The notes beneath the pieces were generated by a model. The model saw nothing but the letters and a program-made list of their open reading frames with translations, ran no database searches and was not told the DNA's origin. From contig JAOLAV010000003.1 of NCBI GenBank assembly GCA_028338895.1, positions 2,598 to 66,597 on the forward strand: DNA of 64,000 bases. Direction: 5' to 3'. The stretch comes from Fidelibacterota bacterium. Lineage in GTDB: Bacteria > Fidelibacterota > Marinisomatia > Marinisomatales > UBA1611. This document shows, one piece after another, positions 1 through 64,000 of this stretch. Position 1 is the stretch's first letter. Every line of letters begins with the position of its first letter. The position numbers were made by a program, and so were the translations under genes.

Positions 1-293
1 CTAATTTTATATCCAAAATCATCTAACCAAGCAATAGAAGTATCTTCGTAAAAATTATTTGGATGAAAAACCTTATCTAAGTAATCGAAAGAGACTCCAT
101 TATTAATGGAACGAAATATATGGTATTCTTGAATATCATCATCCTTGGGGTAATTCCAAGCCATGTGTATACGTGGGTTAGATTGAGCCATCGTATAATA
201 TCCGCGTATATTTGTAGGCTGTAAAGGTGCCTCTTCATCGGTATCACAACTAATTAGGAATAAAAAGAAGAAGAATGTTTTGTATTTTTGCAT
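1..293 (-). CDS. Lipoprotein with FN3-like module, 3' end cut by window edge
   Basis: Reverse-strand ATG at 293-291, open to position 1. Translates MQKYKTFFFFLFLISCDTDEEAPLQPTNIRGYYTMAQSNPRIHMAWNYPKDDDIQEYHIFRS... LISC lipobox. Not in the ORF track because it runs off the window. Confidence 0.5.
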   Translation of the reverse strand, partial: MQKYKTFFFFLFLISCDTDEEAPLQPTNIRGYYTMAQSNPRIHMAWNYPKDDDIQEYHIFRSINNGVSFDYLDKVFHPNNFYEDTSIAWLDDFGYKI

Positions 294-321
294 AGTAAAG
301 ATTAAAATGAGAATAGTTAGG

Positions 322-349
322 AAAAAAGCCTCTTTCTAGAGGCTTTTTT
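322..349 (-). terminator. Rho-independent terminator downstream of tRNA-Gly (bidirectional shape)
   Basis: AAAAAAGCCTCT-TTCT-AGAGGCTTTTTT: 7-bp GC-containing stem flanked by A6 and T6. Confidence 0.6.
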
Positions 350-353
350 CTTG

Positions 354-426
354 AGCGAGAGACGAGATTCGAACTCGCGACCCCCACCTTGGCAAGGTGA
401 TGCTCTACCAGCTGAGCTACTCTCGC
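354..426 (-). tRNA. tRNA-Gly(GCC)
   Basis: Reverse complement GCGAGAGTAGCTCAGCTGGTAGAGCATCACCTTGCCAAGGTGGGGGTCGCGAGTTCGAATCTCGTCTCTCGCT folds as a cloverleaf. Anticodon loop TTGCCAA. No encoded CCA. Confidence 0.9.
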
Positions 427-476
427 ATTTAAATTTTTATTAAATAATTATAGGACTATAAATTATGATTATGTAT

Positions 477-926
477 CTATTCAGACAATGAAGTTTTTGG
501 TGAAAGTTGAAATGATCTATTTTTTTGATTGAAAATGATATATGATGTTATAAGCAATGTCATGTTCTCCATGAGCTTCTGCCATCCAACCATCTGACCT
601 TCTTTTAAACCACATCCACATTCAATGTTAAATCCTCTTATCATTGCTTGAATAACAAGTAAGTTGAACATAATTAGTAGCACACCACTAATAAGTGATG
701 ACCCGTCAATCATTATTCCAAGTATCAATCCAAGACCAATAAAAACTTCAATCCATGGTAGAATAATTGCAACTACATTCTCTAGACCTAAAGGTATAAA
801 ATGATAATTAGATATTTCTCTTGCAAATTGCTGAGGGTCTAAAATTTTCTGATAGCTTGCAACTAGAAAAACAATTCCAAGAACAACTCTCATACATAAT
901 ACTATAACAGGATGAATTTTATTCAT
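477..926 (-). CDS. MauE/DoxX family membrane protein
   Basis: Multi-TM protein with an ECGCG motif (FNIECGCGL) typical of MauE/DoxX. Start placed at MNKIHP (926), which overlaps the rhodanese stop by 8 nt. The longer track ORF (to 983) would overlap the upstream gene. Confidence 0.7.
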   Translation of the reverse strand: MNKIHPVIVLCMRVVLGIVFLVASYQKILDPQQFAREISNYHFIPLGLENVVAIILPWIEVFIGLGLILGIMIDGSSLISGVLLIMFNLLVIQAMIRGFNIECGCGLKEGQMVGWQKLMENMTLLITSYIIFNQKNRSFQLSPKTSLSE

Positions 927-1401
927 TTTCTTGTACCTGGTAGCCTGATTCTGTCCACATCTTCCACCCTCCTTTAAAAACAAGTATATTCATGAAACCC
1001 CAATCCTGTAGATTGTATGCAAGATCTTCACTTGACCCACAATCATCATCGCTACAATAAATAACAAATGGACGATCGAGACCTACTAAGGTGTCAATTT
1101 TTGCAGCTAAGACCTCAATATCATCATCATATATTGCGCCCGTTATGAAGCCTTCTTTTATATATTCTTCTTCTCTAGCATCTACAAATAAAGTTCCATC
1201 ATTATGTAAATTAAAAGCTACGCTAAGTCCAATTTCTCTAATCTCAGGTTCGCTAAGAATAGCAGATAAATCATTTTGATTCTTTATCAATAGAATTGGT
1301 TCAGCAACCCAAGGAAGACTCTTTGGTTTTATAATATTAATAATTATTCCAATAAATACAGGAATAGTTATCAAAAAAATTATCTGCGTTTTTATTTTCA
1401 A
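919..1401 (-). CDS. Rhodanese-like domain protein with N-terminal TM anchor
   Basis: FVIYCSDDDCGSSEDLAYNLQDWGF...FKGGW matches the rhodanese active-site loop region. One N-terminal TM helix. Confidence 0.7.
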   Translation of the reverse strand: MKIKTQIIFLITIPVFIGIIINIIKPKSLPWVAEPILLIKNQNDLSAILSEPEIREIGLSVAFNLHNDGTLFVDAREEEYIKEGFITGAIYDDDIEVLAAKIDTLVGLDRPFVIYCSDDDCGSSEDLAYNLQDWGFMNILVFKGGWKMWTESGYQVQENE

Positions 1402-1423
1402 TTTAAGTTATCAATTATTTTTT

Positions 1424-2635
1424 TTAATGATTATGTCCATCATGGTTAGAATGGCCAGAGTTCAGTTTATTTCTTTTTTTACTCTCAGATTTTGATTTCT
1501 GTAGATTGGTTTTAGGTGTTCTATCCAAAGTTGTACATGTTAAAAGAGAAGAGTTTACAAAGTCAAGCATCTTCGTATTGTCTTGAACTTTTCGACTTAA
1601 GGCTATATTCTTATACTCCAAGGTGTTTATAGCGGATTCAATCGCTTTCTCAGCTTCAATCATATCCGTTTTATATCCATCTATTAGTTTTAAAACATTA
1701 CTTTGATCTGCATAAATTTCTTCAAGTGATTTACTAGGATCTTTCTTTTGAAGTCTCTCAAATCTTTTATTAATTTGTTTAATATTCTTTTCTTGAGCTG
1801 AAACATCAACAAAAGGTTCTTCAGGGTTCTTCATTCCTACATCTACAGTCAATAGATATTTACCTTGTTTACCACATGAATAAACTAATGGACCACCTTG
1901 TTCTTGAGGAGTATTGGATCTTGTCATATTTGTACTACCACTGGTAATAATAAAATCAGCCTCTGGAAAGTCTTTCGCAAGGGTTGCTTGCTTTCCTCTC
2001 TCAATATTTACAAGCAGAACTATTACATCTACTTCATTAAAGATTAACTTAATATACTTATTTCCGGCATCTAAATAATTATCTATTTTCATCGACTTAG
2101 AGGTATCAGGTAAATTATCCATCAATCCAATAATTCCAATATTTAGACCACCTTTATTAATAATTTTAAATGGTTCAAAGATCAGCTCATTCGTATTATA
2201 TTTTTTTAAATTAGCCGAAAGAAATGGAATCTCTGTCTTATCAGATATCTTTTTTAAAAAAGACAGTCCATTAAGTACCTCATAATGACCAATATTTATT
2301 GCATCACAACCAATCTCACTATAACCATCTACTATAGCTTCCGCTCTAAACAATTCAGATTTTTTATTATTTTTAGTTATTTTGGAAGTACTAAAAAAAA
2401 GATCTCCAGCATCAAGAATTAATGGATCTATTCCAGTTTCTCTCAAAGAATTTATTTTAGTAAGTCTTCTAGACAGACCGCCTAGTGGATTTTTTTTTCA
2501 GCCACATGGATCAAGTTGTCCGTGAACACTTCCGGACATAATCATTGTAAAAGACCCACTTGAAGTGTCTGAACAAGAAAAAAGTGTCAGAGACATCATG
2601 CTTATTATTAAAAAACTTTGAATTTTTATTTTCAT
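1424..2635 (-). CDS. Metallophosphoesterase/5'-nucleotidase-like lipoprotein with in-frame TGA (candidate selenocysteine) at 2498-2500
   Basis: ATG at 2635 lies 3 nt after the yciH stop. N-terminus MKIKIQSFLIISMMSLTLFSCSD (lipobox) then SGSVHGQLDPCG-TGA-KKNPLGGLSRRLTKINSLRETGIDPLILDAGDLFF, all in one frame. The track ORF (from 2446) lacks the signal peptide and the first phosphoesterase motif. His-rich C-terminus. Confidence 0.6.
2469..2485 (-). promoter_or_regulatory. SECIS-like hairpin downstream of the TGA at 2498-2500
   Basis: RNA CUAGGC-GGUCU-GUCUAG: 6-bp stem with one G-U pair. Counting U of UGA as +1, the apical loop GGUCU occupies +22 to +26. Confidence 0.4.
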
Positions 2636-2638
2636 TTA

Positions 2639-2965
2639 CTAACCACCACTTAGTTTAGCTTGGTAACCTCTATTGAGTAATAGCTTTTGAATTACTTCTC
2701 TTTTATTGCCTTGTATTAAAATTTCTTTATTCTTTACTGTTCCACCAACTCCACATTTTTTTTTAAGCTCTTTACAAATATTCGATAATTTATATTCAGG
2801 TTCAACAAGACCTTTTATAATACTAACAACCTTTCCTCCACCTTTACGATCTAAATGAATACGTATGTTTTGTTGAAAAGGCTCTGTCGCTTTTTCTGGA
2901 ACGGGTGTTTCAAAATCATTATTTAAAGAATCGGTTGAATAGACGATACAATCTTGGAGTTTCAT
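2639..2965 (-). CDS. yciH: Translation initiation factor SUI1/YciH family
   Basis: GGGKVVSIIKGL...LKKKCGVGGTVKNKEILIQGNKRE...L...GY is the SUI1 fold signature. 108 aa. Confidence 0.85.
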   Translation of the reverse strand: MKLQDCIVYSTDSLNNDFETPVPEKATEPFQQNIRIHLDRKGGGKVVSIIKGLVEPEYKLSNICKELKKKCGVGGTVKNKEILIQGNKREVIQKLLLNRGYQAKLSGG

Positions 2966-3315
2966 TTTATGTAATTAACCTAAAAAATTGAAAATTGTTC
3001 CACATTTTAACAAACAAAAATACTAAATCTTTACAACTATTTAATATAAAGAATCGTAAAAAATCTTGATTCCTTATTTTTTCCATATTTTTTGATAATA
3101 GAACTTATTTTGTAAGTAATATTTCATCAAGTAGGCACTATTTTATAAGATAGTATAATAAATAGAACCATGACTCAGAAAACAGAATGGAAAAAATTTA
3201 TAAAGAACATCAGAATTGTCAAAGAAAATATACGATGAAAGTTATTCGAGATGAATGGAGAGCTATTATTTTAATAATATTACCTCACGGAATTAATCGA
3301 TTTGGCTTCTTCAGA

Positions 3316-4665
3316 ATGAGTGCATATTTTTTAAGAAAAAGATCTTTATTCTTTTTTCTGTTTTCACTCATAATTTTTCCTTTAGAAGCACAGGACAAGG
3401 GTGAAATTAAGTTTGACTTGAAAAGTACTAGTTTTAGTGTAAAAAACCTCCAAACTAGTTGGAGACCTGAGAATAAAAAGAAAGATTTGCATTCCTTAGA
3501 AATTCAAGAATTTGGTCTCAATTTTTCTGATCTTCAAATAAAGAGTCTTTATCATCAGAACAAATTTGTCTCAAATATGACTCTAGAAGGACCGGATCTA
3601 AGCATTAAAGGTTTTAGTCTTTATTCAACAGTTTTTTCTGAGAATTGGATTACAAAAGAAAGATTAAATAACTTATATAAAAAAGAATTAATACCTAGAA
3701 AAAGTCTGGAAGAAATAGCTAAGTCCATAAACCTCTTCCTAATCGACGAGGACTCTCTACCTAGCTCTTTAAATGAACTAGCTATTAAAAAGTATCTTAA
3801 TCTAGATGAGTCACCATTTAATGACTTTTCTTGGACTTATATTCTTGAGTTGCCAAATCAGATTATTGCAAAACCCACTCAAATAAATAAGGATCCGAAA
3901 ACTAATATTATCATTTATAATTTTGCGAATAAAGATTTCCAATTAAGTCCGACCTTAGACTCTCTAAATAACACACCTAATATTCAATGGAACTATAACT
4001 TTGATGTTCAAGAAATTTCACAATTATTTTCTTCTTCTATGGATATAATTCTGGAACCAGTTAAGAAAGAAATTGACTTAGAAATTAATAGATCAAAGTT
4101 TAAGATTGCGAATCTTAATTTTACGGCAACACCAGGATCTCAATTCGAGAATCAAATTAAAATAAACCTTCCTGAATTAATTCTTGAGGTCAATGGTTTA
4201 GTACTTCAGGGAGACTTCTTAGATACCCCACTTATTCATACTATCAAAGGAAATTTTAAATTGAGGGATTTTGAAATAAAATTTCCAAAAGATTTGATGA
4301 AACAACAAAAATTAGAAGATCTTTTAAAAACTTTAGGTATATGGAATAATGCAATTAAAATTAGATTAATTGAAATTGATTTTAATTTAATTAATGAATT
4401 GACAGGCAATATTAAAATTAAAATTCAAACTCCATTTTTAAAGGTTTTAGTCGATGCTTACATGAGTGTCAGACAAAATAGTACTCTAAATCCAGAAATA
4501 ATTCTACACAATACAGAAGTGAAAATTAGTCCAATCGCACTAGGAGTTAGAAAATATATTAAAAGCTGGGAAAAAAAGAATGGGAGGAGACTTAACCGTG
4601 AAGGTTCAACTATTATTTTAAAGGTTAAAGGACCTTTGAAAAATTTATTGATCCAGGGATTTTAA
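3316..4665 (+). CDS. Hypothetical secreted protein
   Basis: Long ORF. The internal Met at 3316 gives MSAYFLRKRSLFFFLFSLIIFPLEAQD, a signal-peptide-like N-terminus. The track start at 3187 adds a non-hydrophobic leader. No recognisable family. Confidence 0.55.
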   Translation: MSAYFLRKRSLFFFLFSLIIFPLEAQDKGEIKFDLKSTSFSVKNLQTSWRPENKKKDLHSLEIQEFGLNFSDLQIKSLYHQNKFVSNMTLEGPDLSIKGFSLYSTVFSENWITKERLNNLYKKELIPRKSLEEIAKSINLFLIDEDSLPSSLNELAIKKYLNLDESPFNDFSWTYILELPNQIIAKPTQINKDPKTNIIIYNFANKDFQLSPTLDSLNNTPNIQWNYNFDVQEISQLFSSSMDIILEPVKKEIDLEINRSKFKIANLNFTATPGSQFENQIKINLPELILEVNGLVLQGDFLDTPLIHTIKGNFKLRDFEIKFPKDLMKQQKLEDLLKTLGIWNNAIKIRLIEIDFNLINELTGNIKIKIQTPFLKVLVDAYMSVRQNSTLNPEIILHNTEVKISPIALGVRKYIKSWEKKNGRRLNREGSTIILKVKGPLKNLLIQGF

Positions 4666-4684
4666 AGAAAAAAATTATAAATAT

Positions 4685-5311
4685 TTATAAAGTTCCAATA
4701 ATTTTTCTACCATGATATTCTTCAGCAGCAATTTTCAAATGAACATCCTTAAAGTTTATTTCATTAATTGATCCTGCTGCAATAATCTTGAAACGACCTT
4801 TATACCTTTCAATCAACTCTTTGATTTTTAAAGATCCTTGAATTGCGTTTTTTTCTCCACCTGAAGTTAAAATACTTGTTATTGGATTAATATCAATAAG
4901 CTTATCCACCTCTTGTATAATATTATCTGTTTTATCAATTGCTTTATGAAAAGTAATTTTCATGGGATATGCTGTATCAGCTACTTTTTTAACCGAAGTA
5001 ATATCAATATTATTTTTTCTAGTAAGCATTCCTGTTACGATTTCTTTAACTCCAAGTTTTTTAACTAAGTTAATTTGTTTTATCATTTTACTAATATCAT
5101 TATCATCATAATGAAAATTTCCAGGACGACATCGAATCATAACTTTAAGCGGTATTGATAAAAAGTTTAATGATTTTTCAATTTCTACATAATTAGGTGT
5201 AAGACCATCGAGTTCGAGGCTTTTGCATAACTCTATTCTATCTGCATTTAATTTTTGTGCAGAAATAGCTTCAGCGGCGTTTTGAACACAGGCTTCTTTT
5301 AAAAAGATCAT
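4685..5311 (-). CDS. cutC: Copper homeostasis protein CutC family
   Basis: EACVQNAAEAISAQKLNADRIELCKSLELDGLTPN, MIRCRPGNFHY, VTGML, ITFHKAID and ILTSGG are collinear with E. coli CutC. Confidence 0.8.
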   Translation of the reverse strand: MIFLKEACVQNAAEAISAQKLNADRIELCKSLELDGLTPNYVEIEKSLNFLSIPLKVMIRCRPGNFHYDDNDISKMIKQINLVKKLGVKEIVTGMLTRKNNIDITSVKKVADTAYPMKITFHKAIDKTDNIIQEVDKLIDINPITSILTSGGEKNAIQGSLKIKELIERYKGRFKIIAAGSINEINFKDVHLKIAAEEYHGRKIIGTL

Positions 5312-5349
5312 ATCTTGAAATTATAATTTAAAGTCCAATGGAGTTATCA

Positions 5350-6654
5350 TCACTCCATTGTTACCTCATCGGAAATTGGTATAATTAATGTATCTTCAAT
5401 CTTAGACTTTTTATGATAGTCTTTTATCAAGAAGACATACATTAAAACTCCAAAAAAATAGAGTAAAGCTGTTATCAAAAATATTTGATAATATTGATAA
5501 TTTAAAATTCTTAACCATTCAAAAATTTTGGCACTTATAAACCAAGAGGCACTCCATAAACTCGAACTTAAAGCACTAATTAATTCTTGATTTTTCTTCC
5601 CTACATAATTCATCATTAATTCATTAGAAGCTGGATGTGCCATATGCATTAACGGTTGACGAAAAACATAGGCAAAGACAGCCACAATTAAAGCTAATGA
5701 GTGGTACGCATATATTTCAGTGAAAGCCATTATAATTAGACATAATATGGCAAAACTTTGAACCACAACAATTGTCATCCAATATCCATATTTTTTTCTT
5801 AATGATGGAACTAATAAAGAAAAAGAGAACACTAATATTGCTGTAAAACTACCTAACAAACTAAATTGGCTCGATGAAAAGCCAAAAACTGAATTAAAAA
5901 ATAAATTAACAAATGGTATTGTTAATCCAGCTCCAATTGAAATCAAAATTAGTGGTGAAATTGCTTTAAATATTAAATCCCAATTATAATTTTTATGAAT
6001 ATTAAAAATTCCTTTTTCTGATTTGACCACAGTTTGCTCGTACTCTTCTATTTTATTGGCAAAGAATAAACCACTGAACCCAATTATGCTAATAAACCAA
6101 AGAATTTTTTGTTCATCAAAAACAAACATTATGTTTTTAAGTATAATAAAGTCAATCCAATTCAACCCACTTATGATAAAACCAGAAATAATAGTTGATA
6201 AACTCCATGTTGCTGCAATTAGAGACAAAGCTTCAGTACTATTTTCTGATGTGGTATTCCTAATGACAAAAGGTAAAGAGCAGACTCTCATAAGCATCAT
6301 GCCAAAGCCCCATAATAAAAATGATAATTGTATTAGAGGAATAATTCCGTAATCAATAGACTCAATAATTAATGCACTGGTTATTGGGACAATTATTGCG
6401 GCTAAAATAAAAAAAGGTTTTAGCTTCCTACCGCGAATATAAATACCAAGAGGGAGAGCAAATGCAAGCGCACTAATAAATCGTAATGAATTGAAAGAGG
6501 CAATCTCAGGGTCTGAAAATCCTTTTTTTCGAAGTAATATATTTAGAACTAAAATAAAAGCGACATGGATAAGACTTAAACTAAATTCTAAAAAAAATAA
6601 TAAATGAATATTTTTAGGTAGAATTTGATAGCTTTTTATAATTTTATAAAACAT
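5350..6654 (-). CDS. MFS transporter
   Basis: 434 aa, about 12 predicted TM segments, typical MFS layout. Ends in TGA. Confidence 0.7.
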   Translation of the reverse strand: MFYKIIKSYQILPKNIHLLFFLEFSLSLIHVAFILVLNILLRKKGFSDPEIASFNSLRFISALAFALPLGIYIRGRKLKPFFILAAIIVPITSALIIESIDYGIIPLIQLSFLLWGFGMMLMRVCSLPFVIRNTTSENSTEALSLIAATWSLSTIISGFIISGLNWIDFIILKNIMFVFDEQKILWFISIIGFSGLFFANKIEEYEQTVVKSEKGIFNIHKNYNWDLIFKAISPLILISIGAGLTIPFVNLFFNSVFGFSSSQFSLLGSFTAILVFSFSLLVPSLRKKYGYWMTIVVVQSFAILCLIIMAFTEIYAYHSLALIVAVFAYVFRQPLMHMAHPASNELMMNYVGKKNQELISALSSSLWSASWFISAKIFEWLRILNYQYYQIFLITALLYFFGVLMYVFLIKDYHKKSKIEDTLIIPISDEVTME

Positions 6655-6676
6655 ACTTGTAATCTTGAGATTAAAC

Positions 6677-6934
6677 TCAGATTACAGAAATAAATAAATT
6701 CTTAATAAAACCTAATAAAACAAATGCTATCATTGGAGAGAAATCAAATCCTCCTGCTTGCACTGGTAAGAACTCTCGAATTGGTTTTAATATAGTGTCT
6801 GTAATAGCATAAAGTATTTTAAGAAATTGATTATATGGGTCATGAGGAATCCAACTTAGAAAAACTCGAACCATTATCAACATTTGCAATAAATTGAAAA
6901 CATTGTTTATAATTGTGAAAAGAATAATATTCAT
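6677..6934 (-). CDS. YggT family membrane protein
   Basis: 85 aa, two TM segments, ...MVRVFLSWIP... motif typical of YggT. Confidence 0.7.
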   Translation of the reverse strand: MNIILFTIINNVFNLLQMLIMVRVFLSWIPHDPYNQFLKILYAITDTILKPIREFLPVQAGGFDFSPMIAFVLLGFIKNLFISVI

Positions 6935-7009
6935 TATTTATTAAAATCAAATTTATGATAGCTTATCATTATATGATTAGCCGAATATAGATAACATAAA
7001 TAGCATCTC

Positions 7010-8311
7010 TCAATCTTTTGAATTTGAATTTATTTTCATCTCTAATATTGACTGCGGATTCATATGCTTTAAGAGAAATGCTGGCAGAAGGCAGATGATC
7101 ATCATAAATAAATAAATATATCCAAGAGTAAAAAAGCTAGTTAGTGGTTCAATTAATTTGCTACCTATAACTACAGACAAGTTAGATATAGCCATATAAG
7201 AAGTAAACATAGTTGCAGATGCCTTTGACCATGAAAGAGCCATTGCTAGTGAAAACATGGCGACAGTACCCAACGCTATAAATGCTGGATAAACCACTAA
7301 ATAGAATATTTGAATCCAATACGGAATTTGTTCATACATTAAAATTGATATTCCAAATAACCCGGACAGTAATGAAAAGCTTCCCCATCCAATAAAAAAT
7401 ATTTTCCTTCTACCATACTTATCAGCTAATAAACCGCCAAGAATAGCTCCAAAAAATTCTAGAACAGCTCCCGGACCACCAGATATTTGAGAATATACGT
7501 CAGGTTCCCAACCTAGCGTTGTATTATAAAAGACAGGTAAAACACCACTATTAACACCTTGGTTTAATGCTGAAAGTAAAATAAAGATTCCTGCTATAAA
7601 TGCCGGTTTTACTGAAAATGCTTTTACTAAATTTTTAATAATATTTAATGGGTTTTGAATGTTTGAAGCTTCCAATTGAGGTACTACAATTTCTTTACTC
7701 CATGGAAACCTTTTCTCATTAGGTTTTTCTTTAATAAAAAGAGGAAATAAAATAATAACTCCCATCAAAAGACTTTGTAAAAGAATAGAAAAAACAAAAC
7801 CATGTGAAACTAAGACGGTACCCATCACAACAGCACCAAAACCAGTCCCAATTACTTTTGCACCCCACATAGCACCATTTACCTTACCTTGCTCTTCTGG
7901 TCGTAAAATATCTACAGCTAGAGCATCGCAGCTAACATCTTGAAGAGATGCAAAACAGTTATGTAAAAAGAACATCCAACCTAACAAGGTGAGGTTACTC
8001 AAAAGGTTTCCCATTAATGCCATCATTAGTAAAGTTGCTAACATACCAAATTGTGCAAATAATATCCACGGGCGACGTTTCCCCATAGGTTTATAATTAA
8101 AGGAATCAATCAAAGGCCCCCAAAACAGTTTAAAAGTCCAGGGTAAATATGCCATTGCAGCTAATTGACCAGACTCAGCCATTGTAAGACCTTTTGAAGC
8201 TAAAAAAGAGATCAATGCCGTTAGCATAAACCCCCAAGGGAAACCCTGTGCAAAATAGAGAATGCATAGTGTCAGTAAACGTAATTTTTTATTTGTTTTT
8301 AATGTATACAC
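7010..8311 (-). CDS. MFS transporter, AmpG/PAT-like
   Basis: LYFAQGFPWGF..., YLPWTFKLFWGPLIDSF and RRPWILFAQ resemble AmpG-family permeases. Confidence 0.7.
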   Translation of the reverse strand: MYTLKTNKKLRLLTLCILYFAQGFPWGFMLTALISFLASKGLTMAESGQLAAMAYLPWTFKLFWGPLIDSFNYKPMGKRRPWILFAQFGMLATLLMMALMGNLLSNLTLLGWMFFLHNCFASLQDVSCDALAVDILRPEEQGKVNGAMWGAKVIGTGFGAVVMGTVLVSHGFVFSILLQSLLMGVIILFPLFIKEKPNEKRFPWSKEIVVPQLEASNIQNPLNIIKNLVKAFSVKPAFIAGIFILLSALNQGVNSGVLPVFYNTTLGWEPDVYSQISGGPGAVLEFFGAILGGLLADKYGRRKIFFIGWGSFSLLSGLFGISILMYEQIPYWIQIFYLVVYPAFIALGTVAMFSLAMALSWSKASATMFTSYMAISNLSVVIGSKLIEPLTSFFTLGYIYLFMMIICLLPAFLLKHMNPQSILEMKINSNSKD

Positions 8312-8409
8312 ATAAATTGTTATTAACTTATTAAATTATATTGGACAAAATATTTTTATATTAATATAAAAATTGATATGAAGACAGTTAAATATATTTA
8401 TTACTAAGT

Positions 8410-9552
8410 TTAAATATAATATTTACTCCTCTTATTTTGTTCTCTAGCAATTTCAATCTCTTCTTTTGTTGCATAATTTTCATCCCAATATTTTAGATTA
8501 CTTAGCATTATTTCATGATATATTTTAGGTGAAATAATAGCCATATATAATATGGATAAATATCCCATGGGCATCATTGGTGCATTATCACCTGGTTCAA
8601 GTTCCCAAAACTTTAAAGTTGACTTTTTATGGTGAGATGAGTGCCTTGTTACATTATAAAGGTACAAGCTACTTAGTTTACTATTTGAATTCCAAGAGTG
8701 CCTAATACCAACAGGCTTTCCAATAGCTCTTACAAGTCCATAATGTTCAGTATAATTAATTACTTCTAAAAAAGATTTTGCTATTATTGAACTAGCGAGA
8801 TAGAACAACATGCTATAAAATCCTCCAATTTTTAAAATAAAAGCAGTAATAATAAGACTTCGAAAATATCCAAGTAACATTTCATTTTTGAAGCTGAAAA
8901 ACATATAATTTTTCTTCTTCATTCTTTTTATCTCAAAACTCCATGCATCTTTTTGTTCTTTTATTATCGCTTTTAAAATAAAGCCATAGAGATTTTCGCC
9001 TCTTTTTGCTGTGGCAGGATCATTGCTAAATCCAACATTTTTATGATGTCCCTGCACATGCTCTACAGCAAAAGCACAATCCCAAGAAAATGCTAAAAGC
9101 CAATTCCCTACAAATAGGTCAAATGGGCTCTTTTTACGGTGAATTAATTCGTGCCCTGGAACCGTTCCCATAATTCCAATAAAAAGGCTTAAAAGCATTA
9201 AAAGTGAAAATTTATCTACTAGAGCTATGGATTGATTCGAGTTTAGTAAATCAGTTTGAAAAAATATTTTCATAAAATCACTAAACCATTGAGGAATATT
9301 ATCACTAAATAATAGAGAAATGTTTATTACAAATACAGAAAGAAATATTAGATTTAAATAAATGGGTAAATTGAGAAAAAATTTAAACTTAAATATTTGT
9401 TTAAGTTGGTCTTTAGGCAAAAGTATATCACCCAAAATAATAAATAGCGAAAATCCTATAAAAAAGACTGTTGGAGAATATGGCCCTTGATTAACTATAT
9501 AAATCGCTAAAATTAAAGTCGCTGTAGATATGTAATACTTTAAATATTTCAT
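8410..9552 (-). CDS. alkB: AlkB-like integral-membrane alkane 1-monooxygenase / fatty-acid desaturase family
   Basis: All four family motifs are present: HELIHR, EHVQGHH, NYTEHYGL, RHSSHH. Confidence 0.75.
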   Translation of the reverse strand: MKYLKYYISTATLILAIYIVNQGPYSPTVFFIGFSLFIILGDILLPKDQLKQIFKFKFFLNLPIYLNLIFLSVFVINISLLFSDNIPQWFSDFMKIFFQTDLLNSNQSIALVDKFSLLMLLSLFIGIMGTVPGHELIHRKKSPFDLFVGNWLLAFSWDCAFAVEHVQGHHKNVGFSNDPATAKRGENLYGFILKAIIKEQKDAWSFEIKRMKKKNYMFFSFKNEMLLGYFRSLIITAFILKIGGFYSMLFYLASSIIAKSFLEVINYTEHYGLVRAIGKPVGIRHSWNSNSKLSSLYLYNVTRHSSHHKKSTLKFWELEPGDNAPMMPMGYLSILYMAIISPKIYHEIMLSNLKYWDENYATKEEIEIAREQNKRSKYYI

Positions 9553-9585
9553 ATCAAAATATAAGTATTTTATGAAATAAAATAA

Positions 9586-9780
9586 TTAACCATAGTGAGA
9601 TTCAAAACACCCCTGAATAAACATGGATCCAATTAAAATAGATATGGATAATCCAAAAGATGTTATGGGGTCTCCTATCCAGAACCAAGAGCAGATGATA
9701 ACCCAGGAAAATGTAAATGCTCTTATCATTAAGGACTTTTTTGAAAGTGTGTGTTTAATCATTTTCTTTATATTTGACAT
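9586..9780 (-). CDS. Small two-TM membrane protein
   Basis: 64-aa ORF, hydrophobic, directly downstream of the alkB-like gene. Family uncertain. Confidence 0.4.
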   Translation of the reverse strand: MSNIKKMIKHTLSKKSLMIRAFTFSWVIICSWFWIGDPITSFGLSISILIGSMFIQGCFESHYG

Positions 9781-9839
9781 ACTATAAATATACTTAAATC
9801 AACTTATCAAATAATTAGAAACTCATAAATAAATTTCAA

Positions 9840-11531
9840 ATGTCAAATAAAAGTGATGATTTAGTAAAAATATTACAAAGATTTCCAGATAAGAACCCAA
9901 ATCCAGTTCTCCGCTTCTCGAAAGGTGGAAGATTAATTTATTCAAATAATCCTTCTAAAAGAATTAAAGAGTCCTTACGACTCAGTAAGAATAAAATCCC
10001 AAAAGCTAAATTTTATGAATGTATTCAACAAGCAATCAAAAATAAAGAACATTCATTTGAATTTATAGCAGGTAAATCTATTTATAATTTGAAGGCTGTT
10101 TATATCAAAGAATTAGATTGTATTAATATCTATGGAACGGAAGTTACCGCGAAAAAAGTGATTGATAAATTTCCAGATAAAAATCCAAACCCTGTAATTA
10201 GAGTCGATAAAAAAGGAATAATTATCTACTACAACAGCGCCTCTTCAGAAATTATAAAAGCTCATAATTTAAAATTAAACAAAATGGCTTCGAATGAAAT
10301 GATTCAGTCAATCGGTCAAACTTTACTTTCTAACAAAAGTACAATCAATGAATTAAAAGCAGGAAAAGAGACTTTCCTACTTACTTACGTACCTATAAAT
10401 GAGTTTGATTCAATTATTATTTATGGAACAAATATTACAGCAAATAAGCTAATTACTAAATTCCCAGATCAAAACCCAAATCCTGTAATGAGAGTTAGTT
10501 CAAATGGAACTCTAAAATATTTTAATAAAGCATCTAAATACATCATAAAAACATGGAAAATTGTAGAGAATGAAATACTACCTAAATTAATAATTGATAA
10601 TCTTTTCAGTGGTGAGAAAAATAATATCGATGGAATAGAATTGCAGGTTGGGACTAAAATATATTTATTTAATATTGTCAAACTTGAAGAACTGAGCATT
10701 TATCTATTATATGGTACTGACATTACTGATTCAAAAGATAAAGAGATGATACTATCAAAGCTTTCAAAATATTTTTCGCCTCAAGTATACAAATCTATTT
10801 TTACTGGTAAACTAGATGTAAACATTAATACAAATAGAAAAAATCTAACGGTGTTTTTTTCTGATATTAAAGGATTTACAACTATTACTGAAATTTTAGA
10901 GCCAGAGAAATTAACCGAGGTAATTACTTTCTACCTTACCGAAATGACTAATATTGCACATGAATATGGTGGTACTGTTGATAAATATATAGGAGATGCG
11001 ATAATGATCTTTTTTGGAGATCCAAATACAAATGGTGTGGAGTCCGATGCTATTAATTGCGTATCAATGGCATTAAAAATGCAAAAAAGATTAATTCAAA
11101 TTAGAAAGAAATGGCAGATGCTTGGTATTACCCAGTCTTTAGAAGTAAGAATGGGTATTCATACCGATGTATGTACAGTAGGAAACTTTGGATCAAATGA
11201 TAGACTAGATTACACCGTTTTGGGAAATGGAGTTAATTTAGCATCAAGGCTAGAAAGTCTTGCAGATCCAAATCAAATATTAATTTCTGAAAATACTTTT
11301 AACATTATAAAAAAGATAATTCGTTGTGAATATCAAAATGAAATCGTAGTCAAAGGTAAATCACATCCAATAAAAACATATCAAGTTGAAGAATTATTAA
11401 ATAATCAGAATGATGATGAAATAATAGACTTTGACATAGATGGTTTTTCTATATCTTTAGACAAAAATAAAGTTATTGATAAAGAGATCGTATTAAAATA
11501 CCTAAAAAAGAGCTTGAAAGAATTGGACTAA
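9840..11531 (+). CDS. Class III adenylate/guanylate cyclase with three tandem N-terminal NPNPV sensor-like repeats
   Basis: C-terminal catalytic core: LTVFFSDIKGFTTITE, YIGDAIMIFFGDP, RMGIHTD..TVGNFGS, YTVLGNGVNLASRLESLA. N-terminus has three repeats of about 95 aa, each opening with FPD(K/Q)NPNPV(L/I/M)R. Confidence 0.8.
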   Translation: MSNKSDDLVKILQRFPDKNPNPVLRFSKGGRLIYSNNPSKRIKESLRLSKNKIPKAKFYECIQQAIKNKEHSFEFIAGKSIYNLKAVYIKELDCINIYGTEVTAKKVIDKFPDKNPNPVIRVDKKGIIIYYNSASSEIIKAHNLKLNKMASNEMIQSIGQTLLSNKSTINELKAGKETFLLTYVPINEFDSIIIYGTNITANKLITKFPDQNPNPVMRVSSNGTLKYFNKASKYIIKTWKIVENEILPKLIIDNLFSGEKNNIDGIELQVGTKIYLFNIVKLEELSIYLLYGTDITDSKDKEMILSKLSKYFSPQVYKSIFTGKLDVNINTNRKNLTVFFSDIKGFTTITEILEPEKLTEVITFYLTEMTNIAHEYGGTVDKYIGDAIMIFFGDPNTNGVESDAINCVSMALKMQKRLIQIRKKWQMLGITQSLEVRMGIHTDVCTVGNFGSNDRLDYTVLGNGVNLASRLESLADPNQILISENTFNIIKKIIRCEYQNEIVVKGKSHPIKTYQVEELLNNQNDDEIIDFDIDGFSISLDKNKVIDKEIVLKYLKKSLKELD

Positions 11532-11543
11532 TAAAACTCTTAA

Positions 11544-11615
11544 TTACAGTATAGGACACTTTTTACACCACTTCCCTTTCCTAAACTTCTTACAGCATTT
11601 TTTCTTTTTTTTCAT
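11544..11615 (-). CDS. Possible 23-aa basic Cys-rich peptide
   Basis: ATG..TAA gives MKKKKKCCKKFRKGKWCKKCPIL (CC..C..C). Very short, so may not be real. Confidence 0.2.
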   Translation of the reverse strand: MKKKKKCCKKFRKGKWCKKCPIL

Positions 11616-11721
11616 TATAGTTTTTATAATTATGACAATTGTAATGGTAAGTTAATTTAAAATTAATGAGTCTCAATTGCAATAAGAGAAGTTGCGGAAT
11701 AACTATATTGATAATATTTAT

Positions 11722-12603
11722 TTAACTAGAGCTAACAATCAATGCTCCTGTAATAGATAAGATGACACCTAAATATTTTTTCTTTGTCATGGGTTCTTTA
11801 AGAAATAAAAAAGCCATTATTATTATTATTACTGTAGATAACTGGTTGTAAATAGCAGCGCGTCCCGAGATTGTATACTTAAAACCAGCGAGCCAAAATA
11901 TGACAGAGAGGTACGTCCCCATAAAAGCTCCAAGAATAATACTAATATTTTTTAAACCACTCTTAAAAGTTGAAAATACTTTTATTTGACCATATTTATA
12001 ACCTAAACAAAAAACAGTAAAAATAAAGCCAATAGAGAATCTATATAATGCAATTATAATTACAGAATTATCAGCCATAATTGGTTTCACCAATAAAACA
12101 GAGTATGCTGTTAATATTTGTGCTATAATACCAAATAAGACTCCTTGAATAATCGTTTTTTTATCTTTAGTAAGAGGAACCTTAAAAGTTGAGATTGCAA
12201 TACCAAGAATTACTAAGAGACCTCCTAAATAAGATTGTATTGATATAGATTCACCAAACATTAAGTAAGAAAACAAAAATATAGCGGGTGAGTACATTGT
12301 CGCAACTATTGCTGATAAACCAGAGCCAAGCCTTCTAAGTGAGCCTAAAAAAAGTAGATCTGCTATTCCAACGCCAATAAAACCGCTTATAAAGAGTGTA
12401 CTGAGTTGACTCCAAGAAAGATCCGGTATTGGTATACCCATAATAAAAATGGTTAGAATAAAACCAAAAACACCAATAAAATTTTTAATTACGCTCATTT
12501 GAAGACTATTTAACTTTCTAGAAGAGATATCAAAAAGTATTACAGCAAATGACCAACAAAAAGCAGTTAAGATTGCATAGATATCACCCAGGTTAAGATT
12601 CAT
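11722..12603 (-). CDS. EamA/DMT family transporter
   Basis: 293 aa, about 10 TM segments, two EamA-like halves. Confidence 0.75.
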   Translation of the reverse strand: MNLNLGDIYAILTAFCWSFAVILFDISSRKLNSLQMSVIKNFIGVFGFILTIFIMGIPIPDLSWSQLSTLFISGFIGVGIADLLFLGSLRRLGSGLSAIVATMYSPAIFLFSYLMFGESISIQSYLGGLLVILGIAISTFKVPLTKDKKTIIQGVLFGIIAQILTAYSVLLVKPIMADNSVIIIALYRFSIGFIFTVFCLGYKYGQIKVFSTFKSGLKNISIILGAFMGTYLSVIFWLAGFKYTISGRAAIYNQLSTVIIIIMAFLFLKEPMTKKKYLGVILSITGALIVSSS

Positions 12604-13726
12604 CTAATACAAAGCCTTTCCAAAGTCGCATATATTCTATAAAAACATCACCTAAGCCAGCTTTTTTTAGTTTATCAAATGAATATGGGCCTTTTTTAGG
12701 ATTATATTCCTTTGAAAATAAATTTTTTGGCCAATCTGGATAAGCTATACCTACTCGAGCAACTCCTAATAAGTCAGCCCCCTGGTTTAAAGCATTAAAA
12801 GCGTCTTGACATGACCAAATATTACCAGTAGTAATAACTGGTGGTAAATCATCTATTGTTTTTGTAAACCATTCTGTTAGAGTATTAGAATTTTCAGGAT
12901 ATTCAGTTGACTTAGCATAAATATTCCAACATGAAATATGAATAAAATCAATGCCCTCATTTTTAAGAGCTTCGACTAAATACAAACTGTCATTTAAATG
13001 AATACCTCCCTTTTTAATTTCTGGAGATATACGGATGCCAACAATGAAAGATTCTGGTACTTTTTCTTTGATAGATCTAAATATCTCTAAAACAATTTTA
13101 GTTCTCCCTGCGATGTCCCCTCCCCACTCATCCGACCTTCGATTTGTTTTTGAACCTAAGAATTGCGATAAAAGATAACCATGTGCACCATGTAATTCAA
13201 CTCCATCAAACCCAGCCTTAAAGCATCGAACAGCAGAAGCTGTAAAATCATTAATAATCGACTTTATATCAGCTATCGTTGCGGAAATTGTTATACCATC
13301 CAATGAGTCATTTGTTTTGTTCTGGCTTGCTGATATTGGTTTTAATCCTGTTAAGTGCTGAGGTGACCGCATCCCCCCATGGAAGAGTTGCATCAAGCTT
13401 AAACTTCCATAATTCCTTATTCCTGAAGTAAGCATTTCTAGATTCTCTATATGATCATCTGAAAAGATCCCAATTTCACCTTTCCAACCTTGACCTCTTT
13501 TTGAGACATGAGCTGCAGCTGTTGTGATTATACCAAAATGCCCTTCAGCTCTTTTAAGTAACCAATTAAGCTCAATATTAGAAAGTGTACCATCTTTATA
13601 ACTCTGTTTATTAGTCATTGCTGCTAGCACAGTACGGTTTCGTACAACGTGCCCTGTTCGTTTAAACGTAAAGTTATTTGTTGGCTTTATATATTTTTTT
13701 TGTTCCATTATTTTATTATTGGACAT
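12593..13726 (-). CDS. NADH:flavin oxidoreductase, Old Yellow Enzyme family
   Basis: GFDGVELHGAHGYLLSQFL and RRSDEWGG motifs. TIM-barrel OYE layout. Confidence 0.8.
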   Translation of the reverse strand: MSNNKIMEQKKYIKPTNNFTFKRTGHVVRNRTVLAAMTNKQSYKDGTLSNIELNWLLKRAEGHFGIITTAAAHVSKRGQGWKGEIGIFSDDHIENLEMLTSGIRNYGSLSLMQLFHGGMRSPQHLTGLKPISASQNKTNDSLDGITISATIADIKSIINDFTASAVRCFKAGFDGVELHGAHGYLLSQFLGSKTNRRSDEWGGDIAGRTKIVLEIFRSIKEKVPESFIVGIRISPEIKKGGIHLNDSLYLVEALKNEGIDFIHISCWNIYAKSTEYPENSNTLTEWFTKTIDDLPPVITTGNIWSCQDAFNALNQGADLLGVARVGIAYPDWPKNLFSKEYNPKKGPYSFDKLKKAGLGDVFIEYMRLWKGFVLDES

Positions 13727-13767
13727 ACGATTATGCCTTAATTCTAAAAAGGATTATACCCTAAAAC

Positions 13768-14280
13768 TTATGAGCTTTGTTTAGATGATTTAATTGATAG
13801 AGACAAAAGACTTACTTCTTTTTGATTATTTTCAGACATTTGAGTGCCAACTTCATTAAAACCCATTTTTTTATGAAATAAAAGTGATGTCTTATTTTGA
13901 GGCTTAATATTTACTTCACAGGTAATTAAATTTGTTTTATTTCCAGCATAAGATATTAAGTCTTGATATAAAACTGTTCCTAAACCTTTATTCTGGTGCT
14001 CTTTTTTTACAACAATTCTGTCAATATATAGAAATGATTTATAACGCTTTTCGAACCACTTGTAATTCAAACTAGAATATTTTTTATTCGGCTCTAACGC
14101 AATAAGAAATCCAATTAATTCATTTTTAAATTTTATTATTTTAAAATAATTAGATATTTTCAAAAAATTTAAAGTACTTTGAATGTCAAGACTACTAACC
14201 ATTGGCAAGTATTTTTGATTTAGTGCAACTAAATTTATTAAATCAAAATTATTTGCTTTTAATATTTTATAATTCATCAA
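13768..14280 (-). CDS. GNAT family N-acetyltransferase
   Basis: IVVKKEHQNKGLGTVLY acetyl-CoA binding motif. 170 aa. Confidence 0.75.
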   Translation of the reverse strand: MMNYKILKANNFDLINLVALNQKYLPMVSSLDIQSTLNFLKISNYFKIIKFKNELIGFLIALEPNKKYSSLNYKWFEKRYKSFLYIDRIVVKKEHQNKGLGTVLYQDLISYAGNKTNLITCEVNIKPQNKTSLLFHKKMGFNEVGTQMSENNQKEVSLLSLSIKSSKQSS

Positions 14281-14346
14281 ATTTTTAACAATAATACTAA
14301 AAAATAGGAAAATATATTTTTAATTATTTTTTAACCAATTTACGCT

Positions 14347-15489
14347 GTGTATTTTAAATGGATAAACAATAAGACAATACCAAAATACTTCATCTTGTTT
14401 ACTTTTTTAATCAACTTATCATGTGGTAAAATTCATAAAAGAAAAGATAATTCAACAGCCATGGACTCATTTTTAAATCAAGATGTACACGCATTTTATT
14501 ATGCATGGTACGCCAACCCTAAGAAAGATCAGAACTATAGACATTGGAATCATAAAGTGATGCCTCACTGGTCTGACTCAACATGGAATCATTTACCACC
14601 GTACAGTGGTAATGGAGATATTGGAGCAAATTTTTACCCTTTATTAGGTACATATAGCAGTAATGATTCTATTTTAATAACTGAGCACATGAGAATGATT
14701 ATTTCAGCTGGTATTGGAACTATATCTTTATCATGGTGGGGTGAAGGATCGTTTGAAGATTTGAATGTCAAATTGATATTAGATGCTGCGGCTAAGGTAA
14801 ACCTTAAAGTTAATTTTCATTTGGAGCCTATTCCTAACAGGACAGCCTATTCGACAGTTAAAATGATTAAATACATAATAGACAATTATGGTAATCATAA
14901 AGCTTTTTATAAATACAATGATAAAGCTCTTTTTTATGTTTATGACTCATATCTAACGTCGAAAAAAGAATGGTCCCAGGTTTTAAACCCTAACACTTCA
15001 GAAACAATCAGAGGTACAAAGTATGATGCCACCATCATTGGTCTTTGGGTTAATAAGGATGAGGAAACTTTCTTCCTTGAAAGTGGATTTGATGGATTCT
15101 ATACATATTTTGCTAGTAATGGGTTTACCTATGGGGCGTCTATTGATAACTGGGAATATCTATCGAAGTGGGCTAAAGAAAAAAATAAAATTTTCATTCC
15201 ATGCGTTGGTCCAGGATATAAAGATACTAGAGTTCGTCCTTGGAATAGTAAAAATTCAAAAAAAAGAGAAAAAGGTTTATACTTTGATAAAATGTTTAAA
15301 TCGGCTATTGAGAAAGAACCAAATATCATAGGTATTACTTCATTTAATGAGTGGCATGAAGGGACTCAAATTGAGCCTGCAGTATCAAAAAAACATGATT
15401 TATATAGATATGAGGATTATAGTCCTCTATCACCCGATTATTATTTAAAACGAACGAGGCATTGGTCTAAGATATTTTCTACGAACTGA
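14347..15489 (+). CDS. Glycoside hydrolase family 99-like (endo-alpha-mannosidase-like) lipoprotein
   Basis: HAFYYAWYANP...YRHWNH...DIGANFYPLLGTYSSND...ISLSWWG...FNEWHEGTQIEP parallels GH99/MANEA. GTG start. NLSC lipobox. Confidence 0.7.
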   Translation: MYFKWINNKTIPKYFILFTFLINLSCGKIHKRKDNSTAMDSFLNQDVHAFYYAWYANPKKDQNYRHWNHKVMPHWSDSTWNHLPPYSGNGDIGANFYPLLGTYSSNDSILITEHMRMIISAGIGTISLSWWGEGSFEDLNVKLILDAAAKVNLKVNFHLEPIPNRTAYSTVKMIKYIIDNYGNHKAFYKYNDKALFYVYDSYLTSKKEWSQVLNPNTSETIRGTKYDATIIGLWVNKDEETFFLESGFDGFYTYFASNGFTYGASIDNWEYLSKWAKEKNKIFIPCVGPGYKDTRVRPWNSKNSKKREKGLYFDKMFKSAIEKEPNIIGITSFNEWHEGTQIEPAVSKKHDLYRYEDYSPLSPDYYLKRTRHWSKIFSTN

Positions 15490-15499
15490 AAATATATTT

Positions 15500-15899
15500 T
15501 TAGTTACAATCTTCAATGAAGTAATCTATCAGATCAACAACGTTATCTTTTTCATAGCATGCTTTTGAGAATTTCAGACTATCTTCTGTCCATTCAACTC
15601 ATAATCCTTCTTTTTTTAAGTTAATGTAATAGCTTGAAGACTTTTTGCTACTATTATTCCACCATCTTGTCAAATGACTAATCTTACCTGTCCTTATAAC
15701 TCTTCCAATAAACTCTTTTTTGACTATATTTTTATCATATTTAAAAGATCTATATAAATCCCAAAAAACTTGTTCATTCGTGATAAGTCTGAAAAAAAGT
15801 TGTTCTTTTCAATTAAGGAATTTATGAACAGTTTTTTTTACCGACTGATGCAAATATTAAGCAAATTAAAGTCGTAAGTAAAAATGATCGATGGAACAT
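15500..15899 (-). pseudogene. Decayed small secreted-protein gene (two homopolymer frameshifts plus an in-frame TGA)
   Basis: ATG at 15899 gives the signal-like MFHRSFLLTTLICLIFASVGKK, then a stop after an A8 run. The reading continues only after shifts at the A8 and T7 runs. The final frame ...FWDLYRSFKYDKNIVKKEFIGRVIRTGKISHLTRWWNN...KKEGL*VEWTEDSLKFSKACYEKDNVVDLIDYFIEDCN has TGA at 15599-15601. Confidence 0.3.
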
Positions 15900-16029
15900 C
15901 GATTATTTAATATAATTGTTGATTAAAATACATTGTAAAAATTACATCTTTATTCAAAATCAATATATTTCGGCTTTACCATAAATAGTTTTATTTAATT
16001 GTACTCAAAATTTCACTAAATTAAGATAG

Positions 16030-16380
16030 ATGAATAATAAAACAAATATTTTCAAGCAAAAATTATTAAAAAAGATATTTTTAAATAATCCTATAAAGAT
16101 TTCATTATTAATTATAATTGGCTCTACCCTTTACGGTACAAAGCCTAATTACTTAGATCATAAACACCAAGTCACAAAATTATACCAAAATAATAAGAAT
16201 CAAAATAAAAGTGGTTTATGCCCTTTTGGTTATGATACAAAAAATCATTTAAGCTTGAAATTAAATTTATTTGATGTTTATGATGCAGGTGTTTTTTCAT
16301 TTGCAATTTACGAACATGAATTAATTTCGATAGGTCTATTTGGTAAGGTTTTTAACATACCACCAAAGCTATATTCATAA
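16030..16380 (+). CDS. Hypothetical protein with one TM segment
   Basis: 116-aa ORF, no recognisable family. Confidence 0.4.
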   Translation: MNNKTNIFKQKLLKKIFLNNPIKISLLIIIGSTLYGTKPNYLDHKHQVTKLYQNNKNQNKSGLCPFGYDTKNHLSLKLNLFDVYDAGVFSFAIYEHELISIGLFGKVFNIPPKLYS

Positions 16381-16427
16381 TAAATTGAATTGATTTGATA
16401 TATTGCTAGATTTATAGGCTTTTAAGG

Positions 16428-16592
16428 TTATTTTAATAGCTTTTGAGCCTCCATCCACTTGTCAATTGAACCTTTTCCCTTACCCCATTTTCCACCAGTA
16501 TTATAATATCTTAACCAGTATTCGCCCAGACCTTCAACATCATCTGCATCGGGTAAAGGCTTTGGAACTCGATAGTATTTAATCCTCGCCAT
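16428..16592 (-). CDS. Hypothetical 54-aa protein
   Basis: ATG..TAA gives MARIKYYRVPKPLPDADDVEGLGEYWLRYYNTGGKWGKGKGSIDKWMEAQKLLK. Visibly GC-richer than the flank. Below the ORF-track cutoff. Confidence 0.35.
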   Translation of the reverse strand: MARIKYYRVPKPLPDADDVEGLGEYWLRYYNTGGKWGKGKGSIDKWMEAQKLLK

Positions 16593-16638
16593 TTGACAGG
16601 CAAATTTTAAATTATTGATGATTTTACGTTAACGTAAA

Positions 16639-16668
16639 CAAAAAAGCCCCGATAACTCGAGGCTTTTC
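16639..16668 (-). terminator. Rho-independent terminator belonging to the orphan CTD stub
   Basis: Minus-strand RNA GCCUCGA-GUUA-UCGGGGC followed by U6. Lies within the 38-bp block (16632-16669) that is identical to 27772-27809. Confidence 0.6.
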
Positions 16669-16688
16669 TATTTATTCTATATTTCTAT

Positions 16689-16790
16689 TTATTTCAGTAG
16701 AACCATCTTTTTTGTAGCTCTGTATTGACCTGCTTGGATGGTATAGATATACATACCAGCGGAGGCAACTTCACCATGATTGTTTGTCGC
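16689..16790 (-). pseudogene. Orphan 3' stub of a T9SS C-terminal sorting domain gene
   Basis: Translates ...ATNNHGEVASAGMYIYTIQAGQYRATKKMVLLK*. This parallels the last 33 aa of the 2,756-aa protein (DATNNSGEGISAGMYIYTIQAGEYRSTKKMVLLK*). Similarity stops abruptly near 16790. Confidence 0.7.
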
Positions 16791-16792
16791 AT

Positions 16793-16887
16793 GCTGGGAT
16801 TACTTTTGATGAAAAAGTTAAAGCTGGAAAAAGCATGGAAAAAGCGCATTCTGTTTGGCTAGAATCTGCTCAACTAAATAAAGCTTA
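16793..16887 (+). pseudogene. 5'-truncated gene fragment (C-terminal 31 codons only)
   Basis: Open frame AGITFDEKVKAGKSMEKAHSVWLESAQLNKA* begins at the breakpoint with the CTD stub. Its TAG abuts the GTG of the next ORF, a tight phage-like packing. Confidence 0.35.
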
Positions 16888-17205
16888 GTGGAAATCTTAA
16901 ACGCTATTTTGCATCAAGCTTTTGAGGATGGTATTAGCCATTGGCTCACTAGAGTAACTATTATTAAGCCTGGTGATAGTGAGCCTGAATTAATCGCTGA
17001 TAGAGTAATGAATAATGGAACTCTTGGTTTGTATCCTTATTTAGATATGAAGCCAACTGAACTCACATTAGATAAGGTAAAGAAAGGTTTGCAACTATGG
17101 CTTAAAGATCAAGATCTAAATGAGATACTGGTAGAAAAAATTGAGCCAAGTAATGCTGACGAAATTATCCAATTCTCATTATTTGGAAAAGTCAAATACA
17201 AATGA
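16888..17205 (+). CDS. Hypothetical protein, possibly phage-derived
   Basis: 105-aa ORF with GTG start immediately after the preceding stop. GC-richer than the host flanks. No family recognised. Confidence 0.45.
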   Translation: MEILNAILHQAFEDGISHWLTRVTIIKPGDSEPELIADRVMNNGTLGLYPYLDMKPTELTLDKVKKGLQLWLKDQDLNEILVEKIEPSNADEIIQFSLFGKVKYK

Positions 17206-17240
17206 ATACAACACCACAACACGAAAACAAGAGATTTTTT

Positions 17241-17258
17241 TGGTCACATATGGTCACA
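17241..17258. repeat. Direct repeat TGGTCACA x2 at 10-bp spacing
   Basis: tggtcacaTAtggtcaca, read directly from the sequence. Lies between the foreign fragment and the giant-gene terminator. Confidence 0.5.
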
Positions 17259-17313
17259 GAATATTTTAGAAATTTTACAATTAAAGTACATTTTCTCTAT
17301 TTTAGATTAAAAC

Positions 17314-17342
17314 AAAAAAGCCCCGAACAATCGAGGCTTTTC
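17314..17342 (-). terminator. Rho-independent terminator of the 2,756-aa gene
   Basis: AAAAAAGCCCCGAACAATCGAGGCTTTTCC, a diverged copy of the 16.6-kb and 27.8-kb terminator block. Confidence 0.6.
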
Positions 17343-17361
17343 CTTTATTTATAGATTTTAA

Positions 17362-20300
17362 CTATTTCAGTAAGACCATTTTCTTTGTAGATCGATACTC
17401 ACCCGCTTGGATGGTATAAATATACATTCCAGCAGAGATACCCTCTCCAGAATTATTAGTAGCATCCCAGGTTAGTGAATGATACCCTGCATCCATTGAC
17501 GAGTTAACCAGATTCTTTACAATCCGACCCATTACATCATAAATAGTGATGTTTACCAAAGATCTCTTTGGCAATGCATATTTAATCTGTGTTGTTGGAT
17601 TAAATGGGTTTGGATAGTTCTGATGTAAAGTAAATTCCGTTGGTAGCATTTCACCATCAAGAGAAAGAGTTCCAATAACCAAAATATTTGGTGTATTCTC
17701 ATTACTTCCTACAATAAACCCATCCGAGTCTTTTGCAAGAACTTTCCAAAAATACTCCATATTATCTTCAAGTATCATGGTAACCGATGTATCATCTAAC
17801 ATCTCACTAAAAATATACGCTGTGCTGTCCATCCAGTCCTCTGAATAAACCAACTGGTAGCTAATTGTTTCAATTGGATCTGGATCTGTTGTAGCATTCC
17901 AGACAAAAGTAACTTCTGTTCCCAATCCTGCTGCATCATTCTCTGGTGCCAGCGTCATAAAGTTTGCTGGTGCTTCCGGGAACGCATCTGTATAAAAATA
18001 TGCAGTCTCGGTTAGTGCTGTCGCTTCGTTCATATCCATCGCTTCAACACTCCAGCCATACATGGAGTTATCCATAAGGTCTTCTTCAGGTGTCACACCA
18101 TTACTATCAAGACTGACAGATTGCACTTCCATATCGTCCATTCCCCACCAACTCATGGAGTAAGAAACATGATCCATCGGATCGATATCATCACTCACTG
18201 TCCAGTAAAAGTTTGGAGATAAGTCTGTTTGGATACTTCCATCCAGTGGAGCAACTAACTCGGACATTGTTGGAGCATCATTCATTGTGTTCACAATAAA
18301 CATGCTCGGTCCACCTACGTTTTCTGTCATGGCACCATTCAGATCCATTGCCTTTACAGACCAATGATACACATGGTTGTCTGTTAAAGATTCAACAGTA
18401 AATGACTGCTCACTGGTTTCATACATCATCTGAGATTCTTCTGTATGGATTTCTAAGTGATACATCACTGCATCCAGGGGATCCATATCTTCACTTCTCT
18501 CCCACTCAAATGTAATTTGTTCAGTTGTCTCTATTAAGGAATCTGGTAATGGAGTGATGAGAGTAAAGTCGGATGGAGGTGCATTTTCTGCATTTACAGT
18601 AAAGGACCACATTTCTGACTCTGTAGAGCCACCATTGTCATCCATAGCAACTACGCTCCATTCATACACCATATCTTCCATAAGATCATAGAGATGGATA
18701 TAATTGTTCTCAGTCATAGCAAATAATTCACCATTAAGTTTGACTTCAAATTGAATAAAGTCATTATCGATATCATTGGATGGAGACCAAACAAGTAATT
18801 GGTTAAAATCACTTGTATAACTTCCATCAATCGGACTAATCAGAACAAACCCTTCTGGGTTATCATTCTCTGTATTTACTCTAAATGATTGAAGTGGAGT
18901 TGTATATGTAGCTCCAGATTGATCTGTTACAACAACTTGCCAGACATAATCTGTATTATCCATTAACTCAACTTCTGGTGTGTACGTTAATTCAGCACCT
19001 AATTCCACATGAATTACATCTTCTAAAGAAGATTGATAAGTCAGTTGGTAAGTAAGGTGATCTTCTAAATCAGCGTCTGTAGATGCTGTCCAACTAAACG
19101 TTGGCGCTAATCCTGTTTCTGCTTCAGAATCAGGCGTTAAAAGGACAACCTCCGTTGGAATGCTATTCTCACTGTTCGTCCAAAAACTAGACATATTAGA
19201 TTCTGTCTGTCCACCATCATCATCTGTAGCAACCACCTTCCAGTAGTACATCGCATCTTCTGATAAATCAACCTCTGGAGTGTAATGAGTCTCAGATACC
19301 GTAACCGGAGTGACACCATCAAAAACATCTACTGTATTGACATAGACATCATAAGAAACAACATAACGAGAGTTTCTCGATAAAGTATTCGGTGTAAACT
19401 GTAAAGCCAGACCTGGTGTTACACCAGTAGAGACACTACTTGCATCATCTGCATCTGTTGGTTCTTCCCACATCAATGTTGGTGTAAGATCTGTGACCAT
19501 TGAACCCAGTTCTGGTGTTAGAGTGGTAAAGTCACCCGGTAAGTCATTTTCTGTATTTACTTTGAATGATTGATAGCCGCCAGTGTTTTCAATAGAAGCA
19601 TCACTTAAGTCTGAAGCAATAACTTTCCAATAATATGTAGTATTATCCTCCAAATCATAATCTAATGTGAAAGCGGTCAATGTTCCAGCTTGGTATGTCT
19701 GTAAATCAAGAATACTACTCCCAAAGGAAACTTCATATCGAACCGTATCCATTGGGTCAATATCTAGCGAAGCAACCCATTCAAGATTAGGTGTCAAAGA
19801 TAAAACTTCTGATTCATGATCTGGTGATGACAAAGTGAAAGTATTTGGTGCATCATTTGTATTTTGTATTTTAACTGGTATTGAAATAAAGTCCGTAGCC
19901 AATTCAGTATCCGTTACAGTTAGCTCTAACAATAATTCACCATTCCAATTATCTGATGGTGTAATCAGTAATTCTGTTCCATTCAATGAAAAAACAGATA
20001 TTTGTTCGGGACCTACTTCGTCACCACTATTAAGCAGTGCTGCGGATAAGAGCAACTCATCTCCTGCATCAACATCTAGGAGCTCAATGTCAAATTCAAA
20101 TGAGGTATCTTCATTAAACTCAATTATTTGGCCTTCAGAAAATGAGATTATCTCTGGAGTATCGTTCACTGGAAGGATACTGAGGTGAAAATCAAGCGTA
20201 TCTGTTAATTGAGGGAATAAATCATCTGTTATTACAAAAGAAAAGTCAAACTCACCATTTAAATTTTGCTCTGATGTAATGGTTACCTCAAATCCTGATT

Positions 20301-23300
20301 CAACCTTAACATGGTCAATACTAACCCCAAGTCCATCACCCAATAGGCTGAGTTCGTATTCTTGCTGTTGAAAAGGGTTAAAGTTAAGACTGATATTTAA
20401 AGGAGTATCTTCATTGGTAATCAATTGGTTTTCAAGGATCGTTTTCACCTCTATTATGAATGGTAAAATTTGACTTGGCGTATGGTCGTTCCAAGAGCCA
20501 TCAGGACATAAATGAACGTAAGGTTCATTACCACCTGAGTTATTTGGTTCACCAACAAGCCAATTTGTGTAGACTAAATCTTCTCCTGTTGTCCATGAAA
20601 ATTCATTTGAATTTTCAAGACGTAATCCAATCCATGCGTTAGTAACAAATTGACTCAAAAACTCATTCTCTTCAGATGAAGTTACAGCAGCAAGTGAAGC
20701 ACCATTGATACCTGATATCAAATTATTTGCATCTTCCCATGTACTAGATCCAACGGATAAGAAGTAATGTCCATCTTGAAACTCACCTAAATCAATATAG
20801 TTTTCGTTTTCAAATGGCTCAGTATTAAATGATGAAATCGAAATAGAATTAGGTCTCCTATATGTAGGACCACAACCAATCTCTGTGGCTCCCATAAGGG
20901 TGCCCGGAATAGAAAAATCAATAAGAGGTGTGTTTTCAGCGACACTGAATTCATTACCTTCTGGATCACAGAAAAGTGGATCTACATTATAATGTACTCC
21001 GTTGGCTAGAATAATATTATTTGCCTCAGCAATCAAAGGATCTGATCCGAAAAAAGTAGAATTTTCTATGGTTAATTCATCTGGAAAATTTGAATTTGGG
21101 GATAGGAAAACAGATTTATTGTTTAATCTATTTGAAACAAAAACTGTGTTCTTTACCAAAATATCGTTTCCTTGATATGTGTCATTAAAATACTGTCCAT
21201 TTGACCATATGTCAGATCCTATATTTTCATTAGCCTTATTCATATAGAATATTCCATCTTCAATTGTGATATCACCACCCTTGTAATCGCTTCCTAGATT
21301 AATTGCTCCGGTGACTGTGTTGGGATTACCATTATTTGCAAAAAGTGTTGATTTAATAATTGACGGTGCAAAACCAACTCCTGAGTACAATATTCCACCA
21401 GCAAAATTATTTTGGATAACGCACGACTCTAACAACACTCCAGTATCATATGCAAAAATTGCAGGACCATCATTATGGCCTTCAACTGTAACTCCAACGA
21501 AAGATGGATATGCTCCATTTGCGCTTAGCGTAATCCCTTTTGAATTCAAATTATTTCTGATAGTTGTATTTTCAATTAGAGATGAGGATGTTCTTATAAA
21601 AAAACTAGCATCACCACCATCATTATTTTCAACAATAATATCAGATACAATTAAGTTTGATCCCATAAGATTGATTCCACTACCGTAGGCATATGGAAAC
21701 CCATTCTCAGATATTGCTTTACCATTCCGAACTGTAAAGCCTTTAAAATAGTTGAATAATTCTGGATTATTTTGGTTATGACTTACATTTGTTATCCTTA
21801 CAACGTTATCTTTGAGCCCTCCATCTAGGATAGTCTCATTACTGCCATTTATACCTATAATTGAGATTTTTTTCCCAATCCAATAAAGATTTTCATGGTA
21901 AATACCCGGACCAACAAAAATAGTCTTTTCATTTGCGACTTCTGTAAAATGAGGATTAATCACTTCTATTACTGGCTGGATATCTCTCAATGGATTTTCT
22001 TGAGTACCATCACCATTAATATTTGAGCCTTCTATTGAAACATAATAATCTCTATTTTCATCAACTTTTATATTGTTTATGGTAAAGGAATTATAATTTG
22101 AATAGGTGATTCCACCTTCAAAACCATATTCTTGCATACCATCAAGCGCTTTTATTACCACATTATATTCAATCTCCCTAACAAGATTAGGAATCTTAAT
22201 GAATCTTTCTAAATCATGAGTAAAAAACTCTTCATCTAAAATAAGATTAGTACTGGTATATTCATCAAATAGCTCAAAATCATCAACATATACCGTTTTT
22301 GCGACTTCACCCTCTGCTGGAGTGTAAAAAACACCAATATGGACAGCTACTGCCTCCTCTGGCAATTCAAAACCTAAGTAAAGAGTTTCCCATAGACCTG
22401 GTGTGTTACCTTCAAATGGAACACTTGTTGCAGAGTAAACTTCATTCTCTTGGGCAAAATCCCAATTATCCCAAGCCATGACGTATAATCGTACATTATC
22501 AGATAAATTACTCAAAATATTATCTGCATGCGATGAGACTTGTGCCTTTAAGATTTGGGGACCCTCTCTAAATTCATCTGCATTTTTAATTTGAATTAAA
22601 TAGTTATTAACCATTTCACCACTACTAGTTAATACGGCAACCGTTCTATTATTTTCAATAGTCTCAAGGTTAATGGTCTGGTCGCTTCCTGCCCAACCAA
22701 CCCAACCACCATCTTCACTTAATGGGTCTTCAAAAGAGGTGTTTTGCATAGGTGTATTATCAAATAAATTTGAAATGTTATCATGAGACCATATTAGTGT
22801 ATCATGCCCTACAACGGCGTGCCCCTCTAATTCAACCTGATAATGAACATTCTGCTCATTATCCTCTGAAATCTCCCAATTTAATGCAACTTCAACCCCT
22901 TGGTCATTCCATGTAAAAACTGAATTTGTCTCTGGAGTTAAAAGAGAAAAATTCGAAGGAGGATAGTTTTCATAATATTCAACTTCCACAATAAACCTTC
23001 TAGAAATACTTGCAAGACCATCATTCCAATGACCAACTGAATTGTGATTTGTGTTTGCGTAATGTTCTAATCCATTATTATTATCTGGTTGACCAGGAGC
23101 CCAAGACGTGAAATTAAATTCTTCGCCAGTTACCCATGTCCAAACACCTTCTTCAACTGCATCTGAAGCACCAATCCAGATACTAGGTATACTTTCAGTA
23201 GTAGAAGAAATAAACTCATTTTCCTCCAATGAATTAATTGTCACAAGGTGAGCATCATAAAAATTATCTTCTAAGAAAGTATTTGCGTCTTCCCATGTAG

Positions 23301-25632
23301 AAGAATAATCCGAAACATAGTACATATTTCCTTCAAACTCACCTAAAAAGGTAAACTCAGGTTCGCCATTTATATCCTGACAAGGAACGCACATGGAAGT
23401 GCAAACAGGATCAAGCAAGATATGTTGATCAACGAGATTAACGTACCTATTGTAATCATTATTACCAGCAGAGACAGTACAGTCATCTGTTGAGGTAAGC
23501 AATTCTGCGTTATCCCATGAATTACCATTGATGTATTTAAATTCATATTCGCCTGGAAAAAGGTTAAGTGTTACTGTAAAAATTCCATCTTGATCATGGT
23601 CAAACATCTCAATTCCCGCTGGATCCCACAGTGGAAATAAATTATTTTCAAACGCCCCATCATAATTGGGATCTTGAAAATTACCAGCAAGGTGAACTCC
23701 ATCTAATGATGGAGCTTGATTTGTTAAGTCATAATTAAATGTGATATCGTATTTTTCAGGTACATCTAATGACATAGATATATCATCAAAATACACAGCA
23801 CCTGAGGTTCCCCCCACCAACATTACTCCTGCGGTTATTATTTCAGTACCTTCAGGTATTGTAGCATTCAAATCTCTAAATGTCCATTCTTGAGTCCTGT
23901 CTGCTGACGAAAATTTTTCTGAAAGAACTTCGCTTTTCCAATTCCAATCCGCATCATGAAAAGCAATTCTTAAAACAGCATGAGTTTCGGATTCGCTATT
24001 ATCAGCATCTACCAATAGATCATCTTCATGTTGCCAAAAAAATGCGCTAAGGTTTAATTCTGTTCCAACAGGAATGTCAACTGTAGTATAGGTTTCTGTC
24101 AAATAATTTATAGCATCAGATCCTTGATTTAAAGTCCACATTTTAGCAGATGCATTTCCAGAGTACGGTGTAAACAGCGCTTCAGACTCATGTATATTTT
24201 CACCATCAACGGCAGTTGCGTAATGTGTATTATCCGGCCAAGGAACCCATCTATCAAGTACATGAATACCTGCTTCTTCGGACAATGTGTAATTTTCAAA
24301 ACCTCTATTTGTTAATTGCGGAAAACGATGGTCTTGATAAATTGGATCTAGATGGGTACCAATGTACTCCCATGTGTCTACATCCAAAACTAGCCATTCA
24401 GAATTACTTTGTGTTGTTCCAGAGGAAAATTCCCAATCCGTATTCCCCCTTTCAACATTAGATTTTCTTACCAGAGTATGGTCTTTTGCCGCAGCCTCGA
24501 CTCCGGCAATGTCATAAACAGGTCGATCGATACTACTAGGCATCTTACCAAATGCATCAATAAGGTGTTCTAGGTCACTAATTTTATAAAATAAACCAAT
24601 AAAATCATTACCATTGAAGTCTAATGGTGAAGGTTCATAAGCACCCTCATCAGATTCAGTCGGATAAATGAAATTTACTTTCGACTGTAATAATTCATCT
24701 GCGTTATCTTTTGAAATCACAAAAACTCCGCCAACGGCGAGCACTGATTGTTCGCTTGGAATAATATCCAGAGGATATGAATACTCGTACATAATTTGTG
24801 GATTATCACCATCTTGATGGGCGTTATTAGAAATACCAATAAAAAAGTCGTGTAAGTTTACCTCATCCGGACCTGCATTGTAAATTTCAAGATACTTATT
24901 TTGCAACGAACCTTCGCCATATTCACTGAAAAAGACTCCTAAATCTTCAGGATTTATAGGATCATTATTACAGGGAATATCACTAAGAAACTGATTTTCA
25001 TCTAGAGTCGTAGTTGCAATTACATTATCACCAACATAAATACATGTTAAATCAGGATTGTCATTTGCCTGAAGTTCAGTCAAAGCAGTATTCGCACTCA
25101 CATCGAAAGAGGTTAATTGATTTTCTTTGACATAAAGAATAGTCAAAGCAGTATTCGCACTCACATCGAAAGAGGTTAATTGATTAGAATAGACAAAAAG
25201 TTCAGTCAAAGCAGTATTCGCACTCACATCGAAAGAGGTTAATTGATTACCCCCTACATTAAGAAAAGTCAAAGCAGGATTCGCACTCACATCGAAAGAG
25301 GTTAATTGATTGTTCCAGGCTCTAAGTTCAGTCAGAGCAGTATTAGCACTCACATCGAAAGAGGTTAATTGATTGTCATAGACAGCAAGTTCAGTCAGAG
25401 CAGTAAATGCTTCAATACCCGTGAGGTCACTTATGCCAGAGTTATTAGCATTAAGCTCAGTGATCACCTCTACTGTCGCTGTTAAAACCGCACCATCTAA
25501 AACATCATCATGTCCTAGGTTGATTAGTTTTTGTTCAAAATTAGCATCGGGGATTGAGGTATATAATGTTTGCCCATAGATAGACGAAGAAACTGTTAAT
25601 ATTAAAAGAATAGCTAGGTTAATTTTTTTCAT
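17362..25632 (-). CDS. Giant T9SS-secreted multidomain surface protein (2,756 aa)
   Basis: Signal peptide. Six 21-aa LRRs (NQLTSFDVSANTALTEL). Lamin-tail-like segment (FFSEYGEGSLQNKYLEIYN). Two C-type-lectin-like domains (WIGASD...QPDNNNG...WNDG and WIGL...EPNNSGG...WNDH). Right-handed beta-helix region. About ten FN3-like modules. C-terminal LHQNYPNPFNPTTQIKY... sorting domain. Confidence 0.9.
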   Translation of the reverse strand: MKKINLAILLILTVSSSIYGQTLYTSIPDANFEQKLINLGHDDVLDGAVLTATVEVITELNANNSGISDLTGIEAFTALTELAVYDNQLTSFDVSANTALTELRAWNNQLTSFDVSANPALTFLNVGGNQLTSFDVSANTALTELFVYSNQLTSFDVSANTALTILYVKENQLTSFDVSANTALTELQANDNPDLTCIYVGDNVIATTTLDENQFLSDIPCNNDPINPEDLGVFFSEYGEGSLQNKYLEIYNAGPDEVNLHDFFIGISNNAHQDGDNPQIMYEYSYPLDIIPSEQSVLAVGGVFVISKDNADELLQSKVNFIYPTESDEGAYEPSPLDFNGNDFIGLFYKISDLEHLIDAFGKMPSSIDRPVYDIAGVEAAAKDHTLVRKSNVERGNTDWEFSSGTTQSNSEWLVLDVDTWEYIGTHLDPIYQDHRFPQLTNRGFENYTLSEEAGIHVLDRWVPWPDNTHYATAVDGENIHESEALFTPYSGNASAKMWTLNQGSDAINYLTETYTTVDIPVGTELNLSAFFWQHEDDLLVDADNSESETHAVLRIAFHDADWNWKSEVLSEKFSSADRTQEWTFRDLNATIPEGTEIITAGVMLVGGTSGAVYFDDISMSLDVPEKYDITFNYDLTNQAPSLDGVHLAGNFQDPNYDGAFENNLFPLWDPAGIEMFDHDQDGIFTVTLNLFPGEYEFKYINGNSWDNAELLTSTDDCTVSAGNNDYNRYVNLVDQHILLDPVCTSMCVPCQDINGEPEFTFLGEFEGNMYYVSDYSSTWEDANTFLEDNFYDAHLVTINSLEENEFISSTTESIPSIWIGASDAVEEGVWTWVTGEEFNFTSWAPGQPDNNNGLEHYANTNHNSVGHWNDGLASISRRFIVEVEYYENYPPSNFSLLTPETNSVFTWNDQGVEVALNWEISEDNEQNVHYQVELEGHAVVGHDTLIWSHDNISNLFDNTPMQNTSFEDPLSEDGGWVGWAGSDQTINLETIENNRTVAVLTSSGEMVNNYLIQIKNADEFREGPQILKAQVSSHADNILSNLSDNVRLYVMAWDNWDFAQENEVYSATSVPFEGNTPGLWETLYLGFELPEEAVAVHIGVFYTPAEGEVAKTVYVDDFELFDEYTSTNLILDEEFFTHDLERFIKIPNLVREIEYNVVIKALDGMQEYGFEGGITYSNYNSFTINNIKVDENRDYYVSIEGSNINGDGTQENPLRDIQPVIEVINPHFTEVANEKTIFVGPGIYHENLYWIGKKISIIGINGSNETILDGGLKDNVVRITNVSHNQNNPELFNYFKGFTVRNGKAISENGFPYAYGSGINLMGSNLIVSDIIVENNDGGDASFFIRTSSSLIENTTIRNNLNSKGITLSANGAYPSFVGVTVEGHNDGPAIFAYDTGVLLESCVIQNNFAGGILYSGVGFAPSIIKSTLFANNGNPNTVTGAINLGSDYKGGDITIEDGIFYMNKANENIGSDIWSNGQYFNDTYQGNDILVKNTVFVSNRLNNKSVFLSPNSNFPDELTIENSTFFGSDPLIAEANNIILANGVHYNVDPLFCDPEGNEFSVAENTPLIDFSIPGTLMGATEIGCGPTYRRPNSISISSFNTEPFENENYIDLGEFQDGHYFLSVGSSTWEDANNLISGINGASLAAVTSSEENEFLSQFVTNAWIGLRLENSNEFSWTTGEDLVYTNWLVGEPNNSGGNEPYVHLCPDGSWNDHTPSQILPFIIEVKTILENQLITNEDTPLNISLNFNPFQQQEYELSLLGDGLGVSIDHVKVESGFEVTITSEQNLNGEFDFSFVITDDLFPQLTDTLDFHLSILPVNDTPEIISFSEGQIIEFNEDTSFEFDIELLDVDAGDELLLSAALLNSGDEVGPEQISVFSLNGTELLITPSDNWNGELLLELTVTDTELATDFISIPVKIQNTNDAPNTFTLSSPDHESEVLSLTPNLEWVASLDIDPMDTVRYEVSFGSSILDLQTYQAGTLTAFTLDYDLEDNTTYYWKVIASDLSDASIENTGGYQSFKVNTENDLPGDFTTLTPELGSMVTDLTPTLMWEEPTDADDASSVSTGVTPGLALQFTPNTLSRNSRYVVSYDVYVNTVDVFDGVTPVTVSETHYTPEVDLSEDAMYYWKVVATDDDGGQTESNMSSFWTNSENSIPTEVVLLTPDSEAETGLAPTFSWTASTDADLEDHLTYQLTYQSSLEDVIHVELGAELTYTPEVELMDNTDYVWQVVVTDQSGATYTTPLQSFRVNTENDNPEGFVLISPIDGSYTSDFNQLLVWSPSNDIDNDFIQFEVKLNGELFAMTENNYIHLYDLMEDMVYEWSVVAMDDNGGSTESEMWSFTVNAENAPPSDFTLITPLPDSLIETTEQITFEWERSEDMDPLDAVMYHLEIHTEESQMMYETSEQSFTVESLTDNHVYHWSVKAMDLNGAMTENVGGPSMFIVNTMNDAPTMSELVAPLDGSIQTDLSPNFYWTVSDDIDPMDHVSYSMSWWGMDDMEVQSVSLDSNGVTPEEDLMDNSMYGWSVEAMDMNEATALTETAYFYTDAFPEAPANFMTLAPENDAAGLGTEVTFVWNATTDPDPIETISYQLVYSEDWMDSTAYIFSEMLDDTSVTMILEDNMEYFWKVLAKDSDGFIVGSNENTPNILVIGTLSLDGEMLPTEFTLHQNYPNPFNPTTQIKYALPKRSLVNITIYDVMGRIVKNLVNSSMDAGYHSLTWDATNNSGEGISAGMYIYTIQAGEYRSTKKMVLLK
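25075..25455 (-). repeat. Six tandem 63-bp repeats encoding the LRR array
   Basis: Near-invariant core of about 44 bp, GTCA(A/G)AGCAG(T/G)ATT(C/A)GCACTCACATCGAAAGAGGTTAATTGATT, recurs every 63 bp (25079, 25142, 25205, 25268, 25331; a degenerate sixth copy at 25394). Units are separated by segments of about 19 bp that differ in every copy. Confidence 0.9.
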
Positions 25633-25725
25633 TGAAAAATCTCTTTTTATTTAAGTTATATAAATTATTAAAAAATTTCAGCTACGATGATAATGAGATT
25701 GGTTCTCTTATCCAAATAATATTAC

Positions 25726-26274
25726 TTGCTATTTGGAAGTAATATTAAGAGTACCTCCAAAAGAATCAATAAACCAATTCCGAAGCAGTACATGCAAGAT
25801 ATCTTCCAATGCGATGAAATTGACCCTACATATCGTTTATTTTGGAGAATCATGTATTATACTGGCTTTGACCCAGTAGATGCCTTAAACCTAACTCCTG
25901 CGAACATAAACAATGAGAATGATACAATTTTTACCGACAGAGGTAAGAATGATAAAGAAACTTTTATTATTCCTATTGCTGATAGTTTAAAAAATCATGA
26001 TCTATTTAATTTGGGAGATAAGTTTCCGCAAAAACTGCATAAAGGAAAGCTTCGTGAATCATTGAAAATACTTAGGAAGTATTTAAAAAAGTTCGGATAC
26101 AATGGATATGTTAGTTTCAAATGTTTGCGACATACCTTTAATCAGAACTTAGCAGAGAATGGAATTGATGGTGCGATGAGAACAAAAGTTCTAGGTCAAA
26201 CAGGTAAGAATACGAATCGGACTTACACCCATCAAAACAATGAAATGCTAAAAGAAGCTATGAGGAATTTTTGA
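25726..26274 (+). pseudogene. 5'-truncated tyrosine recombinase remnant (catalytic domain only)
   Basis: ...YYTGFDPVDALNL..., FKCLRHTFNQNLAENG and LGQTGKNTNRTYTH are recognisable integrase boxes. The box I Arg position is not conserved. There is no N-terminal DNA-binding domain and only 90 nt separate it from the giant gene start. TTG pseudo-start. Confidence 0.6.
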
Positions 26275-26275
26275 G

Positions 26276-26336
26276 AACGTGATACATGGCAAAAACATGG
26301 CAAAACGATTTTAAAACGTGATACAAACGTGATACA
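26276..26336. repeat. Cluster of 11-bp direct repeats (candidate arm-type recombinase sites)
   Basis: AACGTGATACA at 26276, 26315 and 26326 (the last two in perfect tandem). ACATGGCAAAA at 26284 and 26295 (perfect tandem). Confidence 0.8.
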
Positions 26337-26452
26337 TTTCATGCAATATATACTAAAAACGCCTATATATACGACAAATAGTAAATTCTAAAAGAAGCAA
26401 AAAAGGGATGATTTAACACCCCTTTTCTCCTCGTGAAACACTTTTCTCCTCG

Positions 26453-26511
<59 letters not shown>

Positions 26512-26530
26512 GTTATGAGCGAGCCTTTGA

Positions 26531-26549
26531 GTAGCATATGGGTAGCATT
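26531..26549. repeat. Arm-like block GTAGCATATGGGTAGCATT (two GTAGCAT at 11-bp phase), left end of island
   Basis: 18/19 identical to 39306-39324, same orientation, 19 bp from the att core and 26 bp before the integrase ATG. Confidence 0.6.
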
Positions 26550-26574
26550 CCAACCATAACAAATAGGAAATGTT

Positions 26575-27452
26575 ATGGCTTCATTATACAAGAAAAGAGA
26601 TGTTTGGTATCTCGCTTTAACAATCAATAACAATAGAGTTACTCGAAGTCTTAGAACCAAAGACTATAAAGTCGCTAAGTCTATTAAACCACATGCTGAG
26701 TCAGCACTGATCGCAGAGCTTAGTGGCTTTGTCACTAAGAATGAAAATCTATCCTTTAATCATCTCTGTGAACGCTTCTTAACCTACAATCATAACTGGT
26801 CTAAAAATACCTATAAGCTCATTAAGCATATACCACCTCCCATCTTAATGGTAAACCACTTCCAACCAATCCAACTAGTAGAGCTATTCATACTCGCCAT
26901 ATTAATCAGTGCTGGAACTGGGGATTGAAGCATAATCTAGTGACTAAAGCATTCAAGCTGCCTGGAGATATTAAAGGTGAAGCGAGGCTAAGAACTTTTA
27001 CAAAGAATGAATTAACTAGTTTGTTTGATAATATACACGATCAGGACTTTAATGCTTTTGTACGCTTTGCTTACTATACTGGCGCTAGAAGTGGTGAAAT
27101 ACGCTCTATTCTGAGAGATCAGATACATGATGGATACGTTGTCGCTTATGGTAAAACTGGGCGCAGAGTCATCAAACTGAATGATCAAGCTCAAGAGTTA
27201 TTAAGAGATCAATCAATACTCTGGTCTTATTCAAAAGATTATGTTAGCCATAAGTTTAAAAAAGAGGTTCGTAGACTTAACATTAGAAATGCTCGTTTTC
27301 ATGATTTAAGAAGAACTTTTGGGTTAAACCTGATCAAACAAGGCATGTCTATTTATAAAGTAAGTAAATTACTGGGACATGCTTCCGTTAGAACAACGGA
27401 ACAACATTATGCACCACTGCTTACTGTTGACATTGAGGACTTTAAACTATGA
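26575..27452 (+). pseudogene. int: Phage-type tyrosine integrase interrupted by one frameshift near 26830-26845
   Basis: N-terminal part MASLYKKRDVWYLALTINNNRVTRSLRTKDYKVA... runs to ...NTYKLIKHI in frame 1. It continues as ...SHLNGKPLPTNPTSRAIHTRHINQCWNWGLKHNLVTKAF... in the +2 frame. Catalytic ARFHDLRRTF and LLGHASVRTTEQHYAP boxes are intact. Confidence 0.8.
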
Positions 27453-27517
27453 AAATGAATTATTAACTAAATAACAATAATGGACATTTTTCAGCGTAAA
27501 TCACCAATGGTCCTAGG

Positions 27518-27638
27518 AAGGAGAATAAGGAGAATAAGGAGAATAACTCTCTCTTATATATATACAAGCACGTTTTTTTCTCTCCTCGCAAAACACCAAG
27601 GAGAATAACTTATTCTCCTTATTCTCCTTATTCTCCTT
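27518..27638. repeat. Inverted array of 9-mers: 3x AGGAGAATA, 63-bp spacer, 3x TATTCTCCT
   Basis: AAGGAGAATAAGGAGAATAAGGAGAATAA (27518-27546) is the exact reverse complement of TTATTCTCCTTATTCTCCTTATTCTCCTT (27610-27638). A fourth direct copy (27598-27608) abuts the right arm and forms an 11+11 palindrome. The spacer contains TATATATATA. Confidence 0.9.
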
Positions 27639-27775
27639 CTCAGCACAACAACTAATCCTGGAATCCATCCATTTCAACGGAAACTTTTACTAGTTATGAC
27701 CATCCTTTTTAGTTCGCCCAGGTCTTTTTTGGTCGAATTAAAAGAGGATAATATTATATCAGTTATTGTTGACGT

Positions 27776-27808
27776 AAACAAAAAAGCCCCGATAACTCGA
27801 GGCTTTTC
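27776..27808 (-). terminator. Rho-independent terminator of the island giant gene
   Basis: Lies within the 38-bp block (27772-27809) that is identical to 16632-16669 (ACGTAAACAAAAAAGCCCCGATAACTCGAGGCTTTTCT). Confidence 0.6.
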
Positions 27809-27828
27809 TGGTTCTTATGTGTTTAGTT

Positions 27829-30800
27829 TTATTTTATCAACATTAGTTTTTTTGTTTGAATAAAGTCTCCAGAATGTAAAGTATAGAAATATACTCCGGA
27901 TCCAACATTTTGTCCTAATCGATCTGTCCCATTCCAAACAATTGATTTATAACCTGGTTCCTGAGCTTTATTTATAAGTGTAATAACTTCTTTTCCTAAA
28001 ATATCATAAATAGTTATATACACATTATTTTTGAAAGGAATATCATATTTAATTGTTGTGCTTGGATTAAATGGATTTGGATAGTTCTGGTATAGTGAGA
28101 ACTCTCCTGGCATTGGCAAGTAATTCAAACGATAGGAACCTGAACCAATGGTTTCATTTCCTGATCCTATAAAGCTATAATGGATAACTAACTCTATCTC
28201 GTGCTCTGGGGAACCATTAATATCAAACATGATTTCTTTTTCTTGTTTTGCATCTTCAGGAGTTATGAAGCCATTAAGCTGCATGAAAACCAGTTCTTCT
28301 CCAAATTTCTTTGATGCCACAATCTCATCATCCTGGCTTGATTTTGACTGATAACTAAATTCCATATTGTCTACTGGATATTCAATAGCGATCTCTGAAG
28401 CTATGCTTCCATCTGGCAATGAGATAGTAATCTGCCTACCAGATTGACTGATTTTGATCGGTGCTCCAACCTCACCTCGCATAGCAATAGTATTTGTTGC
28501 CGATGAATTGGACCAGTACCACATCCTACTAAAGGTCATAGCGTCTCTTATCGTAAATAGATTATCTAGTTCTGGAATTAGGTGTGGCATAGTGCCTGTG
28601 ACTGGACCTAACTCATAACCGGTATCATCGTTGTTCCATGCTGTTATAAATTGGACTAAGTCCATTACATCAACATTTAGATCATTATTATAATCGGCTA
28701 GAAGTTCAGTATAAAAAATCTGTTCCAGTAAAAGAGTATCCTTTCCAGAAACATCATTCACAGATGTAATAATGGAGAAGGTATCTAGACTAGCGAAAGG
28801 TCCTATCAGATCAATATTAACAGAGCTATCTAAGATACTAGTTGATATTGATCCAGAAAAATTGCCTATAATCGAAACCTCACCAGAGTCAACTTTTTCT
28901 GTAAATATATAACTTAGTGTTGGTGGATCAAACATGGATATATATGACTCTGGTGAAATAGTGCTGGATACTAGAGCCATATCCGTTAAATCTAGAATAA
29001 TACCGTCCGAAACGGAAAAAGTGGATACATTGCCTGCAAAATCTGTTGCTCGGACAGAAGTAAAGTATTTTTGAGCATCAATAAGCGATAATCCTGTTTC
29101 CACCATAGACATTGTATCTGGTTCAGTGAAAGTCCACTCAACAATTTCTGTGCCGTTCTCAGAAGTACCTATAGCATATTCAAAGTAATCTATTCCGCTG
29201 ATATCATCGCTAAAACCAGTCCAGGATGCTATTAATGTATCTGGAGTGGATGTAAAAGTTTCATCTATACCATGCCCATCGAATACATTACCATTCACTG
29301 GAGCGGTAAGATCAATAAGAACACCATCACCGCTGATGATCCCTGAAATATTTCCAGCTACATCAGTTGCTCGAACACTGGCGTAATAAGTAGCACCATT
29401 ATTAAGCCCCAGATCTAAAAGCGTATTTGTTAAAAAATTTGAATCGGATAAAACTGTCCAAGACACAACATCATCTATACCAGAGATAGTGCCGAGAGAT
29501 GTTTCAAAAAATGAAATACCTGAAACCAAATCTTCACTAATCCAACTGATAATAACTGTATCAGCTTGATTCAAATAATCTACATCAATTGAACCATTCT
29601 CTGATTCTATGACATCCGTAATGGTTGGTGGAATAAGGTCAACTGTAAGTCCGTTAGAAGAGCTATAGCCACCTACATTACCTACACTATCTACTCCACG
29701 TACGCTGATAAAATACTGACTACCATGATTAAGTGGTAATTCTTGAATCAGTATCTCTGTAGCTAGTTCTGCACTACTCCAGTCTAAAACATTTATGCTT
29801 CCTGATGAATTTCCAACAGCATACTCATAAAACTCAATTCCACTAAGAGCATCTTGAAAATTTTCCCATTTAGCTCCAAGCTCACTTGAGGAATTAACCC
29901 ACTCCACATCACCAAATAGACCATCTAGTACTTCTCCTGAAACCGGCCCTTGCTGGTCCGATACTACCCCGGTCGAAGTGACGACATCTGATACGTTATG
30001 AGCTTGATCAAATGCTTTTAGAGATAGATAATAATCTTGCCCATTATTTAAATTTAAGCCAGTAAAAGTAACCTGTGTATCTACTGCTACATCTTGCCAT
30101 TGGACTATGTTAGAGTTCCCAGGAGATGTTCCTACTGCCACATGATAATAAGCGATACCGCTCAGAGCATCGCTAAAACCAGACCAGTGGCCTTCCAGTA
30201 AGTTCTCTGAAGGCGTAAAGGTAATATCTTCATCAACTCCATCGGTTATAGTTCCAGCAATAGGATCAGTGGTATCAATAGTAATACCGTCGCTGCTAAT
30301 AGTACTAGAGCGGTTTCCAGCTGCATCGTATGCTCGGATATTACCATAGTAGATAACAGCTTCATTGAGGCTTAATCCAGTTATTGAGATTTCACTATTT
30401 GAACCGCTGCTAGTCCAAGCGACCACATTGGAGTCACCAGGAGTGGTACTTATAGAATATTCAAAAGATTCCAGCTCTCGATTACGATTATCACTGGCGG
30501 TCCAGTAAAGGTTGAATATATCTGTAGCTGCCTGCCAGTCCATATCCTCTTCCGGATTTCCATCCATTGGAACACCTACTGTGGGTTGCATAAAGTCTGT
30601 AGTGATACCGTCCGAGATGTATGAGGAGCTTTCATTACCTACAATATCCGTAGCACGAACTGAAATATAATAAGTTGTACCACTTAGTAGATCTAAATCT
30701 GTATGTGTAAAAAAAGTATCTAGGCCAACATCTGTCCAATCAACGATTTGAGAACCATCCGAACCATTACTTATAGCATACTGATAACTGGCCACACCAC

Positions 30801-32523
30801 TAAGAGGATCTGTGAACTGCCAGTGAGCAGATAGTACATCAGGAGCATTGGACCAATCTAAATCTTCAGTGAATAGACCATCAATAATAAAGTTGTTATC
30901 AGGTGCTTGGGTATCAACCGTTATTCCGTTTGTAGATATAACATCAGATGTAATACCAGCTTGATCAGAAGCTTTTACCGAGAAAAAATAGGTGCTTCCA
31001 TTACTTAAACTTAACCCATTAACAGTTATTGTAGTATCTAGGCCAACACTGATCCAACCGGAAATATCATTGATTCCGATACTGGTACCAATAGCGTACT
31101 CATAATGACTGATACCAGACACCTCATCACTAAAGTCACTCCAGGTAGCGGTTAATGCATTGCTGGTTCCAGTGAAAGTGAAGTCCTCTATAGTACCATC
31201 AATGACTGTTCCAGTGACAGGACTTGTTAAGTCAATCAAAATTCCGTTCCCACTTTGCACCTCTGATAAGTTACCAGCAATATCCGTTAATCGTGCAGAT
31301 GCATAATATGTAGAGCCCTCTTCGAGGGACAATGCAATTAACGTAGTTGATGTCCTGTCTTCTTGGTTGGTCCAATCCACTGTATTGGAATCTCCAGCAG
31401 TTGTCCCTAATGCAACTTCATAAAAATTGATACCTGAGCTTAAAGGACCTTCTATATTATCTGATCCAATCCAACCAATGGGTAGACTAGTAATATTATT
31501 ATGATAATCCTTATCGGTAGTGAAAGATCCTTCCGTTATGGCTAAAACCTGAGGAAGATATGTATCTAACATGAAACCATCTGATATGGTTGTGTCTGAT
31601 AGTTGATTATCACTATCGATTCCACGCACACTTACAAAATAAGTTACACCGTTCTGCAGATTTAAGTCAGTTAAAACAGCAAATGTATCGGTACCTACTA
31701 TTGCCCAGCTACTAGCATTATCCATGGAATCTGGCTGGGTGCCTACTGCAACTTCATAAGATACAGGTCCATTATCTATAAACATATCCCAATTAGCACC
31801 AATAGTAGTTGCTGAATTTGACCAATTTAGGTCACCAATTAATCCATCTCGTACTTCACCAGATTTTGGTCTTATACTAGCTAAAGTACTTTCATAAGCA
31901 CCCATATCTGGATTAGACCCTACTGGATTTGGACGTAGATTGCCTTGAATATCTGTAGTGGGTGCACCATCAGTTGTGCCAGCTCCTATTGCGGGGGAAT
32001 AATTGGATAGGCGGTAATCGCCGTTGGCAGCATCTACAAATAGTGGGTCGGAGTTGATGTTACCTTCGCCTTCAAAGCCACCTTGCAAATATGAGTAGGA
32101 AACTGAAACAGAAGTCTCACTATTATATGCTTCATCGATTAGGATTCCATTTAAAATAATACAATTTTTTATTATTTGGGATCCTATATTATCATTCCAA
32201 ATCTCAATTCTATTACCAATAGTAGAATTCACAATTTGAAATTGTGAATTATTATAAATTCGGAGTGCTTCATTATTATTAACTATCAATGAATTTTTTA
32301 TAGAGAAGAACCCACCGCTTAATTTCAATCCAACGCCATTATTATTTGAAATAGTACAATTGTCAATGATTGGAGAACCTTCAATATAAAAACCAGCTGG
32401 AGCAAATTGATTGCCTTCATTATTTGCTATAATGCAATTTTCAACGACTGCAGATCCATCGATAACAATTCCTCCAGCATCATCAAATTCCGGACTTACT
32501 GCTTTACCATTTTGAATGGTAAA
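27829..32523 (-). CDS. C-terminal part of the interrupted 3,256-codon T9SS protein
   Basis: The frame is open up to about 32550 with no real start; the track begins at a TTG at 32328. Contains the end of a beta-helix with a DPLFVDAANGDYRLS..DMGAYES cap. About nine modules of about 100 aa follow (W..F.D..SGI..YEYA.GT...W). Then a dockerin-like ADYNNDLNVDVMDLVQFITAWNNDD and an NYPNPFNPSTTIKY sorting domain. Confidence 0.85.
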   Translation of the reverse strand, partial: FTIQNGKAVSPEFDDAGGIVIDGSAVVENCIIANNEGNQFAPAGFYIEGSPIIDNCTISNNNGVGLKLSGGFFSIKNSLIVNNNEALRIYNNSQFQIVNSTIGNRIEIWNDNIGSQIIKNCIILNGILIDEAYNSETSVSVSYSYLQGGFEGEGNINSDPLFVDAANGDYRLSNYSPAIGAGTTDGAPTTDIQGNLRPNPVGSNPDMGAYESTLASIRPKSGEVRDGLIGDLNWSNSATTIGANWDMFIDNGPVSYEVAVGTQPDSMDNASSWAIVGTDTFAVLTDLNLQNGVTYFVSVRGIDSDNQLSDTTISDGFMLDTYLPQVLAITEGSFTTDKDYHNNITSLPIGWIGSDNIEGPLSSGINFYEVALGTTAGDSNTVDWTNQEDRTSTTLIALSLEEGSTYYASARLTDIAGNLSEVQSGNGILIDLTSPVTGTVIDGTIEDFTFTGTSNALTATWSDFSDEVSGISHYEYAIGTSIGINDISGWISVGLDTTITVNGLSLSNGSTYFFSVKASDQAGITSDVISTNGITVDTQAPDNNFIIDGLFTEDLDWSNAPDVLSAHWQFTDPLSGVASYQYAISNGSDGSQIVDWTDVGLDTFFTHTDLDLLSGTTYYISVRATDIVGNESSSYISDGITTDFMQPTVGVPMDGNPEEDMDWQAATDIFNLYWTASDNRNRELESFEYSISTTPGDSNVVAWTSSGSNSEISITGLSLNEAVIYYGNIRAYDAAGNRSSTISSDGITIDTTDPIAGTITDGVDEDITFTPSENLLEGHWSGFSDALSGIAYYHVAVGTSPGNSNIVQWQDVAVDTQVTFTGLNLNNGQDYYLSLKAFDQAHNVSDVVTSTGVVSDQQGPVSGEVLDGLFGDVEWVNSSSELGAKWENFQDALSGIEFYEYAVGNSSGSINVLDWSSAELATEILIQELPLNHGSQYFISVRGVDSVGNVGGYSSSNGLTVDLIPPTITDVIESENGSIDVDYLNQADTVIISWISEDLVSGISFFETSLGTISGIDDVVSWTVLSDSNFLTNTLLDLGLNNGATYYASVRATDVAGNISGIISGDGVLIDLTAPVNGNVFDGHGIDETFTSTPDTLIASWTGFSDDISGIDYFEYAIGTSENGTEIVEWTFTEPDTMSMVETGLSLIDAQKYFTSVRATDFAGNVSTFSVSDGIILDLTDMALVSSTISPESYISMFDPPTLSYIFTEKVDSGEVSIIGNFSGSISTSILDSSVNIDLIGPFASLDTFSIITSVNDVSGKDTLLLEQIFYTELLADYNNDLNVDVMDLVQFITAWNNDDTGYELGPVTGTMPHLIPELDNLFTIRDAMTFSRMWYWSNSSATNTIAMRGEVGAPIKISQSGRQITISLPDGSIASEIAIEYPVDNMEFSYQSKSSQDDEIVASKKFGEELVFMQLNGFITPEDAKQEKEIMFDINGSPEHEIELVIHYSFIGSGNETIGSGSYRLNYLPMPGEFSLYQNYPNPFNPSTTIKYDIPFKNNVYITIYDILGKEVITLINKAQEPGYKSIVWNGTDRLGQNVGSGVYFYTLHSGDFIQTKKLMLIK

Positions 32524-35500
32524 CCGCTGAGTTCCACAGATGATTCTAAATTATTTATTTTAATTACTGAACCAGCTTCGTTCCCATCAATAATCGTAGA
32601 TGAGATATATGAAGTATCTCCAGTTGTAATAAATAAGGAACCAACTACAATATTCTTTCCATTGTAATTAATATTTCCCGTGTACGTACCTGCTGAAACC
32701 AAGACTGTATCACCATCAGATGAAGCATTTATTGCCGACTGAATACTAGACATTGGTGAATCTAAAAACCCAGTACCATCCTGAGCTCCAGAAGTGGATA
32801 CATAATATTTTGTTTGTTCCAGTGGTAAGCTCCTCAAACTTTCATAAGCACCCATATCTGGATTAGACCCTACTGGATTTGGACGTAGATTGCCTTGAAT
32901 ATCTGTAGTGGGTGCACCATCAGTTGTGCCAGCTCCTATTGCGGGGGAATAATCGGAAAGATGATAGTCGCCATTTTCGACATCAACAAATAGTGGGTTA
33001 AGATCTATATTCCCAGTACCTGGATAGCCACCTTTTACCAAACTATGAATGACCGTAGCAGTTGAGCCAGAGATGTGACCCTCTTGATTACCAAATAATA
33101 CAGAATTAGTCACTGTACTTTCACCTGATGATGCCCAGGATGTATTACCAATATTATTGACAATAGTTGTATTTTTAATTTCAGCTTTATAAGAAATAGC
33201 GGCACCAGAATTACAATTATTCTCGGCAATTAAACAATTTTCAAAATACGGAGTAGGTGAACCAGCACTGAAAATACCTCCACCTTCAAAATTCGCACTA
33301 TTCTGCACTATTTGACAATTATAAAAGGAACCGACCTCGACATAGACTCCACCTCCTTGATGTCCTTCATTATTCGCTATAATACAATTTTTGACTATTC
33401 TACTATCCGATTCACTACCTTGAACGATTAGTCCACCTGATTTTTCACCACTACCCGAAGTCATTCCATTACGTAATGTAAATCCATCCAAAACAATGCT
33501 ATTCGCATCTTTCATTGTAATAACTGTCCCAAAAGAATTAGCATCTACAATTGTCAACTGAGGTCCGTTTAGAGACATCAACGTAATGGATTGATTCAAA
33601 TTAACGTTTTCAAAATAAACTCCATTATGAACTATCACTGTATCACCATCAGATGAAGCATTTATTGCCGACTGAATACTAGACATTGGTGAATCTAAAA
33701 ACCCAGTACCATCCTGAGCTCCAGAAGTGGATACATAATATTTCGTTTGTTCCAGTGGTACGCTCCTCGAACTTTCATAGGCTCCCATATCTGGATTTGA
33801 ACCAGCAGGATTTGGACGAAGGTTTCCTTCAATATCTGTATTTGGTGCACCTGCAGCTGTACCTGCGCCGATGGCTGGAGAATAATCAGATAGTCGGTAG
33901 TCGCCGTTGGCGGCAGCAACGAAAAGTGGGTCGGAGTCGGTGTTGCTCTCATCCCAATCTACGGCATCAGTAACGTAACCTACAGCTTCTTCGCCACCAT
34001 CAATATTAGTATAAGACACACTTACTGCTGATCCCGCAGTATTAATTTGCGAACCAATAGAAGCAGTATTACTCCAAAATATCGAATTTTTAATTGTGCA
34101 TATAGCATTACTAGTTTCATAATGAATCGCTCCACCTCTTTCAGCACTGTTATTTGCAAAGGTACAGTTTTTGATTGTTAAACTTGCTTGATAATAAGAA
34201 CGAATAGCACCACCTTCGGCTCCACTGTTATTATTAAAAATGCAATTTTCTAGGGTGAGAGATGCTTTATGATATATTCCTCCAGTATTAGGTGAAGAAT
34301 TATTTGCAATTATTGAATTTTTTATTGTCAGATTATTATTGTGCATAGCGTAAATACCACCACCATAACTACCGCTACTATTATATACTATTTCGCAATT
34401 TTCTATGGTGACAGATGCATTGTTTTCATTTCTTATCATTACACCACCACCACCACTTCCTCCGGCCCCAGTACCATCAATATTTAACGGCGAATGATTA
34501 TCTATTATTTTACATCTTTTAATTCTGACTGTAGTCCCATCGATTGCAATACCTCCACCATATGCATGTTTACCATTTTGAATGGTAAGACCGCTGAGTT
34601 CCACAGATGATTCTAAATTATTTATTTTAATTACTGAACCAGCTTCGTTCCCATCAATAATCGTGGATGAGATATATGAAGTATCTCCAGTTGTAATAAA
34701 TAAGGAACCAACTACAATATTCTTTCCATTGTAATTAATATTTTCCGTGTACGTACCTGCTGAAACCAAGACTGTATCACCATCAGATGAAGCATCTATA
34801 GCTGCTTGAATAGATGAGAATGGTAATAATTCAGATCCATCATTATCATCCGATCCATTTGTAGAAACATTCCAAACCGGACCTGCATATAGTGGAATGA
34901 TTGCTGTGGAGAACCAACTTTGATATCCTTCCACCTGATCATCGGTGCCATCAATATTCCCATCATAAGAGGTGATTGATATACTACTATTTATATTTAC
35001 GCCTGAAAGCATGTAAGTGGTTACATTGCCGAGATCGGTATTGGTGGTATATGAATAGCCGGTAAAATTTCCATAGTGTATCTTGTAGCCAGCCACATCG
35101 CTTTCGGGGTTGGCGTCCCAAGTCAGGATAATGTCATTTCCAGATAATTGTTTAGTTACATTAGCTGGTGGGAGAATCGGAGCATCAATATTTGGAACTT
35201 CTAAATACGATGTGATATTAGTAAAATTATTAACAGTGTCACCTTGTCCATTAAAATTTTGTATTTGGTGATACGGTCCGGAAGTATCACCCCACCAATT
35301 ATCAGTTGCACTAGTAGTGTAAGAGGGTTCATTATTGATTATTGCAGAACCATTTTGAAAAAAGTTTGAATTTTGAAAAATTGGTGAATTTTCAGATTCA
35401 ACATGAACCGCATCACCTATATTTGATCCAGCTGCACCAGCTTTATTGTGACTAAAGGTTGTATTATCCACGATTGGATCCCAACCACTTGACATATCTG

Positions 35501-37598
35501 CACTATATATTGCTCCACCTTTAATTGATGCAATATTTTTATAAAACAGATTTCTATCAATATCAACCCAGCCCGGAAAACCAGGGACACTTATTGCACC
35601 CCCCTGTTGTGCCGAATTAGATACAAAGATATTGTTGATCAGATCTACATCAGTTGAAGCATATATGGCACCAGCATCTGATTGTATGCTCTGATTATTA
35701 ATAAATCTTGAATTCTTTATTTCAGAGTTATTGGCATATGCCATATAGATACCACCTCCGTCCATGGTACTTTGGTTATTAATAAACAGAGTACTATCTA
35801 CAAATTGAGATTCAGAATTCTGAAAAGCCATTGCTCCACCATAATTAGCAATATTGTTCTCAAATATTGAATTAATTATGGTGGCTCTTCTTTCTAGATT
35901 GCCTGCATACATTACCATTAAACCACCGCCCCTACCTGCGGAATTGTTATCCTTAAACTTTGTATTATAAATAGTAGGACCTTTACCTCTAGCGAATAAT
36001 GCCCCACCCCCATTTTCCCACCCGTTTTCTGTAACAGAATTATTTTGAAATAAACTTTTTTGAATAATTATTTCAGAATATATACTGTAAATACCGCCTC
36101 CATTATTATCTGCTGTATTACCATTAATATCCATATTGAATATTTGTAATTCAGTATAATTTTCATAAGTACCTACAACATACATTGCACCACCGCTTGA
36201 GGCACTTCCGTTAGTTAAGGTGAACCCTTTGATAATTGTGGTATGGTCAATTGTTGAATTCTGCGGATTGACATAGATTACATTACCTGAAGCATTGCCA
36301 TCGATAGTTGTATTACTAGAGTCACCAGCACTAAATAATTTTAAACCATCTTTATCGGGCCAAAATATATTTTCAGTGTAAGTGCCTGGTTGAACCAATA
36401 TAGTGTCACCAATATTGGATGTATTAAGGCCATGTTGAATTGTCGCAAAAGGGTTGCCGATCGAGCCATCTCCAGATTCATTTGATCCATATGTTGCGAT
36501 ATTTATTGATAAAGCATTTGGATAAAATGGGGGAAAGATAAACATCTGGAGAGTATAAGTGTATTGTCCTGTTGTGGATATCAATTCAAATTTCCCATCT
36601 TGATCAACATCAAAAAATCTCGAAGGTGAATTAAATGTGGAGCCATCAAACAATACATTTTCTATAAAGCTGCCAAAACCATCATTTTCTAGTAATATAA
36701 TGTCAAGGCCTTCTCCACTGTATGCAATATCTAAATCGCCATCATCATCAAAATCTATAACATCAATTATATATGGGTACCCACTTGTATGTGTGGAAAT
36801 GATTTCTCTAGAAAAATTTTCGTTTCCATCGTTTACAAGAATATTTAGTGTAATATCAAACCTGTCCCAAATAATAATATCTATATCATCGTCGCCATCA
36901 AAATCAGCTGTATTCAGTACCCATGCATCTCCCAAATCTGTGTAAATATCAACAGCAGAAAAGGCGAAAGAACCATCATTGTAAAACAAAGTTACAATAT
37001 CATCAACAGAAGAAGAAGAAACAATATCTTTATAACCATCATTATCAAAATCATAAATAGCTAAGTCGTATAAGTTTTGATTTTCTGAAAATGTATACAA
37101 TGTGAAATTACCACCTGAATCATTTTCATAAATAAAACCATGTCCATCATGATCACATATTGCAATATCTATATCACCATCATTGTCCAGATCAACGATT
37201 TCAACATCATTTGGTCTTAAAGTTGAAATTGTATCCACCTCAGAGAAATTCCCTAAACCATCATTTTCAATCCAAACTAAGCCTGGTGACCAAAAGGTTC
37301 CAATTAAAATGTCAAGAGCATTATCATTATTAAGATCAATAAGATATATACCAGTCCCATAATTTACTGTAATAATCTCAATAACCTCATCATAGGTACC
37401 ATTATTATTAATGGCGAGTAAAATTTTATTAAGTCCCTCTATAAATAATATATCATTATCACCATCTGCATCCACATCTCCCATAACCGTATTGAATATG
37501 CTTTCTTCTGATGTTAATAAAGAGGTCATCCGGCTAGGTGTTTGAGCAAGTCCGACAGTGATTAAAATAGTAATTAATAATATGTCTCTAATTTGCAT
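32496..37598 (-). CDS. N-terminal part of the interrupted giant T9SS protein
   Basis: Signal peptide. FG-GAP/VCBS-like DxDxDG repeats. Pmp-type GGAI/FxxN beta-helix repeats. An FN3 module. Three further beta-helix modules, two of them ending in PLFV..NGDY.LS.YSPAIGAG...GNLRPNP.GSNPDMGAYES caps. Terminates prematurely at ...ELSGLPFKMVKQ* because of a 1-nt deletion. Confidence 0.85.
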   Translation of the reverse strand: MQIRDILLITILITVGLAQTPSRMTSLLTSEESIFNTVMGDVDADGDNDILFIEGLNKILLAINNNGTYDEVIEIITVNYGTGIYLIDLNNDNALDILIGTFWSPGLVWIENDGLGNFSEVDTISTLRPNDVEIVDLDNDGDIDIAICDHDGHGFIYENDSGGNFTLYTFSENQNLYDLAIYDFDNDGYKDIVSSSSVDDIVTLFYNDGSFAFSAVDIYTDLGDAWVLNTADFDGDDDIDIIIWDRFDITLNILVNDGNENFSREIISTHTSGYPYIIDVIDFDDDGDLDIAYSGEGLDIILLENDGFGSFIENVLFDGSTFNSPSRFFDVDQDGKFELISTTGQYTYTLQMFIFPPFYPNALSINIATYGSNESGDGSIGNPFATIQHGLNTSNIGDTILVQPGTYTENIFWPDKDGLKLFSAGDSSNTTIDGNASGNVIYVNPQNSTIDHTTIIKGFTLTNGSASSGGAMYVVGTYENYTELQIFNMDINGNTADNNGGGIYSIYSEIIIQKSLFQNNSVTENGWENGGGALFARGKGPTIYNTKFKDNNSAGRGGGLMVMYAGNLERRATIINSIFENNIANYGGAMAFQNSESQFVDSTLFINNQSTMDGGGIYMAYANNSEIKNSRFINNQSIQSDAGAIYASTDVDLINNIFVSNSAQQGGAISVPGFPGWVDIDRNLFYKNIASIKGGAIYSADMSSGWDPIVDNTTFSHNKAGAAGSNIGDAVHVESENSPIFQNSNFFQNGSAIINNEPSYTTSATDNWWGDTSGPYHQIQNFNGQGDTVNNFTNITSYLEVPNIDAPILPPANVTKQLSGNDIILTWDANPESDVAGYKIHYGNFTGYSYTTNTDLGNVTTYMLSGVNINSSISITSYDGNIDGTDDQVEGYQSWFSTAIIPLYAGPVWNVSTNGSDDNDGSELLPFSSIQAAIDASSDGDTVLVSAGTYTENINYNGKNIVVGSLFITTGDTSYISSTIIDGNEAGSVIKINNLESSVELSGLTIQNGKHAYGGGIAIDGTTVRIKRCKIIDNHSPLNIDGTGAGGSGGGGVMIRNENNASVTIENCEIVYNSSGSYGGGIYAMHNNNLTIKNSIIANNSSPNTGGIYHKASLTLENCIFNNNSGAEGGAIRSYYQASLTIKNCTFANNSAERGGAIHYETSNAICTIKNSIFWSNTASIGSQINTAGSAVSVSYTNIDGGEEAVGYVTDAVDWDESNTDSDPLFVAAANGDYRLSDYSPAIGAGTAAGAPNTDIEGNLRPNPAGSNPDMGAYESSRSVPLEQTKYYVSTSGAQDGTGFLDSPMSSIQSAINASSDGDTVIVHNGVYFENVNLNQSITLMSLNGPQLTIVDANSFGTVITMKDANSIVLDGFTLRNGMTSGSGEKSGGLIVQGSESDSRIVKNCIIANNEGHQGGGVYVEVGSFYNCQIVQNSANFEGGGIFSAGSPTPYFENCLIAENNCNSGAAISYKAEIKNTTIVNNIGNTSWASSGESTVTNSVLFGNQEGHISGSTATVIHSLVKGGYPGTGNIDLNPLFVDVENGDYHLSDYSPAIGAGTTDGAPTTDIQGNLRPNPVGSNPDMGAYESLRSLPLEQTKYYVSTSGAQDGTGFLDSPMSSIQSAINASSDGDTVLVSAGTYTGNINYNGKNIVVGSLFITTGDTSYISSTIIDGNEAGSVIKINNLESSVELSGLPFKMVKQ

Positions 37599-38118
37599 TC
37601 ACAACTCCTTGCGCAAAGCCCTTGATCTCAATCAGGTTATCATCAGGATCTAACATTTCACTTTCATTCATAAAATCAATTGTACTAGATCCAATACTTA
37701 TTGTTGAAAAGATTAATTCTGCGATCTTTAAATTCCCATCAACACTACCCGAATCGGCACTCATATAAACTGAGGATATTTCTATACGCCCTGGTGTATC
37801 TGTATCTGTAAAAAATAATGGATTAGTTCCATCTGCTAAGGATCCATTGTTTAGATTTTGAAGTGATAGTTTAGTCTCATCATATTCAATAAGAACATTT
37901 ACTCCTCTAAGATTTTCTACACCCATCGCATAAATCTGAGTTTGGAATGATTGACCAAGGCTAACATCGAATAAAGAAGGATAAAAAACAAAGGCAGGTA
38001 CATCATAGTCTACTTGATTTTCATCCAATGGATTATCAAGCAAGTCATCTACACCTGTTACATCATTTTCGCAGCTAAGAAAAAAGAAAACAAATAATAT
38101 AGAAAAGAAATATTTCAT
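37588..38118 (-). CDS. Cohesin-like domain lipoprotein
   Basis: Start at MKYFFSILFVFFFLSCEND (lipobox); TAATG overlap with the upstream stop. Body FDVSLGQSFQTQIYAMGVENLRGVNVLIEYDETKLSL...GRIEISSVY...GNLKIAELIFSTISIGSSTIDF fits the cohesin beta-sandwich pattern. The 3' end overlaps the giant gene start by 11 nt. Confidence 0.6.
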   Translation of the reverse strand: MKYFFSILFVFFFLSCENDVTGVDDLLDNPLDENQVDYDVPAFVFYPSLFDVSLGQSFQTQIYAMGVENLRGVNVLIEYDETKLSLQNLNNGSLADGTNPLFFTDTDTPGRIEISSVYMSADSGSVDGNLKIAELIFSTISIGSSTIDFMNESEMLDPDDNLIEIKGFAQGVVNAN

Positions 38119-39083
38119 TACAGAGTAATGGACCACGTTAAACCGAAACCTCTGGATACTGGATTATAGGCTAAGTAGACAGGTAGCGAAGCAAGGTCTT
38201 CATCTGGTCCACTAATATAAGCGTGAAGAATATTAAGAACCCATGTACTTGCGGCAGATATCGAAAAAAGTGTGAGTTGATCATTGGCCGATTGTAAATC
38301 AGAATCTAAATTTATTATTTTGGTTGCATATGTTTCAATATCAGATTGCGTTACTGATGCATTGTAGGATAAAAGTGCTGCATCTTGATCCGACTGCAAA
38401 GAGTTAAACTTAGACTGACTATTCAAAGCGAGTCCCAGGAAAGCAACTTGTGTTCCCATAAAAAAGAACGCTGATTTTTTATTACCACTATAAAACTGTC
38501 CATAACCCGGTATGAGTAAAGATCGAGTCATTGCACCAATCTTTGTTTTTTGTTTTGTTTGTTGGCTTAGATATGCTTCGGCGCCCATACGCTTTTTTAA
38601 CACCAATGCCTGGGGCGGCTTTAATTTCATTAATTCCCAAGCTAATATTTCCATCTCCGTAATAAGACCGTCGACTTTGCCCATATAGGTAACACTTTTT
38701 GTTTCTTCCGTAGCACCTGTTTGGACGGATACCATTTTAAGGTCGATTGTATAAGTACTTCCAATTTTACCTATTGCGCCACTAATCATTTTCTGAACGC
38801 CTAATAATGCACCAACTTCGACTGCGCACTCATCTGTTGTGCAACCTGTTTGCTGAAATCCTTGTTCTTCCAAAATATCAGCCATCATTCCTCGTTCAAC
38901 TAGGCGCATAGTATTTGTGTTGTTTAACTCTGAAGTAAAACGGTCCGTTAAAGTACCTGCTTCTAGAGCATTAATACCTCTAGCTTCAAAATCTAAAACG
39001 GCAACAGTTGTTATTTCAGATTGTCCATATGTAATGGAGAAAAGAAAAAAGTATAAATAAATTAGTATTTTAATCACGTTCAT
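38118..39083 (-). CDS. LpoB/CsgG-like N-terminal domain protein with DUF5683-like C-terminal half
   Basis: Signal peptide. VAVLDFEARG...LTDRFTSEL...LVERGMMADILEEQGFQQTGCTTDECAVEVGALLGVQKMISGAIGKIGSTYTIDLKMVSVQTG pattern. C-terminal LLIPGYGQFYSGNKK segment. Confidence 0.5.
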   Translation of the reverse strand: MNVIKILIYLYFFLFSITYGQSEITTVAVLDFEARGINALEAGTLTDRFTSELNNTNTMRLVERGMMADILEEQGFQQTGCTTDECAVEVGALLGVQKMISGAIGKIGSTYTIDLKMVSVQTGATEETKSVTYMGKVDGLITEMEILAWELMKLKPPQALVLKKRMGAEAYLSQQTKQKTKIGAMTRSLLIPGYGQFYSGNKKSAFFFMGTQVAFLGLALNSQSKFNSLQSDQDAALLSYNASVTQSDIETYATKIINLDSDLQSANDQLTLFSISAASTWVLNILHAYISGPDEDLASLPVYLAYNPVSRGFGLTWSITL

Positions 39084-39305
39084 TTGCTTCTGAATTTATA
39101 GTGATTAAATGGAAAAGATTTAAATAAGGTGACTAAAAACACGTTTATATGAAAAAATAGAAATCATTGTTTTATCACTCACTGAAATAGATAAAATCAT
39201 TAGATGCAAAACGTTGACAAGACTGAAGGATAAAAATCTAAGACACGCTACGTAGCAATCACCAACCCCAGCCTTGGTGTATCCGAAAAAGTAGATTACT
39301 TTTGG

Positions 39306-39324
39306 GTAGCATATCGGTAGCATT
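39306..39324. repeat. Arm-like block GTAGCATATCGGTAGCATT, right end of island
   Basis: Two GTAGCAT at 11-bp phase, 92 bp from the att core. A related GCTACGTAGCAAT lies at 39247-39259. Confidence 0.6.
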
Positions 39325-39378
39325 TAACGCTAAATATGCTGACTTATTTAATAATTAGGTTGGAATACTCTTATATAC

Positions 39379-39408
39379 AAAAAAGCCTCTTCTCTGTCGA
39401 GAAAAAGC
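39379..39408 (-). terminator. Rho-independent terminator after tRNA-Ala (island-supplied)
   Basis: Minus-strand RNA GCUUUUUCUC-GACA-GAGAAGAGGC (two G-U pairs) followed by U6. Confidence 0.5.
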
Positions 39409-39419
39409 TTTTAAAAGTG

Positions 39420-39492
<73 letters not shown>

Positions 39493-39502
39493 ATAAATTA
39501 TT

Positions 39503-40693
39503 CTACTTAGGCCCGTCAGCTTGTCCTGATTCTAATCTTTTTCTTGATGCTAAATTGAGTGGGGCTTTAACTAATTCATCAATAGATATCATTGCAAAGA
39601 AAGAACCTGTTGTTGGATGAATAGCAACGAGATCTAAATATTCATATTCATTTGCAATATCAACTAATTTTAGTTCAGCATTATTTTCATGTGTAAAGCC
39701 AAATTGTCCCTTATAATTTATTTTATGCCATTCATCTTCATCTTGAATATGTTCAAAAACATCTCCTTCGCTAGCAATACCGATGATTGATCCATTCGGA
39801 CGACTTCGAATATGCGCTTTTGATGCTTTGATAGCGATATCATATTGAGGTTTTAATTGTTTTAAACCTTTAATTTTAATTGATTTAAAATTTTCTTTAA
39901 ATGCTCTAGCTTCTTCTCTAGGTACAGATATTTGGTACTGTACATCGTGAAGTACTACTGGAAAAGTCTCTTTCTCGGCATTGTAACGTCCAATATCATT
40001 TGGAGTGAATTCTATAGGAGATGATGACTCAGCCATAAAGCTTTCTATTAGACTTATCTTTTTTAGCTCTTTTTCTTTAGCCACATCTACCCTCTGGGCA
40101 TTTTTTATATCCATTTTAATAGATGTCATTTGAACTATTTCTTTCATTAACTTAACTTGGTTTGTTACTCTATTCTTATATTCATCGGCTGTTTCAAATT
40201 CATCGTGTGGCAAAAACAAAGGAGGTTTTGTCTCCATAGCAAGTTCATATACTGTTTTGACAAGAATAGAATTACTATAACCATTTTTATTCTTTACGAC
40301 ATCCTTTTGACTTTTTAAAATTTTATTTTTTTCATCAAAAGTAAAAGGCTGCTCTGCAGAAACAGGTTTAAAAACACTTTTCTCACTTTTATTATAAATT
40401 ATAGCTTTTTCCTCAATTTTATTTTCTATAATTACTTTTTTTTCTGCTTTATTTTGATTTAAAGAGAAGTAATCATCTTCAAGCTTATCTAAATCAATAC
40501 TATCCCAGTTTTTCAATTTTAAATTATTATTCTTGGAAGATTTAGCTCTATTAGTAGTATCAGAATATCTTTTTTGCTCTTCTTGACCTTTTACTAAAAC
40601 ATTTGAAGGGACTTGAGTTTTGACAGAGCTACAACTCGAAATAAGGAGATTAGCACCTAAGACTATAATGAATTTAATTTTATTAATTTGCAT
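39503..40693 (-). CDS. Lipoprotein with C-terminal SH3-like domain
   Basis: MQINKIKFIIVLGANLLISSCSS lipobox. C-terminal AHIRSRPNGSIIGIASEGDVFEHIQDEDEWHKINYKGQFGF resembles bacterial SH3. Confidence 0.55.
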   Translation of the reverse strand: MQINKIKFIIVLGANLLISSCSSVKTQVPSNVLVKGQEEQKRYSDTTNRAKSSKNNNLKLKNWDSIDLDKLEDDYFSLNQNKAEKKVIIENKIEEKAIIYNKSEKSVFKPVSAEQPFTFDEKNKILKSQKDVVKNKNGYSNSILVKTVYELAMETKPPLFLPHDEFETADEYKNRVTNQVKLMKEIVQMTSIKMDIKNAQRVDVAKEKELKKISLIESFMAESSSPIEFTPNDIGRYNAEKETFPVVLHDVQYQISVPREEARAFKENFKSIKIKGLKQLKPQYDIAIKASKAHIRSRPNGSIIGIASEGDVFEHIQDEDEWHKINYKGQFGFTHENNAELKLVDIANEYEYLDLVAIHPTTGSFFAMISIDELVKAPLNLASRKRLESGQADGPK

Positions 40694-40712
40694 AATATTT
40701 TACCTTAAAATT

Positions 40713-41678
40713 TTATAAATCTTTAACACATCTAAAACCAAAATTAGTATCTCTATAATCTGGCTTTAATTTGTATCTACGAGTTACATTACAAAACACA
40801 TCATTACTAAACCAAGACCCTCCGCGCACAACCTTTTCCGTACCATAGTCAGGACCTTTAGGATTAGATTTATTCGCTATTTGAAAATAATCATCATGAT
40901 ACCAGTCAGCACACCATTCCCAAACATTACCACTCATATCATAAAGTCCTAATTCATTTGGTCTTTTTTTAGCAACCGGCTGTTTACTATCAGTATTTGC
41001 TAGAAACCAGGCCACTTCATCAATTTTGTTAGAGCCCGCATAAGCTTTAAAATTCTTCCTGTAAGATCCACCTCGAGCAGCATATTCCCATTCGGCTTCT
41101 GTTGGCAATCTTTTACCAATCTTTTTTGCGTAGTCCATGGCATCAAACCATGAGACATTTTCAACCGGACATTCCATACATCCGGTATAATCGGAGGCAT
41201 ATTTCCCCATAATATGTCGATATTCTCTTTGAGTTACTTCCGTCTTATCAATTAAATAACTACCAAGCATTACTGTATGTTCTGAATTTTGATTCTTTTT
41301 TGCGTTTGTATTTACCCTAGTATATTGGCCCCCATCAACATAGCTCATCATATCAGGTATGGTGACGATACGAAAACTGATTACTTTTCCTACAATAAAA
41401 TCCTTATCTATTAAGAGCCAATTAATTTCATTTTTCTTACCGGGTAAAACGTTATCACCTAAATCGCCCTCAGCATCTTTAATATAAGAATAAGTCTCAC
41501 CAGCATCAATGGAATATGTCAGAGCAACTTCATCACCTTTAAAAAGATCCCCTGACATATCATACTGAACAGATATACTCAAGCCATCTTGCAGAGCTCT
41601 TACATTTTTATATGTTTGCGCTGATCCAATTGAGACAAGCAACAAAAAAAGTGATATTACTAAGTATTTTTTTTTCAT
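40713..41678 (-). CDS. Formylglycine-generating enzyme (SUMF1/FGE-sulfatase) domain protein
   Basis: VTQREYRHIMG, VENVSWFDAMDYAKKIGKRLPTEAEWEYAARGG, GNVWEWCADWY, RGGSW and FGFRCV motifs. Confidence 0.8.
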   Translation of the reverse strand: MKKKYLVISLFLLLVSIGSAQTYKNVRALQDGLSISVQYDMSGDLFKGDEVALTYSIDAGETYSYIKDAEGDLGDNVLPGKKNEINWLLIDKDFIVGKVISFRIVTIPDMMSYVDGGQYTRVNTNAKKNQNSEHTVMLGSYLIDKTEVTQREYRHIMGKYASDYTGCMECPVENVSWFDAMDYAKKIGKRLPTEAEWEYAARGGSYRKNFKAYAGSNKIDEVAWFLANTDSKQPVAKKRPNELGLYDMSGNVWEWCADWYHDDYFQIANKSNPKGPDYGTEKVVRGGSWFSNDVFCNVTRRYKLKPDYRDTNFGFRCVKDL

Positions 41679-41801
41679 AAGTATTATGTTTTATAATTAA
41701 TTAATTACATCCTTTGATAATTAAATTTAAACTTTAAATGAAGTGAAAATCAAATAAATATAATCCTCCTTAAAAACCTTTATCTTAAAATATAGCTTCT
41801 T

Positions 41802-43955
41802 TTAAAGGTTTTTATTGAAAAAATGGATCATCTTTTTGTATAAGTCTTTACGTGCACCACCACCATAAATCCCATGGTTCCTTCCAGGATACTGGTGCCA
41901 CTGTATATTCTTTTCTGCTTTTAATGCTTTTTGAATAAAATGAATAGTATGCTGAGAATGAACATTATCATCCTCAGAGCCATGCATAATTAAGAGTTCA
42001 CCTTTCATTCTTTTAATCCAAGTTAAAGTACTTGTAGAGTCATAGCCCACCTGATTCTCGGATATAAGCCCCATAGACCTCTCTGTGTAAGCTGTATCAT
42101 ATAACTTAAAATCAGTACATGGAGCAATTGCAACACCAGCTTTAAAATGTTCTCCATTTCTTGTTAGCATTAAACAAGTAAAATAGCCACCACCGCTCCA
42201 CCCCCATGCTCCTATACGTTTCTTATCAGCCGATACTTCTTTAACTAAATATTTAATACCTGCTAAATGATCTTCTGCTAAGTATTTTGACATATCACCA
42301 TAACTGAAGTTTTTAAATTTTTCACCTCTACCGCTCATGCCTCTTGTGTCCATGGAAAAAACAATATATCCTTGCTGAGAAAGATATTGATCCCAAGTTT
42401 TACCCCATTTATTCCATACTATTTGTGTTCCAGGCATTCCATAACCATGAATTATAACGGGATATTTTTTTTCTGGGTCAAAATTGACAGGAAGAATTAA
42501 GACACCATCCAGTGTAATAGTGTTATCTAAACTTGGGAAATGTACAATTTTTGGAATTGACCATTCATAGTCTGTAAATTGTTTTATATCTGTTTCTTTT
42601 AGAATTTTAACCAGTTTACCAGTACTTAATTCTTTTAATTGTATTTTTTTTGGGTTTTGAAGGTTTGAAAAAGAATCAATGAAATAATTTTTACTATTTG
42701 TAATTTGAATATTATGGACACCACCTTCTTTGGTTAAACTCTTTAAATCTGTTCCATCAAATCGAACTGAATAGAATTGAATTTCAAAAACAGATTCTTT
42801 ATTTGAAGTAAAATAAACAATTTGTTTTTTTTCATCTATGTATAAAACTTGAGAGACTTCCCAATTCCCCTGTGTTAAAGCCCAAGTCTTTGATCCTGAA
42901 TGCTTGGACATCCAAATGTGATTAAATCCAGATTGTTCTGAAATCCATAAAATTCTTCCATCTTCAAGAAATTTAATTTGACCATTGTTATCCAGCCAAC
43001 CATTTTTATCTGTTTCGGTTAAAACTTTTTTAGACTTTCCAGTTATTTTGTCAGCAATAAATAATTCCCATTTTTTTTGTTTTCTGTCCATTTTTAAAAA
43101 TCCAATTCTATCATTATTTACCCATTCCATCCAAGGTAAGTAATCATCATTCGTAATTGCCTTGGGTATCCACTTTTTCCCTGCACCTTTAACACGAACT
43201 ATTCCAATTCTTAATTCAGGATTTAATTGACCTACTTTGGGGTATCTAATCTTTCTAATTTGAGGATATAATGTAGAATAATTAATTAGAGGAAACTCTG
43301 GTACTTGCTCCTCATCCTCTTCCCAATAAGCAATTGATTCACTATCAGGTGACCACCTATACCCATCATAGCCTGTGAGCTCTTCTTCATAAAGCCAGCC
43401 AAAATGACCATTCGAGATGGTTTCTGATCCACTTTTCGTTAATTGTTTTTCTCTTTTTCTTTTTAAGTCAAAAACATACAAATTATTATCACTGCGAACA
43501 TATGCAACTAACTTTTCATTGGGAGAAAACTTAACATTCCTCAATTCATTATTATTAGTAGTAACAGGTATTAAGTTTGAAGTTTTTATGTTGTAGACAT
43601 AATATGTACCGCTATTAGAGTGCCTCCATATTTGTTTAAAATCTGTTTTAATTAATATCTTTTCAGCATTTTTTGAAAATTTTAAATCGCTAACATATAA
43701 ATCATCACCATTCCAATTAAATGCTGTACTATCCAAAAATAATGTTGTATCACTATTTATTAGGTTTACTTTGTACCACAATCGCCAATTATCTCCTTTT
43801 CCTCTTATTAATACATCGTCTGAATTGGGAAAGTGAATCTTCCATCCCAGAGATGCTACTTTAAATGGAGAGTTTAAAACTGCTTCTTCCGTAGTAAGCC
43901 ATATTCCAAAAATAGGGGATGTAAAAAAAATGGCAAAAAAAATAAGACGTAACAC
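41802..43955 (-). CDS. Dipeptidyl-peptidase IV-type S9 serine peptidase
   Basis: DPP-IV N-terminal beta-propeller features plus GAWGWSGGGY nucleophile elbow and C-terminal GSEDDNV...H. Confidence 0.85.
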   Translation of the reverse strand: MLRLIFFAIFFTSPIFGIWLTTEEAVLNSPFKVASLGWKIHFPNSDDVLIRGKGDNWRLWYKVNLINSDTTLFLDSTAFNWNGDDLYVSDLKFSKNAEKILIKTDFKQIWRHSNSGTYYVYNIKTSNLIPVTTNNNELRNVKFSPNEKLVAYVRSDNNLYVFDLKRKREKQLTKSGSETISNGHFGWLYEEELTGYDGYRWSPDSESIAYWEEDEEQVPEFPLINYSTLYPQIRKIRYPKVGQLNPELRIGIVRVKGAGKKWIPKAITNDDYLPWMEWVNNDRIGFLKMDRKQKKWELFIADKITGKSKKVLTETDKNGWLDNNGQIKFLEDGRILWISEQSGFNHIWMSKHSGSKTWALTQGNWEVSQVLYIDEKKQIVYFTSNKESVFEIQFYSVRFDGTDLKSLTKEGGVHNIQITNSKNYFIDSFSNLQNPKKIQLKELSTGKLVKILKETDIKQFTDYEWSIPKIVHFPSLDNTITLDGVLILPVNFDPEKKYPVIIHGYGMPGTQIVWNKWGKTWDQYLSQQGYIVFSMDTRGMSGRGEKFKNFSYGDMSKYLAEDHLAGIKYLVKEVSADKKRIGAWGWSGGGYFTCLMLTRNGEHFKAGVAIAPCTDFKLYDTAYTERSMGLISENQVGYDSTSTLTWIKRMKGELLIMHGSEDDNVHSQHTIHFIQKALKAEKNIQWHQYPGRNHGIYGGGARKDLYKKMIHFFNKNL

Positions 43956-44623
43956 TATAGTTCTTTTTTGACTTTTTCTAAAAATTCAACCATCATTTCA
44001 AACGTTAGTTTTCCGGTATTAACATTTCTAGGACTAGGGTGAAAAGAACCAAACAGAATCAATCCATTAGGCAATTTATATTTCACGCTATGTCCAAATT
44101 TAAAATCTTTCATTTTTAATGGATGTGATTTTCGTACAAACTTTAAACATGAATCAAAACCAATTTTACCTAGACCTAAAACAACTTTGAGGTTTCTCAT
44201 CATTTTAAACTCATTCATCAAAAATATTTCACAATTTTCTTTTTCAACAGTAGTTGGTTTATCTCCTGGTGGTACACATTTAACAGCAGCTGTTATGTAA
44301 CCATCAAGGATAAGCCCATCATTTCTATGGTCCGAATTAGCTTGATTGGAGAGTCCTACATGATAAAGACTTTTAAATAAAAAATCAGCAGATTTATCAC
44401 CCGTGAAAACCCTTCCCGTTCTATTTCCTCCATGAGCAGCTGGAGCTAGACCTAGAATCATCAATTTTTCATTTATTTTACCGTAACCAGGTACAGGCTT
44501 CCCCCAGTAGTTCCAATCAGAGTATGCTTTACGCTTTTCTAATGCAATCTTCTCTCTAAAATGAACTAATCTTTCACATTTTTTACATTCTGTAACAGTT
44601 TTTTCTAAATCTGATATATTCAT
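43955..44623 (-). CDS. Uracil-DNA glycosylase, family 4/5 type
   Basis: CKKCERL Fe-S-type N-terminus, GLAPAAHGGNRTGRVFTGD motif, HPSPRN. Confidence 0.8.
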   Translation of the reverse strand: MNISDLEKTVTECKKCERLVHFREKIALEKRKAYSDWNYWGKPVPGYGKINEKLMILGLAPAAHGGNRTGRVFTGDKSADFLFKSLYHVGLSNQANSDHRNDGLILDGYITAAVKCVPPGDKPTTVEKENCEIFLMNEFKMMRNLKVVLGLGKIGFDSCLKFVRKSHPLKMKDFKFGHSVKYKLPNGLILFGSFHPSPRNVNTGKLTFEMMVEFLEKVKKEL

Positions 44624-44789
44624 TTTTTATTATATAAAAAAGTTCATAAATACATTTCCAAAATAATCATAATTAACGATTAAAGTTATATTGTTCTTGT
44701 TCATTGTTTCATTAATTAGCACACTATAAATTTGCTAGCTGTATCGTAGAAGAATAAAAACATTTAAATTAAAAAATAAAGGCTATTTT

Positions 44790-46622
44790 ATGGGATTAAT
44801 GACATCCATGAGGGAAAAAATGCATGTTGTCCTTTGGGGACTTTTGGCAATGTTTATACTAAGTATGACGATTGGTGGTCTTGTTGGAGGAGCAAATATA
44901 CTAGACCAACTAATTGGTAGAGTAGATCCTCAGACTACCATTGCTAAGATAAATGATATCAATATTTCACCGGATAGGTACAATAATTTAGTAAATCAAC
45001 AAATTGATAATGCTAGATCATCTGGACAACCTATAAATGATTTCATCCTTCAAAGAGCAAGGAATACAGCTTGGGACAATTTAATTCAAGATGTACTTGT
45101 AACCCAAGAAGTTGAAAGGCTTGGTCTATCAGCTACAGATCAAGAAGTCATATTTCATTTAGAAAATAACCCGCCTTTATTCTTACAACAAAACCCAAGT
45201 TTCCAGTCTAATAATTCATTTGATATAAATAAATATCGACAGGCACTCGCAAATCCTCAAGGTAATGAATGGGCTCCAATTGAATCATTTATGAAAACAA
45301 CATATATCCCAAATTACAAACTCCAAAAAATAGTTGATCAAAGCATTATTATTACAGATTCGGATATTAAAAATGAATTTATTAAAAGAAACCTTGAATA
45401 TAAAATTAGTGCAGCTCACATTACATCGCCTAAAGTAGCAAAGGAAAAATCAACCCCCACTCAAGAAGAAATAAATAAAAGATATTTAAAGAATAAAGAT
45501 GATTATAGTCACAGCGAATTAAGATCAATTAATTATGTTTCATGGAAAAAGTCTCCTTCAAAAAATGATACTCTTAATACTGAAATTTTAGCTAAAGAAT
45601 TATATAAACGAGCAGAATTAGGTGAAGATTTTTCCACTTTAGCAAATGAATATTCAATGGACCCAAGTAATCAAGGTACAAAAGGCGGTGATCTTGGTTG
45701 GTTTAAAAAAGGTAGGATGGTGAAGCCTTTTGAAGAAGCAGCGTTTTCTTCGGTAAAGAATAAAATTCTACAACCAATTACTTCAAATTTTGGTTTACAT
45801 ATAATATTTGTTAGAGATTTAAGATTAGATAAAAATGGTGAAAAAGAGGTACTTGCGTCTCATATTCTTTTAAAGGTTGAGACAAGTCCAACAACTTTAT
45901 CAAACCTAAAAAGAGATGTTACACTTTTTAGTTATGATGCGCAGGATAAAGACTTCGATCTTGCTGTTTCAGAACATAATTTAAAAATAGAGACTCAAGA
46001 AAGAATAGATAAAGACGATTATTCTTTAGATAACATTGGAGGACTACGACCCGCCGTACGGTTTTCATTCGATAGTAAGTTAAATCAGGTCTCTGATATT
46101 TTAGAAAATGATCAATATTTTGTTATTTGTAAATTAAAAGCAATAATTCCACCAGGAATTAAGCCTCTATTAGAGGTTGAAAAACAAATCACATCACTTT
46201 TACGTCAAGAAAAATTAAAGACTGAAACATTAGCAGAAGCAAATACCTTACTAATTAAAATTTCAAGTTCAGATATGAGGATCAAAGATTTGGTTGCATC
46301 TGATACAGGTATTGATATAATTAAAGAGGATACCAAAACACTATCCCAAGGTTTTACTTCTATTGGTAAAAGTAATCAGGTTGTTGGATCAATTTTAAAT
46401 GCAAAGAGAGGAGAGATTTTAGGACCATTAGAAACTAACCGTGGTCATGCATTAATTGAAGTTGTTAATGTCTCTCAATTTGATTCAATAGAATACCGTG
46501 TTCAAAAAGACTTAATAAAAAATTCTTTATTTACAAAAATGCAAAATCAGTATTTTCAAGCTTGGCTTGATGATTTAAAGAGCGAAGCAAATATTATTGA
46601 TAATAGAAGCTTTTATTTTTAG
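44790..46622 (+). CDS. PpiD/SurA-like periplasmic chaperone with parvulin PPIase domain
   Basis: N-terminal TM anchor. FSTLANEYSMDPSNQGTKGGDLGWFKKGRMVKPFEEAAF...GLHIIFV parvulin motif. Confidence 0.75.
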   Translation: MGLMTSMREKMHVVLWGLLAMFILSMTIGGLVGGANILDQLIGRVDPQTTIAKINDINISPDRYNNLVNQQIDNARSSGQPINDFILQRARNTAWDNLIQDVLVTQEVERLGLSATDQEVIFHLENNPPLFLQQNPSFQSNNSFDINKYRQALANPQGNEWAPIESFMKTTYIPNYKLQKIVDQSIIITDSDIKNEFIKRNLEYKISAAHITSPKVAKEKSTPTQEEINKRYLKNKDDYSHSELRSINYVSWKKSPSKNDTLNTEILAKELYKRAELGEDFSTLANEYSMDPSNQGTKGGDLGWFKKGRMVKPFEEAAFSSVKNKILQPITSNFGLHIIFVRDLRLDKNGEKEVLASHILLKVETSPTTLSNLKRDVTLFSYDAQDKDFDLAVSEHNLKIETQERIDKDDYSLDNIGGLRPAVRFSFDSKLNQVSDILENDQYFVICKLKAIIPPGIKPLLEVEKQITSLLRQEKLKTETLAEANTLLIKISSSDMRIKDLVASDTGIDIIKEDTKTLSQGFTSIGKSNQVVGSILNAKRGEILGPLETNRGHALIEVVNVSQFDSIEYRVQKDLIKNSLFTKMQNQYFQAWLDDLKSEANIIDNRSFYF

Positions 46623-46676
46623 AGTTAATTATAGTTTTATTATTATATGTTCTTAAAGAAAAAAAGATAATCGTCT

Positions 46677-48272
46677 ATGCCTGTTATTGAAACAAAAATT
46701 TCTATAGACTCCGAAGAATACCTTTTAAATTATAAACATCATCAAGAATTATCTGTTGAACTTTCTTATTTATTGCATGAAATCAAAAAGATGGGCTCAA
46801 TTGAAAACATTGAAAAACATAAAAATAGAGGAAAGCTTACAGCTAGAGAAAGGATAAAGTTACTTAAAGACAAAGGCTCAAGATTTTTAGAATTTTCTGC
46901 ATTGGCGGGTTATAAACTATATAAAGACTATGTACCTGCAGCTGGAGTTATTACAGGTTTAATATATGTGCATAGTCGACTTTGTGTCGTGGTTGCAAAT
47001 GATGCAACAGTTAAAGGTGGAACATACTATCCAATTACTGTAAAGAAACACTTAAGAGCACAAGAAATAGCTTCAGAAAATAAATTACCCTGTATATACC
47101 TAGTCGATAGTGGTGGTGCTTTTTTACCAAGGCAAGACGAAGTCTTTCCAGATAGAGATCATTTCGGGCGAATTTTTTTTAATCAAGCTCGAATGAGTGC
47201 AAATGGTATCCCTCAGTTATCAGCTGTTATGGGATCGTGTACTGCTGGAGGTGCTTATGTACCGGCAATGAGTGATGAAACAATTATTGTAAATAAGACA
47301 GGAACAATTTTCTTAGGTGGTCCTCCTCTAGTTAAAGCAGCAATTGGAGAAATTGCAACTTCAGAAGAACTTGGCGGTGCATCTTTACATACAAAAATTA
47401 GTGGAGTAGCTGATCATTTCGCTAAAGATGATCATGAAGCTTTAAATATTTTACGAGGAATAATTAATCATTTACCTTTACAAGTAAATATTAAAAATAA
47501 ATTTACTGAGCCCAAGTATGATATAAAAGAGATACTTGGAATTCTGACAAGGAGCTATAGAAACCCACTTAATGTACATGAAATTATTTCGCGCTTAATA
47601 GATAATTCTAATTTTGAAGAATTTAAAGCAGATTATGGAAAAACCCTTGTAACTGGATTTGCAAAAATTGGTGGCTTCCCTGTTGGGATTATAGCAAACA
47701 ATGGAGTACTTATAAGTCAAACTGCTTTGAAAGGTTCCCATTTTGTAGAGATTTGTTCTCAAAGAAAAATTCCTTTATTATTTTTACAAAATATAACAGG
47801 TTTTATGGTTGGTAAAAATGCCGAAGCTGGTGGAATTGCAAAAGATGGAGCAAAAATGGTTCAAGCAGTAGCGACCGCTAATGTACCAAAACTTACAATA
47901 ATTATAGGTGGTAGTTTTGGTGCTGGAAACTATGCCATGAGTGGAAGAGCATATCAACCTAGATTTTTATGGATGTGGCCAAATGCAAGAATATCAGTAA
48001 TGGGTGGTGAGCAAGCAGCAAATGTAATGGCAACTGTAAAGACAGAACAACTTTCTTTAAAAAACAAAAAAATGACAGAACAAGAAATCCTTGATTTAAA
48101 AAAACCAATCTTAGAAAAATATGAAAAAGAAGGGCATCCTTATTATGCTAGCTCAAGGCTGTGGGATGATGGTGTAATTAGTCCAAATGAAACAAGAGAG
48201 ATATTGATTCAAGCATTAGAAGCTGTTCAGAATACAACGACCGATTATAAACCACCAGTATTTAGAATGTAA
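46677..48272 (+). CDS. Acyl-CoA carboxylase carboxyltransferase beta subunit (methylcrotonyl-CoA carboxylase beta-like)
   Basis: [59 protein letters not shown]. Full two-domain carboxyltransferase. Confidence 0.85.
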
Positions 48273-48284
48273 AAAGATGCTTTA

Positions 48285-49157
48285 GTGAAAAAAAATCACA
48301 AGGATTTATATTTTTTATTAATTCTTGCAATGATGACGTGGGGCTTGTCATGGACAAATGCAAAAGTATTAGGTAGTTATAGTGATGCTAGAGTTATTAT
48401 GGTCTGGCGTTTTACTATAACTAGCATTTTCTTTATTCCTATTGTTTACTTCACAAAAAACCCATTTAAAGTCACTTTTAAAGGCTTTTTATTTACTTTA
48501 GTAAATGCCTTTTTCATTACTCTCTATAATTATTTTTTTTTAAAAGGAACTCATATTGGCCTCGCTGGAAAAGGAGGCGTTCTTGTCACGACATTAAATC
48601 CAATTTTCACCTCAATACTAGCTGTATTTATTTTAAACAATAACTTTAAATTAAAAGATATTCTAGGTCTTACATTAGGATTAATAGGTGGAGCGATAAT
48701 AATTGAATTTTGGAATATTGATTTATATGAACTCAAAAGAAGTGGAAGTATTTATTTTATTCTTGCAGCGTTCTCTTACGCCTGTGTCACTATTTTAAGT
48801 AGTCAATCAAAACCAAATATACCTTTTATTAGCTATAGCTTTTGGTCTTTTCTATTTTCTGCAATTATAAGTCTAATCATAACTAGGGGGATGGATTTAA
48901 AACAAGTTTTTTTTTATGATTATATATTTTGGTTAAATATGATATTTTTATCTATTGGTGCATTAGGATTTGGAACAACTATTTATTTTTTAGCATCAAT
49001 AAAATTAGGGGCAAAAAAAGCAAGTTCTTTTATCTTTACTGTTCCTATTACTGCTATAACTTTTGCGATGATTTTTCTTGATGAGACATTGACTTTAAAC
49101 ATTATAGTTGGAGGTTTTTTAGGGTCTATATCAGTGTATATAATAAATAAAGATTAA
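48285..49157 (+). CDS. EamA/DMT family transporter
   Basis: 290 aa, 10 TM segments, GTG start. Confidence 0.7.
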   Translation: MKKNHKDLYFLLILAMMTWGLSWTNAKVLGSYSDARVIMVWRFTITSIFFIPIVYFTKNPFKVTFKGFLFTLVNAFFITLYNYFFLKGTHIGLAGKGGVLVTTLNPIFTSILAVFILNNNFKLKDILGLTLGLIGGAIIIEFWNIDLYELKRSGSIYFILAAFSYACVTILSSQSKPNIPFISYSFWSFLFSAIISLIITRGMDLKQVFFYDYIFWLNMIFLSIGALGFGTTIYFLASIKLGAKKASSFIFTVPITAITFAMIFLDETLTLNIIVGGFLGSISVYIINKD

Positions 49158-50210
49158 TTAAGAGATTTCTGAACTCGTTTTCTTCATATAAAATTTAGCT
49201 AATTGATCTTTATAGTATTTACTCTCAGAATCAAAATTGAGACATTTCTCAATTTCAATAATTGCACTATCATATTCTTTTAATTTATAAAATAATTCAG
49301 CTTTTGTATCAATAAACATAAACTTTTCTTTATCATTTTCAGCATTTTCAATAGCTAATGTAATTTTTTCTAATGCTATTTCTAAATGAATTTCTAATTG
49401 ACTCATCCTCCAGCAGAAGCTATTTAACATGGTTGGTGTATTTTGTGTTTCTAGGCTAATAAGTTGAAGAAAAATATCGGCTTCGAGTTTATTCTCATTA
49501 CCTTTTTTTCGAATAAAGTACATTGCCTCACTGAGTGCTACTTGAACATTATTACTGCCAGAATTTTCCTTAGCATATGCGATAAGAAGTTCATGGCTTT
49601 GATCTTCTCTGGCTTGATATAAAATGGAGAAAAAATTAGCAACACCTGAAGAATCAAACCCTGATGCTAAAATAGCGTTAATCATTCTTTTAGCAGATGC
49701 AATATCACCTCTTGATTCGTACTTTTTAGCTAGAGTAAATAATGTACTGAAATTTTCTGGATCTGATTGAAAATCTAATAATAGGCTTGGAATGGTATTC
49801 TTACCCGATTTAATTCTTTTTAATTCTTTTAAAAAAAAGTTTGGAGCTAAATAGCCTATAATCCTATCAATTTCTTCACCTCTACTATTTACTATAATTG
49901 TAGTCGGAAATCCTTTAATCTTATACTTTTTTGCAATTTCAGGACCAGTTCCTTTTTCTGCATCAACTTTGAGACTTAAAAGATTATTATTTGCAAATAA
50001 TTTCACTTCATTGTTTGAATAAGTATCAGCATCCAGCCTATCGCACCAAGTTCACCATTCGGTTTCAAAATCAATTAAAATAAGTTTATCTTTAGAGTCT
50101 TTTAAAATCTGATCTAATGTTTGATTTTTAATCCAAGGATATGGATTACTAACACTGCTGCAGCCTAAAAAAAGAAGTAAGGCATAACATATAATTAATA
50201 AGTTTTTCAT
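49158..50210 (-). CDS. Thioredoxin-fold plus TPR-like lipoprotein with in-frame TGA (candidate U-x-x-C selenoprotein) at 50052-50054
   Basis: ATG at 50210 overlaps the thioesterase stop as ATGA. MKNLLIICYALLLFLGCSS lipobox, then ...KLILIDFETEW-TGA-TWCDRLDADTY...GFPTTIIVNSRGEEI in a single frame. The track ORF starts only at a GTG after the TGA. Confidence 0.65.
50023..50042 (-). promoter_or_regulatory. SECIS-like hairpin downstream of the TGA at 50052-50054
   Basis: RNA GAUAGGC-UGGAU-GCUGAUAC: stem with one A-G mismatch. Apical loop at +20 to +24 from the U of UGA. Confidence 0.3.
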
Positions 50211-50617
50211 TCGGTTAAATTATTCTTTAATATTTTTAATATTGAATTTGGAGCTCTTGTACTTTTACCATTTTCTTTCATAAATGCATGAATAGTATAA
50301 CCTGAAACAGATACTTTCTTAGAATTCTTTTTTTTCAGACTGTAATCAATTTTTAATCTTGCTTTTGGTATTTTAGATATTTCAGATTGTATTATTATTT
50401 TATCTTCAAATTTGGTACTTATTTTATAATCACAATAACAGGTTATTACAGGTAAATAAATTCCTAAATCTTCAATATTCGAGACTTTAAGCCCAATGGA
50501 ACTGAATAACTCTGTGCGAGCTTGCTCGAAGAACTCTAAATAACGGGAATAATAAGTGATACCCATTTTATCGACATCTTTGTAATAAATTTTAGTTTCA
50601 AAAAAATGCCTGATCAT
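50207..50617 (-). CDS. YbgC/4HBT-type acyl-CoA thioesterase
   Basis: IYYKDVDKMGITYYSRYLEFFEQARTELF hot-dog fold motif. 136 aa. Confidence 0.75.
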   Translation of the reverse strand: MIRHFFETKIYYKDVDKMGITYYSRYLEFFEQARTELFSSIGLKVSNIEDLGIYLPVITCYCDYKISTKFEDKIIIQSEISKIPKARLKIDYSLKKKNSKKVSVSGYTIHAFMKENGKSTRAPNSILKILKNNLTE

Positions 50618-51567
50618 TCTATTTCTTCAAAGAAGCCTAGTTTATCATATTTTTTAATTCTATTATCTAAAAATTCATTTTTATTAATATTTAAAAGAGT
50701 CTTTAATTCTTCATTCAAAACACCTCTCAAGGATTCAGCCGATGCTTCAAAATCTCGATGTGCTCCACCATTTGGTTCTTCAATGATACGATCACAAATT
50801 CCAATTTCTAAAAGGTCTTGTGGAGTTGGTTTTAAAGCTTCTGCTGCATCCTCTGCTCTTTTTGCATCTCGAAATAATATTGAAGCGCATCCTTCAGGAC
50901 TGATAACAGAAAACCACGTATTTTCCATCATGAGCATTCTATCACAAACTCCTATTCCTAATGCACCTCCGCTTGCACCTTCTCCAATAACAACAGATAT
51001 GATAGGAACTTCAATTCCAGACATTTCAATCAAATTTCTAGCAATTGCTTCTCCTTGCCCTCTCTCTTCTGCTCCTATGCCTGGATAGGCACCAATAGTA
51101 TCTAAAAGCGTAATTATCGGTAAATTAAATTTTTCAGCAAGTTTCATAACCCTTATTGCTTTTCTATAACCTTCGGGTCGCATCATACCAAAGTTTCTGT
51201 ATAAGTTTTCTTTTGTATTACGTCCTTTTTGTTGTCCAACCCATGCAACTTTAAATTCATTGAAATGACCAATACCTGAAATAACAGCAGGATCATCCAT
51301 GAAATGCCTATCTCCATGTAATTCAATAAAGTCTGGTGAAAGTTTTTTGATATAATCTAAAGAATAAGGACGATTAGGATGTCTAGCTAATTGAACACGT
51401 TCCCAACGTGAGAGTTTTGAATAAATTTTTTCTATTAACTTATTTCTTTGAACTTCTAAATTATTTATCAGTTTTGAATCAGTACTATTAGAACTTTTAA
51501 GTTCTAATAGTTGCTCGTCTAAGTTCTGGAATGGTTTTTCAAAATTAAGATAATATTTGGACATCAT
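50614..51567 (-). CDS. accA: Acetyl-CoA carboxylase carboxyltransferase alpha subunit
   Basis: RHPNRPY, FIELHGDR, PIITLLDTIGAYPGIGAEERGQGEAIARNL, VIGEGASGGALG. Confidence 0.9.
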   Translation of the reverse strand: MMSKYYLNFEKPFQNLDEQLLELKSSNSTDSKLINNLEVQRNKLIEKIYSKLSRWERVQLARHPNRPYSLDYIKKLSPDFIELHGDRHFMDDPAVISGIGHFNEFKVAWVGQQKGRNTKENLYRNFGMMRPEGYRKAIRVMKLAEKFNLPIITLLDTIGAYPGIGAEERGQGEAIARNLIEMSGIEVPIISVVIGEGASGGALGIGVCDRMLMMENTWFSVISPEGCASILFRDAKRAEDAAEALKPTPQDLLEIGICDRIIEEPNGGAHRDFEASAESLRGVLNEELKTLLNINKNEFLDNRIKKYDKLGFFEEIE

Positions 51568-51569
51568 AT

Positions 51570-52619
51570 TTATATAAAATTTTTATCAAGTTTAATAAAA
51601 GCTATAACTCCTAAAAAGACAGCAAAAATAAAAACAAGATTTGCATTAAAGACATTTAAATTTAGACATAAATAACCAATCATACTCATAACAAGTGAGA
51701 TTCCATGTAACATTAAAACAGCATGGCTGATTGAAATACCACTTTGAGCTAATCTATGATATGTATGATCAAGTGAAGCTTTGTAAATTTTTTTTCTTCT
51801 TCTAAACCTCGAAATAATGACCAAAATTAAATCAAAAAGTGGCATGTAAAATATTAGAATAGGTACAAACCACGTTGAGGATTGAAAGCCTCGAGAAGGA
51901 TTGTAAATAATCGCAATAGCAGCTAATACAAAACCTAAAGTTTGAGCTCCAGAATCGCCTAAAAACAATTTGGCAGGATTTGAATTAAAGAAATAAAGGC
52001 CTATAGAAGCACCAAGCATTACAGAACAAAAAAGGAATAATTGTTCTTGCCCTGTAATTAGTGAAATGATAAAAAAGAATAGAATTGAGACAGTACTGAG
52101 TCCAATAACCAATCCATCAATGCTGTCTATAAAATTAAATGCATTAGTTAAAGCTAAAAGCCATATAATTGTAAAAAATATATTTAGCCAAAGATCTAAA
52201 TTAGAACCTGAAGAATAAAAGAATTCTGGTGAATCAAATATATTTACCTGAACTCCGTTAATGATTAAAATTATAGCACCGGATAACTGTCCTAGTATTT
52301 TTTGAATTGGTGAAAGATTTAAAAAGTCATCTAAAATACCAACAACAAAAATTACCGAACCTGAGCATAAGATAGCCCAAATATTAGGATCTCTCCAAAG
52401 ACCAGTTAATATCATTAATATTAAAATTGTATCAAAAAGAACTAATCCTCCGGTAATAGGAATAGGATATAGATGGTTTTTATGATCTGCACTATTTGGG
52501 TAATCCATTAAATTGATTTTGGGAGCGATGAATAGACTCAACCAAGAAAGTAATATTGTAATGAAAAGACTCCCAATAACAATTAAGATTCCATTATCTA
52601 GACTTTGTAATTGTTCCAT
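51570..52619 (-). CDS. MraY/WecA-family polyprenyl-phosphate sugar-1-phosphate transferase (GT4)
   Basis: NAFNFIDSIDGL motif. About 10 TM segments. Confidence 0.8.
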   Translation of the reverse strand: MEQLQSLDNGILIVIGSLFITILLSWLSLFIAPKINLMDYPNSADHKNHLYPIPITGGLVLFDTILILMILTGLWRDPNIWAILCSGSVIFVVGILDDFLNLSPIQKILGQLSGAIILIINGVQVNIFDSPEFFYSSGSNLDLWLNIFFTIIWLLALTNAFNFIDSIDGLVIGLSTVSILFFFIISLITGQEQLFLFCSVMLGASIGLYFFNSNPAKLFLGDSGAQTLGFVLAAIAIIYNPSRGFQSSTWFVPILIFYMPLFDLILVIISRFRRRKKIYKASLDHTYHRLAQSGISISHAVLMLHGISLVMSMIGYLCLNLNVFNANLVFIFAVFLGVIAFIKLDKNFI

Positions 52620-53486
52620 CTAAGCTTTTGTTAAATATAAGATTTCACTGACAATTAATTTAAAGAGCATTATCAAACAATAAAAAAGATTGAATATTAA
52701 TGAATAATTTTTAGAAAAATGTTTAAAATAATATCGATAATAAGACCTGTGCCATTCAAATATAGCCTTCATTGGTACTGTTTGTGAACCTCCCGCCCCA
52801 CCTTTATGAGTAACGAGAACTGTTGGATTGTAATAGACTTTCCAACCACTTTTTTTTGCCCTCAAACAATAATCCGAGTCTTCTTGATATGCAAAATATC
52901 GCTCATCGAAAAGCCCTATATGCTGAACTACTTCTTTTTTTATCACCATACATGAGCCCGAGACACCTCCAACTTCATTAGTATCATTTTCATTAAGATG
53001 ATTTAAATGATAACCCGTAAACCTTACATCATTTGGAAATAACTTAGAAAGACCAAAAAAATAAGAAAAAACAGCTCTAGGTTTTGCAACACCTCTTCTG
53101 CATGATTTTTGAAAATCTCCATTTACATCAGTAACCTTTGGACCAACAATACCAACATCTTTATTTTTAATAAGAAAACGAATTAAAAGACTTAAAGAAT
53201 TTTTATGTAAAACCGAATCTGGATTAAGAATCACTATATAAGAACCTTGGCTTACAAGAATGGCTTGGTTAATAGCAGCTGTATAACCTTCATTTCTTTT
53301 ATTTTTAATTAGGTGAACTTTTCTGTATTTATCTTGTATACAATATTGAGATCCATCTGATGAATTATTATCAACAATTATAATCTCAAAACTATAATTA
53401 GATACAGATTGATTAATAGAATTGAGACAATCAATTAAATGTCTTTTTGCATTAAGGTTTACTATACATATGGAAATATCTATCAA
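52620..53486 (-). CDS. Family 2 glycosyltransferase
   Basis: ISICIVNLN..., IIVDNNSSDGS and NEGYTAAINQ GT-A motifs. Confidence 0.8.
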   Translation of the reverse strand: MIDISICIVNLNAKRHLIDCLNSINQSVSNYSFEIIIVDNNSSDGSQYCIQDKYRKVHLIKNKRNEGYTAAINQAILVSQGSYIVILNPDSVLHKNSLSLLIRFLIKNKDVGIVGPKVTDVNGDFQKSCRRGVAKPRAVFSYFFGLSKLFPNDVRFTGYHLNHLNENDTNEVGGVSGSCMVIKKEVVQHIGLFDERYFAYQEDSDYCLRAKKSGWKVYYNPTVLVTHKGGAGGSQTVPMKAIFEWHRSYYRYYFKHFSKNYSLIFNLFYCLIMLFKLIVSEILYLTKA

Positions 53487-53489
53487 TTG

Positions 53490-54203
53490 TTAATTCCAAT
53501 TAAAAAGTTTCCAGATACGTAATCGCCAAACTATCCAAATAGCTTCATACATTATTGACTTTGACATTTTAGATTCACCAATCGTTCTATCTGTAAATAT
53601 TATGGGACTTTCTTTTATCCTAGCTCCTAAAGACCAAGCTCTAAAATTCATTTCTATTTGAAAAGAGTACCCTTGTGATTTTACTGATTTTAATTTAATT
53701 TTTTTTAGAAGTTCTACACGCCAAGCTTTAAATCCTCCAGTTCCATCTTTAATTGGCATACCTGTAATTATCCTTGAATAAAGATTTGCACCATAGCTAA
53801 GCATTAGTCTTCTTATCGGCCAATTAACAACGCTTACTCCATGAACGTACCTACTTCCAATAATAAGATCATTATTTTTTAATCCAAGTATAAGTGAGCC
53901 TAATTCTTTTGGATCGTGAGATAGATCAGCATCCATTTGCACAACAGTTTGATAACTTTTTTCTATAGCCCACCTAAAACCATAAATATATGCAGTACCA
54001 AGACCAGATTTGTGGGAGCGTTCTTCTAAAAAAAGGTTCTCGTGTTTTTCTTGTAATTCTTTTACTTTTATAGCTGTTTTATCTGGTGAGTTATCATCAA
54101 TAACTAAAATATCACAATCGAGATTTAATTCGAATATTTGTTTTACTAGAGTCGAAATATTTTTAACCTCATTATAAGTAGGGGTTATCACTAAAGTTCT
54201 CAA
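53490..54203 (-). CDS. Polyprenol-phosphate mannosyltransferase-like GT2 (Dpm1-like)
   Basis: VITPTYNEVKNI, VIDDNSPDKT and MDADLSHDP motifs. Confidence 0.8.
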   Translation of the reverse strand: MRTLVITPTYNEVKNISTLVKQIFELNLDCDILVIDDNSPDKTAIKVKELQEKHENLFLEERSHKSGLGTAYIYGFRWAIEKSYQTVVQMDADLSHDPKELGSLILGLKNNDLIIGSRYVHGVSVVNWPIRRLMLSYGANLYSRIITGMPIKDGTGGFKAWRVELLKKIKLKSVKSQGYSFQIEMNFRAWSLGARIKESPIIFTDRTIGESKMSKSIMYEAIWIVWRLRIWKLFNWN

Positions 54204-55063
54204 ATTACCCCCCTATCTATTATGGCATCTAAACAATTATCAATAGATGGTGGTACTAGTTTGAGATCTTTTTTTATTTTATTTTGATTAAGCCCACCAT
54301 TCAAAGGTCTTAAAGCAAGTTGGTCAAGCTCATCAGTTGTTATTGGCTCAATCAATGATATATCTAAATTGAATTTTTTAGCTATTTTTAGAGCGAAGTC
54401 AAATCGACTTAGATAATCTTCATCAGCCCAATGATAAAGTCCTTTAGTATCTTCTATTATACATAGTTGAATTACATCTGCAATCGATTTTGTCCATGTT
54501 GGATTATTAAATTGATCATTAACAACTCTAATCCTCTTTTTATTTAATAGACTCTCAACTACCCAAGTTAAAAAACTTGCTTTATTATTTAAACTATGAT
54601 CGTAAAGAACATTTCCTCTGATAACTAAATTATTAGTATCATTTAAAATAATTTTTTCTGATATTAATTTTGTAGCTCCATAAATTGATATTGGGTTTGG
54701 AATATCATCTTCAGAATACGGACCATTATTACCATCAAAAACGTAATCGGTTGATAATTGAATTATTTTACCATTAAAACAGTTAACCAAGTTTTGAACA
54801 CTTTCCGCATTAATCTGTTTTGCTAATTCTGGATGAGATTCACAATCATCTACGTTTGTCATTGCTGCAAGATTAATAATAATATCTGGTTCTATTGTAT
54901 TAAGAACCTCCTTTAAATAAACAATATTTTGAATATTTAGTTCAATACCCACTTCCCCTTTTGGAATTGATCTTCCAGTTTTATAGATTTCGTATTTAGA
55001 TGATAAGGATTCTTCTAAAGAACTACCTAATTGTCCAAAAGCTCCTGTTATTAATATTTTCAA
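54200..55063 (-). CDS. rfbD: dTDP-4-dehydrorhamnose reductase
   Basis: MKILITGAFGQLG Rossmann motif, STDYVFDG, YGATK. 4-nt overlaps with both neighbours. Confidence 0.8.
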   Translation of the reverse strand: MKILITGAFGQLGSSLEESLSSKYEIYKTGRSIPKGEVGIELNIQNIVYLKEVLNTIEPDIIINLAAMTNVDDCESHPELAKQINAESVQNLVNCFNGKIIQLSTDYVFDGNNGPYSEDDIPNPISIYGATKLISEKIILNDTNNLVIRGNVLYDHSLNNKASFLTWVVESLLNKKRIRVVNDQFNNPTWTKSIADVIQLCIIEDTKGLYHWADEDYLSRFDFALKIAKKFNLDISLIEPITTDELDQLALRPLNGGLNQNKIKKDLKLVPPSIDNCLDAIIDRGVI

Positions 55064-56079
55064 AAGGGGTCAATTGTAAAAGATTTAATAATTAAGTCCA
55101 TTTGTCTCATATGAATTGATTTATCTTTACCTGGGTTATGTAGAAGATAATTAATATGGAATGTTTTATTTAAAATTTTATTAAAAAATAAATAAGAGCA
55201 AAAAGGACCTCCTTTTGATTCTTTTTTATTAATTGTCTCCCATATCCCAACCGCTCTCCAAGCTGTATACCCATTAAAAGGTGTTTCATTTAATTTAAAC
55301 TTATATTCATTGAATTGAATATTTTTGTAAAATATTTTGGGCCAGCTCCATAAATACTCACCAACTTCTAAGGTATTCATCTGACTTATTAAGTTACCCT
55401 CAGACCAACTTACACCAATCCATTGAAATGGCATCTCTTTACCAAGCCAAACAAAATTTGAATCAATATTTTTATTAATATTTATCCAACCCCAGGGTAT
55501 TTTCATTTTCCAACCAAAATAAGTACTCAAAGTGTCTTCTATACCTTTATTACGATCTTCTCCAAAAATATATTTTTTTTGTTTTTTAACAAATTCATCA
55601 TGAAACGTTTGCCTAAAGAAGTTTTTTTTAACTTTTATAGTTTCAATTAATTGATTATTTGAAGATGTATTTATTACCATAAATAATTGATTATTAGCAT
55701 AAACATCTTTAGCTAAAATGACTGGATCATTCTCGATCATAGCTTCGAACTGATTTTTTGGTAAAATTTTATTTATCAGCTTAATACCAGGGTTCCCTGC
55801 CCCCCTATTAACAGCAGCAACTACTATTTTAGCTTGTTTTTTTAGTTTATTATAAGACTCAGGTTCTGAAAATTTAAGATAATAATATGGTTCAGGTTCC
55901 GGTGAGAATATTGTATCAATAAATATTTGTTTTAAATAAGATTCTACAATGTCTCTATCAATCTCGGAGCAAATAACACGTATTTCATTATCAGCTCCCA
56001 AAGCATCTCTTTTAAACTCACAAGCAAATTGAGACATTAAAAATGAAAGAAATAGTATTTTTAGTTTTAGTTTAATCAT
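55060..56079 (-). CDS. Hypothetical secreted protein (possibly DUF4837-like)
   Basis: Signal peptide. No catalytic motifs recognised. The family call is from memory only. Confidence 0.45.
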   Translation of the reverse strand: MIKLKLKILFLSFLMSQFACEFKRDALGADNEIRVICSEIDRDIVESYLKQIFIDTIFSPEPEPYYYLKFSEPESYNKLKKQAKIVVAAVNRGAGNPGIKLINKILPKNQFEAMIENDPVILAKDVYANNQLFMVINTSSNNQLIETIKVKKNFFRQTFHDEFVKKQKKYIFGEDRNKGIEDTLSTYFGWKMKIPWGWININKNIDSNFVWLGKEMPFQWIGVSWSEGNLISQMNTLEVGEYLWSWPKIFYKNIQFNEYKFKLNETPFNGYTAWRAVGIWETINKKESKGGPFCSYLFFNKILNKTFHINYLLHNPGKDKSIHMRQMDLIIKSFTIDPF

Positions 56080-56100
56080 TAATATTTATTTAACAATATT

Positions 56101-57438
56101 TTAAAATCTTGTGATCCACTTAAAATGAATTTTACCTTGGCTCGGGGTTAAGTTAGAAAGAGCATATTCAATTTGTACTAGAGAATTATTATTAACTTGA
56201 TAAAGACCAAAGCCATATCCTATCAAATAATTATCAAATATGTTTAAATCTTTAGATGCAATATCAAAAAATAACTTTGTTTGAATAGAAGGTGCAACAC
56301 TATAACCAGTTTCAAATGTTAATATTTGAAACTGAGTATTAAAGAATTGGTTTTCATTAAAACCTCTTAGGGTTGATGTTCCACCAAATTTTTTATATCG
56401 ACTTAATGGTATTTTTTTTTTAAAGTCATAAATGCCTTCCGCTATTATTTGTATCTTTAAAAAAATATTTTTTTTAATCAAATAATAATATTGGACCTCA
56501 TGACCAAAATCGATGAAAGATGACGTATTCTGTGTGCCAAAATTAATATTGTTTTCAATAAAAGCACCTTGAGTTGGTAAAAGCCTATTATTTCTTGTGT
56601 CTTTTGTACTTATAATTGAGAATGCTTGAACTTCATTTTTTTTATATTGTTTTATTTCACCATTTAAAGTGGGAGTTGTAGACCCTTTTAAATATCCAAA
56701 TTGTAAGTTATGTAGGAAAGATGAAAATGTTCTAATTGCATAATTAGTTTCAGAATAAGTGTATAGACCATTAATAATTTCAAAATAATAATTCCAAACT
56801 ATTCCTGTATTCCAGCCAAAAGGGTGTGGAAAAAAAAGGTCAAAACTTATTTTTTGAGAAATAGAGTCTGTTTTTCTCCAAAAAAGATCAAAAGATTCAG
56901 CTTGCTTAAAATAGTTCTCTAAATGGATATTAGATTCACCTTCAACACTCAATTTATTTCTTTGTTTATTTAATCCTAAAAATCCTGAAAAATTATTTTC
57001 GAATTTTGGATTAATATTTATTATAAGAGCAATTTTATTAGTATCAATTAAACCAAATTGATGATCCGGTATATTATTTAAAAAATAGTATTCTGAAATA
57101 AGTTTTTTTCCTACAAAACTAAAATTATGACTCACAGATTTGTACTTATAATTAGAAATAATTTGTTGAAGAACTTTATTAGTTATTATGTCTTCTGTTT
57201 TAATTAAAACAGAATCAATGATACGATCCGATTTTTGAACTTTATAAATTGAAGAATCAGGATTATCTGAATAACCATGCAAAACATATTCAGTTTTCCA
57301 GTCGAGTTCATTATTTAGCATCTTTTTTAAAGAGTCATTAACTTGGTTAAATTGGATAGATTTAAATATTCTTTCATTATTCTGTCCAAATAAAATACTT
57401 ACAAAAATGAAAAATTTAAAAATATGCACGTAGTTCAC
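56101..57438 (-). CDS. Omp85-family-like outer-membrane beta-barrel without obvious POTRA array
   Basis: FGGTSTLRGF motif and C-terminal ...HFKWITRF aromatic terminus. Confidence 0.55.
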   Translation of the reverse strand: MNYVHIFKFFIFVSILFGQNNERIFKSIQFNQVNDSLKKMLNNELDWKTEYVLHGYSDNPDSSIYKVQKSDRIIDSVLIKTEDIITNKVLQQIISNYKYKSVSHNFSFVGKKLISEYYFLNNIPDHQFGLIDTNKIALIININPKFENNFSGFLGLNKQRNKLSVEGESNIHLENYFKQAESFDLFWRKTDSISQKISFDLFFPHPFGWNTGIVWNYYFEIINGLYTYSETNYAIRTFSSFLHNLQFGYLKGSTTPTLNGEIKQYKKNEVQAFSIISTKDTRNNRLLPTQGAFIENNINFGTQNTSSFIDFGHEVQYYYLIKKNIFLKIQIIAEGIYDFKKKIPLSRYKKFGGTSTLRGFNENQFFNTQFQILTFETGYSVAPSIQTKLFFDIASKDLNIFDNYLIGYGFGLYQVNNNSLVQIEYALSNLTPSQGKIHFKWITRF

Positions 57439-60400
57439 CTTTTAAGGTAAAAAAGTTACTATATCTACTATCATTTATTGTATTAATAGTAATTATTGAA
57501 GATATTGATTTAGTAATAAAGTATTGAATTCTTGATTGGAACAAAAAACTTTTACCTAATGCAAATCCGTTTACGGATTCAGGTGGAATAAAAGGTAGTC
57601 TGTTTTTTTCATAAACATTTACAATCTTGAGTTGAGAATTAATCATTCCTGTTTTTTTAAAAAGATATTTATTCGTTAATGATAGACCATACGCATAAAC
57701 CGTGAAATTATTTTCAGCTTGAGTTCCGTTATTATATCCTGAGAAAAAACCGAGATCAAAATCAAGACCATTCTTTTTATGAATTTGAATTTCAAAGGAT
57801 TCCCACCATCCATTAAGTATTCTATTTATTTGTTTTGGAATATTTGTTTGAATAGAATTAAATGTTGATTTGAAATCATTTTTTAAAGAAATATTTTGGT
57901 TTAACTTTTTATTATAAATAATTCCATATTCTCTTTTTTTATTTAATTGGTTACCCCTAGGATCAGATCCATTTAAATTAGTCAATACCTCCACCCAGCT
58001 TAAAAAAGAGTTTTTACCTGTATATGTTGCTTCAGCCCGCACTCGAAAATTTGAATGCAAAATATCTTTTTTGTAAAAATCAAAATCGAATATTTGATTA
58101 ATTTTCTCATAAGATCCTGAAAAAGATTGGCGTGAATTTATTCGAAACATTACTTTAGGATTATTCCTAATTTTACCAAAGTCGAATGTAAAGTCTTGCA
58201 TTCCTTGATAATTACTATTCTGTTGCTTTTTTCCAGTAAAAATACTGTAAGAAATAAATGCTCCATTTGGATCTGGTATATATGTGTTAAAAATAGAATC
58301 ATAGCGATATTGGCCAAGATTTACACCTATAGAATCATAAATAATGGCCACTTCTTCTTTTGTAGATTCTTCTTTTCTACCTAGAATTTTGAAATTAAAT
58401 ACTTTATTGACATTAAAAAAACTCATATTATAATCAGCTAAGGAGTAATTAAGATTTGGTTGGTTAACTCTTTTTTTAAATCGTTTTTTAAGAACTAAGT
58501 CGTGTTTCCAACCTTCTTTTGATTTTAAATAAAATTTGAGGCTACCTATTACATCTTCAGCAATCTTTTCAAATTTTCTATTTTGGTTAAAACTTTCATC
58601 TACTTTTCTTTCAATTCCAGTCTCGAGTATTGAATTCTTAAGTCGAAAATTTAAACCACTACCAATCTGATAGAATTTATTTGAAAAAGATTTTTTTTCA
58701 TTTAATAACGTTAAATAAGGTGAAATTATTTTATTATTAATTTGAAACTTTGAATTTAACCTATAAAAATTATATACTTGCTTGTCTGTTCTTATAATAT
58801 TTATAAATGAATCTTTAATTCGGTTTGTGTAAAAAAGTGTATTTATCTTTACTGTTGAAAAGGACAAAAGTGAATTTTTCAAGGAAGAAAATTCAACATC
58901 GGTTTTACCCATATCATTATTTAAGAGTGTTGCTTTGATTGATCTTTCTGTTACATCCTGTGTAATTAAAGAGTCTAAATCCCAAATTCTCGTTTGATTA
59001 ATATTATTTTCTCTTCCTAATGAAAAATAATTTTTACCTCTATTCCATTCTGAAAACTCTAATTTTATTTTATTTTGAAAAAGTATTATTGAATCAATTT
59101 CTATTTTAGTTAAATAAGATCCTCCATTTTTTATTAAACTATTACTAAGAAGATTTTGATTTTTTTTTGAGGCTCTTAATTCAGCATTAACCTTTATATA
59201 TTTATTAAAAATATATTTTCCATTTAAATATCCAAACTGATGATTCTTTGGAGCAAAAATATCTTTCCAAGGGCTGTAATAATCATTTAATTCTAGTTTT
59301 TCTTCATCTTTTACAAATTCGTAATAAATCCTACCATTATTAGAGATCTTCCTCCTATAGTTTCCTTTTGGGTCATAATTAAAAGATATTGAATATCTCG
59401 GTGAAAGTTGACTTTTATTTTCAGGGTCATAAAAATAGATTGTATCTTGTTGGAGATAATCACCAAATTCATTTTCAATGACTGTACTTAATTTGATCTT
59501 CCCATCTAAATCTGTTAGTAAACTTTTATTAAAATCATTGATTAAGTCATCTTCTTGAAATAATTCCGATTCTTTATAGATACCAAATGCTATTTCTCCG
59601 AATTTATTATTTTTTGTTTTTATACTTCCACCAGTAAAACTTTTTTCATAATTAAAGTCAGTATATTCATATTCAAATAATAATTTCACATCATTATGTA
59701 TCAGAAGGTTTGGAGTGAAAAAAACCTGCCCTAAAGAATAATCTATTGTATAATCAAAACTTTCACCTCTAATTAGTTTTTTACCGTTAGCCCAAACCTT
59801 CTCAGTTCCAGCTAAAACAACAATTTCTTTATTTCCAATATTATTTAATAATTGATATGGGCCTTGATCTCCATCTCTTCCATATATTTCTAAGAAATAA
59901 AATGTTCCTCTAGATCCAGCATAAACAGAAGAACCTGAGAAGTTTTCTATAGAAAATGTATTTTTCAACCCTGTTAATTTTTTCTTTAAATTTATAGAAT
60001 TATTAGGATCTTTGTATAAAATATCACCAGCACCAATTCTAAAGTTTTCATGTTGAACTATTATAGAGACTTTATCTAATTCTTCCAATTCTCTTGTTGT
60101 CCCCTCTGGTTGAAATGGTAGGTCTTGATCAGATAATATCCCACTTATTTTAATATTTTTATTTATTACACCATTAATTTGCATTTGTAGACCACCAGTA
60201 AAGTTAGAACTACCTAAAGGTGAAATATTTAAACTTCGGTAAATAGTTCCGGAAGAAAAAAAATCTTTGTTTTTTTCTAAATCTTTTTTTTCACTAAGAT
60301 TATTACTTAGTAATTGATCTGAAGAGTCATTTAATATTGGAAGAGATTTTAATCTTGGTCCAAATTGAAGAGGCAAACCTTTCTTAAGATATTTATATTT

Positions 60401-60655
60401 AATAATTACACTGTTTTTAACTTTATCTTTGGGTAATGTTATTTTAGACTCTATTCTATTTATAGATACAGGTTCAATTATATCTCCACCTGAAGTAATT
60501 GACATGGAAGATGGGATTACAAATTTTTCACTTAGCTCAACAACTCTTTGAGTCTCTATTAAATAAAAAGTATCAATTTTTGTAACAGTCTGCGCGAATA
60601 GATTAGCCCAGAGACTATAAAAGACACTTATAAAAAACCATTTTTTATCTAACAT
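57416..60655 (-). CDS. Large (1,079 aa) predicted outer-membrane beta-barrel protein
   Basis: Signal peptide. Alternating beta-strand-like composition. C-terminal ...LKGELRAYF. Overlaps its neighbours by 11 and 23 nt. Confidence 0.55.
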   Translation of the reverse strand: MLDKKWFFISVFYSLWANLFAQTVTKIDTFYLIETQRVVELSEKFVIPSSMSITSGGDIIEPVSINRIESKITLPKDKVKNSVIIKYKYLKKGLPLQFGPRLKSLPILNDSSDQLLSNNLSEKKDLEKNKDFFSSGTIYRSLNISPLGSSNFTGGLQMQINGVINKNIKISGILSDQDLPFQPEGTTRELEELDKVSIIVQHENFRIGAGDILYKDPNNSINLKKKLTGLKNTFSIENFSGSSVYAGSRGTFYFLEIYGRDGDQGPYQLLNNIGNKEIVVLAGTEKVWANGKKLIRGESFDYTIDYSLGQVFFTPNLLIHNDVKLLFEYEYTDFNYEKSFTGGSIKTKNNKFGEIAFGIYKESELFQEDDLINDFNKSLLTDLDGKIKLSTVIENEFGDYLQQDTIYFYDPENKSQLSPRYSISFNYDPKGNYRRKISNNGRIYYEFVKDEEKLELNDYYSPWKDIFAPKNHQFGYLNGKYIFNKYIKVNAELRASKKNQNLLSNSLIKNGGSYLTKIEIDSIILFQNKIKLEFSEWNRGKNYFSLGRENNINQTRIWDLDSLITQDVTERSIKATLLNNDMGKTDVEFSSLKNSLLSFSTVKINTLFYTNRIKDSFINIIRTDKQVYNFYRLNSKFQINNKIISPYLTLLNEKKSFSNKFYQIGSGLNFRLKNSILETGIERKVDESFNQNRKFEKIAEDVIGSLKFYLKSKEGWKHDLVLKKRFKKRVNQPNLNYSLADYNMSFFNVNKVFNFKILGRKEESTKEEVAIIYDSIGVNLGQYRYDSIFNTYIPDPNGAFISYSIFTGKKQQNSNYQGMQDFTFDFGKIRNNPKVMFRINSRQSFSGSYEKINQIFDFDFYKKDILHSNFRVRAEATYTGKNSFLSWVEVLTNLNGSDPRGNQLNKKREYGIIYNKKLNQNISLKNDFKSTFNSIQTNIPKQINRILNGWWESFEIQIHKKNGLDFDLGFFSGYNNGTQAENNFTVYAYGLSLTNKYLFKKTGMINSQLKIVNVYEKNRLPFIPPESVNGFALGKSFLFQSRIQYFITKSISSIITINTINDSRYSNFFTLKGELRAYF

Positions 60656-61433
60656 CCATTATCAGAATATGATCTTTTGAAAGAATCGCCATGGATAGGT
60701 TTCTTGATACAATATCTATAACCGGTATACTAGATTTTGGAATTGAACTATTTTTTTTTTCATTTATTGAAAAACCTAAACCTTGTTCATTAAAAAGAAA
60801 CCAATCGGACCTTAAAGAAACAATAAATTTTGCTTTTTCGATATAAGATGGGTATATCATTTGTCTACTTCCATTTTGTGTGAATATAATCAACCGGCCA
60901 TCACAATCAAGAATTCCAAATTCTCCATTTTTATTTATTGCCATATCCTTTATACAAGGTATTAAATCAAACTCTTTAAATAAATTTATATATGGTTGAT
61001 CATTTAATTCACCATTTTCGAAGAGATAGATGTTATTATAAGTTTTCGAGTACATAAAAAGTCTTCCCCAGGAATCAGAAATAACTTTATCTGGAAAGAT
61101 TTTAAGGTTTAGATCTATTGTTTGAACTGGATTTAAATTAAAATCAAGAACAGATATTTTATTTTCCAACCTATCTACAACATTAACACCATCGGGCATG
61201 GACCCTATCCAAATTAAATCACCATACCGAAATGTATCTCTACCCAAGCCAGTAGAAAATAAGATTTCACCGAGACTATTTAATTCAATGAGTTCACGTT
61301 TCGAATTATCTAAAATAATAAAACCATCCGATAATGACCAACTTAACATGCTAGGTTGAAAGTTTAAGTGATCTAATTTATCTGGGAATGGCCTATATTC
61401 AGATATACTCATTTGATCTCGAGAATAAACCAA
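60645..61433 (-). CDS. Hypothetical protein, beta-propeller-like repeats
   Basis: 262-aa ORF with TTG start in the track. The upstream in-frame KHLLIIFLFSIL looks like a signal peptide but has no canonical start codon, so the start is uncertain. Confidence 0.45.
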   Translation of the reverse strand: MVYSRDQMSISEYRPFPDKLDHLNFQPSMLSWSLSDGFIILDNSKRELIELNSLGEILFSTGLGRDTFRYGDLIWIGSMPDGVNVVDRLENKISVLDFNLNPVQTIDLNLKIFPDKVISDSWGRLFMYSKTYNNIYLFENGELNDQPYINLFKEFDLIPCIKDMAINKNGEFGILDCDGRLIIFTQNGSRQMIYPSYIEKAKFIVSLRSDWFLFNEQGLGFSINEKKNSSIPKSSIPVIDIVSRNLSMAILSKDHILIMDVR

Positions 61434-61464
61434 TATTGAGAATAAAAATATAATTAATAAATGT

Positions 61465-62316
61465 TTAAACTTTATCAGATATTTCCTGAGGTAGTGGGTT
61501 TAATAAAAAATAGAAGCCGATACATATCATGAAAAATGAAAGCACTTGAGCACCTGAAAATGTATTTAAAAAATATTTATGATTTGTTCTTAGAAACTCA
61601 ATTAAAAAACGTTCTATACCTGAACAAATTAAATAAGTAAAAAATAGAGAACCTTTCACACTAATATTTTTACGCTGATTCCATAAGAAGTAGAATAATA
61701 AAGAGCATATTAAAAACTCATAAATCTGAGTTGGATGGACAGTCAAAAGACCCGTTTCAAATTTGGACAAATCTATCCAAGGATACCTAAATTCAAAAAC
61801 CTGTGATGTTGTCGGTGGTAAACCTTCAGGAAAAGATATAGCCCAAGGTAATTTGGAGGGTATGCCATAGTCATCTCCAACAAGAAAACAGCCCAATCGT
61901 CCTATTGCATAACCTAAAATTATAAGCGGGGCTAATAAATCGGCAAAAAAAAGCCATGATAACTTGTTCTTTTTTAAGATTATTGTGACAGCAATTACAG
62001 CACCAATAAGTCCACCCAAAAAGACCAAACCAGCTCCACTAAAAACCATTCCAATTGGATTCTGGGATGCGATAAGGTCTTCAATGTTTTCTAAAATATA
62101 ATAAATTTTAGCTCCGACTATTCCACCTACTGCCGACCAAAAAATTATATCAGAGGCCAATTTCTCATCGTACCCTAACTTCTTTAGATCATAATTCAAT
62201 AAAAAGTAGCAAGTATAGAAAGCAATAACTAGCATCAAACCAAATGAATAGATAGCTAAACGAAATTGAAATCCAAAAATATTTATAATTCCAAAATCAA
62301 ATATGACGGGAAACAT
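61465..62316 (-). CDS. lgt: Prolipoprotein diacylglyceryl transferase
   Basis: YSFGLMLVIAF, GGIVGAKIYY, GRLGCFLVGDDYG, HPTQIYE. Confidence 0.9.
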   Translation of the reverse strand: MFPVIFDFGIINIFGFQFRLAIYSFGLMLVIAFYTCYFLLNYDLKKLGYDEKLASDIIFWSAVGGIVGAKIYYILENIEDLIASQNPIGMVFSGAGLVFLGGLIGAVIAVTIILKKNKLSWLFFADLLAPLIILGYAIGRLGCFLVGDDYGIPSKLPWAISFPEGLPPTTSQVFEFRYPWIDLSKFETGLLTVHPTQIYEFLICSLLFYFLWNQRKNISVKGSLFFTYLICSGIERFLIEFLRTNHKYFLNTFSGAQVLSFFMICIGFYFLLNPLPQEISDKV

Positions 62317-62449
62317 TTTAAATTATTTTCCTTATGAAAAAAGGTTTTTATTAATATATTAATTTACAATATTAAAAAAAAAATACAGATATAATATTTA
62401 CATATAAAAGCCTGTATTTAATTTTTATTAAATCTCAAAGTCATTGTTT

Positions 62450-63169
62450 CTATTGAGTCGTAATCTTAGTTATAATGATTAAATCATAAATAGAGTGTGA
62501 CCATGCTGTAATTCCAAAACCTCTGAAAAAATAGAGCGTTCCTAAAATAATACCAGCTAAGAATCTCACCATAAAGATTTTAAAAGAAAAAAAATCAGCA
62601 TAATCACCAATAAAATGAAAGGCAGAAAAAATACCAGCCGCAATAATCATGCTTAACCAATTATTGATTTTTTTATTCCAGTTAAAAACTAAAGCTAATA
62701 TTGATGAAATTAAAAGGATTAATACAACTCTAAAAAAAAACTCTTCGTAAATACCCGCACCTATCGCTAGAGTAATTTGCTGAATAAGAACTTCCCCATT
62801 TGGATTCATAAGAAATAGATAGACATTGGACATAAAAAAATATAATAAAAGTGACCAAAAAAGACTTTCGAAAACCATTATAATTAAATAATTCCCAAAA
62901 ATTTCAATGTCATACCAATATTTTCTTTGAACTAAAAAAGTTAAAATAATTGCTATGAAAAAGATAGCTCCCATCCAATATAAACCAACTAAACCAAATG
63001 TTGATAATATTTGACGCATAAGAGCATCTGCTCCATTACGCATAATATTTAAATTTTCATTAGAAGTAAGAAATATTCCAACTTCGTATATAAGAAAAAA
63101 GGGAAGAGTAAAAAGAAGGCTGTAAATAGGAGTTCTAGTATACTCCAAATATTTAATTATTAAATTCAA
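62450..63169 (-). CDS. CPBP (CAAX) family intramembrane protease
   Basis: EEFFFRVV and FHF motifs. Multi-TM. Confidence 0.8.
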
Positions 63170-64000
63170 TCGTCTTGAATTTGTAGAACCGCTAGTAATG
63201 CTTCTTGGGGAATCTCAACTCTACCGATCATTTTCATACGTTTCTTACCTTTTTTCTGCTTTTCCCAAAGTTTTCGTTTTCTTGAAATATCGCCACCATA
63301 ACATTTTGCTGTTACATTCTTTTTCAAAGCCCGAACCGTTGTTCTTGCTATTATTCGACTATTTAATGAAGCTTGTATTGCAACTTCAAACATTTGTCTT
63401 GGAATCAACTCTTTTAGCTTACTACATAGTGCAACACCGCGATGGTATGCATCTTCAGAATGACAAATAACAGATAAAGCATCGACTGATTCATTATGGA
63501 TTAATATATCCAGTTTCTGTAAACTAGCTTTTTTGAACTCTTTAAGTTCATAATCAAATGAAGCATATCCACTAGATATAGATTTTAGTTTATCATAAAA
63601 ATCAAAAATAATTTCGCCTAAAGGCAGTTCATAATGTAATTGGGCTTTATCAGGAGATAAATAATGAATCGTCTTATAAATACCTCTTTTTTTTTGACAT
63701 AAAGTCATAACGCTACCAATATATTTTTTGGGTGTAATTATCTCGGCTCTAACAATTGGCTCCATAATATTATCTATTTCACCTGAACCTGGCATTTTAG
63801 CTGGCGTATCAACTGTTATGAGATCTCCTGAACGTGTATTTACTTTATAAATAACATTTGGAGTGGTTGTTACTAAGTCTAGATTAAATTCACGCTCTAA
63901 TCTCTCTTGAATAATCTCCATATGTAAAAGGCCTAAAAAGCCACAACGAAACCCAAAACCTAAGGCTTCACTTGTTTCAGGAGTAAACTCTAGAGAAGCA
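63166..64000 (-). CDS. lepA: Elongation factor 4 (LepA), C-terminal portion; 5' end beyond the window
   Basis: ...[23 protein letters not shown]...[23 protein letters not shown]. The frame stays open to position 64000. Confidence 0.9.

Follow-up and report, generated by a model that had tools for sequence, protein, structure and literature searches.

The gene described here comes from an uncultured marine Marinimicrobia (SAR406) bacterium and is located on the minus strand of a 64-kb stretch of DNA, referred to below as the window, which has a G+C content of about 30%. The features of the locus are as follows.

2639..2965, minus strand: yciH, a SUI1-family translation factor gene (PF01253, TIGR01158), 3 nt upstream and on the same strand
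1424..2635, minus strand: UshA-like selenoprotein gene (translation; NCBIfam NF041198, E = 4.9e-69; homologues conserved on both sides of the TGA)
2573..2635, minus strand: lipoprotein-type signal peptide MKIKIQSFLIISMMSLTLFS-C, with lipobox Cys21, assigned by inspection of the sequence
2504..2506, minus strand: Cys44 codon TGT of the C-G-U motif, read from the sequence
2498..2500, minus strand: UGA, predicted selenocysteine (Sec) at residue 46 (TGA in 82/82 and 34/34 loci; Cys in 33/48 distant homologues; unchanged in independent DNA and RNA assemblies)
2469..2485, minus strand: putative SECIS-like hairpin CUAGGC-GGUCU-GUCUAG, 17 nt (pairing counts, RNAalifold, frozen synonymous sites), with 5′ arm CUAGGC at 2485-2480, loop GGUCU at 2479-2475 and 3′ arm GUCUAG at 2474-2469
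1427..1453, minus strand: His-rich C-terminal tail HSNHDGHNH (translation and homologue alignment)
919..1401, minus strand: gene for a rhodanese-domain protein with the loop YCSDDDCG (PF00581), directly downstream
477..983, minus strand: gene for a MauE/DoxX membrane protein with an ECGCG motif (PF07291, E = 1.2e-26), the last of the cluster

The reading frame runs on the minus strand from an ATG at 2635-2633 through the TGA at 2500-2498 to a TAA at 1426-1424 and has no other stop. It was first proposed in a sequence-only reading of the window, as a frame that begins with a lipoprotein signal peptide and is interrupted by one TGA; re-reading gives the same frame, with 403 sense codons, UGA-46 included, before the terminal TAA. 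In order, the frame translates as MKIKIQSFLIISMMSLTLFSC...SGSVHGQLDPCG, the TGA, then KKNPLGGLSRRL..., and the immediate context of the TGA is ...QLDPCG-TGA-KKNPLGG. The yciH stop codon TAG (2641-2639) is followed by a TAA, and the ATG at 2635 is situated 3 nt past the yciH stop. A hydrophobic N-terminus ending in [SA]C is kept in full-length homologues, and Cys44 is kept in all 107 distinct clade genes. At the other end of the protein, the motif H-x-G-H-[ND]-H is found at or near the C-terminus in most clade members, and in A1 the residue H401 does not vary.

ORF finders break this frame into ORFs of 45 and 340 aa. Should UGA be a true stop, the locus would encode exactly these two products, a 45-residue lipopeptide and a separate 340-residue cytoplasmic protein translated from TTG 2446 or a nearby codon, and it should be noted that most database entries do begin past the TGA. 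However, the downstream start is not conserved between loci (MGGLSRR, MRETG and other points), and the 15 codons that separate the TGA from those starts are as conserved as the rest of the gene. In addition, a 5′-nucleotidase fold deprived of its first strand and signal peptide would be incomplete. Termination at UGA is thus highly improbable. The sequence-only reading had already pointed out that the signal peptide and the first phosphoesterase motif are lost without read-through, and this holds; the first strand is lost likewise.

The gene neighborhood is conserved. In related loci with room for the respective neighbor, yciH is adjacent in 93/95, the rhodanese gene in 90/98 and the MauE/DoxX gene in 80/87, and a tRNA-Gly gene usually comes next after the cluster. 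The description from the window sequence, of an operon that also holds a rhodanese and a CGCG-containing MauE/DoxX protein, is therefore borne out. The rhodanese gene also shows a weak match to NF041203, a rhodanese-related (seleno)protein model. The start of the MauE/DoxX ORF was set at the first possible TTG, and the true start is probably internal. Three metatranscriptome contigs of 2.4-3.0 kb extend unbroken from MauE through the rhodanese and the UshA-like gene into yciH, which is consistent with one transcript, or with DNA carry-over. All loci are from one phylum-level lineage, so that a shared gene order by itself says little about functional coupling.

The in-frame TGA is found in all 116 related Marinimicrobia loci, which range from 41 to 98% identity. 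These comprise two sets. The sequence HGQLDPCG followed by TGA is present in 82/82 metagenome loci (80 from a scan, the database entry L001 and the window itself), and a search with one genome per species returned 36 loci, of which all 34 that cover the region have the TGA. Those among the 36 that carry a phylum label are all from Candidatus Marinimicrobia / Neomarinimicrobiota (SAR406) MAGs or single-cell genomes, the lone exception being a 2.9-kb contig binned with Gammaproteobacteria; the remaining ones are labelled just “uncultured bacterium” or “bacterium”. The closest species representative shows 61% identity, and the metagenome contig L002 shows 98%.

A sequencing or assembly error, where the true codon is TGC or TGT, or a recent pseudogene might be suspected here, since a run of eight A residues follows the codon and public gene calls are truncated at the TGA. 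The sequence-only reading had itself proposed that the raw data be checked for a consensus error. Positions 2300-2750 are covered by contigs of three metagenome runs, which belong to three different studies, and the differences are confined to 2592, 2600 and 2658; at 2498-2500 and in the A-run there is neither a substitution nor an indel. Contigs of four metatranscriptome runs span 2420-2580, where the one difference listed is at 2462, and here too the TGA and the A-run are unchanged. Moreover, the A-run differs among loci (AAAAAAAAA, AAAAAGAA, AAAGAAAAA) and the frame is always kept, and the peptide is strongly conserved on either side of the TGA. The conservation in 116/116 loci, together with the independent DNA and RNA assemblies, refutes an error or a pseudogene, and the probability left to either is negligible.

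A protein search returned 343 relatives. The closest ones, at 45-98% identity, are annotated in one of two ways, either as proteins of ~335-350 aa that start past the TGA or as proteins of 390-407 aa that display a “W” at the TGA column. In the “W” entry L001 the DNA at that column is TGA; thus the “W” entries represent code-4 translations of short, low-GC contigs. To reach more distant homologues, an exhaustive search of cluster representatives was used, which gave 4501 relatives, of which 48 (19-42% identity) span the site. The residue at the TGA column is C in 33 of these, W in 9 and another residue in 6, and the 9 W cases are presumably TGA again. The consensus of the distant homologues is N-V-x-G-E-x-x-P-C-G-C-x-x-x-P-L-G-G-L-A-R-R. 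With Cys at the column (PCGC), these homologues form a classic Cys/Sec pair with the gene described here, in agreement with the earlier suggestion that Sec replaces the second Cys of a PCGC motif. Within the clade itself no Cys form was found among the 116 members seen, all of which have the presumed Sec codon.

The “W” annotations from several public pipelines that apply code 4 also represent the case for a read-through without Sec, together with the absence of Sec machinery genes from the DNA searched here. Under such a reading, reassignment of UGA, either genome-wide or local, would give Trp or Gly at this position, or near-cognate suppression would give Cys or Trp, and the hairpin downstream would only slow the ribosome. 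Of the other ORFs in the window with 130 aa or more, 42 in all, 23 stop at TAA, 10 at TGA and 9 at TAG. The TGA-ended ORFs include accA, rmlD and lepA, and their matches reach the last positions of the respective NCBIfam models. TGA is therefore an ordinary stop and the genome is not recoded, as had been stated from the window sequence, and recoding by code 4 or code 25 was rejected on this stop-codon usage. Also against a non-Sec read-through are the Cys, and not Trp or Gly, present at the column in distant homologues, a GGUCU loop placed where SelB is contacted in fdhF, the standing of the family as a curated selenoprotein family, and a second Cys-aligned TGA, which the window carries in a thioredoxin CxxC motif. 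Insertion of an amino acid other than Sec is thus very unlikely.

The spacer between UGA and the hairpin is 12 nt, i.e., the hairpin begins at the 13th nt past UGA. With the U of UGA counted as 1, the loop consists of G22, G23, U24, C25 and U26, and it is invariant with the exception of GGGCU in 2/63 sequences. Standard pairs make up 95.5% of the cells in the alignment of 63 distinct sequences. Neither the observed pairing nor the covariation score was reached in any of 500 column shuffles, and when the 3′ arm is slid by 1-3 columns as a control, pairing drops to 22-55%. Compensatory changes are present at two pairs of the hairpin: pair 27-39 is GC in 40 sequences, AU in 15, GU in 6 and UA in 1, and pair 30-36 is CG in 61 and UA in 2. 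RNAalifold, unprompted, gives the identical five inner pairs. U17 and A31 are both invariant (UA in 63/63) and are predicted to form a pair, and a bulged U17 is absent from the consensus helix of the 63-sequence alignment.

Codon usage over the same segment is frozen. Codons +6 to +8 read GGC GGT CTG in 105 of 107 distinct genes, with a synonymous entropy of 0.13 bit where the background is 1.9-2.4 bit; for the conserved codons of Gly, Leu, Pro and Ser near the site, the same 107 genes give 1.5-2.4 bit. Elsewhere in these genes the codons GGC and CTG are seldom used and represent 12% of the Gly codons and 9% of the Leu codons, respectively. The hairpin had been proposed from a single sequence, with G23/U24 in its loop, and the pairing counts, RNAalifold and the frozen codons all bear it out. 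Folding of the TGA region, which was put forward at the same time as a check, gave a divided outcome. When 2440-2503 is folded as a single sequence, a shifted hairpin other than the conserved one has the minimum free energy, and its energy gives a z-score of 0.18 relative to shuffles, which is not significant, whereas the comparative signal is strong; the evidence for the hairpin is thus comparative. A search of Rfam at gathering thresholds gave tRNA matches only, with no match to a SECIS or tRNA-Sec family. The hairpin is a conserved SECIS-like element and, as judged by these comparisons, a putative SelB target.

The window was also scanned for other TGA-split frames, and a second case was found.

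49158-50210, minus strand: thioredoxin-like UxxC gene, with a lipoprotein signal peptide, a thioredoxin-like domain and a TPR tail
50054-50052, minus strand: in-frame TGA of this gene, at the first Cys of CxxC (...DFETEW-TGA-TWC...)

Among the homologues of the thioredoxin-like protein, 13 have C at the TGA column, 6 have “W” and 4 are truncated. The TGA is present in all five loci that were fetched. A 6-bp hairpin with the loop UGGAU is located 10 nt past the TGA, and its pairs vary between G-C, A-U and G-U. By its sequence features, gene 49158-50210 is a classic thioredoxin-fold UxxC selenoprotein gene.

Searches with ARAGORN, Rfam and NCBIfam did not find tRNA-Sec, selA, selB or selD in the 64-kb window; the NCBIfam scan of 30 further window ORFs was likewise negative for selA, selB and selD. 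ARAGORN detected no tRNA-Sec in 118 related loci (1.13 Mb) that represent the flanks of one gene only, and tblastn with approximate E. coli SelD and SelA queries gave no match in the window or in the related contigs. As the latter contain only the flanks of one gene, an absence of sel genes there says little. Indirect support for Sec decoding comes from the second Cys-aligned TGA gene in the window and from Table S2 of PMC5029168, where SAR406 single-cell genomes are counted as Sec-utilizing; three others are listed with SelD alone (PMC5029168). In PMC8318568, Marinimicrobia appears merely as a bin. On the conservation of the TGA, its pairing with Cys and the hairpin, we consider that UGA-46 very probably encodes Sec.

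The protein was assigned to a known family. The best NCBIfam match of the read-through product is NF041198, “UshA_like_PCGU, UshA-like (seleno)protein”, with E = 4.9e-69 and 233.3 bits. This score is under the curated cut-off of 275 bits, and the match covers model positions 2-400 of 519. The next matches are to the UshA, SoxB, NadN and cyclic-nucleotide phosphodiesterase models. Other features of the family are found: a P-C-G-U motif with the predicted Sec from an in-frame TGA, homologues with Cys aligned to the Sec position, and homology to the N-terminal domain of 5′-nucleotidase (UshA) by NCBIfam, PDB profile search and Foldseek. The selenoprotein-family table of the 2008 Global Ocean Sampling (GOS) analysis has an entry “COG0737, UshA-like” with the motif CxU, for which it gives 76 Sec sequences, from 20 samples, and 92 homologues with Cys (PMC2398784), and the discussion of that paper counts UshA-like CxU with the previously characterised families (Zhang & Gladyshev 2008, PMC2398784). 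A 2026 review lists UshA-like as NF041198, beside a separate “family 2”, NF049981, with the motif CxxU (PMC13188914). The gene is thus a short, sub-cut-off member of the described UshA-like CxU (PCGU) selenoprotein family. The initial designation as a candidate new selenoprotein does not stand, as the family is already catalogued (NF041198; COG0737 UshA-like CxU, PMC2398784, PMC13188914), and with UshA-like CxU known from the 2008 survey and the 2026 review, the finding is a correct rediscovery. What is specific here is that this clade is under the curated cut-off and is systematically mis-called in public data, that Sec is fixed in all members seen, and that the SECIS can be defined by covariation.

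The sequence-only reading had termed the protein a metallophosphoesterase, and this description holds for the fold and fails for most of the metal and catalytic residues. A PDB profile search gave the N-terminal domain of 5′-nucleotidases, with E. coli UshA first. An AlphaFold model has a mean pLDDT of 80 and a pTM of 0.79, and Foldseek with this model also placed E. coli UshA first (E ~2e-17, ~290 aligned columns). A Pfam search with the read-through protein gave no match, the metallophosphoesterase model included. The 5′-nucleotidase C-terminal substrate-binding domain is absent, and helices, a conserved RLQKKDP segment and the His-rich end are found instead.

The motifs D-x-H, G-D, G-N-H-[DE], H and G-H-x-H, which bind the di-metal centre, were looked for in the alignments. 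Motif I, N-D-x-H, reads G-S-V-H, such that D-x-H has become S-V-H. GNHE is replaced by GHYE, with G-k-y-e as the clade consensus, and the GHxH region by S-G-S-T. The aspartates of DAGD are invariant. Of the residues expected in a competent calcineurin-like metallophosphoesterase, the protein retains no more than the DAGD Asp and a single His. These replacements argue against a conventional di-metal phosphoesterase and suggest that the C44-G-U46 loop is the functional centre. Residues 39-46, which form the Sec loop, have a pLDDT below 50, and with the loop modelled at this low confidence we can only infer the chemistry proposed for the C-G-U site.

A possible mechanism can be outlined from these observations. 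UGA 2498-2500 would be read as selenocysteine in translation. The mRNA 12 nt downstream of UGA is predicted to fold into the 17-nt hairpin (2469-2485), and the GGUCU loop would offer G23 and U24 where, by analogy, the E. coli fdhF SECIS offers them to SelB. The ribosome would then receive SelB loaded with Sec-tRNA(Sec). The product would be a lipoprotein that is exported across the inner membrane and has the UshA N-terminal-domain fold, and for which we infer a function from its conserved centre, the loop H38-G-Q-L-D-P-C44-G-U46, which lies just past the first strand. The C-G-U loop together with the His-rich tail most likely forms a redox-active selenenylsulfide or a chalcogen or soft-metal site, rather than a phosphoesterase site, and the protein probably works with the apparently co-transcribed rhodanese-like and MauE/DoxX membrane proteins. 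A wider proposal, which we regard as speculative and rather unlikely as a whole, is a fixed-Sec “pseudo-phosphoesterase”, where the C-G-U loop and the His tail replace the di-metal site and the protein takes part in a periplasmic chalcogen (S/Se) or soft-metal relay with the acidic-loop rhodanese and the CGCG MauE/DoxX protein. Such a relay would be universal in a very abundant dark-ocean lineage, and the adjacent SUI1/YciH might aid UGA-Sec decoding.

The finding matters mainly for the annotation of an abundant marine lineage and leaves the knowledge of selenocysteine decoding unchanged. Public calls that are cut past the TGA lose the signal peptide and the active-site loop, others give Trp under code 4, and the curated NCBIfam model misses the clade by ~40 bits. 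SAR406 appears to spend selenium on an exported lipoprotein, with no apparent replacement of Sec by Cys within the clade. The gene also provides a clean, covariation-supported minimal SECIS, i.e., a 17-nt hairpin with a GGUCU loop, and the window provides a second, thioredoxin-like selenoprotein of the UxxC type. For work on the biochemical function of UshA-like CxU proteins, the conserved cluster of three genes offers a reasonable starting point.

Comparison with known systems shows both likenesses and differences. The E. coli fdhF element is a 17-nt upper stem-loop (nt 15-31) located 11 nt from UGA, whose apical loop holds G23/U24 and in which U17 is bulged (PMC8659212). The hairpin described here is similar in that it is a 17-nt stem-loop inside the ORF directly past UGA, has a GGUC(U) loop with G23 and U24 at the same count from UGA, and shows an RNA that is selected over and above the protein. 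It differs in its spacer, which is 12 nt instead of 11, with the base shifted by one nt, and in its plain helix of 5-6 bp without the bulged U17; in addition, an extended lower stem is not conserved here.

With NF041198 / COG0737 CxU, the gene shares the P-C-G-U motif just past the first strand of a 5′-nucleotidase-type domain, the existence of Cys-containing homologues, and a common presence in surface-ocean metagenomes. Unlike the NF041198 family, the clade is short (about 390-407 aa), with a helical region and a His-rich tail at the end, and has the predicted Sec in all 116 members seen. UshA-like “family 2” (NF049981) is also a UshA-like selenoprotein family, to which there is a weak match (E = 2.7e-7). 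Its motif is CxxU and not CxU, and membership in it was rejected, as the score of 30 bits is far under the cut-off of 140 and the motif spacing is another one.

The likeness to the N-terminal domain of E. coli UshA (PDB 1ush, 2ush) and to SoxB lies in the fold, in the motif II Asp (DAGD) and one motif I His that are kept, and in a predicted periplasmic or cell-surface location. Other residues stand here in place of the Asp of motif I, the Asn-His pair of GNHE and the histidines of GHxH, and, in contrast to the 5′-nucleotidases, the gene product is without the C-terminal substrate-binding domain.

A second selenoprotein gene is present in the window, in addition to the UshA-like gene.

49158-50210, minus strand: second selenoprotein gene, with the TGA at 50052-50054 and a hairpin at 50025-50041

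The translated product is a lipoprotein that combines a thioredoxin-like domain with a TPR tail; its CxxC site reads W-[TGA]-T-W-C. In homologues the column of the TGA is occupied by Cys in 13 sequences and by "W", which is really TGA, in 6, with 4 more being truncated. Ten nt past the UGA there is a 6-bp hairpin with the loop UGGAU. Base-pair changes are found in this hairpin across five related loci, and the window copy displays one A.G mismatch. The gene's ATG start overlaps, as ATGA, the TGA that ends the 4HBT thioesterase gene upstream of it.

Public gene predictions misread these TGA codons for Sec in two ways: those on short, low-GC marine contigs place Trp there, as under genetic code 4, and those on longer contigs cut the same genes short. 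Such mis-calls are found in public protein entries P0004, P0011-P0013, P0272-P0277 and others, and at DNA loci L001 (related to the UshA-like gene) and L118-L121. Trp translation and truncation alike conceal the selenoproteins.

Other features of the window are as follows.

17362-37598, minus strand: three giant ORFs of 2756, 1499 and 1700 aa
25726-27452, plus strand: two tyrosine-integrase fragments (PF00589), one on either side of the partial tRNA-like sequence
26464-26520, minus strand: partial tRNA-like sequence (Rfam tRNA, 31 bits, model positions 10-63 only)
40713-41678, minus strand: lipoprotein with a formylglycine-generating-enzyme/sulfatase-modifying domain

The product of 40713-41678 has partial matches, confined to the C-terminal domain, to GldK, EgtB and the selenoneine synthase SenA; a GldK-like protein is its probable identity, rather than an enzyme of selenium metabolism.

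C-type lectin, LRR, FG-GAP and beta-helix domains are spread over the three giant ORFs, and the ORFs of 2756 and 1499 aa have type-IX-secretion sorting tails. All three lie in a stretch with a raised G+C of 0.35-0.39, versus 0.29-0.31 elsewhere, and adjoin the integrase remnants. One integrase fragment is itself broken in two (26575-26928 and 26925-27452), and the tRNA-like sequence gave no ARAGORN call. Together, the fragments and the tRNA-like sequence have the appearance of an integrated element's attachment site that has decayed.

At the UshA-like locus, the SUI1/YciH translation-factor gene (2639-2965, minus strand) ends 3 nt ahead of the selenoprotein start codon, and it directly precedes the selenoprotein gene in 93 of 95 related loci with room for it (from the L001-L117 set). 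Downstream (within 477-1401, minus strand), the MauE/DoxX protein has an ECGCG, reminiscent of the selenoprotein's own PCG[C/U] motif. The rhodanese encoded in the same interval weakly matches NF041203, a rhodanese-related (seleno)protein model. Its active-site loop, YCSDDDCG, is acidic, whereas the usual rhodanese loop is the basic CRxGxR.
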